From positions 6,956 to 64,000 of the forward strand of contig JAWMAR010000541.1 in assembly GCA_036785375.1 (NCBI GenBank): a stretch of 57,045 bases of DNA, given 5' to 3'. The notes under the pieces were generated by a model. That model made no database searches. It worked only from the letters and a program-made list of their open reading frames with translations, and was not told the origin of the DNA. Origin of the DNA: Leucoraja ocellata (Eukaryota). A program made the position numbers and the translations under genes. This document shows positions 1-57,045 of this stretch, piece by piece. Each line of letters begins with the position of its first letter. Positions within the stretch are counted from its first letter, which is position 1.

Positions 1-12379: not shown

Positions 12380-14093
12380 ACCGTGCATAGTTCCTTGAAG
12401 GTGGAATCTCATATAGATAGGGTGGTAAAGAAAGCTTTTGGTATGCTAGCCTTTATAAATCAGAGCATTGAGTATAGAAGCTGGGATGTAATGTTAAAAT
12501 TGTACAAGGCATTGGTGAGACCAAATCTGGAGTATGGTGTACAATTTTGGTCGCCCAATTATGGGAAGGATGTCAACAAAATAGAGAGAGTACAGAGGAG
12601 ATTTACTAGAATGTTGCCTGGGTTTCAGCAACTAAGTTTAAGGGGGGACTTGATAGAGGTCTTTAAAATGATGAGAGGGATAGACAGAGTTGATGTGGAT
12701 CAGCTTTTCCCTTTGAGAATAGGGAAGATTCAAACAAGAGGACATGATTTCAGAATTAAGGGACAGAAGTTTAGGGGTAATATGAGGGGGAACTTCTTTA
12801 CTCAGAGAGTGGTAGCGGTGTGGAATGAGCTTCCAGTGGAAGTGGTGGAGGCAGGTTCGTTGGTATCATTTAAAAATAAATTGGATAGGCATATGGATGA
12901 GAAGGGAATGGAGGGTTATGGTATAAGTGCAGGCAGGTGGGACTAAGGGGAAAAAAAAAAAGTTGTTCGGCACGGACTTGTAGGGCCGAGATGGCCTGTT
13001 TCCGTGCTGCAATTGTTATATGGTTATATGGTTATATCTCTAGACTCCCTCTCCCCTGCCTCTCTGTCTGAAGAAGGGTGTCGACCCAAAACGTCACTCA
13101 TTTCTTTTCTCCAGAGATGCTGCCTGTCCCGCTGAGTTACGCCAGTATTTTGTGTCTAACAAACTCCCCATGGCCTCTAGTCCTAGACTCTCCCACTAGT
13201 GAAAACATCCTCCCCACATTCACTCTATTCAGGCCTATATCCACCACCCCCACCCTCATCAATCATCTTCCTCACCTCCTCAAAAAAACTAATTCATGTT
13301 AGCAAGACAACATAACATATAACATATAACAATTACAGCACGGAAACAGGCCATCTCGACCCTTCTAGTCCGTGCCGAACACATAATCTCCCCTAGTCCC
13401 ATCTACCTGCACTCAGACCATAACCCTCCATTCCCTTCCCATCCATATAACTATCCAATTTATTTTTAAATGATAAAAACAAACCTGCCTCCACCACCTT
13501 CACTGGAAGCTCATTCCACACAGCTACCACTCTCTGAGTAAAGAAGTTCCCCCTCATGTTACCCCTAAACTTCAGTCCCTTAATTCTCAAGCCATGTCCC
13601 CTTGTTTGAATCTTCCCTACTCTCAGTGGGAAAAGCTTTTCCACGTCAACTCTGTCTATCCCTCTCATCATTTTAAAAACCTCTATCAAGTCCCCCCTTA
13701 ACCTTCTGCGCTACAAAGAATAAAGCCCTAACTTGTTCAACCTTTCTCTGTAACTTAGTTGCTGAAACCCAGGCAACATTCTAGTAAATCTCCTCTGTAC
13801 TCTCTCTATTTTGTTGACATCCTTCCTATAATTAGGCGACCAAAATTGTACACCATACTCCAGAATTGGCCTCACCAATGCCTTGTACAATTTTAACATT
13901 ACATCCCAACTTCTATACTCAATGCTCTGATTTATAAAGGCCAGCACACCAAAAGCTTTCTTTACCACCCTATCTACATGAGATTCCACTTTCAGGGAAC
14001 TGTGCACAGTTATTCCCAGATCCCTCTGTTCACCTACATTCTTCAATTCCCTACCATTTACCATGTATTCAATTCCCTACCATTTACCATGTA
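12380..14093. mobile_element. CR1-A copies (+ 12380-13036; - 13311-14093)
   Basis: ORFs 12383-12946, 13393-13689 and 13711-14064. Confidence 0.9.
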
Positions 14094-14470
14094 TATTCAG
14101 GCCTATATCCACCACCGCACCCTCATCAATCATCTTCCTCACCTCCTCAAAAAAACTAATTCATGTTAGTAAGACAACTTGCTACAAATGGGAGAAAAAC
14201 CTAGTGAAGATTCCACCCCAATAGCTGGTGCTGGATCCAATGCTCAAGGGCAGAGATCAGGCATTTCTGGCCAAAACACAATGACAGTGGCTCAAGAGTT
14301 GATGTTGTCACAGCAGATATTCTGAAACTGAGGAACAGCATACTTAGAAGATGTTTTGGCCGGCACGGTGGCACAGTGCTAGAATTGTTGACTAACAGCA
14401 CCAGAGACCCGGGTTAAAACCTGACTACGGGTGCTGTCTGTACGGTGTCTGCACGTTCTCCCGTGAACTG

Positions 14471-15243
14471 ATGAAACTGTGGTGGTGGGCCTGATCTCAG
14501 ACAACGATGAGAGGGCCTACCGGGAGGAGGTGGCTGATCTAGCACTCTGGTGCCAGGATAACAGCCTCCTCTTGAAAATCAAAAAAATGAAGGAGCTGAT
14601 CATGGACTTTAGGAGGGCACATCATCCGAGGACGTACACTCCATTGAGTATAAATGGGGATCCTGTGGATAGGGTGAACTGTTTTAAATATCTGGGAGTC
14701 CACATCTCCGAGGATATGACATGGGCATCACACGCCTCAGCACTCGTGAGTAAGGCAAGGCAGCACCTTTACCACCTCAGGCAATTGAGGAAATTCAGAG
14801 TGTCTCCGAGGATCCTCCAGTGCCGAACGCACTATGGGAACTTCACTCGCCCCCCTGCAGGAACTATACAACAGGAGGTGCAACTCCAGAGCAAATAAAA
14901 TCATGGGAGACCCCTTCCACCCCTGCAACGGACTGTTCCAGCTGCTACGGTCAGGCAAACGCCTCCGTTGCCATGCGGTGAGAACGGAGAGGTTGAGAAG
15001 GAGTTTCTTCCCAGAGGCAATTCGGACTGTAAACGCCTATCTCACCAGGGACTAACTCTACTGAACGTTTTTCCTTCCATTATCCATTATTTATTATGTA
15101 AAAGAATATGTGTGTTATAATTGTGTTTATAATTTGTTTGGTTGTTTTGTTGTTTGTCTTTTGCACAAAAGTCCGCGAGCATTGCCACTTTCATTTCACT
15201 GCACATCTCGTATGTGTATGTGACAAATAAACTTGACTTGACT
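14471..15243 (+). mobile_element. Rex1/Babar LINE nested in a V-SINE (SINE about 14360-15433)
   Basis: RT C-terminus with an internal deletion; TGAACTG duplicated at 14464-14470 and 15244-15250; the SINE resumes at CGTGGGTTTTCTCCGGG. Confidence 0.88.
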
Positions 15244-15580
15244 TGAACTGCGTGGGTTTTCTCCGGGTGCTCCAGTTTCCTCCCACAGTCCAGACATAGG
15301 TTAATTGGCTTCGGTAAAAATAGTAAATTGTCCCTCGTGTGTGTAGGATACTGTTAGTGTGTGGGTATCACTGGTCAGCATGGACTCGGTGGGCCGAAGG
15401 GCCTGTTTCTGTACCGTATCTCTAAACTAAACTACGTGAGGGGGGGATATTTGTTGCATGCGATGATGCGATCAGTAAGAAAGTGACTATTGAATATTCA
15501 GAAGTCAACACAGGTGTTAAAGGTAGCTGGAGATTGTTTCTGTAGGTTCTGGTTTGTGTGGGAGACATCGGCAATATAAT

Positions 15581-16346
15581 AACCATATAACCATATAACA
15601 ATTACAGCACGGAAACAGGCCATCTCGGCCCTACAAGTCCGTGCCGAACAACTTTTTTTCCCTTAGTCCCACCTGCCTGCACTCATACCATAACCCTCCA
15701 TTCCCTTCTCATCCATATGCCTATCCAATTTATTTTTAAATGATACCAATGAACCTGCCTCCACCACTTCCACTGGAAGCTCATTCCACACCGCTACCAC
15801 TCTCTGAGTAAAGAAGTTCCCCCTCATATTACCCCTAAACTTCTGTCCCTTAATTCTGAAGTCATGTCCTCTTGTTTGAATCTTCCCTATTCTCAAAGGG
15901 AAAAGCTTGTCCACATCAACTCTGTCTATCCCTCTCATCATTTTAAAGACCTCTATCAGGTCCCCCCTTAACCTTCTGCGCTCCAGAGAATAAAGACCTA
16001 ACTTATTCAATCTATCTCTGTAACTTAGTTGTTGAAACCCAGGCAACATTCTAGTAAATCTCCTCTGTACTCTCTCTATTTTGTTGACATCCTTCCTATA
16101 ATTGGGCGACCAAAATTGTACACCATACTCCAGATTTGGTCTCACCAATGCCTTGTACAATTTTAACATTACATCCCAGCTTCTATACTCAATGCTCTGA
16201 TTTATAAAGGCTAGCATACCAAAAGCTTTCTTTACCACCCTATCTATATGAGATTCCACTTTCAGGGAACTATGCACGGTTATTCCCAGATCCCTCTGTT
16301 CAACTGTATTCTTCAATTCCCTACCATTTACCATGTACGTCCTATT
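15581..16346 (-). mobile_element. CR1-A
   Basis: ORF 15663-16367; tail repeats. Confidence 0.92.
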
Positions 16347-16681
16347 TATACATCCCCTCGCTTCCAAGAAGGATTTTATGGAATGTTCTTGTATTATCTG
16401 TGGTTGTTATACAAGTGATACAGTGTGGAAACAGGCCCTTCATCCCAACTTGCCCACACCAGCCAACATGTCCCATGTACACTAGTCCCACCTGCCTGCA
16501 TTTGGCCCATATCCCACCAAATGTGCCCTATCCATGCACCTGTCTAACATCACTGTCTACCAGCACCTTGAGACGATGGTGATGTAACCACACCACCAGT
16601 ACAATGGGTGCCTGTTTCCCTGTGTGTGCATTTCCACAGAACACTGTGTCACAAGCTCGGCAACGACCACACATCTCTCAC

Positions 16682-16756
16682 CTGTCACCTCCACACTGGC
16701 TCCTGTGATGTAGCTGCTGTCGTCAGATGCCAAGAAAGCACACACGGAGGCAACCT
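16682..16756 (-). CDS. HSD17B8: HSD17B8 exon 8 (EVASVCAFLASDDSSYITGASVEVT-G)
   Basis: CAG acceptor and GTGAGA donor, 75 nt, phase 1-1; FLAS...YITG motif. Confidence 0.94.
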
Positions 16757-17840
16757 CTGTAGGAGAGACACAGGGAGTGAGACTAGTTACAGACGGAGGC
16801 AGTGAGACTGGGGACAGGCGGAGGCAACTTCTGTAGGAGGGACACAGGCAGTGAGACTGGGTACAGACGGAGGCAACCTCCGTAGGAGAGACACAGGCAG
16901 TGAGACTAGTTACAGGCAGTGAGACTGGGTACAGGCAGAGGTAGCCTATGTAGGAGGGACACAGGCAGTGAGACAGTACAGGCAGAGGCAGTGAGACTGG
17001 GTAGAGGCAGAGGCAACTTCTGTAGGAGGGACACAGGGAGTGAGACTAGTTACAGACGGCGAGACAGGGTACAGGCGGAGGCAGTGAGACCGGGGACAGG
17101 CGGGTGCAACCTCTGTAGGAGGGACACAGACAGTGAGACAGTACAGGCGGAGAGACAGGGTACAGGCGGAGGCAGTGAGACTGGGTACAGGCGGAGGCAG
17201 TGAGACTAGTTACAGGCAGTGAGACCGGGGACAGGCGGAGGCAACCTCTGTAGGAGGGACACAGGCAGTGAGACAGTACAGGCGGAGGCAGTGAGACTGG
17301 GTACAGGCGGAGGAAACCTCTAGGAGGGACACAGGCAGTGAGACTGGGTACAGGCGGAGGCAACCTCTGTAGGAGGATACAGACAGCAAGACTAGGTACA
17401 GGCAGCACGACAAGACACAGGCAACAAAACTGGGGACAGGCGGAGGGAACCTCTGTAGGGGGATACAGGCAGTGAGACAGTACAGACGGAGGCAGTGAGA
17501 CTGGGTACAGGCGGAGGCAGTGAGATTGGGTACAGGCGGAGGCAGTGAGACTGGGTACAGACGGAGGCAGTGAGACAGTACAGACGACAAGATTGTACAG
17601 GCGGAGGCAACCTCTGGGAGGCACACAGGCAGCAAGACTAGGTACATGCAGCACGACAGGACACAGGCAACAAAACTGGTTACAGGCGGAGGGAACCTCT
17701 GTAGGGGGATACAGGCAGCAAGACTAGGTACAGGCAGCACGACAAGACACAGGCAACTAAACTGGTTACAGGCAGAGGGAACCTGTGTAGGGGGATACGT
17801 ACAGTGAGATGGGACACTACCTGGACAGAGGGACAGGCAT
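16746..17840 (-). repeat. complex minisatellite copying the HSD17B8 exon 8 acceptor
   Basis: About a dozen variants of tctcctacag|AGGTTGCCTCCG interleaved with GTCTCACTGCCTCCGCCTGTACCCA units. Confidence 0.9.
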
Positions 17841-18380
17841 TGAGACGAGGTCTATGCACCAGCAACCTCAGCAGAACAATACAGGCACTGAGAACCTTTC
17901 CATCTCCACTTTAAAAATACCCATTGACTTGGCCTCCACAACCCTCTGCAGCAATGAAGCCCACATTCACCACCCTCTGCCTAAAGAACCTCCTCCTCAT
18001 CTCCATTCTAAAGGTACATCCTTTTATTCTGGTCCCAGACTCTCCCACTAGTGGAAACATCCTCTCCACATCCACTCTATCCAGGCCTTTCACTATTCAG
18101 TGAGTTTCAATGAGGTCCCCCCTCATCCTTCTAAACCCCAGTGAGTACAGGCCCAGAGACGCAAAACGCTCATCATATGTTAACCCAGTCATCCCTGAGA
18201 TCATTCTTGTAAACCATCTCAAGGCCCTCTCCAAAGCCACATATCGCTCCTCAGATATGGGGCCCAGAGTGTTTGCTAGTGCTGTCGGGGAGGATTTAAA
18301 CTAATGTGGCGGAGGGGGTGCAAGAGCAGAGAGGCAGAGGGGTGTAAAAGGAGGGTAGAAGCAATAAGTAGCAAGGTGAA

Positions 18381-18990
18381 AACCATATACCCATATAACA
18401 ATTACAGCACGGAAACAGGCCATCTCGGCCCTACAAGTCCGTGCCGAACAACTTTTTTTCCCTTAGTCCCACCTGCCTGCACTCATACCATAACCCTCCA
18501 TTCCCTTCTCATCCATATGCCTATCCAATTTATTTTTAAATGATACCAATGAACCTGCCTCCACCACTTCCACTGGAAGCTCATTCCACACCGCTACCAC
18601 TCTCTGAGTAAAGAAGTTCCCCCTCATATTACCCCTAAACTTCTGTCCCTTAATTCTCAAGTCATGTCCCCTTGTTTGAATCTTCCCTACTCTCAGTGGG
18701 AAAAGCTTTTCCACGTCAACTCTGTCTATCCCTCTCATCATTTTAAAAACCTCTATCAAGTCCCCCCTTAACCTTCTGCGCTCCAGAGAATAAAGACCTA
18801 ACTTATTCAACCTATCTCTGTAACTTAGTTGTTGAAACCCAGGCAACATTCTAGTAAATCTCCTCTGTACTCTCTCTAATTTGTTGACATCCTTCCTATA
18901 ATTGGGCGACCAAAATTGTACACCATACTCCAGATTTGGTCTCACCAATGCCTTGTACAATTTTAACATTACATTCCAGCTTCTATGCTC
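18381..18990 (-). mobile_element. CR1-A
   Basis: ORF 18463-19038. Confidence 0.9.
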
Positions 18991-19511
18991 AAAAGGGGAT
19001 GAGTTCAAGGAAAATGTAGAATCGACCCAAAACGTCACCGATTCCTTCTATCCAGAGATGCTGCCTGTCTGCCTGCCTGTGTTACTCCAGCATTTTGTTT
19101 ATCTTCAGTTTAAACCAGCATCTGTAGTTCCTTCCGACAACTTTACTAAGCCACCCTCTCTCTACAACCTCTCACCACTTAGAACACAGAGCAGTGCACA
19201 GAGCAGGGCAGCGGTAGAGTTGCTGCCACACAGCGCCAGAGACCCGGGTACGATCCCGACTACATAGAAACATAGACAATAGGTGCAGGAGTAGGCCACT
19301 CGGCCCTTCGAGCCTGCACCATTCGCCATTCAATATGATCATGGCTGATCATCCAACTCAGTATCCCGTACCTGCCTTCTCTCCATACCCCCTGATCCCC
19401 TTAGCCACAAGGGCCACATCTAACTCCCTCTTAAATATAGTCAATGAACTGGCCTCAACTACCCTCTCTGGCAGAGAGTTCCAGAGATTCACCACTCTCT
19501 GTGTGAAAAAA

Positions 19512-19888
19512 GCAGACCTCCCGGTGGCTCAGCACTTCAACTCCCCCTCCGTCTCCGACCTCTCTGTCCTGGGTCTCCTCCATGGCCACAGCGAGCAGCA
19601 CCGGAAATTGGAGGAACAGCACCTCATATTCCGTTTGGGGAGTCTGCATCCTGGGGGCATGAACATCGAATTCTCCCAATTTTGTTAGTCCTTGCTGTCT
19701 CCTCCCCTTCCTCAGTCCCCCTGCTGTCTCCTCCCATCCCCCAGCCTTCGGGCTCCTCCTCCTTTTTCCTTTCTTGTCCCCGCCCCCGATCAGTCTGAAG
19801 AAGGGTTTCGGCCCGAAACGTTGCCTATTTCCTTCGCTCCATAGATGCTGCTGCACCCGCTGAGTTTCTCCAGCTTTTTTGTGTACCT
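19512..19888 (+). mobile_element. Penelope-like element 3' fragment (GIY-YIG C-terminus plus terminal repeat)
   Basis: Encodes DLPVAQHFNSPS..DLSVLGL...RKLEEQHLIFRLGSLHPGGMNIEF*, followed by a pyrimidine tract and the hammerhead-bearing terminal segment. Similar KLEEQHLIF fragments occur near 12095 and 20140. Confidence 0.8.
19795..19822 (+). ncRNA. minimal type I hammerhead ribozyme core (Penelope-associated)
   Basis: CTGAAGA-A-GGGT-TTCG-GCCC-GAAAC-GTT. Confidence 0.7.
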
Positions 19889-19929
19889 TCATTCCTCCAT
19901 CCCACTGTGTGTCGGACAGCCTCACTCAC

Positions 19930-19972
19930 CAGAAGCATCTCCCAGACGTCCCATGGGCACCAGCTGTAACAC
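19930..19972 (-). CDS. HSD17B8: HSD17B8 exon 7 (VLQLVPMGRLGDAS)
   Basis: CAG acceptor and GTGAGT donor, 43 nt, phase 0->1; PMGRLG motif. Confidence 0.92.
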
Positions 19973-20640
19973 CTGGGGGAGGAGAGGGGAACCGTTCAAC
20001 ATGGTTTGCCAACATCGCGATCCAAGTACGCAGGAAATTGCAGAGAATCGCAGACGCAGCCCAGACCATCACACAAACCAACCTCCCTTCCACTGACTCC
20101 ATCTACACTTCACGCTGCCTCGGCAAGGCCAGCAGCATAAAACACAAACTGGAGGAACAGCACCTCATTTTTAGCTTGGGCAACTTACGACCTAGTGGTA
20201 TGAACATTTTGTCTGCTCCACTGCTAAATCTCAAGGTATGCCTACTTTGAAGAAGTTCTCCTCCTCTCCCCGACAACAATTCTGCCCTCTCCCCTGACTC
20301 TCAGTCTGCAGAAGGGTCTCGACCTGAAACGCCATCCATTCCTTTGCTCCAGAGATGCTGCCTGTCCCGCTGAGTTACTCCAGCATTTTGTGTCCATCTT
20401 CGGTATGAATATTGATTTCTCCAATTTCAAGTAACCCCTTCACCCCCTCTCTCTCCATCCCTCTCCCACCTTAGTCGTCGTACTAGTTTCACTGTTGTTC
20501 TGTTGAGTTTCATTGTCTGTATAACTCTTCATCACCTTCCCCACAGCCAACAATGGACCATTGTGGGCTCTACCTTCCCTTGATCATCGTTGCTGTTTGC
20601 ACATCTTTCATTTTTCAATTGTTCTCTGTTCTATGTACTT

Positions 20641-21408
20641 TAGAAACATAGAAACATAGAAATTAGGTGCAGGAGTAGGCCATTCGGCCCTTCGAGCCTG
20701 CACCGCCATTCAATATGATCATGGCTGATCATCCAACTCAGTATCCCGTACCTGCCTTCTCTCCATACCCCCTGATCCCCGTAGCCACAAGGGCCACATC
20801 TAACTCCCTCTTAAATATAGCCAATGAACTGGCCTCAACTACCCTCTGTAGCAGAGAGTTCCAGAGATTCACCACTCTCTGTGTGAAAAAAGTTCTGATC
20901 ATCTCGGTTTTAAAGGATTTCCCCCTTATCCTTAAGCTGTGACCCCTTGTCCTGGACTTCCCCAACATCGGGAACAATCTTCCTGCATCTAGCCTGTCCA
21001 ACCCCTTAAGAATTTTGTAAGTTTCTATAAGATCCCCTCTCAATCTCCTAAATTCTAGAGAGTATAAACCAAGTCTATCCAGTCTTTCTTCATAAGACAG
21101 TCCTGACATCCCAGGAATCAGTCTGGTGAACCGTCTCTGCACTCCCTCTATGGCAATAATGTCCTTCCTCAGATTTGGAGACCAAAACTGTACGCAATAC
21201 TCCAGGTGTGGTCTCACCAAGACCCTGTACAACTGCAGTAGAACCTCCCTGCTCCTATACTCAAATCCTTTTGCAATGAAAGCTAACATACCATTCGCTT
21301 TCTTTACTGCCTGCTGCACCTGCATGCCTACCTTCAATGACTGGTGTACCATGACACCCAGGTCTCGCTGCATCTCCCCCTTTCCCAATCGGCCACCATT
21401 TAGATAAT
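20641..21408 (-). mobile_element. CR1-B
   Basis: ORF 20738-21436. Confidence 0.92.
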
Positions 21409-22694
21409 TCTCGTTTCTCTTTCCCCTGACTCTCACTGAAGAAGGGTCTTGACCAGAAACGTCACCTATTCCGTTTCTCCAGAGATGCTGCCTGACCCGT
21501 TGAGTTACTCCAGCCTCTTGTGTCTATCTTCAGCATAATCAGGGATCAGTCTCACCCGCTCGCTCCCTCTTCTCCCCTCTCACATGAGGCAAGAGGTACA
21601 GAAGTTTGAAAACGCATGCATAGAAACATTAAAAATAGGTGCAGGAGGCCATTCGGCCCTTCGAGCCAGCACTGCCATTCATTGTGATCGTGGCTGATCA
21701 TCCCCAACCTGCCTTCTCCCCATATCCCTTGATTCCATTAGCCCCAAGAGCTGTATCTAACTCTCTCTTAAATCCATCATGTGGCTTGGCCTCCACTGCC
21801 TTCTGTGGCAGGGAATGCCTCTAGATTCAGGGACAGTTTCTTCCCAGCTGTTATCAGGCAACTGACCTGTCCTTCAACTAGCTAGAGAGTGGTCCTGACC
21901 TCCCATCTATCTCATTGGAGATCTACAAACTCTCTTGAATCGGGTTATTTGGACCTCAATGTTATATCTTGTACGAAGCGTTGTACACTATATCTCTGTA
22001 CAGTGGACAGCTTGATTGTACCATGGTGTGGAATGAGCTTCCAGTGGAAGTGGTGGAGGCAGGTTCGTTGGTATCATTTAAAAATAAATTGGATAGGCAT
22101 ATGGAAGAAAAGGGAATGGAGGGTTATGGTATGAGTGCAGGCAGGTGGGACTAAGGGAAAAAAGTTGTTCGGCACGGACTTGTAGGGCCGAGATGGCCTG
22201 TTTCCGTGCTGTAATTGTTATATGGTTATATGGTTAATGGACTGGGCAGTGTTTACTGTTCTCTGTAATCTCACTTTGACCTCATTGTTTGAACCTTTGG
22301 GGGGAGGGGGGGGGGGGGGGGAGAAGAGGGTGTTTGTAAAGATGGGGGTTAGGATGGGGGCAGCTTCACCACACCTCCCCCCCCCCCCCTACTGCCCCCT
22401 TGTGGAAAGCTCCTCCCTTCCCCCTCAGGCCCAGACGACCCATGATGGGCGGGGGGGGGGGGGGGTATTTAACTTTCTGCCCCAGTACAGGCACGTCCTG
22501 ATGTGTGAAGAATCTGTGTCCATGGTATATAGTGATACAGTGTGGAAACAGGCCCTTCAGCCCAACTTGCCCACGCCGACCAACATGCACCCGTCTAAAT
22601 GTTTGTACACCTTGCGATAGTGTGTGTTGTGGCCTGGCGGAGGGAGCGGTGTGGTCCACGCGCCACCACTGTGGGGATTCACCGCTGGCCTTAC

Positions 22695-22779
22695 CTTCTC
22701 CAGCACCTTGGGGGGCACCTTGGCTGCCATCCGTGTGTCAATGAACCCCGGCACGATGGCGTTACACCGGATGCCAAAC
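22695..22779 (-). CDS. HSD17B8: HSD17B8 exon 6 (FGIRCNAIVPGFIDTRMAAKVPPKVLEK)
   Basis: AG/GTAAGG boundaries, 85 nt, phase 2->0; IRxN..PGFIxT motif. Confidence 0.95.
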
Positions 22780-23091
22780 CTGCAGGCACAGTCCGTCAGT
22801 AGAGATGATCAGGCCGAATTTTAGTTAAAAATATAAGAAGATATTACAATAGGTTTCTGGGCTAGCTTACAGCTTATATTTAGTGTCAAATTAGGCTTGC
22901 CTCAGGTTGCAGTGTGTGGGATAATAAATACCATAACATTGTCTCCCAAGTGAGGAAGTGACAGAGAGGAAGAGAGACATAGCTAGTCACATCTTTGAAG
23001 TAAGATGCCATAAACCAAATGGCCTATGTTTATGAGGGACCAAGTGACAGAGAGGAAGAGAGACATAGCTAGTCACATCTTTGAAGTAAGA

Positions 23092-23702
23092 TTTTTTTTT
23101 TTTTTTTTTTTTAAACAATTACAGCGCGTAAACAGGCCATCTCGGCCCTACAAGTCTGTGCCGAACAAATGTTTTTTCCCCTTAGTCCCACCTGCCTGCA
23201 CTCGTACCATAACCCTCCATTCCCTTCTCATCCATATGCCTATCCAATTTATTTTTAAATAATACCAATGAACCTGCCTCCACCACTTCCACTGGAAGCT
23301 CATTCCACACCGCTACCACTATCTGAGTAAAGAAGTTCCCCCTCATATTACCCCTAAACTTCTGTCCATTAATTCTGAAGTCATGTCCTCTTGTTTGAAT
23401 CTTCCCTATTCTCAAAGGGAAAAGCTTGTCCACATCAACTCTGTCTATCCCTCTCATCATTTTAAAGACCTCTATCAGGTCCCCCCTTAACCTTCTGCGC
23501 TCTAGAGAATAAAGACCTAACTTATTCAACCTATCTCTGTAACTTAGTTGTTGAAACCCAGGCAACATTCTAGTAAATCTCCTCTGTACTCTCTCTATTT
23601 TGTTGACATCCTTCCTATAATTGGGCGACCAAAATTGTACACCATACTCCAGATTTGGCCTCACCAATGCCTTGTACAATTTTAACATTACATCCCAGCT
23701 TC
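23092..23702 (-). mobile_element. CR1-A with a poly(A) tail, inside an LTR-like element
   Basis: ORF 23182-23718; T run 23092-23112 replaces the usual octamer tail. Confidence 0.88.
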
Positions 23703-24554
23703 CATAAAGGGATGCCATAAACCAAATGGCCTATGTTTATGAGGGACCAAGTGACAGAGAGGAAGCAGCGAAAAGAGCTAGGGTGATCTATTTGGAGATA
23801 AAATAACCTAAAGCAAATGGCCAATGTTTTTAGTATATCTTGTACCATGTAAACAAAAGGCCTTTGATGTGATGCATTCTGTGGAAACCTTTTCCTGTAC
23901 CTCTGACCATGACTGTGGAATGTGCTAAGGGGACAAAAAAACCCTATTTAAGGCAATGTAATTCTGTTGTTCAGAGAAGGTGGCTGAGCACAGTCAAGTG
24001 TCTGTGTTGGTCACTTAGCTGGAGTTCTCGCTCCCTTCCATCGGCTGATGTTAAGTAAAGTTTTGAACTGGTCTACCAAACAGTTTGTGTGGTGTCTGTT
24101 TATTAAGAAGCAAACCTGGTTTAGTAGTTATAAAAGGAACTTTGTCAGAGACTCCCAGAGTGAGGGGGACATGGGCTCTAACACTGGCAGGGAGAGAGAG
24201 GGTGGGGGGAGCGAGAGGGTGGGGGGGAGAGGGGGGTGAGGGGGAGATGAGGGAGAGGGGGAGAGGGGGAGAAGGTGGCGGAGGGGGGGCTGAGCACAGG
24301 TCTGACAATGTTTAAACCCGAGGCAAGGTACGATGGGGACCCAGTGTCATTCACTGATCACGGGGCACTGGGTGAACAGGATGGGGCGCGTTAGGATGGA
24401 GAGAAGGAATGGGGGATGTTGCGACCCTTCCTCAGACTGAAAGTTCTTCTTCTTTTTCATTTTCTCCAGAGATGCTGCCTGACCCACCGAGTTACTCCAG
24501 CATTGTGTGAATATCTTCAGTAATAACCAGCACCTGCAGTTTCTACCTACACAG

Positions 24555-25005
24555 ATAGAGACACACACACACACGCAGACATAGACACAGAGGGACACAC
24601 TCACACGCGCAGACATAGACACACAGGCAGATATAGACACACACGCAGATATAGACACACAGGGACACACACGCAGATATAGACACAGGGACACACACGC
24701 AGATATAGACACACACGCAGATATAGACACACACGCAGATATAGACACACACGTAAATATAGACACACACGCAGATATAGACACACAGGGACACACACGC
24801 AGATATAGACACACACGCAGATATAGACACACAGGGCCACACACGCAGATATAGACACACAGGGACACACACGCAGATATAGACACACAGGGACACACAC
24901 GCAGATATAGACACACAGGGACACACACGCAGATATAGACACACAGGGACACACACGCAGATATAGACACACAGGGACACACACGCAGATATAGACACGC
25001 ACACA
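24555..25005. repeat. minisatellite (ACACACGCAGATATAGACACACAGGG-type units) directly after the HSD17B8 exon 5 donor
   Basis: Visible 20/30-bp tandem units. Confidence 0.9.
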
Positions 25006-25009
25006 ATAC

Positions 25010-25095
25010 CTGGCCAGCTCCTTTGCGCTGCTCTTTGTCAGGGCCACCACTCCTGCCTTCGATGCCGTGTAATTGGTCTGTCCCACGTTTCCAAC
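25010..25095 (-). CDS. HSD17B8: HSD17B8 exon 5 ([29 protein letters not shown])
   Basis: AG/GT boundaries, 86 nt, phase 0->2; catalytic YxxxK (YTASK). Confidence 0.96.
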
Positions 25096-25487
25096 CTGTT
25101 GTAGGACAGCATCATCATTAGCAATCTCCACACTGGCCAATAAAGCAGCTCCTCCAGCCCCCCCCCGCCCCCACATACCACACACACACATGTGCGCACA
25201 CACGCATGTGCGCACACACACACGCACGCACACAGATCCGCATGTGCACCCAAACAACCCTCCCCTCGCCCCCAACCTACTCCAACCCCTCACACACACA
25301 CCTCCCCCCCCCCACTCCCCAACCTCACTCCAACCGCACGCACACACATACCCCTCCCCTCCCCCACCTCACTCCAAACCACCCCCTCATAGACACACAT
25401 TCCCCTCCCCCTCCTCTACACCACTCTAAACCACTCCGCCCCCCTTCAATCGCCCCCCTCCCCTGCCTCACTCTAAACCCAATCGCT

Positions 25488-26960
25488 GCCCACTGTGCCC
25501 CGTCCCTACCTTGCCCACGATGCTGCCCCCTGCCCCCTGTCCCTACCTTGCCCACGATGCTGCCCACACTGCCCACTGTCCCTGCCTTGCCCACAATGCT
25601 GCCCCCTGTCCCCACCTTGCCCACAATGCTGCCCCCTGTCCCCACCTTGCCCACGATGCTGCCCCCTGTCCCTGCCTTGCCCACAATGCTGCCCCCTGTC
25701 CCTACCTTGCCCACAATGCTGCCCCCTGCCCCCCCCTTGCCCACGATGCAGCCCCCTGTCCCCACCTTGCCCACGATGCAGCCCCCTGTCCCTACCTTGC
25801 CCACTGTGCCCCCTGTCCCCACCTTGCCCACAATGCTGCCCCGTCCCCACCTTGCCCACGATGCTGCCCCGTCCCCACCTTGCCCACGATGCTGCCCCCT
25901 GTCCCCACCTTGCCCACTGTGCCCCCTGTCCCTACCTTGCCCACGATGCTGCCCCCTGTCCCTACCTTGCCCACTGTGCCCCCTGTCCCTACATTGCCCA
26001 CGATGCTGCCCCCTGTCCCCACCTTGCCCACTGTGCCCACTGTCCCTACCTTGCCCACTGTGCCCCCTGTCCCTACCTTGCCCACAATGCTGCCCCCTGT
26101 CCCTACCTTGCCCACCATGCCCCCTGTCCCCACCTTGCCCACCATGCCCCCTGTCCCCACCTTGCCCACAATGCTGCCCCCTGTCCCTACCTTGCCCCCT
26201 GTCCCCACCTTGCCCACAATGCTGCCCACTGTCCCCACCTTGCCCACCATGCCCCCTGTCCCCACCTTGCCCACCATGCCCCCTGTCCCCACCTTGCCCA
26301 CAATGCTGCCCCCTGTCCCTACCTTGCCCCCTGTCCCCACCTTGCCCACAATGCTGCCCACTGTCCCCACCTTGCCCACCATGCCCCCTGTCCCCACCTT
26401 GCCCACGATGCTGCCCCCTGTCCCCACCTTGCCCACAATGCTGCCCCCTGTCCCCACCTTGCCCACTGTGCCCCCTGTCCCCACCTTGCCCACTGTGCCC
26501 CCTGTCCCCTACCTTGCCCACTGTGCCCCCTGTCCCTACCTTGCCCACGATGCTGCCCCCTGTCCCCACCTTGCCCACGATGCTGCCCCCTGTCCCCACC
26601 TTGCCCACAATGCTGCCCCCTGTCCCCACCTTGCCCACTGTGCCCCCTGTCCCCACCTTGCCCACGATGCTGCCCCCTGTCCCCACCTTGCCCACGATGC
26701 TGCCCCCTGTCCCCACCTTGCCCACAATGCTGCCCCCTGTCCCCACCTTGCCCACTGTGCCCCCTGTCCCCACCTTGCCCACGATGCTGCCCTCTATCCC
26801 TACCTTGCCCATGATGCTGCCCATTGTCCCAACCTTGCCCACTGTGCCCACTGTCCCTACCTTGCCCACAATGCTGCCCACTGTCCCCACCTTGCCCACA
26901 ATGCTGCCCCCTGTCCCCACAATGCTGCCCCCTGTCCCTACCTTGCCCACGATGCTGCCC
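25488..26960 (-). repeat. 27/30-bp minisatellite copying the HSD17B8 exon 4 end and splice donor
   Basis: Unit GGCAGCATCGTGGGCAAG|GT(A/G)GGGACAGGG, roughly 50 copies; it produces the 400-680-aa repetitive ORFs in the track. Confidence 0.95.
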
Positions 26961-27037
26961 AGGTTGACAATGGAGCCCCTCTTGGCACCGCTGCCAATCA
27001 GCGCTCTGGCAACAGCCTGGATCACCAGGAACGTTCC
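26942..27037 (-). CDS. HSD17B8: HSD17B8 exon 4 (GTFLVIQAVARALIGSGAKRGSIVNLGSIVGK)
   Basis: CAG acceptor, AAG|GTAGGG donor, 96 nt, phase 0-0; GSIVN..S catalytic-Ser strand. Confidence 0.93.
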
Positions 27038-27222
27038 CTGCGGACGGGCAAATCGGGAATCCCGAGTTAGAGAGACACGTACAAGACACGGGATTAAATA
27101 CAGGAAACCACTTCCCCACCTCCCTACCCCCCGGTCTGATGCCCCCACTGGGCTAAGCCAGGCTCGGGTATCCACTGCAGACACTGCGGGAAGCACTGCC
27201 ACCCTACACCCGACAGCTGTCG

Positions 27223-27405
27223 TGGTGGCACAGCGGTAGAGTTGCTGCCTCACAGCAAAATGCAGCGCCAGAGACCCGGGTTCCATCCCGACTACAGGTG
27301 CTGTCTGTGTGGAGTTTGCCCGTTCTCCCCGTAACCTGCGTGGGTTTTCTCCGAGAACTTCGGTTTCCTCCCGCACTCCAAAGATGCGCAGGTTTGTAGG
27401 TTAAT
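27223..27405 (+). mobile_element. V-SINE (HE1-like); further copies near 2730-2995, 10700-10790, 28330-28830 and 44680-44980
   Basis: tRNA-like head GGTGGCACAGCGG...GGTTCCATCCC followed by the V domain TGTGTGGAGTTTGCCCGTTCTCCCCGT...GGGTTTTCTCCG. Confidence 0.8.
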
Positions 27406-27407
27406 TT

Positions 27408-29343
27408 TGTCAACAAAATAGAGAGAGTACAGAGGAGATTTACTAGAATGTTGCCTGGGTTTCAGCAACTAAGTTACAGAGAAAGGTTGAACAAGTTAGG
27501 GCTTTATTCTCTGGAGCGCAGAAGGTTAAGGGGGGACTTGATAGAGGTTTTTAAAATGATGAGAGGGATAGACAGAGTTGACGTGGAAAAGCTTTTCCCA
27601 CTGAGAGTAGGGAAGATTCAAACAAGGGGACAGAAGTTTAGGGGTAACATGAGGGGGAACTTCTTTACTCAGAGAGTGGTAGCTGTGTGGAATGAGCTTT
27701 CAGTGGAAGTGGTGGAGGCAGGTTCGATTTTATCATTTAAAAATAAATTGGATAGGTACCATATAACATATAACCATATAACAATTACAGCACGGAAACA
27801 GGCCATCTCGGCCCTACAAGTCCGTGCCGAACAACTTTTTTCCCTTAGTCCCACCTGCCTGCACTCATACCATAACCCTCCATTCCCTTCTCATCCATAT
27901 GCCTATCCAATTTATTTTTAAATGATACCAATGAACCTGCCTCCACCACTTCCACTGGAAGCTCATTCCACACCGCTACCACTCTCTGAGTAAAGAAGTC
28001 CCCCCTCATGTTACCCCTAAACTTCTGTCCCTTAATTCTATCATTTTATCATTTTAAAATAAATTGGTTAGTAATATGGACGCAAAGGGAATGGAGGGTT
28101 ATGGTCTGAGTGCAGGTATATGGGACTAGGGGAGATTATGTGTTCGGCACGGACTAGAAGGGTCGAGATGGCCTGTTTCCGTGCTGTAATTGTTATATGG
28201 TTATATGGTTATATGGCTTGATAAAAATGTAAAATTGTCCCAGTTGGCGATATGCAGAGTACTGCCCTGCCGCCTACAAAATTCAGAATGATCAGAAGGA
28301 ATGTGTTCTTCTGTCCCATCTTCCAGTGGCACTGCGGGTAGAGTTGCTGCCTCACTGCGCCAGAGACCCGGGTTCCATCCCGACCTCGGGTGCTGTCTAT
28401 GTGGAGTTTGTACATGCTCCCTGTGACCAGTTACCTCCCACATCCCAAAGACCTGCGGTTTTGTAGGTTAATTGGCCTTTTAAATTGTCCCTAGTGTGTC
28501 GGAACCAGGGTGCAAGGTGATCGCTGGTCGGTGTAGACTCGGTGGGCCGAAGGGCCTGTTTCCACACGGTATATCACATTTTAGTTTAGTTTAGAGATAC
28601 AGAGCAGAAACAGGCCCATCAGCCCACAGAGTGCGCACAGACTAGCGATCTCCCCGTACACTAGCATTATCCTACACACCAGGGACAATTTACAATATTT
28701 ACCAAAGCCAATTAGCCTATAAACCTGCATGTCTTTTGTGTGTAGGAGGAAACCAGAGCACCCGGAGAAAACCCATACAGGTCACGGGAAGAATGTACAA
28801 ACTGCATAGAGACAGCACCCGTAGTTAGTGCCATAGAGGGAGTGCAGAGAAGGTTCACCAGACTGATTCCTGGGATGTCAGGGACTGTCTTATGAAGAAA
28901 GACTGGATAGACTTAGTTTATACTCTCTAGAATTTAGGAGATTGAGAGGGGATCTTATAGAAACTTACAAAATTCTTAAGGGGTTGGACAGGGTAGATGC
29001 AGGAAGATTGTTCCCGATGTTGGGGAAGTCCAGGACAAGGGGTCACAGCTTAAGGGTAAGGGGGAAATCCTTTAAAACCGAGATGAGAAGAACTTTTTTC
29101 ACACAGAGAGTGGTGAATCTCTGGAACTGTCTGCCACAGAGGGTAGTTCAGGCCAGTTCATTGGCTATATTTAAGAGGGAGTTAGATGTGGCCCTTGCGG
29201 CTAAGGGGATCAGGGGGTATGGAGAGAAGGCAGGTACGGGATACTGAGTTGGATGATCAGCCATGATCATATTGAATGGCGGTGCAGGCTTGAAGGGCCG
29301 AATGGCCTACTCCTGCACCTAATTTCTGTTTCTATGTTTCTAT
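27408..29343. mobile_element. nested CR1-A (+/-/+), V-SINEs and CR1-B (+ 28830-29343)
   Basis: ORFs 27448-27921 and 28942-29247; V-domain GTGGAGTTTG.ACGTTCTCCC. Confidence 0.88.
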
Positions 29344-29524
29344 ATAGTCTGTATGGAACCCGGGTGTCGGCAGCAACTCTACCACTGCGCCTCTGTGCCG
29401 CATAATCTAATGTAAAAAGTAAACTGTGGGAAGGAACTGCAGATGCTGGTTTACACCGAGACAGACACAAAATGCTGGAGTAACTCAGCGGGACAGGCAG
29501 CATCTGTGGAGAGAAGGAATGGGT

Positions 29525-29552
29525 GACGTTTCGGGTCGAGACCCTTCTTCAG
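29525..29552 (-). ncRNA. hammerhead core, second subfamily
   Basis: CTGAAGA-A-GGGT-CTCG-ACCC-GAAAC-GTC. Confidence 0.7.
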
Positions 29553-29637
29553 ACTGGTCCTCCTCCCAGTAATGTTCCCCTTTCAGCAACCCCCCTCCCC
29601 ACCACTCAGTTCCCATCCTCGGGTGAAGGAGACGCAC

Positions 29638-29754
29638 CATTAAGTTAACCTTCAGCACCCGCTCGAAGGCCTCAGCCTCCATCTTCAGCAGCAGCCCGTC
29701 CATGGTGATGCCAGCACAGTTCACTGCCACGCAGGGAGGCCGGGAGAACTGCTT
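29638..29754 (-). CDS. HSD17B8: HSD17B8 exon 3 (KQFSRPPCVAVNCAGITMDGLLLKMEAEAFERVLKVNLM)
   Basis: AG/GT boundaries, 117 nt, phase 0-0; SDR NxAG and VN motifs; FSRPP is typical of HSD17B8. Confidence 0.95.
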
Positions 29755-29802
29755 CTGAAAGACAAACAGCAAGAGGGAGTCAATCTCATCCATGTGCTCA
29801 AT

Positions 29803-31330
29803 TAACCATATAACATATAACAATTACAGCACGGAAACAGGCCATCTTGACCCTTCTAGTCCGTGCCGAACACATATTCTCCCCTAGTCCATATACCTGC
29901 GCTCAGACCATAACCCTCCATTCCCTTCCCGTCCATATAACTATCCAATTTATTTTTAAATGATAAAAACGAACCTGCCTCCACCACCTTCACTGGAAGC
30001 TCATTCCACACAGCCACCACTCTGAGTAAAGAAGTTCCCCCTCATGTTACCCCTAAACTTCTGTCCCTTAATTCTCAAGTCATGTCCCCTTGTTTGAATC
30101 TTCCCTACTCTCAGTGGGAAGAGCTTTTCCACGTCAACTCTGTCTATCCCTCTCATCATTTAAAAAAACCCCTATCAAGTCCCCTCTTAACCTTCTGCGC
30201 TCCAAAGAATAAAGCCCTAACTTGTTCAACCTTTCTCTGTAACTTAGTTGCTGAAACCCAGGCAACATTCTAGTAAAAACTCAGCGGGTGCAGCAGCATC
30301 TATGGAGCGAAGGAAATAGGCAATGTTTCGGGCCGAAACCCTTCTTCAGACGGGTTTTCTGAAGAAGGGTTTCGGCCCGAAACGTTGCCTATTTCCTTCG
30401 CTCCATAGATGCTGCTGCACCCGCTGAGTTTCTCCAGCTTTTTTGTGTAACCTTCGATTCTCCAGCATCTGCAGTTCCTTCTTAAACATTCTAGTAAATC
30501 TCCTCTGTACTCTCTCTATTTTGTTGACAGGGCCACCCTTCCAGGACAATTACAGGGCCATCCTTCCAGGAAACTAACCCAGTGTTGGCCCCAGGCCGTT
30601 CCCCAGTGCCTCCACTATCTCCAAGACAACCTGCTCCCACCATCCACTCATCCTCATCAGATGGCCTTGGGCCAAGGAGTGACAAGTGGAGTTTAAACCA
30701 GGTAAGTACAATATGTGGCATCTTCATAAGTTGCAGGTGCTGAAATTAGGTCATTCGGCCCATCAAGTCTACTCTGCCATTTAATCATAACTGATCGATC
30801 TTTCCATATAACATATAACCATATAACAATTACAGCACGGAAACAGGCCATCTCGGCCCTACAAGTCCGTGCCGAACAACTTTTTTTTTTCCCCTTAGTC
30901 CCACCTGCCTGCACTCATACCATAACCCTCCATTCCCTTCTCATCCATATGCCTATCCAATTTATTTTTAAATGATACCAACGAACCTGCCTCCACCACT
31001 TCCACTGGAAGCTCATTCCACACCACTACCACTCTCTGAGTAAAGAAGTTCCCCCTCATATTACCCTTAAACTTCTGTCCCTTAATTCTTTCCATCTTAA
31101 CCCCATTCTCCTGCCTTCTCCCCATAACCCGACAGCCGTACCAATCAAGAAGCTGTCAATGTTCGCCGTAAAAATATCCATTGACTTGGCCTCCACAGCC
31201 GTCTGTGGCAAAGAACTCCACAGATTCACCACCCTCTGAATAAAGAAAGTCCTCATCATCTCCTTTCTATGGGTACATCCTTTTATTCTGAGGTTGTGCC
31301 CTCTGGACCTAGACTCACCCACTGGTGGAA
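29803..31330 (-). mobile_element. CR1 copies
   Basis: ORF2 C-terminal fragments and tails. Confidence 0.85.
30278..30484. mobile_element. inverted dimer of the Penelope-derived insert (two hammerhead cores), nested in a CR1
   Basis: Cores at 30322-30349 (-) and 30359-30386 (+); 14-bp TSD AACATTCTAGTAAA at 30264-30277 and 30485-30498. Confidence 0.85.
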
Positions 31331-32144
31331 ACAGGATCGTGTGAAGTCTGTCCAGGCCAGGACCTACACAGTGAATGGTAGGGCTCTGTGGAGCAGAGGG
31401 ACCTCATAGCCCAGGTACATAGTTCCTTGAACGAGACGTCCCAGGTAGATAGGGCAGTCAAGAAAGCTTTTGGCACACTGGACTTCATCAGTCAGGGAAC
31501 AGAGGGTAGTCCGAGGAAGCTCTCATACTGAAGAAGGATCTCGACACGAAAAACATCACCATTCCTTCTGTCCAGAGATGCTGCCTGGCCCGCTGAGTTA
31601 CTCCAGCATTCTATGTCTGAGTATAAAGGTTTGTTCATCATATTACAGTGGTACAAGACATTGGTGATGTCACATTTACTGTGACCAGAACTGTGTTCAG
31701 TTTTGGTCACCCTCCTGTACGAAGGATATCATGAAGCTGGAAAGAGCGCAGAAAAGATTTGGTCAGAACATGAAGGCCGGAGCTATGGGGTTATAGGGCT
31801 GGACAGGTTAGGACTTTATTCCTTGGAGCACAGGAGGCTGAGGGCTAGTTTTAGAGTTTTCGTTTTTTAAAACACGAGGGGAATAGACGTGGTGTATATC
31901 AAAGGTTGGGGAATCTGTCAGTCTGAAGAAGGGTCTCGTCCCGAAAACGTCACCCATTCCTTCTCTCCAGAGATACTGCCTGTCCCACTGAGTTACTCCG
32001 GGTTTTGTGTCTATCATCTGCAGGGGAATCAAGAACCAGAGGACTGAGGTTTAGGGAAAGCAGATAAGATTGTTTTATCCCCACTAGAGGGTGGTGGGTA
32101 TGTGGAATGAGCTGTCAGAGTAGGTCGTTGGGGCAGGTACTATG

Positions 32145-33006
32145 TAGCAATGTTACAAAATTTTGAGATTTTAAAAGTCAAGTCTGCAATTTATCCCATC
32201 AGATAAAGCATAACAATAAGTTTAATTTGACACCAAATTCACTTTCATATCTCAAGTATTAAAAAAGTTATGGCCATTTTCATACTCGGAAATTAGCATC
32301 TTGTTCCCTATTGATTTTCAATGGACATTACAAAAAAGCTGTGATCTTGGATAGTCAAAAGCCCATTTGTTAAGGAAAGATTAACATTTTTAAATAGCCT
32401 AAGTGTCCAAAGATTATTCACAAATAATTCACAATATAACATGATTTTTATATCTAATTTACATTAATTTATAGGCCAAATGGAAGGAATTTAGTGTTCA
32501 ATTGCTGTAAATAAATGCCCATTTAAATCGGCTTTCTAGTGGGTTCCTGTGAACGCGCTGGTTTAGAACGTTCGCATCGCGCTGGATTAGTGCCCTCAAA
32601 TGCCGAGAAAAATACTGCGGGATATAAAAAGCCCAAAATGAACTACTCGCTATAGATAACTTTAATTACAGGGTTATATATATGCCCCATTTAATGTAAA
32701 AATAAGGTACATACCTTTAATTGTTTGCTTTATAAAACCCTGGGGCTGCGAGAGGTTGCGGAATGAGACAGTAATTTAAAAACTATTATAACTATATTAT
32801 CGAGGCCTATAAAACTAATAATACCTTTTGCGACCGGGTCTTGCAGCGATTTTTCATTAATGATTTACTAGGCTGAACATCTGTGATTAGTACAGCCTAG
32901 TAAAAATCGCGTTTTAAACCCGCCCCCTCCAAACAGCACCAAAATCGCCGACATGGCTGAGGGCAGATTCCCAATGGCGATTCAGGTAGGTTTTGTAACA
33001 TACCTA
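32145..33006. mobile_element. non-autonomous DNA transposon (862 bp) inserted in a CR1
   Basis: Imperfect 16-bp TIRs TAGCAATGTTACAAAA / TTTTGTAACATACCTA; 7-bp TSD TACTATG (32138-32144, 33007-33013); no long ORF. Confidence 0.8.
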
Positions 33007-33432
33007 TACTATGGCAACGTTGAAGATATACTTGGACAAGTTCAAGTATTGGAAATGTTTGAAGAGATATGGCCCAAAAGTGGATAAATGGGACGAGCGT
33101 CGATGGGGAGACGAGGTGTGCCAAAGGTTGCACAGACTAGTATTGTGGTTAATCATTCATCAAATATTTATTATATATTATCTATGTGTACTGTGCTTAC
33201 AAGCCTGCTATGCTGCTGCTGGTAAGAATTTCACTGTTCTGTTTTGGTACATAAGATAATTAAATATTGACTCCATCTACACCTCACGCTGCCTCGGCAA
33301 GGCCAGTTGCATAATCAAGGACAAGTCTGATCCCGGCCACTCCCTCTTCTCCCCTCTCCCATCAGGCAAGAGGTACAGACATTTGAAAACGCACACCTCC
33401 AGATTCAGGGACAGTTTCTTCCCAGCTGTTAT

Positions 33433-34181
33433 CATAGAAACATAGAAACATAGAAATTAGGTGCAGGAGTAGGCCATTCGGCCCTTCGAGCCTGCACCGC
33501 CATTCAATATGATCATGGCTGATCATCCAACTCAGTATCCCATACATGCCTTCTCTCCATACCCCCTGATCCCCTTAGCCACAAGGGCCACATCTAACTC
33601 CCTCTTAAATATAGCCAATGAACTGTGTGGCCTCAACTACCCTCTGTGGCAGAGAGTTCCAGAGATTCACCACTCTCTGTGTGAAAAAAGTTCTTCTCAT
33701 CTCGGTTTTAAAGGATTTCCCCCTTATCCTTAAGCTGTGACCCCTTGTCCTGGACTTCCCTAACATCGGGAACAATCTTCCTGCATCTAGCCTGTCCAAC
33801 CCCTTAAGAATTTTGTAAGTTTCTATAAGATCCCCTCTCAATCTCCTAAATTCTAGAGAGTATAAATCAAGTCTATCCAGTCTTTCTTCATAAGACAGTC
33901 CTGACATCCCAGGAATCAGTCTGGTGAACCGTCTCTGCACTCCCTCTATGGCAATAATGTCCTTCCTCAGATTTGGAGACCAAAACTGTACGCAATACTC
34001 CAGGTGTGGTCTCACCAAGACCCTGTACAACTGCAGTAGAACCTCCCTGCTCCTATACTCAAATCCTTTTGCAATGAAAGCTAACATACCATTCACTTTC
34101 TTCACTGCCTGCTGCACCTGCATGCCTACCTTCAATGACTGGTGTACCATGACACCCAGGTCTCGCTGCATCTCCCCCTTT
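33433..34181 (-). mobile_element. CR1-B
   Basis: ORF 33605-34186. Confidence 0.9.
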
Positions 34182-35291
34182 ACCACAACTAGAGAGCAGT
34201 CCTGAACTACTATCTACCTCATTGGTGACCCTCGGGCTATCTTTGATCGCACTTTACCTTGCACCAAACGTTGTTCCCTTATCATATATCTGTACACTGT
34301 AAATCATGCATTGTCTTTCTGTGGACTGGTTAGCATGCAACAAAAGCTTTTCACTGTGCCTCGGTACACATGACAATAAATTAAGCGGAAACTAAATATT
34401 TTTGACTCTCGATTCTTGGCATTCACAAAATTCATATGGTGCAATAGCAGTCCAAGTCCCAAAGCAACACCATTGGGAAGGCCATGGGCAGTGGGTGCAG
34501 GGAACACCACTCACAGATATCTCTCTCTCTCTCTGTGCTGCTCACCAGCTAAATCCAGCACTCCATCATTGGGGCCTCATGGTTACAGAGAATGCCCCAT
34601 CCACACTCTGCTGACATCCTGCAGACACAAGGAACTGCAAGTGCCTGAATCACAAGTAAAGCGCAACGTGCTGGAGGAACTCAGTGGGTCAGGCAGCATC
34701 TGTGCCGGGAAGTGGACAAGAGACGTAGGGACTATCAGTCAATACACTGGATGTGTTCAAGAAAGTTAGATTTAGCTCTTCGGGCTAATGGAATTATGGG
34801 GAGAAAGCAGGGACGGGGTACTGATTGGGGATGATCAGCCATGATCATATCGAATGGTGGAGCCAAATGCCCTACTCCTGCACCTATATTCTATGTTTCT
34901 ATGAAACATTTAGACAGGTGCATGGATAGGAGCGATTTAGAGGGAAATGGGCTGAAGGGCCTGTACTCCATATCAAAACTCCACAACATTTCGAGTCAGG
35001 ATCCTTCTTCGGACTAGACTGGGAGGCTAAAAATGGGTCCCAGCCCAAACGCCATCTCTCCATTTGTCCTGCGCTCCAAAGAGATAAAAAGCCTCTCCCT
35101 ATAACTCAAGCCCACAACCCCAGCAACATCCTGGTCAATATCTTCTGCACCCTTCCCAACTCAGTGGCATCCTTCCCATAGCTGGGTGAGCAGTCGAGCA
35201 GACCGCATCCCAAGTGTGGTCTCACCAACAACATGGACAACTGCAACACCATGTCCCAACTTTTGAACAGTACCTGGATAGAGGAAGATGT

Positions 35292-36050
35292 ATATAACCA
35301 TACAACAATTACAGCACGGAAACAGGCCATCTCGGCCCTACAAGTCCGTGCCGAACAACTTTTTTTCCCTTAGTCCCACCTGCCTGCACTCATACCATAA
35401 CCCTCCATTCCCTTCTCATCCATATGTCTATCCAATTTATTTTTAAATGATACCAATGAACCTGCCTCCACCACTTCCACTGGAAGCTCATTCCACACCG
35501 CTACCACTCTCTGAGTAAAGAAGTTCCCCCTCATATTACCCCTACACTTCTGTCCCTTAATTCTGAAGTCATGTCCTCTTGTTTGAATCTTCCCTATTCT
35601 CAGTGGGAAAAGCTTGTCCACATCAACTCTGTCTACCCCTCTCATCATTTTAAAGACCTCTATCAAGTCCCCCCTTAACCTTCTGCGCTCCAGAGAATAA
35701 AGACCTAACTTATTCAACCTATCTCTGTAACTTAGTTGTTGAAACCCAGGCAACATTCTAGTAAATCTCCTCTGTACTCTCTCTATTTTGTTGACATCCT
35801 TCCTATAATTGGGCGACCAAAATTGTACACCATACTCCAGATTTGGTCTCACAAATGCCTTGTACAATTTTAACATTACATCCCAGCTTCTATACTCAAT
35901 GCTCTGATTTATAAAGGCTAGCATACCAAAAGCTTTCTTTACCACCCTATCTATATGAGATTCCACCTTCAAGGAACTATGCACGGTTATTCCCAGATCC
36001 CTCTGTTCAACTGTATTCTTCAATTCCCTACCATTTACCATGTACGTACC
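35292..36050 (-). mobile_element. CR1-A
   Basis: ORF 35370-36041. Confidence 0.92.
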
Positions 36051-36461
36051 ATGTATGAATGACTAACAATGAATTAATTATGAACAGAGACACAAAGCAT
36101 AGCAGATGCTAGAATCTTGAACAAAACACTAAATGCTGGAGTACCTCAGCGGGTCAGGCAGCATCTCTGGATAGAAGGAATGGGTGAAGTTTCAGGTTGA
36201 GACCCTTCTTCAGGCTGATAGTAACTTTTTCCACACAAAGGGTGGTGGGTGGCTGGAACAAGCTGCCAGAGAAGATAGTTGAGGCAGGGACTATCCCAAC
36301 GTTCAAGAAACAGTTTGACAAGTAAATGGAGAGGACAGATTTGGAGTGGACCAAACTCAGACAGGTGGGACTAGTGGAGCTGGGACATGTTGGCTGGTTA
36401 TGGCAAGCTGGGCCAAAGGGCCTGTGTGCATCACTCTATGACTCTGAGGCCAGTGCCTCAC

Positions 36462-36658
36462 CTGTACCGCAGAGACCAGGCTGTGGACACTCTGCGGGCA
36501 GGACACATCCGCCACAAACACAGAGTGCCGCTGATCACCGTGGGGCAAGCTCCGCAGCGTTTCCTCAGCCGAGGATTCGTCCACGTCCACCACCACCACC
36601 GCCGATCCCTCCTCGGCAAACCGCTGGCACACGGCTCGCCCAATGCCACTCCCTCCAC
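36462..36658 (-). CDS. HSD17B8: HSD17B8 exon 2 (GGGSGIGRAVCQRFAEEGSAVVVVDVD...ADVS...AVQ)
   Basis: CAG acceptor and GTGAGG donor; 197 nt, phase 1->0; completes the TGGGSGIG NAD-binding motif. Confidence 0.95.
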
Positions 36659-36764
36659 CTGCACCAAAACCACATGGGCATTACTGGCACGTTGCCCACG
36701 GATAGAGCAACAGGGGGCAAACACAGAGAGATCTGGGCACTGGCTGGGGGAGGATGCATGGTAC

Positions 36765-37340
36765 TCAGGGAGAGGGCGGGGTGGGGGGCAGGGATAGAGG
36801 GGGGCAGCGGTGGACAGGGGGCTGGGAGGAGAGAGGGGGTGGGTAGGGGACGGAGAGGGGAGAGGGGTTAGGGAAGGGGGGAGAGGGGATGGGGAGGGGG
36901 GAGAAGGGATGGGGAGGGGGAGAAGGCATGGGGAGAGGGGTGTGGGGGAGGGGTTGTGGAGTGGAGAGAGGGTGTGGGAGAGGGGTTGTGGAGTGGAGAG
37001 TGGTAGGGAAGGTGGGGAGAGGCGAGAGGGAGGGGATGGGGAGAGGGGGTGGGGAGGGGACAGTGGTAGGTAAGGTGGGAGAGGTGATGGGGAGAGGGGA
37101 GAGGGGGTGTGGGGGATGGGGGAGAGGGGGAGAGAGGGTGTGGGAGAAGAGCTGTGGAGGGGAGAGTGGTAGGGAAGGTGGGGAGAGGCGATGGGGAGTG
37201 GTAGAGGGGTAGGGAAAGGGAGGGGACGAGAGTGATAGGGGAGGAGGGAGAGGGGTAGACATGAGGCAGGGGAGTAGGAAGGGAGAGGGGTGGGGGAGGG
37301 AGGAGGGGCAGAGATAGGGAGTGTGTGTGAGGGGGGGAAC
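36765..37340. repeat. polypurine G-rich low-complexity tract in HSD17B8 intron 1
   Basis: Predominantly G/A on the plus strand. Confidence 0.85.
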
Positions 37341-37570
37341 CTTCTCCCTGGGTCACAACCCGACCCACTCTCTACACTGTGACCGTGCAGGAGGATCATC
37401 ACTAAAACAGCATGAGGAAGATAAATATCTCCGTCTTGGCACCCGACTCCGGTAGACGAGCCGTGGACTGTCCCCTCACCCGCAACATCTCCCTCTCTCT
37501 CAGTCTCATCTCCCCAACTCCGTCTCTCGCTGCGGACGCGTCGCGTCCCCTCCCTCACCCTCACCCTCAC

Positions 37571-37646
37571 CTGTGACCAACGCCAGACGGGAGCTGAGAC
37601 GGAGACGGAGACCCGACAACGAACCCGAACCCGCCGCCGCCGCCAT
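37571..37646 (-). CDS. HSD17B8: HSD17B8 exon 1 (MAAAAGSGSLSGLRLRLSSRLALVT-G)
   Basis: ATG in a CpG island; phase-1 donor G|GTGAGG; start of the SDR TGxxxGxG motif. Confidence 0.9.
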
Positions 37647-37664
37647 TACCGTCCCGGCCGTTGG

Positions 37665-38185
37665 ACACTGGCCCCGCCCACACACTGGCCCCGCCCACAC
37701 ACCGGTCCCGCCCACATGACGACACTGGCCCCGCCCACATGACGACACCGGTCCCGCCCACATGGCGACACTGGCCCCGCCCACACACTGGCCCCGCCCA
37801 CAGGACCCGTCACACCGGCCCCGCCCACACACTGGCCCCGCCCACACACTGGCCCCGCCCACACACTGGCCCCGCCCACACACTGGCCCGGCACCGGCCC
37901 CGCTCACACACTGGCCACGCCCACAGGCCCGACACACTGGCCCCGCCCACATACAGGCCCCGCCCACACACCGGCCCCGCCCACAGCCCCGACACACTGG
38001 CCCCGCCCATACAGGCCCCGCCCACACAGGGACCCGCCCACGTGTACGACACACTGGCCCCGTCCCTCTAGTAGCCCCGCCCCTAGTCACGCCCACATGA
38101 TCTGGCCCCGCCTCTCCACAGTCCCGTCACACGTCCCTGGTTCCCGCCCACTGACCCCGCCCCGGCCCAAGGCCCCGCCCCCATT
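37665..38185. repeat. GC-box minisatellite (unit about ACACACTGGCCCCGCCC) in the HSD17B8 promoter CpG island
   Basis: More than 20 visible CCCGCCC/GGGCGGG copies starting about 20 bp upstream of the ATG. Confidence 0.9.
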
Positions 38186-38212
38186 CCATGCACCCGCCCC
38201 CGTTAAAGAGTT

Positions 38213-38378
38213 ACACAAAAAAGCTGGAGAAACTCAGCGGGTGCAGCAGCATCTATGGAGCGAAGGAAATAGGCGACGTTTCGTGCCGAAACCCTCATAG
38301 ATGCTGCTGCACCCGCTGAGTTTCTCCAGCTTATTTGTGTAACCTTCGATTCTCCAGCATCTGCAGTTCCCTCTTAAA
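38213..38378. mobile_element. inverted Penelope-derived insert upstream of the HSD17B8 promoter (hammerhead truncated)
   Basis: 15-bp TSD CCCCGTTAAAGAGTT at 38198-38212 and 38379-38393. Confidence 0.8.
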
Positions 38379-38527
38379 CCCCGTTAAAGAGTTGTTGGTG
38401 AGATGTGTGATTTGTGGTGTGGTGTGGATGCACTTTATTACTGTGATCTGTGTTGTTATTAGTGTTAATGTGACTAAAGCAGCGTAGCATCATGTACCGA
38501 ACCCACATACCACCAACCCTGGTCCTG

Positions 38528-38708
38528 NNNNNNNNNNNNNNNNNNNNNNNNNNNNNNNNNNNNNNNNNNNNNNNNNNNNNNNNNNNNNNNNNNNNNNNNN
38601 NNNNNNNNNNNNNNNNNNNNNNNNNNNNNNNNNNNNNNNNNNNNNNNNNNNNNNNNNNNNNNNNNNNNNNNNNNNNNNNNNNNNNNNNNNNNNNNNNNNN
38701 NNNNNNNN
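38528..38708. other. assembly gap
   Basis: N run. Confidence 1.
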
Positions 38709-39095
38709 TGACTAAAGAAGTTCCTCCTCACCACCTTTAATTCTGAGGCTGTGATGTCTGATCCCAGACTCTCCCACTAGTACAAACATCCTTACCACAT
38801 CCACTCTACCTATGCCTTCCCTGTGACCTTTGCTCCATGGTGGCACCGGCTGACGTGGACTGACATTAGTTTAGTTTAGTTTATTGTCACATGTACCAAG
38901 GTACAGTGAAAAGCGTTTTTTACACTCTATCCAATCAGCGGAAAGATTATACATGATTACAATCGAGCCGTCCACAGTGTACAGACATATGTTAAAGGGA
39001 ATAACGTTTAGTGCAAGGTAGAACAAGTAAAGCCCGAAAAAAAGATAGACCAAGGATCTCCAGTTCAGGACCACGCTCTAGCTGTTGGTGGGATA

Positions 39096-40060
39096 CATAG
39101 AAACATAGAAAATAGATGCAGGAGGAGGCCATTCGGCCCTTCGAGCCAGCACCGCCATTCATTGTGATCATGGCTGATCGACCCCTATCAATAACCCGTG
39201 CCTGCCTTCTCCCCATATCCCTTGACTCCACTAGCCCCTAGAGCTCTATCTAACTATCTCCTAAATCCATCAAGTGATTTAGCCACAGCCCTCTGTGGCA
39301 GGAAATTCCATAAATTCACAACTCTCTGGGTGAAAAGGTTTTTCTCACCTCAGTCTTAAATGACCTCCCCTTTATTCCAAGGTTGTGGCCCCTAGGTTCT
39401 GGACTCACCCAACATTGGGAACATTTTTCCTGCATGCAGTCCTTTTATAATTATATATGTCTCTATACGAACCCCCTCATTCTTCTAAACTCCAGTGAAT
39501 ACAAGCCTAGTCTTTTCAATCTTTCTTCATGACAGTCCCACCATCCCAGGGATCAATCTCGTGAACCTACTCTGCACTGCTTCAATCACAAGGATGTCCT
39601 TACTCAAATTAGGAGACCAAAACTGCACACAATACTCCAGATGTGGTCTCACCAGAGCCCTATACAACTGCAGAAAAACCTCTTTACTCCTATACTGAAA
39701 TCCTCTTGTTATGAAGACCAACATTCCATTAACTTTTCTTCACTGCCTGCTGTACCTGCACGCCAACTTTCAGTCATCGGTGTACAAGGACACCCAGGTC
39801 TCGCTGCACCTCCCCCTTACCTAACCTAACCCCATTGAGTTAATAATCTGCCCCCTTGTTTTTGCCGCCAGAGTGGATAACCTCACATTTATCTATATTA
39901 TACTGCATCTGCCATGCATCTGCCCAGTCACTCAACCTGGCCAGGTCACCCTGCAACCTCCTAACATCCTCTTCACAGTTCACATTGCCACCCAGCTTTG
40001 TGTCATCTGCAAATTTGCTAGTGTTGCTCCTAATTCCCTCTTCCAAGTCATTAATATATA
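39096..40060 (-). mobile_element. CR1-B-related
   Basis: SKFADDTKLGG RT motif. Confidence 0.88.
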
Positions 40061-40075
40061 TGGATGGTTCAGTTG

Positions 40076-40166
40076 AAGAAGGGTTTCGGCCCGAAACGTT
40101 GCCTATTTCCTTCGCTCCATAGATGCTGCTGCATCCGCTGAGTTTCTCCAGCTTTTTTGTGTACCT
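40076..40166 (+). mobile_element. Penelope-derived insert
   Basis: 15-bp TSD TGGATGGTTCAGTTG at 40061-40075 and 40167-40181. Confidence 0.8.
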
Positions 40167-40675
40167 TGGATGGTTCAGTTGCCTGGTATCAGCTAGGAAG
40201 GAACTGTCCCTGGATTTGATGGTGTGCGTATTCACACTTCTGTTCCTCTTGCCTCATGGGAGAGGGGAGAAGAGGGGTGACCAGGGTGTGACTGGTCCTT
40301 GATAATGCTGCTGGCCTTGCCGAGGCAGCGTGAGGTGTAGACGGAGTCAACGAAAGGGAGGTTGGTTTGTTCGACAGTCTGGGCTGCGTCCACAGTTCTA
40401 CAATTTCTTGCGGTCGTGGATGGAGCTGCTCCCAAACTGTGCCGTGATGCATCCCGATAAAATGCTTCTGAAGAAGTTGATGAGAGGCGTTGGGGACATG
40501 CCGAACTTCCGAAGCCTTGGCCATAGCTTCCACGTGTTTGAGGATGTTCACAGTTGTGATTCAATTGTGCTGCTGCAATTAAGAATCTAATTTTTCTATC
40601 TGGGACAAAGGACAATAAAACACTCTTGATACTTGACTCTTGACTTAACCCTTGACACTTAAATCTTTACAATTA

Positions 40676-41662
40676 AGATTCAGATTCAGATTCAGATTCA
40701 ATTTTAATTGTCATTGTCAGTGTACAGTACAGCGACAACGAAATGCATTTAGCATCTCCCTGGAAGAGCGACATAGCAAATGATTTGAATAAATAATAAT
40801 AAGTGTCCGAGGGGGGGGTGGTGATTGGCAGTCGCCGAGGTACGTTGTTGAGTAGAGTGACAGCCGCCGGAAAGAAGCTGTTCCTCGACCTGCTGGTTCG
40901 GCAACGGAGAGACCTGTAGCGCCTCCCGGATGGTAGGAGGGTAAACAGTCCATGGTTGGGGTGAGAGCAGTCCTTGGCGATGCTGAGCGCCCTCCGCAGA
41001 CAGCGCTTGCTTTGGACAGACTCAATGGAGGGGAGCGAGGAACCGGTGATGCGTTGGGCAATTTTCACCACCCTCTGCAATGCCTTCCGGTCGGAGACAG
41101 AGCAGTTGCCATACCATACTGTGATGCAGTTGGTAAGGATGCTCTCGATGGTGCAGCGGTAGAAGTTCACCAGGATCTGAGGAGACAGATGGACCTTCTT
41201 CAGTCTCCTCAGGAAGAAGAGACGCTGGTGAGCCTTCTTGATCAGAGTAGAGGTATTGTGGGTCCAAGAGAGGTCATCGGAGATGTTGACTCCCAGGAAC
41301 CTGAAGCTAGAAACACGTTCCACCTCCGTCCCGTTAATGTGGATGGGGGTGTGCGTGCCGCCTCTGGACTTCCTGAAGTCTACAATGAGCTCCTTGGTCT
41401 TCTTGGAGTTAAGGGCCAGGTTGTTGTCAGCGCACCGTGCTGCTAAGTGCTGGACCTCCTCCCTGTAGGCCAGCTCATCGTTGTTGCTGATGAGGCCAAT
41501 CACCGTTGTATCATCTGCATACTTGATGATGGTGTTAGTACCATGTACAGGTGTGCAGTCATAGGTGAAGAGGGAGTAGAGGAGGGGGCTCAGCACACAG
41601 CCCTGAGGAACGCCGGTGTTCAGGGTGAGGGTTGAAGAGGTGTGCTTGTCTAACCTCACAGA
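40676..41662 (-). mobile_element. Rex1/Babar LINE (second family) RT fragment with open frame
   Basis: GVPQGCVLSPLL and YADD RT motifs, KTKELIVDFRK; (TGAATC)n tail. Confidence 0.9.
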
Positions 41663-41735
41663 CTGGGGAATTAACTCTTGACTCCTGTGACATGACCCTT
41701 GACGTGTCTGTTCTGAGTCGATGTGCTGGTGATAT

Positions 41736-42653
41736 TTACACCCCTGGCCCTGCATCTTCCTGGGTGGGGAGCCAGTGACGGTGGGGAGGGGTCAGACGCC
41801 ACCATGCACAGGCGGCAGTGGTGAGAGCCAGCACTGGGATCTCAGGGTTCCCCAGCAGCAAGCACCAGGTGGCGGTGAATCCCAGCAGGGCGACGGTGTA
41901 TCCCAGCAGGGCAGCTGTGGGCCAGGGCTGGGAGTAGGGGCGTTGGAGAGCCAGGGCAAGGGTGAGGGTGCCGGGAGCAGCCCACAGGAGGCCGGATGGG
42001 GCAGCCGGCAGGAGGCACAGCCCGACATAGCCCTGGGCCCCACAGCACCATCGCCACAGCCCCGCGGCCCTGCAGAGGCCCAGCAGAGAGCAGCAAGAGC
42101 CGGCGACTCCCAGCACAGCACAGCACACCCACCAGACCCACACGTCCGTGTCCGACAGCCACAGCAGGCTGAGAAAACCCCCCCAGCTCAGCGCCAGCAG
42201 AAGTGGATGGGCTGGACCTCTCCACACCACGGCCACACAGGCAGCGACCACACACATCCCAGCAGGCCCAGCACAGGCCAGCAGGAGGCAGGAGAGCCCC
42301 ACAAAGCCCAGCGCCCCGCAGGAATCCCAGCAGGCCCGGGCCAGGCGGGTGTGCCCCAGCAGAGACCAGCAGAGGCCACCGGATCCCAGCAAGGCACAGC
42401 AGACCAGGTAGAGCTCGGCACTGCCCGGAGAGGCCGCGGGAAGAGCCAGGAGCAGCGCCAGGCCCAGCCATTCCCAACGCCGGCTCTCCCGGCCACCTCC
42501 TCCAGGTGCGCCCACCTTGAGGGGCCGCTGCAGAGGGTCCACCCTCAGCCCAGGGTCCGCATGAGGGAGGGGTACATGGGCAAGCTGAACACTGGAGGCA
42601 CAGACATGGGACATCCCACCACAAGCATAGAGGGCCTTTAGCTGTCCCTCCAA
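41736..42653 (-). CDS. uncharacterised multi-pass membrane protein, probably a large terminal exon; true 5' boundary uncertain
   Basis: 305-codon open frame in GC-rich non-repetitive DNA with many Leu/Cys/Trp/Gly-rich hydrophobic segments and a 92-aa internal repeat. The listed start is TTG; a plausible acceptor (gtgcctccag) lies near 42592. Confidence 0.7.
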   Translation of the reverse strand: MEGQLKALYACGGMSHVCASSVQLAHVPLPHADPGLRVDPLQRPLKVGAPGGGGRESRRWEWLGLALLLALPAASPGSAELYLVCCALLGSGGLCWSLLGHTRLARACWDSCGALGFVGLSCLLLACAGPAGMCVVAACVAVVWRGPAHPLLLALSWGGFLSLLWLSDTDVWVWWVCCAVLGVAGSCCSLLGLCRAAGLWRWCCGAQGYVGLCLLPAAPSGLLWAAPGTLTLALALQRPYSQPWPTAALLGYTVALLGFTATWCLLLGNPEIPVLALTTAACAWWRLTPPHRHWLPTQEDAGPGV

Positions 42654-42907
42654 CCCAACCCAGCTACAGTAGCCCTGGGCAATGTTGCCAAGCTGGAAAA
42701 GGCACGGAGAAGATTTACAAGGATGTTGCCAGGAGGACAGGTGTGAGCTACAGGGAGAGGTTGCGTTGGCTGGGACTCTATTCCCTGGAGCGCAGGAGGG
42801 TGAGGGGTGATCTGAGAGAGGTGTACTAAATCATGAGAGGAATAGTTGCATAAAGTGTCTTGCCCAGAGCAGGGGAATCGAGGACCAGAGGACATAGGTT
42901 TATGGTG

Positions 42908-43003
42908 GTTACACAAAAAAGCTGGAGAAACTCAGCGGGTGCAGCAGCATCTATGGAGCGAAGGAAATAGGCAACGTTTTGGGCCGAAACCCTTCTTCAG
43001 ACT
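42908..43003 (-). mobile_element. Penelope-derived insert in an old CR1 (core has GAAA->AAAA)
   Basis: Same family sequence as 3448-3581. Confidence 0.75.
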
Positions 43004-43220
43004 GGGTTTAAGGTGAAAGGGATAAGATTCAATAGCAACCTGTTTCCATGCTGTATCACTCTATAACTCTCTGGCTGTGTCTGTACTGGTCCAGGTGGAG
43101 TTGGTGGGGTGAGGAGGTGGGGACAGTGTGGTGGTCTCAGTTGCTGGGGGTGGGGGGGAGAAGATGGGGCGATATCCCCCTCTTCCTGCCGAGCCACTCT
43201 CTCACCCACCCCGGGCCCAC

Positions 43221-43314
43221 CTTCACTATCCAGGAGGTTCTGTGGATCTCTGGGTATCTGGTGACCCCGGGTGGAGTGGGCAGGGGTCGGGGTTCAGCAG
43301 CTGCCGCTCGGAGC
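43221..43314 (-). other. candidate upstream exon of the membrane-protein gene
   Basis: Unique GC-rich 94-nt segment bounded by ttgtgttacag| and |gtgggc. Frame compatibility with the ORF is not established and may need indel correction. Confidence 0.4.
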
Positions 43315-43427
43315 CTGTAACACAACAGGAAACGTGTGAAAACACCGACCATCCCTCTGAATCATAGACTCACCCTGAACCGAGACAGGCCCTTCGGCCC
43401 AACACCTCCATGCTGTCCAACATACCC

Positions 43428-44164
43428 CAATTGAAGAATACAGTTGAACAGAGGGATCTGGGTATAACCGTGCATAGTTCCTTGAAGGTGGAATCTCATG
43501 TAGAAAGGGTGGTAAAGAAAGCTTTTGGTATGCTAGCCTTTCTAAATCAGAGCATTGAGTATAGAAGCTGGGATGTAATGTTAAAATTGTACAAGGCATT
43601 GGTGAGACCAAATCTAGAGTATGGTGTACAATTTTGGTCGCCCAATTATAGGAAGGATAGAGAGAGTACAGAGGAGATTTACTAGAATGTTGCCTGGGTT
43701 TCAACAACTAAGTTACAGAGATAGGTTGAATAAGTTAGGTCTTTATTCTCTGGAGCGCAGAAGGTTAAGGGGGGACTTGATAGAGGTCTTTAAAATGATG
43801 AGAGGGATAGACAGAGTTGACGTGGAAAAGCTTTTCCCACTGAGAGTAGGGAAGATTCAAACAAGGGGACATGACTTGAGAATTAAGGGACTGAAGTTTA
43901 GGGGTAATATGAGGGGGAACTTCTTTACTCAGAGAGTGGTAGCGGTGTGGAATGAGCTTCCAGTGAAAGTGGTGGAGGCAGGTTCGTTTTTATCATTTAA
44001 AAATGAATTGGATAGTTATATGGACGGGAAGGGAATGGAGGGTTATGGTCTGAGCGCAGGTATATGGGACTAGGGGAGAATATGTGTTCGGCACGGACTA
44101 GAAGGGTCGAGATGGCCTGTTTCCGTGCTGTAATTGTTATATGGTTATATTATATGGTTATATC
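43428..44164 (+). mobile_element. CR1-A
   Basis: ORFs 43410-43685 and 43621-44073. Confidence 0.9.
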
Positions 44165-44512
44165 TAAGCTAGTCCCAGTGCGGTAGAGAGGGAGTGGACT
44201 GGGCGTGGGGGAACCAATGTGGGGGGGGGGGGGGGGAGAGAACAAAGGTGGATGTGGCACGGAGGTACTTTGTGACTATCGGCACCCCTTATGTGGCCAC
44301 TATTTACATATCTTGTGTCGGCAAGCAACGAACTTCACTGTTACTTGCCACATGTGCTTAATGTGTCAATATGTACTTAATCTATGAACCAATGTTGTAG
44401 AACGTTAATACCTCCACCAATGTAAAGCACTTTGGCCAACGAGAGTTGTATTTAAATGTGTTATAGAAATAAAAGTGACTTGACTTAACTTGACTGACAT
44501 ATGACGATGAAG

Positions 44513-44670
44513 TATTCAATCATTCCTTCATTCATACCTTCATTCATTAATTCAATCATACATTCATTCATTCATCCATCCATACATTCATGCATTCAAT
44601 CATTCAAGCATTCATTCATTCATTCATTCATTCATACATACATTCATCCATTCATTCATTCATTATTCAG
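44513..44670. repeat. (CATT)n microsatellite
   Basis: Visible imperfect tetranucleotide repeat. Confidence 0.9.
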
Positions 44671-45219
44671 TCATGCATGGAGCCGCTGCCTAACAGCGAC
44701 CACTGCCTACTCCACTTGGGGGCGCCAGAGGTAGGGGTTCCATCCTGACCTCGGTGCTGTCTGCATGTGCGGAGTTTGCCCGTTCTCCCTGTGACCGTGT
44801 AGGTCTCTTCCAGGTGCTCCGATGTCCTCCCACATCCCAAAGACGTGCGGGTTTGTGAGTTCACTGGCCTAGTGTGTAGTGAGTGGATGAGAACGTGGGA
44901 TAGCGGAGACCTAGTGTGAACGGGTGATGGCTGGTTAGTATGGTTTTTTGGGCTGAAGGGACTGTTTCTGTGCTGTACCTTTGCTCAATTAATCAACGTT
45001 CACCCCTCAGCCTCCTATGCTCCAAAGGAAAAAAGTCCCATCTTATGAACCTCTCCCTATGTGAAGCCCTCAAGCCCAGGTAACACTGTTAGTGCCCATT
45101 CCAACTCATTGTCCAATGTTGGAGGAGAGAGGGATGGAGTGGGGTTATTGGTGTTCAGGACCAAAAGCATCAATACCCTGCCATTCATTCTCTCAGATAG
45201 ACACACAATGCTGGAGTAA

Positions 45220-46661
45220 CTCTGGGGTGCCTCAGGGATCTGTGTTGGGTCCTTTGTTGTTTGTCATGTACATCAATGATCTGGATGAAGGTGTGGTAAA
45301 TTGGATTAGTAAGTATGCAGATGATACCAAGATAGGGGGGGTGCTGTGGATAATGAAGAGGATTTCCAAAGTCTACAGAATGATTTAGGCTGATAAATGT
45401 GAGGTGCTACCATCTTGGCAGGACAAATCAAAATAGGACGTACATGGTAAATGGTAGGGAATTGAAGAATACAGTTGAACAGAGGGATCTGGGTATAACC
45501 GTGCATAAGAAACATAGAAACATAGAAATTAGGTGCAGGAGTAGAGGCCATTCGGGCCGTTCGAGCCTGCACCGCCATTCAATATGATCATGGCTGATCA
45601 TCCAACTCAGTATCCCCGTACCTGCCTTCTCTCCATACCCCCTGATCCCCTTAGCCACAAGGGCCACATCTAACTCCCTCTTAAATATAGCCAATGAACT
45701 GGCCTCAACTACCCTCTGTGGCAGAGAGTTCCAGAGATTCACTACTCTCTGTGTGAAAAAAGTTCTCCTCATCTCGGTTTTAAAGGATTTACCCCTTATC
45801 CTTAAGCTGTGACCCCTTGTCCTGGACTTCCCTAACATCGGGAACAATCTTCCTGCATCTAGCCTGTCCAACCCCTTAAGAATTGTGTAAGTTTCTATAA
45901 GATCCCCTCTCAATCTCCTAAATTCTAGAGAGTATAAACCAAGTCTATCCAGTCTTTCTTCATAAGACAGTCCTGACATCCCAGGAATCAGTCTGGTGAA
46001 CCGTCTCTGCACTCCCTCTATAGCAATAATGTCCTTCTTCAGATTTGGAGACCAAAACTGTACGCAATACTCCAGGTGTGGTCTCACCAAGACCCTGTAC
46101 AACTGCAGTAGAGCCTCCCTGCACCCATACTCAAATCCTTTTGCAATGAAAGCTAACATAGCATTCGCTTTCTTTACTGCCTGCTGCACCTGCATGCCTA
46201 CCTTCAATGACTGGTGTACCATGACACCCAGGTCTCGCTGCATCTCCCCCTTTCCCAATCGGCCACCATTTAGATAATAGTCTGCTTTCCCATTTTTGCC
46301 ACCAAAATGGATAACCTCACATTTATCCACATTATACTGCATCTGCCAAACATTTGCCCACTCACCCAGCCTATCCAAGTCACCTTGCAGTCTCCTAGCA
46401 TCCTCCTCACAGCTAACACTGCCCCCCAGCTTAGTGTCATCCGCAAACTTGGAGATATTGCCTTCAATTCCCTCATCCAGATCATTAATATATATTGTAA
46501 ATAGCTGGGGTCCCAGCACTGAGCCTTGCGGTACCCCACTAGTCACTGCCTGCCATTGTGAAAAGGACCCGTTTACTCCTACTCTTTGCTTCCTGTTTGC
46601 CAGCCAGTTCTCTATCCACATCAATACTGAACCCCCAATGCCGTGTGCTTTAAGTTTGTAT
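45220..46661. mobile_element. CR1-A fragment (+) abutting a long CR1-B (- 45508-46661)
   Basis: [10 protein letters not shown] and FADD/YADD RT motifs. Confidence 0.92.
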
Positions 46662-47404
46662 ATTTAACCATGAATAAACAACATACCTCTGTTCCAAAAC
46701 TCCCTTCACAAACAGAAAGGCATCTTAATTAGTGTGAAGAAGGGTCTCGACCCGAAACGTCACCCATCCCTTCTCTCCAGAGATGCTGCCTGTCCCGCTG
46801 AGTTACTCCAGCTTTGTGTGTCTATGTTTGGTTTTAAACCAGCATCTGCAGTGTTCCTACCTATACAGGGCATATTAATCACATCACCACTGAACTGTCT
46901 AGACATATCTAGATGCTCCCTCCATCTGATTGCACAATGGTGTTGCAACTATATTCTAGCACGAACGTTAAATGCTTGTCAAAATATCATGTACATACCA
47001 ATAATTACAGGAGTTATTATTACAGGGAAAATCATCTGTTTTAATAATTCCTCCTCCCTCCAGCCCTAATTGATCCGCGGTCCCAGTGCATTTGACAATG
47101 AAATACTTGTCTGTCCATTCTCTCCACAGATGCTGCCTGGCTCGCCAAGTTCCTCCAGCACTTTGTATATTGCCTAGGATTTCAGCATCTGCAGTTCCCT
47201 GTGTCTCCATTTGGGGATTTTATTTAAGTCCCATTTGATTTCTCGGGCGTGTGGAATGTAATCTTGTGGTTTTATTTGTGAGGACTCGTCTCACTGTGGG
47301 TTGGGGTGGGACCAGGGCGTGATGTAAACTCACAGACATGCCCAAAGGGGTAGTGAGTCAGTGAAACACTGGCAGCTTGCTTTGTCAGCAATGGTTATTG
47401 ATGC

Positions 47405-48150
47405 CTCTGTGTGTGTGTGTGTGTGTGTGTGTTCATGTCTGTGTGTGAATGCGGGCCAGTTACTAGTGTCTGTGTGTGTGTGTGTGCATGCGCGCCAGTT
47501 ACTGAGGTGAGTGTGTTTGTGTCTGTCAGTGAGAGTGTTTGTGTGTGTGGTTTTGGTTGTGGGTGAGTGTGTGTGAGTGTGCGCATTTGCGTGTGAGAGA
47601 GATTGTGTGAGTGTGTGTTTGTGTGTGAGAGGGAGTGTGTGTGTGGTAGCTNNNNNNNNNNNNNNNNNNNNNNNNNNNNNNNNNNNNNNNNNNNNNNNNN
47701 NNNNNNNNNNNNNNNNNNNNNNNNNNNNNNNNNNNNNNNNNNNNNNNNNNNNNNNNNNNNNNNNNNNNNNNNNNNNNNNNNNNNNNNNNNNNNNNNNNNN
47801 NNNNNNNNNNNNNNNNNNNNNNNNNNNNNNNNNNNNNNNNNNNNNNNNNNNNNNNNNNNNNNNTGTGTAAGTGTGTGTTTGTGTGTGAGAGGAGTGTGTG
47901 TGTGGTAGCTACTGGTCTGTGTGTCTGTGTGTGTGTGTGTGTGTGAGTGTGCGTGAGTGTGTGTGTGTGTGCGGTAGCTACTGGTCTGTGTGTGATAGAA
48001 AGAGTGTGAGAGAAGGTGTGTGTGTGTGTGTGTAAGAAGAGTGAGTGTTTGTGTATGTACGCCCGTGACTGTGTGTGTGTGGGAGGGAGTGTCGTGGCGC
48101 GTGTGTGTGTGTTTGTGAGTCTGCGTGTGTGTGAGTGTGAGTGTGAGTGT
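47405..48150. repeat. GT-rich simple repeats flanking an assembly gap
   Basis: (TG)n tracts; near-identical sequence on both sides of the N run. Confidence 0.85.
47652..47863. other. assembly gap
   Basis: N run. Confidence 1.
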
Positions 48151-48338
48151 TAGTCACTGCCCCATTGTGAACGGTGAGTGTGTGGGGTGGGCAGGCGTGG
48201 CGCTGGTGACGGGGTCGAAGAGTCTCAGGGCTACAACGGGTCTCAGGATGGAACGCAGTGGGTTTTCCCAGCGATGTTCCTGGTGAGTCTCCATGTCTAT
48301 ACCCTACCCCCAATACCATGTGCTCTAATTTTCCCCAC

Positions 48339-51300
48339 TAACATAGAAACATAGAAACATAGAAATTAGGTGCAGGAGTAGGCCATTCGGCCCCTTTGAG
48401 CCTGCACCGCCATTCAATATGATCATGGCTGATCATCCAACTCAGTATCCCGTACCTGCCTTCTCTCCATACCCCCTGATCCCCTTAGCAACAAGGGCCA
48501 CATCTAACTCCCCTCTTAAATATAGCCAATGAACTGGCATCAACTACCCTCTGCGGCAGAGAGTTCCAGAGATTCACCACTCTCTGTGAAAAAAGTTCTT
48601 CTCATCTCAGTTTTAAAGGATTTCCCCCTTATCCTTAAGCTGTGACCCCTTGTCCTGGACTTCCCTAACATCGGGAACAATCTTCCTGCATCTAGCCTGT
48701 CCAACCCCTTAAGAATTTTGTAAGTTTCTATAAGATCCCCTCTCAATCTCCTAAATTCTAGAGAGTATAAACCAAGTCTATCCAGTCTTTCTTCATAAGA
48801 CAGTCCTGACATCCCAGGAATCAGTCTGGTGAACCTTCTCTGCACTCCCTCTATGGCAATAATGTCCTTCCTCAGATTTGGAGACCAAAACTGTACGCAA
48901 TACTCCAGGTGTGGTCTCACCAAGACCCTGTACAACTGCAGTAGAACCTCCCTGCTCCTATACTCAAATCCTTTTGCAATGAAAGCTAACATACCATTCG
49001 CTTTCTTTACTGCCTGCTGCACCCTGCATGCCTACCTTCAATGACCTGGTGTACCATGACACCCAGGTCTTGCTGCATCTCCCCCTTTCCCAATCGGCCA
49101 CCATTTAGATAATAGTCTGCTTTCCCGTTTTTTGCCACCAAAATGGATAACCTCACATTTATCCACATTATACTGCATCTGCCAAACATTTGCCCACTCA
49201 CCCCAGAGCCCAATGATGTGAAAAGTCCTTACCTTTCCCCGCAATGTTATATATTTCTATGTGTATAGGTATGAGTGGGGGACTGCGGGAATGATTTTCT
49301 GTGTGTGGCTGTTCTCAGCAGAGCAGGTCTCTCACTCTATGGGTCTGCGTGTTTTACAGGGCGATTAGTACCCACAGGTATCTCAAACTGGTCAGCGCAG
49401 ACTTGGGGATGTCCTGACAGTAGCTGTGATCATGGTCAGCGTGACGACCTGGGTTATAGCTCGCAAACGTAAGTACGGAAGGAATGACAGAGCATGTTTT
49501 TTGAATGAATGAATGAATGAAATGGAGTAGTAAATGGTAGCCTGTGGGCAGTGTTGTAGAGCAGAGGGATCAGGTGCATGTGTATAGTTCCTTAAAAGTC
49601 GAGTCGTAGGTAGATAAGGTGGTCAAAAAAGCTTTTGGCACTTTGGCCTTCATCAATCAGAGTATTGAGTATAGAAGTTGGGAGGTCATGTTGCAGTTGT
49701 ATAAGACGTTGATGAGACCGCATTTAGAATATTGTGTTCAGTTCTGGGCACCACGTTATAGGAAAGATATTGTCAAGCTTGAAAGTGTTGAGACAATATT
49801 TACAAGGATGTTGCCAGGACTATAGGGTGTGAGGCTATAGGTTGAGTAGGCTGGGTCTCTATTCCATGGAGCGCAGGAGGATGAGGGGGAATCTTATAGA
49901 GTGTATAAAATCATGAGAGGAATAGATCTGGTGGATGCCACAGTCTTTTACCCAGAGTATGGGGAATCAAGGACCAGAGGAAAAATCAAAATAGGACGTA
50001 CATGGTAAATGGTAGGGAATTGAAGAATACAGTTGAACAGAGGGATCTGGGTATAACCGTGCATAGTTCCTTGAAGGTGGAATCTCATATAGATAGGGTG
50101 GTAAAGAAAGCTTTTGGTATGCTAGCCTTTATAAATCAGAGCATTGAGTATAGAAGCTGGGATGTAATGTTAAAATTGTACAAGGCATTGGTGAGACCAA
50201 ATCTGGAGTATGGTGTACAATTTTGGTCGCCTAATTATAGGAAGGATGTCAACAAAATAGAGAGAGTACAGAGGAGATTTACTAGAATGTTGCCTGGGTT
50301 TCAACAACTAAGTTACAGAGATAGGTTGAACAAGTTAGGTCTTTATTCTCTGGAGCGCAGAAGGTTAAGGGGGGGACTTGATAGAGGTCTTTAAATGATG
50401 AGAGGGATAGACAGAGTTGACGTGGAAAAGCTTTTCCCACTGAGAGTAGGGAAGATTTCAAACAAGGGGACATGACTTCAGAATTAAGGGACTGAAGTTT
50501 AGGGGGTAACATGAGGGGGAACTTCTTTACTCAGAGAGTGGTGGCGGTGTGGAATGAGCTTCCAGTGGAAGTGGTGGAGGCAGGTTCATTGGTGTCATTT
50601 AAAAATAAATTGGATAGGCATATGGATGAGAAGGGAATGGAGGGTTATATAGGACTAGGGGAGATTATGTGTTCGGCACGCACTAGAAGGGTTGAGATGG
50701 CCTGTTTCCGTGCTGTAATTGTTATATGGTTATATGATGAGGGGGGATCTTATAGAGTGTATAGAATCAGGAGAGGAATAGATCGGGTAGACGCACACAG
50801 TCTCTTGCCCAGCGTGGGGGAATCGAGGACCAGAGGGCATAGGTTTAAGGTGAAGGGGGGGAGCAGATTTAATAGGAATCGGAGGGGTAACTTTTTCACA
50901 CAAAGGGTGGTGAGTGTATGGAACAAGCTGCCAGAGGAGGTGGTTGAGGCTGGGACTATCCCATCATTTAAGAAACAGTTAGATAGGTACATGGATAGGA
51001 CAGACGCAGGGAAGTGGGACTAGTGTAGCTGGGACATGTTGGCCGGTGTGGGCACTTTGGGCTGAAGGGCCTGTTTCCACACTGTATCGCTCTATGACTA
51101 GGAGACATCACATGAAATGGAGATCAAGGATAATGTAGAATAGATCGTTGTTATCTGGGAGAAGGTAACAACGAGGCAAACAGAGATAACATGTAATCGA
51201 TGGTCGGAGAACTGGGAAGGGGGAGGGATGGAGAGAGAGGGAACGCTGGGGTTACTTGGAGTTAGAGAAGTCAATATTCATACCACTGGGGTGTAAGTAT

Positions 51301-52842
51301 AGGAGCAGGGAGGTTCTACTGCGGTTGTACAGGGTCTTGGTGAGACCACACCTGGAGTATTGCGTACAGTTTTGGTCTCCAAATCTGAGGGAAGGACATT
51401 ATTGCCATAGAGGGAGTGCAGAGAAGGTTCACCAGACTGATTCCTGGGATGTCAGGACTGTCTTATGAAGAAAGACTGGATAGACTTGGTTTATACTCTC
51501 TAGAATTTAGGTGATTGAGAGGGGATCTTATAGAAACTTACAAAATTCTTAAGGGGTTGGACAGGCTAGATGCAGGAAGATTGTTCCCGATGTTGGGGAA
51601 GTCCAGGACAAGGGGTCACAGCTTAAGGATAAGGGGGAAATCCTTTAAAAACCGAGATGAGAAGAACTTTTTTCACACAGAGAGTGGTGAATCTCTGGAA
51701 CTCTCTGCCACAGAGGGTAGTTGAGGCCAGTTCATTGGAGGGATATTTAAGAGGGAGTTAGATGTGGCCCCTTGTGGCTAAGGGGATCAGAGGGTATGGA
51801 GAGAAGGCAGGTACGGGATACTGAGTTGGATGATCAGCCATGATCATATTGAATGGGCGAATGGTGCAGGCTCGAAGGGCCGAATGGCCTACACCTGCAC
51901 CTAATTTTCTATGTTTCTATGTTTCTATGTAAGCTGTCCAAGTGAAATATGAGATGCTGTTCCTCCAATTGAGGCCCTCATTCTGACAATGGAGGAGGCC
52001 CAGGACAGAAAGGTCAGTGTGGGAATGGGAGGAGGGCGTTTAAAGTGTTGAGCGATCCTACTGATGGGCTGCTTGTTTCTTGTTTCTCACGGAGTCACAG
52101 AGTGATCCAGGCCAGAAACAGGCCCTTCGGCTCATCATGTCCGTGCAAGCTCTGTGGGCCACCTGTACAGACGGGAGCGGGGGAGAAGAAGGAAATGACC
52201 GGGGTGGGACAGGGACAAGTCTTTGATGATGCCGGCTGGTTTCCCGAGGCAGCGTGAAGTGTAGATGGAGACGACGGTGGGGGAGTGTGGTCTGTGTGAC
52301 GGACTGGGCTGCGTCTCCACATAGAAACATAGAAATTAGGTGCAGGAGTAGGCCATTCGGCCCTTCGAGCCTGCACCACCATTCAATATGATCATGGCTG
52401 ATCATCCAACTCAGTATCCCGTACCTGCCTTCTCTCCATACCCCCTGATCCCCTTAGCCACAAGGGCCACATCTAACTCCCTCTTAAATATAGCCAATGA
52501 ACTGTGGCCTCAACTACCCTCTGCGGCAGAGAGTTCCAGAGATTCACCACTCTCTGTGTGAAAAAAGTTCTCCTCATCTCGGTTTTAAAGGATTTCCCCC
52601 TTATCCTTAAGCTGTGACCCCTTGTCCTGGACTTCCCCAACATCGGGAGCAATCTTCCTGCATCTAGCCTGTCCAACCCCTTAAGAATTTTGTAAGTTTC
52701 TATAAGATCCCCTCTCAATCTCCTAAATTCTAGAGAGTATAAACCAAGTCTATCCAGTCTTTCTTCATAAGACAGTCCTGACATCCCAGGAATCAGTCTG
52801 GTGAACCTTCTCTGCACTCCTTCTATGGCAGTAATGTCCTTC
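48339..52842. mobile_element. run of CR1 copies (- 48339-49203; + 49520-51100; + 51296-51929; - 52320-52842)
   Basis: ORF2 C-termini with many 1-nt homopolymer indels. Confidence 0.88.
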
Positions 52843-53126
52843 CACACCTCTGCAATTTCTTGCGGGTCTTGGGCAGAGCTGTTCCCAAACCCAGCTGTGC
52901 TGCACAATGTGCATATGTGGTGCATGTGGCACCTCTGTGTGTTTTCTGTGATGCATCTGTACAAATCAGTTAGAGTCACTGAAGAGAATTTCCTTCGTCT
53001 TAGTCTAGTTTAGTTTAGTTTAGAGATACAGGACTGGAGTCACTAACACTCGGTGTCATTCTGCATGTTCTGCAGGGAGGGTGTGAGGGGAGGGGCAGCC
53101 TGGCACTGGAGCTTCTGCTACAGGTG

Positions 53127-53178
53127 ATGATACTGGCACCAACAATGCTGTTCTGCTACTGGGGATCCTCCTGCCCAG
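53127..53178 (+). CDS. leader exon of butyrophilin/B7-like Ig gene (MILAPTMLFCYWGSSCP)
   Basis: ATG at 53127; phase-1 donor CCAG|GTGAGT matches the phase-1 IgV exon. Possible acceptors at 53075 and 53123, so the true start could be upstream. Confidence 0.65.
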
Positions 53179-53194
53179 GTGAGTTTGCAGAGGG

Positions 53195-54436
53195 TGGATG
53201 GGATGGGGGTTCAGTGGGGGGTGGGGGTTCAGTGGGGGTTCAGTGGGGGTTCAGTGGGGGTTCAGTGGGGGTTCGGGTGGGGGATGGGGGTTCAGTGGGG
53301 GTTCAGTGGGGGTTCGGTGGGGGGTGGGGGTTCAGTGGGGGTTCAGTGGGGGTTCGGTGGGGGGTGGGGGTTCAGTGGGGGGTTCAGTGGGGGTTCAGTG
53401 GGGGGATCGGTGGGGGGATGGGGGTTCAGTGGGGGTTCAGTGGGGGTTCGGTGGGGGGGTGGGGGGTTCAGTGGGGGTTCAGTGGGGGTTCAGTGGGGGT
53501 TCAGTGGGGGTTCAGTGGGGGTTCAGTGGGGGATCGGTGGGGGATGGGGGTTCAGTGGGGGGGTTCAGTGGGGGTTCAGTGGGGGTTCAGTGGGGGTTCA
53601 GTGGGGGATGGGGGTTTGAGTGGGGGATGGGGGTTCAGTGGGGGTTCAGTGGGGGATGGGGGTTCAGTGGGGGATGGGGGTTCAGTGGGGGTGGGGGTTC
53701 AGTGGGGGATGGGGGTTCAGTGGGGGTTCAGTGGGGGTGGGGGTTCAGTGGGGGAATGGGGGTTTCAGTGGGGGTTCAGTGGGGGTTCAGTGGGGGATGG
53801 GGGTTCAGTGGGGGATGGGGGGTTCAGTGGGGGATGGGGGTTCAGTGGGGGTGGGGGTTCAGTGGGGGATGGGGGTTCAGTGGGGGATGGGGGTTCAGTG
53901 GGGGATGGGGGTTCAGTGGGGGATGGGGGTTCAGTGGGGGGATGGGGGGTTCAGTGGGGGATGGGGGGTTCAGTGGGGGATGGGGGTTCAGTGGGGGTTC
54001 AGTGGGGGTTCAGTGGGGGATGGTGTTTGAGTGGGGGGTGGGGTTTGAAGTGGGGGTGGGGTTTGAGTGGGGGGGGGGGTTAGTACGGATGGGGTTTGAG
54101 TGGGGGTGGGGGTTTGAGTGGGGGTGGGGGTTTGAGTGGGGGTGGGGGTTTGAGTGGGGGTGGGGGTTTGAGTGTGGGTGAGTGGGGGTGGGGGTTTGAG
54201 TGGGGGTGGGGGTTTGAGTGGGGGGGGTGGGGGGGGTTTGAGTGGGGGTGGGGTTGGAGTGGGGGATGGGGGTTTGAGTGGGGGTTTGAGTGGGGGTTTG
54301 AGTGGGGGGATGGGGGTTTGAGTGGGGGATGGGGGGTTTGAGTGGGGGTTTTGAGTGGGGTGGGGTTTGAGTGGGGGATGGGGTTTGAGTGGGGGGTTTG
54401 AGTGGGGTTGGTGTTTTGGGTGGGGGATGGGTGGGG
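53195..54436 (+). repeat. G-rich minisatellite (GGGGGTTCAGT grading into GGGGTTTGAGT) filling the leader-IgV intron
   Basis: About 1.2 kb of ~11-bp units with G4-G6 runs. Confidence 0.95.
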
Positions 54437-54481
54437 TACACAGTGTGCATGTTGACCTGTATACCTGTCCCTCTGGTCTAG

Positions 54482-54819
54482 AGCCGCTGCGGGCAGTGGG
54501 TACAGACAGACCCACCGTGTCCGTTGCCGGGAGACAGCGTGGTGCTGCCGTGCCGGGGCGGTGACCTACACACAGGCCGTGAGCCTGGGGCTGGAGTGGA
54601 GGAACCTGCGGACAGGAGAGGTGATCCTGGCGTGTGGAGAGGACGGGGGACAGTGCCGGGGCTACAGGGAGGGGGCCTGGCTGCTGGACAGTGGGCGAGA
54701 GGCCAGAGACCTGTCCCTGCACCTGGACACAGTCAGAGTGACCGATGCGGGCAGGTACCAGTGCACCATCTTCACCGGCAAGCACTCCAGCACCGCACTG
54801 ATGGAGCTCAGCGTGGCCG
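54482..54819 (+). CDS. IgV exon of a butyrophilin/MOG/B7-family-like gene; two +1 frameshifts in G runs (about 54528-54530 and 54554-54557)
   Basis: tctag| acceptor and G|GTAAGG donor, phase 1-1. Removing two G's gives 336 nt: EPLRAVGTDRPTVSVAGDSVVLPCRAVTYTQAVSLGLEWRNLRTGEVILACGEDGGQCRGYREGAWLLDSGREARDLSLHLDTVRVTDAGRYQCTIFTGKHSSTALMELSVA. This has LPC, W, DxGxYxC, and BTN-like VG..P.V...G and ELxVA ends. Confidence 0.85.
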
Positions 54820-55049
54820 GTAAGGCAATCGGCACCAATCCCCAGTTTAACCAGCTCCCACCGTGGCACAGAAGGCAGAGGAGGGCAGGGCAATGGATAT
54901 ATGCAAAGGCAGAGATAGATAGATACTTCATTAGTACGGGTGGTCAGCTGTTCCCAGCTGTTCCCAGATGTTCCCAGCTGTTATCACCACCCCCCTGGTC
55001 TCCCCCTCACACACTCCTGTCAGCGTGCAGAATGACACCGACTGTTCCC

Positions 55050-56832
55050 AGCTGGGATGTAATGTTAAAATTGGGATGTAATGTTAAAATTGGGATGTAA
55101 TGTTAAAATTGGGAGGTGATGTTAAAATTGGGATGTGATGTTAAAATTGTACAAGGCATTGGTGAGACCAAATCTGGAGTATGGGGTACAATTTTGGTCG
55201 CCCAATTATAGGAAGGATGTCAACAAAATAGAGAGAGTACAGAGGAGATTTACTAGAATGTTGCCTGGGTTTCAGCAACTAAGTTACAGAGATAGGTTGA
55301 ACAAGTTAGGTCTTTATTCTCTGGAGCGCAGAAGGTTAAGGGGGGGACTTGATAGAGGTCTTTAAAATGATGAGAGGGATAGACAGAGTTGACGTGGACA
55401 AGCTTTTCCACTGAGAGTAGGGAAGATTCAAACAAGGGGGCATGACTTGAGAATTAAGGGACTGAAGTTTAGGGGGTAACATGAGGGGGAACTTCTTTAC
55501 TCAGAGAGTGGTAGCTGTGTGGAATGAGCTTCCAGTGAAGGTGGTGGAGGCAGGTTCGTTTTTATCATTTAAAAATAAATTGGATAGTTATATGGACGGA
55601 AAGGGAATGGAGGGGTTATGGTCCTGAGCGCAGGTATATGGGACTAGGGGAGAATATGTGTTCGGCACGGACTAGAAGGGTCGAGATGGCCTGTTTACGT
55701 GCTGTAATTGTTATATGATCATATGGTTATCAGACAAATGAACCATCCTATCACCTACTCGGTGGGCTGAAGGGCCTGTTACTCTGCTGTATCTCTAAAC
55801 TAAACTAAACTCAGGAAAACCATGAGAGCAGGGTCCTGGGCAGGGCGAGGAGGGGGGAAGGAAGGGGCGAGGGGGAGAATTTTAGCTTACTTTATTGTCA
55901 CGTGTCCCAATGTACAATGAAAAACTTTTGTTGCTCCAGTCAGCTGAAAGACAATACATGATTACATCAAACCATCTACAGTGTATAGGTGCAGGGTAAA
56001 GGGAATATTGTTTAGTTTAGCATGTTTTGCATGCAATCCATGCAGATCAGATAATACTGCACATATTATCTCAATGGGGTTAGGTTAGGTAAGGGGGAGG
56101 TGCAGCGAGACCTGGGTGTCCTTGTACACCAGTCACTGAAAGTTAGCGTGCAGGTACAGCAGGCAGTGAAGAAAGCTAATGGAATGTTGGCCTTCATAAC
56201 AAGAGGATTTCAGAATAGGAGTAAAGAGGTGTTTCTGCAGTTGTATAGGGCTCTGGTGAGACCACATCTGGAGTATTGTGTACAGTTTTGGTCCCCTAAT
56301 TTGAGGAAGGACATCCTTGTAATTGAGGCAGTGCAGCGTAGATTCACGAGATTGATCCCAGGGATGGCAGGATGGTCATATGAGGAAAGGTTGAAAAGGC
56401 TAGCCTTGTATTCACTGGAGTTTAGAAGGATGAGGGGATATCTTATAGAAACCTATACAATTATAAAAGGACTGGACAAGCTAGATGCAGGAAAAATGTT
56501 CCCAATGTCGGGCGAGTCCAGAACCAGGGGCCACAGTCTTAGAATAAAGGGGAGGCCATTTAAGACTGAGGTGAGAAAAAACTTTTTCACCCAGAGAGTT
56601 GTGAATTTGTGGAATTCCCTGCCACAGAGGGCAATGGTGGCCAAATCACTGGATGGATTTAAGAGAGAGTTAGATGTAGCTCTAGGGGCTAGTGGAGTCA
56701 AGGGATATGGGGAGAAGGCAGGCACGGGTTCTTGATAGGGGACGATCAGCCATGATCACAATGAATGGCGGTGCTGCATCAAAGGGCCGAATGGCCTCCT
56801 CCTGCACCTATTTTCTATGTTTCTATGTTTCT
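55050..56832 (+). mobile_element. CR1-A (55050-55730, with a 20-bp tandem repeat at its 5' end) and CR1-B (56066-56832)
   Basis: ORFs 55135-55365 and 56100-56735; TGGGATGTAATGTTAAAAT repeated about 5 times. Confidence 0.9.
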
Positions 56833-57045
56833 AACACCAATCGTCAAACTCATGTATGACAGATAGATCAAAGGGGAAGATACAGAGTGCAGAATATAGT
56901 TTTCAGCATTGTAGCACGTTTAGCTTGAATATGTTAAGCTTAGTTTAGTTTATTGTCAGGTGTACCGAGGTACAGTGAAAAGCTTTTGTTGCGTGCAAAG
57001 CAGTCAGCAGAAAGATTATACATGATTACCGTCGAGCTATTCACA

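Follow-up and report, generated by a model that had tools for sequence, protein, structure and literature searches.

A minus-strand open reading frame (ORF) of 292 codons, lying in a 57,045-nt stretch of a Leucoraja ocellata contig (the window), was shown by sequence comparison to be homologous to a C-terminal multi-helix membrane domain of about 250 residues that is linked to TRIM modules in proteins of sharks and a stingray. The locus is likely a truncated derivative of an unrecognised class of membrane-anchored TRIM genes, likely still coding and possibly a relic. In our estimate there is an even chance that the ORF still codes, most simply as the stand-alone 292-residue membrane protein annotated in Leucoraja. 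The coordinates of all features are collected in Table 1.

Table 1. Features of the ORF and its surroundings (window positions, except for the three exons located on contig C541)
Feature	Position	Strand	Evidence or remark
ORF, 292 codons	41739..42614	-	ATG 42614-42612, stop TAA 41738-41736
Membrane domain, codons 32-271	41802..42521	-	homologue of the C-terminal domain in TRIM-like proteins of elasmobranchs
Internal repeat copy 1, codons 71-107 (71-146 at profile level)	42294..42404	-	self-alignment, hhalign
Internal repeat copy 2, codons 163-199 (163-238 at profile level)	42018..42128	-	92 codons after copy 1
21-nt tandem duplication, 1.9 copies, adding 7 residues	41873..41912	-	TRF
Decayed SPRY remnant, last 39 residues	42546..42662	-	in frame with the membrane domain
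Multi-copy repeat DNA, occupying the place of the 5' portion of the ancestral PRY/SPRY exon	42673..43010		word depth
5'-truncated LINE fragment with reverse transcriptase	40676..41703	-	RVT_1 E 2.8e-14; directly 3' of the ORF
Pre-PRY exon	C541:70.4 kb	same as ORF	E 5.3e-8, phase-1 donor CAG/gtaacg
Coiled-coil (start) exon	C541:79.1 kb	same as ORF	E 0.01
B-box exon	C541:86.5 kb	same as ORF	E 2.2e-8

Homology to elasmobranch TRIM-like proteins

The minus-strand frame is stop-free from 42830 to 41739 and extends open 5' of the ATG. The region 41.8-42.6 kb is open in all six frames, and A is scarce on the coding strand (118 A in 1095 bases, about 11% over the open frame and about 9% from the ATG). 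Because stop codons are rare in any frame of such A-poor DNA, whose translation is bound to be rich in Leu, Gly, Cys, Trp and Ala, neither the length of the ORF nor its hydrophobic composition is by itself evidence of a gene. A high-copy or dispersed element was ruled out, the DNA search and the protein search agreeing on only two copies of the ORF in the 3.44-Gb genome. A minisatellite was ruled out as well: TRF scores within the ORF were only 33-73, unlike those of the true arrays elsewhere in the window, where the three other GC-rich blocks are minisatellites that also carry long open frames.

Using phmmer, the ORF was aligned with residues 488-735 of a 743-aa 'TRIM69-like' protein of the sawshark Pristiophorus japonicus (E 4.2e-40, 48% identity), in which RING, B-box, coiled-coil, PRY and SPRY are all found within residues 7-448. 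The BLASTP alignment between the whole open frame of the window and the sawshark protein ran from inside the SPRY to the end (E 1e-55). When 1.84 billion representatives were scanned in full with HMMER, just two proteins matched, this one and the 292-aa model of Leucoraja. Searching with the region of the sawshark tail, we recovered the same tail in 6 proteins with E 1.7e-76 or better, namely those of the sharks P. japonicus (743 aa), Heptranchias perlo (743 aa), Heterodontus francisci (747 aa), Cetorhinus maximus (778 aa) and Scyliorhinus canicula (759 aa), and of the stingray Hypanus sabinus (629 aa). According to precomputed Pfam assignments, RING, PRY and SPRY are present in all 5 shark proteins, the B-box in 4 and the TRIM coiled-coil in 3; the stingray model has PRY/SPRY only. 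Judged from this domain content, the parent gene of the tail is a TRIM (RING, B-box, coiled-coil, PRY/SPRY) and not an Ig, Skint or BTN gene.

A profile built from the six full-length proteins matched the ORF with a domain i-E of 5.1e-56 over profile positions 506-737. The window sequence is 42-50% identical to the tail family over about 225 columns, and 69 columns are invariant in the nine-sequence alignment. A word-index search for longer relatives bearing the window domain gave none among 7999 scored candidates, so that only the HMMER scan and the query with the sawshark region led to the family. As far as these comparisons reach, the domain is lineage-restricted, every match in the scan of 1.84 billion representatives, as in the region search, being an elasmobranch protein.

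These results bear on several proposals of the first-pass annotation, a reading of the letters of the window made before any database search. It had assigned the protein to no family and had named a clear orthologue in a known family as the finding that would speak against it; such an orthologue is now at hand in the TRIM-linked tail. Its view that the protein is lineage-specific agrees with the elasmobranch-only matches of the HMMER scan and the region search. A transporter or receptor, as it had conjectured, was not recognised by the Pfam, PDB sequence, Foldseek or ESM Atlas searches, all of which were empty or insignificant. Pfam yielded no family for the ORF at E up to 10 and none at E ≤ 1 for any of the 8 domain sequences of the tail family; the sequence profile search of the PDB gave 0 matches at E ≤ 1, and the ESM Atlas no usable match for either the window ORF or the shark tail. 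The structure search that it had proposed as a check produced no credible fold match, Foldseek of the predicted model against the PDB giving nothing at E ≤ 0.001 (best E 0.86, TM-scores below 0.3).

The domain is internally duplicated. The two copies align without gaps and with 21 of 37 residues identical, the segment score being 26 against 9.9 +/- 1.3 for shuffled sequences (maximum 16; 0 of 300 reach the observed score). In the DNA, 79 of 120 positions are identical at an offset of 276, and the DNA repeat family D1 has the same spacing of 276. When the two halves were compared at the level of the family, 76 ungapped columns matched (hhalign probability 97.6%, E 2.7e-12), so that the repeat is a feature of the family and extends beyond the ORF alone. 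The copies correspond to residues 84-120 and 176-212 counted from 42653, exactly where an ungapped repeat had been reported at first reading. The '92-aa repeat' described there is accurate for the period of 92 residues, but the alignable part covers 37-76 residues and not 92.

An alignment-based AlphaFold model (8-row alignment) contained 10 helices at low confidence (pLDDT 55, pTM 0.47), and a single-sequence model 13 shorter ones (pLDDT 46); many hydrophobic segments had also been noticed at first reading. The layout is predicted, with low confidence, to be one helix, two four-helix repeats and one helix. The 7-residue insertion created by the 21-nt tandem duplication is confined to three skate rows of the alignment and is missing in sharks and stingray. 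One related organism, X16, lacks 21 nt at 41875, so that the skate-specific duplication is gone and the shark length is restored.

SPRY remnant, flanking repeats and genomic setting

The stub preceding the membrane domain was recognised as the end of a SPRY domain by its position-specific BLOSUM62 score of 39.5, a value attained by none of 2000 shuffles (-20 +/- 7.4). Against the SPRY C-terminus, the same region read in the two remaining frames scored -23.5 and -25. In the alignment, the ATG of the ORF coincides with the Met of a conserved SPRY motif. It follows from the stub match and from this Met that a single frame runs from the SPRY end through the linker into the membrane domain, as in sharks. 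Compared with the full-length family, the linker of the window is much shorter (gaps of 28 and 6 columns).

Single-copy depth is found only at 41704-42672, and both flanks have a word depth of 1e5-1e7. On the upstream side, the junction between homology and repeat was located between about 42663 and 42735, single-copy contigs reaching 42730-42733; within the repeat, the second genomic copy lacks an insertion present at 42903-43010 and shows a 108-column gap in its row. Contigs of three related organisms pass from the ORF into the identical upstream repeat, and the junction is thus shared. Since the upstream DNA adjoining the ORF is derived from repeats, no promoter is evident. On the downstream side, the word depth climbs from about 13-38 to about 1e5-1e6 at or below 41703. 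A LINE had been noticed after the stop at first reading, and a reverse-transcriptase-bearing fragment was indeed detected there on the strand of the ORF, RVT_1 being found in the frame 41791-40676; it is not part of the gene.

No PRY/SPRY body could be detected in the window or in the 30 kb upstream, on either strand, by tblastn or by the six-protein profile applied to all frames of at least 12 aa. Profile positions 293-416 (PRY/SPRY) were left unmatched over the same DNA, and the PRY/SPRY Pfam families had no match in any scanned frame of the window. We infer that PRY/SPRY and the membrane domain made up the ancestral last exon and that a repeat-associated event removed the 5' two-thirds of it.

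Beyond the window, B-box, coiled-coil and pre-PRY exons follow one another in the expected order, 21-37 kb upstream of the ORF. The B-box is intact, and a stop lies about 25 codons upstream of it in its frame. With the six-protein profile, neither the RING (profile positions 1-79) nor the middle coiled-coil (profile positions 168-248) was found in the window or the 30 kb upstream. A tblastn match of the RING region at 49804-49643 (E 0.6) was unsupported by the profile search and was discarded.

The Pfam scan placed an MHC class I alpha1/alpha2 exon at 1-441 of the window. SDR exons were identified on the minus strand at 36.4-36.7, 24.6-25.4, 22.6-22.8 and 16.6-17.0 kb. Against solved structures, the best vertebrate match of the first SDR exon was HSD17B8 (E 1.5e-7), a bacterial reductase being level with it at 1.2e-7. 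The ORF is located about 5 kb upstream of this HSD17B8-like gene, on the same strand. The MHC setting proposed by the first-pass annotation is supported by the class I exon and the HSD17B8-like exons. By synteny, SLC39A7 is the expected neighbour of HSD17B8; the earlier statement that the ORF is not SLC39A7 is in agreement with Pfam, which gave no Zip match for the ORF or the domain sequences. The BTN-like exons mentioned alongside it were not recovered, no Ig or B30.2 Pfam match being obtained on either strand in 424 window frames (135 + 141 + 148), taken from stop to stop with a minimum length of 62 aa in 1-42.6 kb and of 40 aa in 42.6-57 kb. Also anticipated was the multi-TM tail of a larger immune-type gene, which fits the present results except for the parent, a TRIM gene instead of the Ig-family or Skint gene then envisaged. 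In a passage of Boudinot et al. (2011, PMC3137616), TRIM genes with B30.2 (class IV) are described as long noted to cluster near the MHC.

Variation among relatives and alternative readings

The second genomic copy is carried by a contig of 38.6 kb (C4876), and its ORF is 96.6% identical to that of the window. This contig is collinear with 52.4-33.0 kb of the window at 94-97% identity, and it is therefore a haplotig or a recent duplicate. Between the two ORFs 30 sites differ, 11 synonymous and 19 not, a difference that looks neutral. The word-index protein search with the ORF had a sole match, XP_055487152.1 of Leucoraja erinacea ('uncharacterized protein LOC129694460'), 292 aa in length, 96% identical and sharing the start of the ORF. 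Its residue differences from both genomic copies are scattered, so that it represents another allele, copy or species. This entry is a predicted gene model.

Variation was studied in Logan DNA contigs of six related organisms that cover the ORF at flat single-copy depth. The variant counts rest on the best-supported subset, beyond which there are 66 + 72 further substitution rows and 6 further indel rows. Third codon positions account for 24 of the 43 variant sites listed (binomial p 0.002), and 21 of the 43 are synonymous, compared with 13.7 expected for the same base changes randomly placed (p 0.014). Our own arithmetic on the synonymous counts of these listed sites gives a rough ratio near 0.5. 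For the same listed sites, the synonymous counts in other frames were 8 and 10 on the minus strand and 7 and 10 on the plus strand; the plus-strand frame sharing the third positions has an equal synonymous count, but it contains 6 stops. The indels listed within the membrane domain measure 6 nt and 21 nt only, and the shark homology continues in one frame through the whole domain, hence no frameshift has occurred in it. In X16, codon 281 is turned into a stop by a TGG>TGA change, and small indels of non-triplet length are clustered at codons about 18-37 (net -3). The piece of another relative, X20, is 2 nt shorter than the window at a depth of 5.9; if real, this difference would mean that in X20 the membrane domain is not in frame with the ATG.

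Conservation was also evaluated by columns. Of 87 columns invariant in the six full-length proteins the window keeps 64, with 23 changed, and at variable columns it is identical to the stingray at 48 of 141. Among the 112 columns invariant in the five sharks, 87 are kept by the stingray and 67 by the window; by this measure the skate branch is accelerated.

The reading that we favour, at about even odds, is that the ORF is a truncated TRIM derivative that is still translated, most simply as the stand-alone membrane protein. As for the full-length family, its domain would keep a cytosolic E3 ubiquitin ligase, together with the B30.2 recognition module, attached to a membrane. In skates, the B30.2 body would have been lost by a repeat-associated truncation, leaving the membrane module by itself under relaxed purifying selection. 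The skate protein, deprived of ligase and B30.2, would then act via its membrane module, as a scaffold or by binding partners. A more far-reaching reading, which we hold to be less likely than not, is that of an undescribed elasmobranch class of MHC-linked TRIM E3 proteins, in which the B30.2 is fused to a new-family, duplicated four-plus-four-helix polytopic domain that would have been freed in skates as an independent gene under selection. It is also possible, if doubtful, that the locus is a non-functional relic, a TRIM last exon reduced to its decaying 3' part, which would have been dead since the loss of PRY/SPRY and would be open through its A-poor sequence. The six open frames on a strand with about 9-11% A would be expected of such a relic, as would the neutral difference between the two genomic copies and the change at 45 of the 112 shark-invariant columns, against 25 of 112 in the stingray. 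A dead exon is harder to reconcile with an excess of third-position and synonymous variants that appears in exactly the frame of the ORF, and with family-invariant columns kept far more often than variable ones. Decay could account for the X16 stop and the possible out-of-frame N-terminal part in X20, for the repeats on both flanks and for the RING, middle coiled-coil and PRY/SPRY body not found in the window and 30 kb upstream; it would not have been expected to leave one-frame shark homology across the whole domain, with only 6-nt and 21-nt indels among those listed there.

Two other readings were weighed against that of a stand-alone gene still translated. The ORF would, improbably in our view, be the last exon of the upstream TRIM-like gene, spliced from the pre-PRY exon about 21 kb away; it would then add a membrane tail to a protein that has a B-box and a coiled-coil but lacks B30.2. 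The upstream exons do share the strand of the ORF and keep the correct order, the B-box is intact and the phase-1 donor is a good one, and the N-terminal 30-40 codons are the least conserved part of the ORF. Such splicing is however opposed by the acceptor sites: the best-looking one, ctctgcag/CGG at 42528/42527, is in phase 0 and was rejected, the frame being lost with the upstream phase-1 donor, and the sole phase-1 AG sites, in GGAGGAGG around 42504-42498, have no pyrimidine tract. The RING and the middle coiled-coil exon were moreover not found, and the annotation in Leucoraja is that of a stand-alone 292-aa protein. The last reading, a composition artefact in which a GC-rich, A-poor non-coding stretch mimics a membrane protein rich in Cys, Trp, Leu and Gly, we consider extremely improbable. 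It would explain the six open frames of an A-poor strand and has a precedent in the three minisatellite blocks with long open frames, but the TRF repeats here are small and only two genomic copies exist, and strong collinear homology to six elasmobranch proteins with conserved motifs leads us to regard it as refuted.

Comparison with known membrane-anchored proteins

The window ORF and the elasmobranch TRIM-like proteins share the C-terminal membrane domain, its internal duplication and the order from SPRY end to membrane domain in one frame. They differ in that the elasmobranch proteins have 629-778 residues and a PRY/SPRY, of which the window ORF retains a 39-residue stub only. TRIM13 and TRIM59 are TRIM proteins with a C-terminal anchor, formed by a single transmembrane helix, and without B30.2. 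They would resemble the full-length elasmobranch family, for which the same is proposed by analogy, in tethering an E3 ligase to the membrane by its C-terminus; they do so with one helix, whereas the elasmobranch family has about 10 predicted helices after PRY/SPRY.

Skint proteins have several membrane spans. Like butyrophilins and Skint proteins, the elasmobranch family would belong to MHC-associated immune-type genes joining membrane spans with a B30.2 or Ig module. The order is however reversed, the B30.2 preceding the membrane spans in the elasmobranch family; in addition, no Ig exon was found in the scanned frames of the window and there is no sequence similarity in Pfam. B30.2 TRIM proteins are cytosolic innate-immune sensors and E3 ligases. 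The placing of about 10 helices after the B30.2, an arrangement that has been conserved from sawshark to stingray, would make a new architecture for TRIM proteins, and the membrane domain would be a new family, with no Pfam or PDB relative.

In the articles searched in full text, no cartilaginous fish was found to be credited with a TRIM that bears a multi-helix membrane domain; both this domain and the truncation in skates appear to have gone unrecognised so far. The skate locus shows the outcome of losing the sensor and ligase parts, the membrane module alone being left. If the ORF is truly a freed and selected membrane gene, the domain would have a function of its own (channel, scaffold or partner-binding) beyond that of an anchor. 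The 'uncharacterized protein' of skates also gains a clear origin. The parent proteins themselves are already known, being present in public databases under automatic TRIM-like names; those attached to the tail-bearing proteins are TRIM69-like, TRIM39-like and zinc-binding protein A33-like.

The second copy and the insertion upstream of the ORF

The second copy of the ORF lies on C4876, a short contig of 38.6 kb in the same genome, which is collinear with the window from 52.4 to 33.0 kb at 94-97% identity (stretches L002-L004 and L006). In a 2-kb alignment spanning the ORF, identity between the two copies was 96.6% over the ORF itself, 96.8% over its upstream flank and 98.9% over the LINE flank. 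A 108-nt insertion upstream of the ORF is present in the window and missing from the C4876 copy, and is thus recent or polymorphic. Word depth over this element reaches about 2.6e7 in the sequencing runs compared.

Features of the window and of contig C541 upstream of it (assembly G000; L007-L009 are stretches of C541 beyond the window)
Feature	Position	Strand	Description
MHC class I alpha1/alpha2 exon	window 1-441	minus	PF00129, E 7.4e-16; truncated by the window edge
SDR exons	window 36360-36680, 24604-25368, 22560-22808, 16560-17045	minus	short-chain dehydrogenase
Tandem arrays (two)	window 16797-17798, 24559-24998		one with 25/49/116-nt units; the other with an 18/28-nt unit, ACACGCAGATATAG-type
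C-rich large minisatellite	window 25561-26960		30/57/87-nt units, 30-mer in ~48 copies; 64-67% GC
GC-rich arrays (two)	window 36852-37303, 37665-38062		one purine-rich, GGAGGGG-type; the other with 17-nt units containing GGCCCCGCCC
Short-element insertion, 108 nt	window 42903-43010		extremely abundant element
G-rich minisatellite	window 53200-54436		11/18/40-nt units: G runs with TTCAG or TTTGAG
TRIM-like pre-PRY exon	L007 6284-6721 (C541:70.3-70.7 kb)	minus	
TRIM-like coiled-coil exon	L008 5035-5172 (C541:79.0-79.2 kb)	minus	
TRIM-like B-box exon	L009 2370-2762 (C541:86.4-86.8 kb)	minus	

TRIM-like exons upstream of the window

Three TRIM-like exons were located on C541 beyond the window. The frame of the B-box exon continues downstream into a proline-rich tandem repeat, and no RING was found upstream of this exon.

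The SDR gene and the surrounding repeats

Among solved structures, the best vertebrate match of the first SDR exon (the one with the highest window coordinates) was HSD17B8, which is a classical MHC-linked gene. The two GC-rich arrays stand immediately upstream of this exon and may represent a promoter or CpG-island region. The two other tandem arrays each adjoin SDR exons. The C-rich minisatellite appears to sit in one of the introns of this SDR gene and carries open frames of 500-700 codons on both strands, none of which, on either strand, had a Pfam match. Finally, the GC skew of the G-rich minisatellite rises as high as +0.71, and this repeat could form G-quadruplexes.
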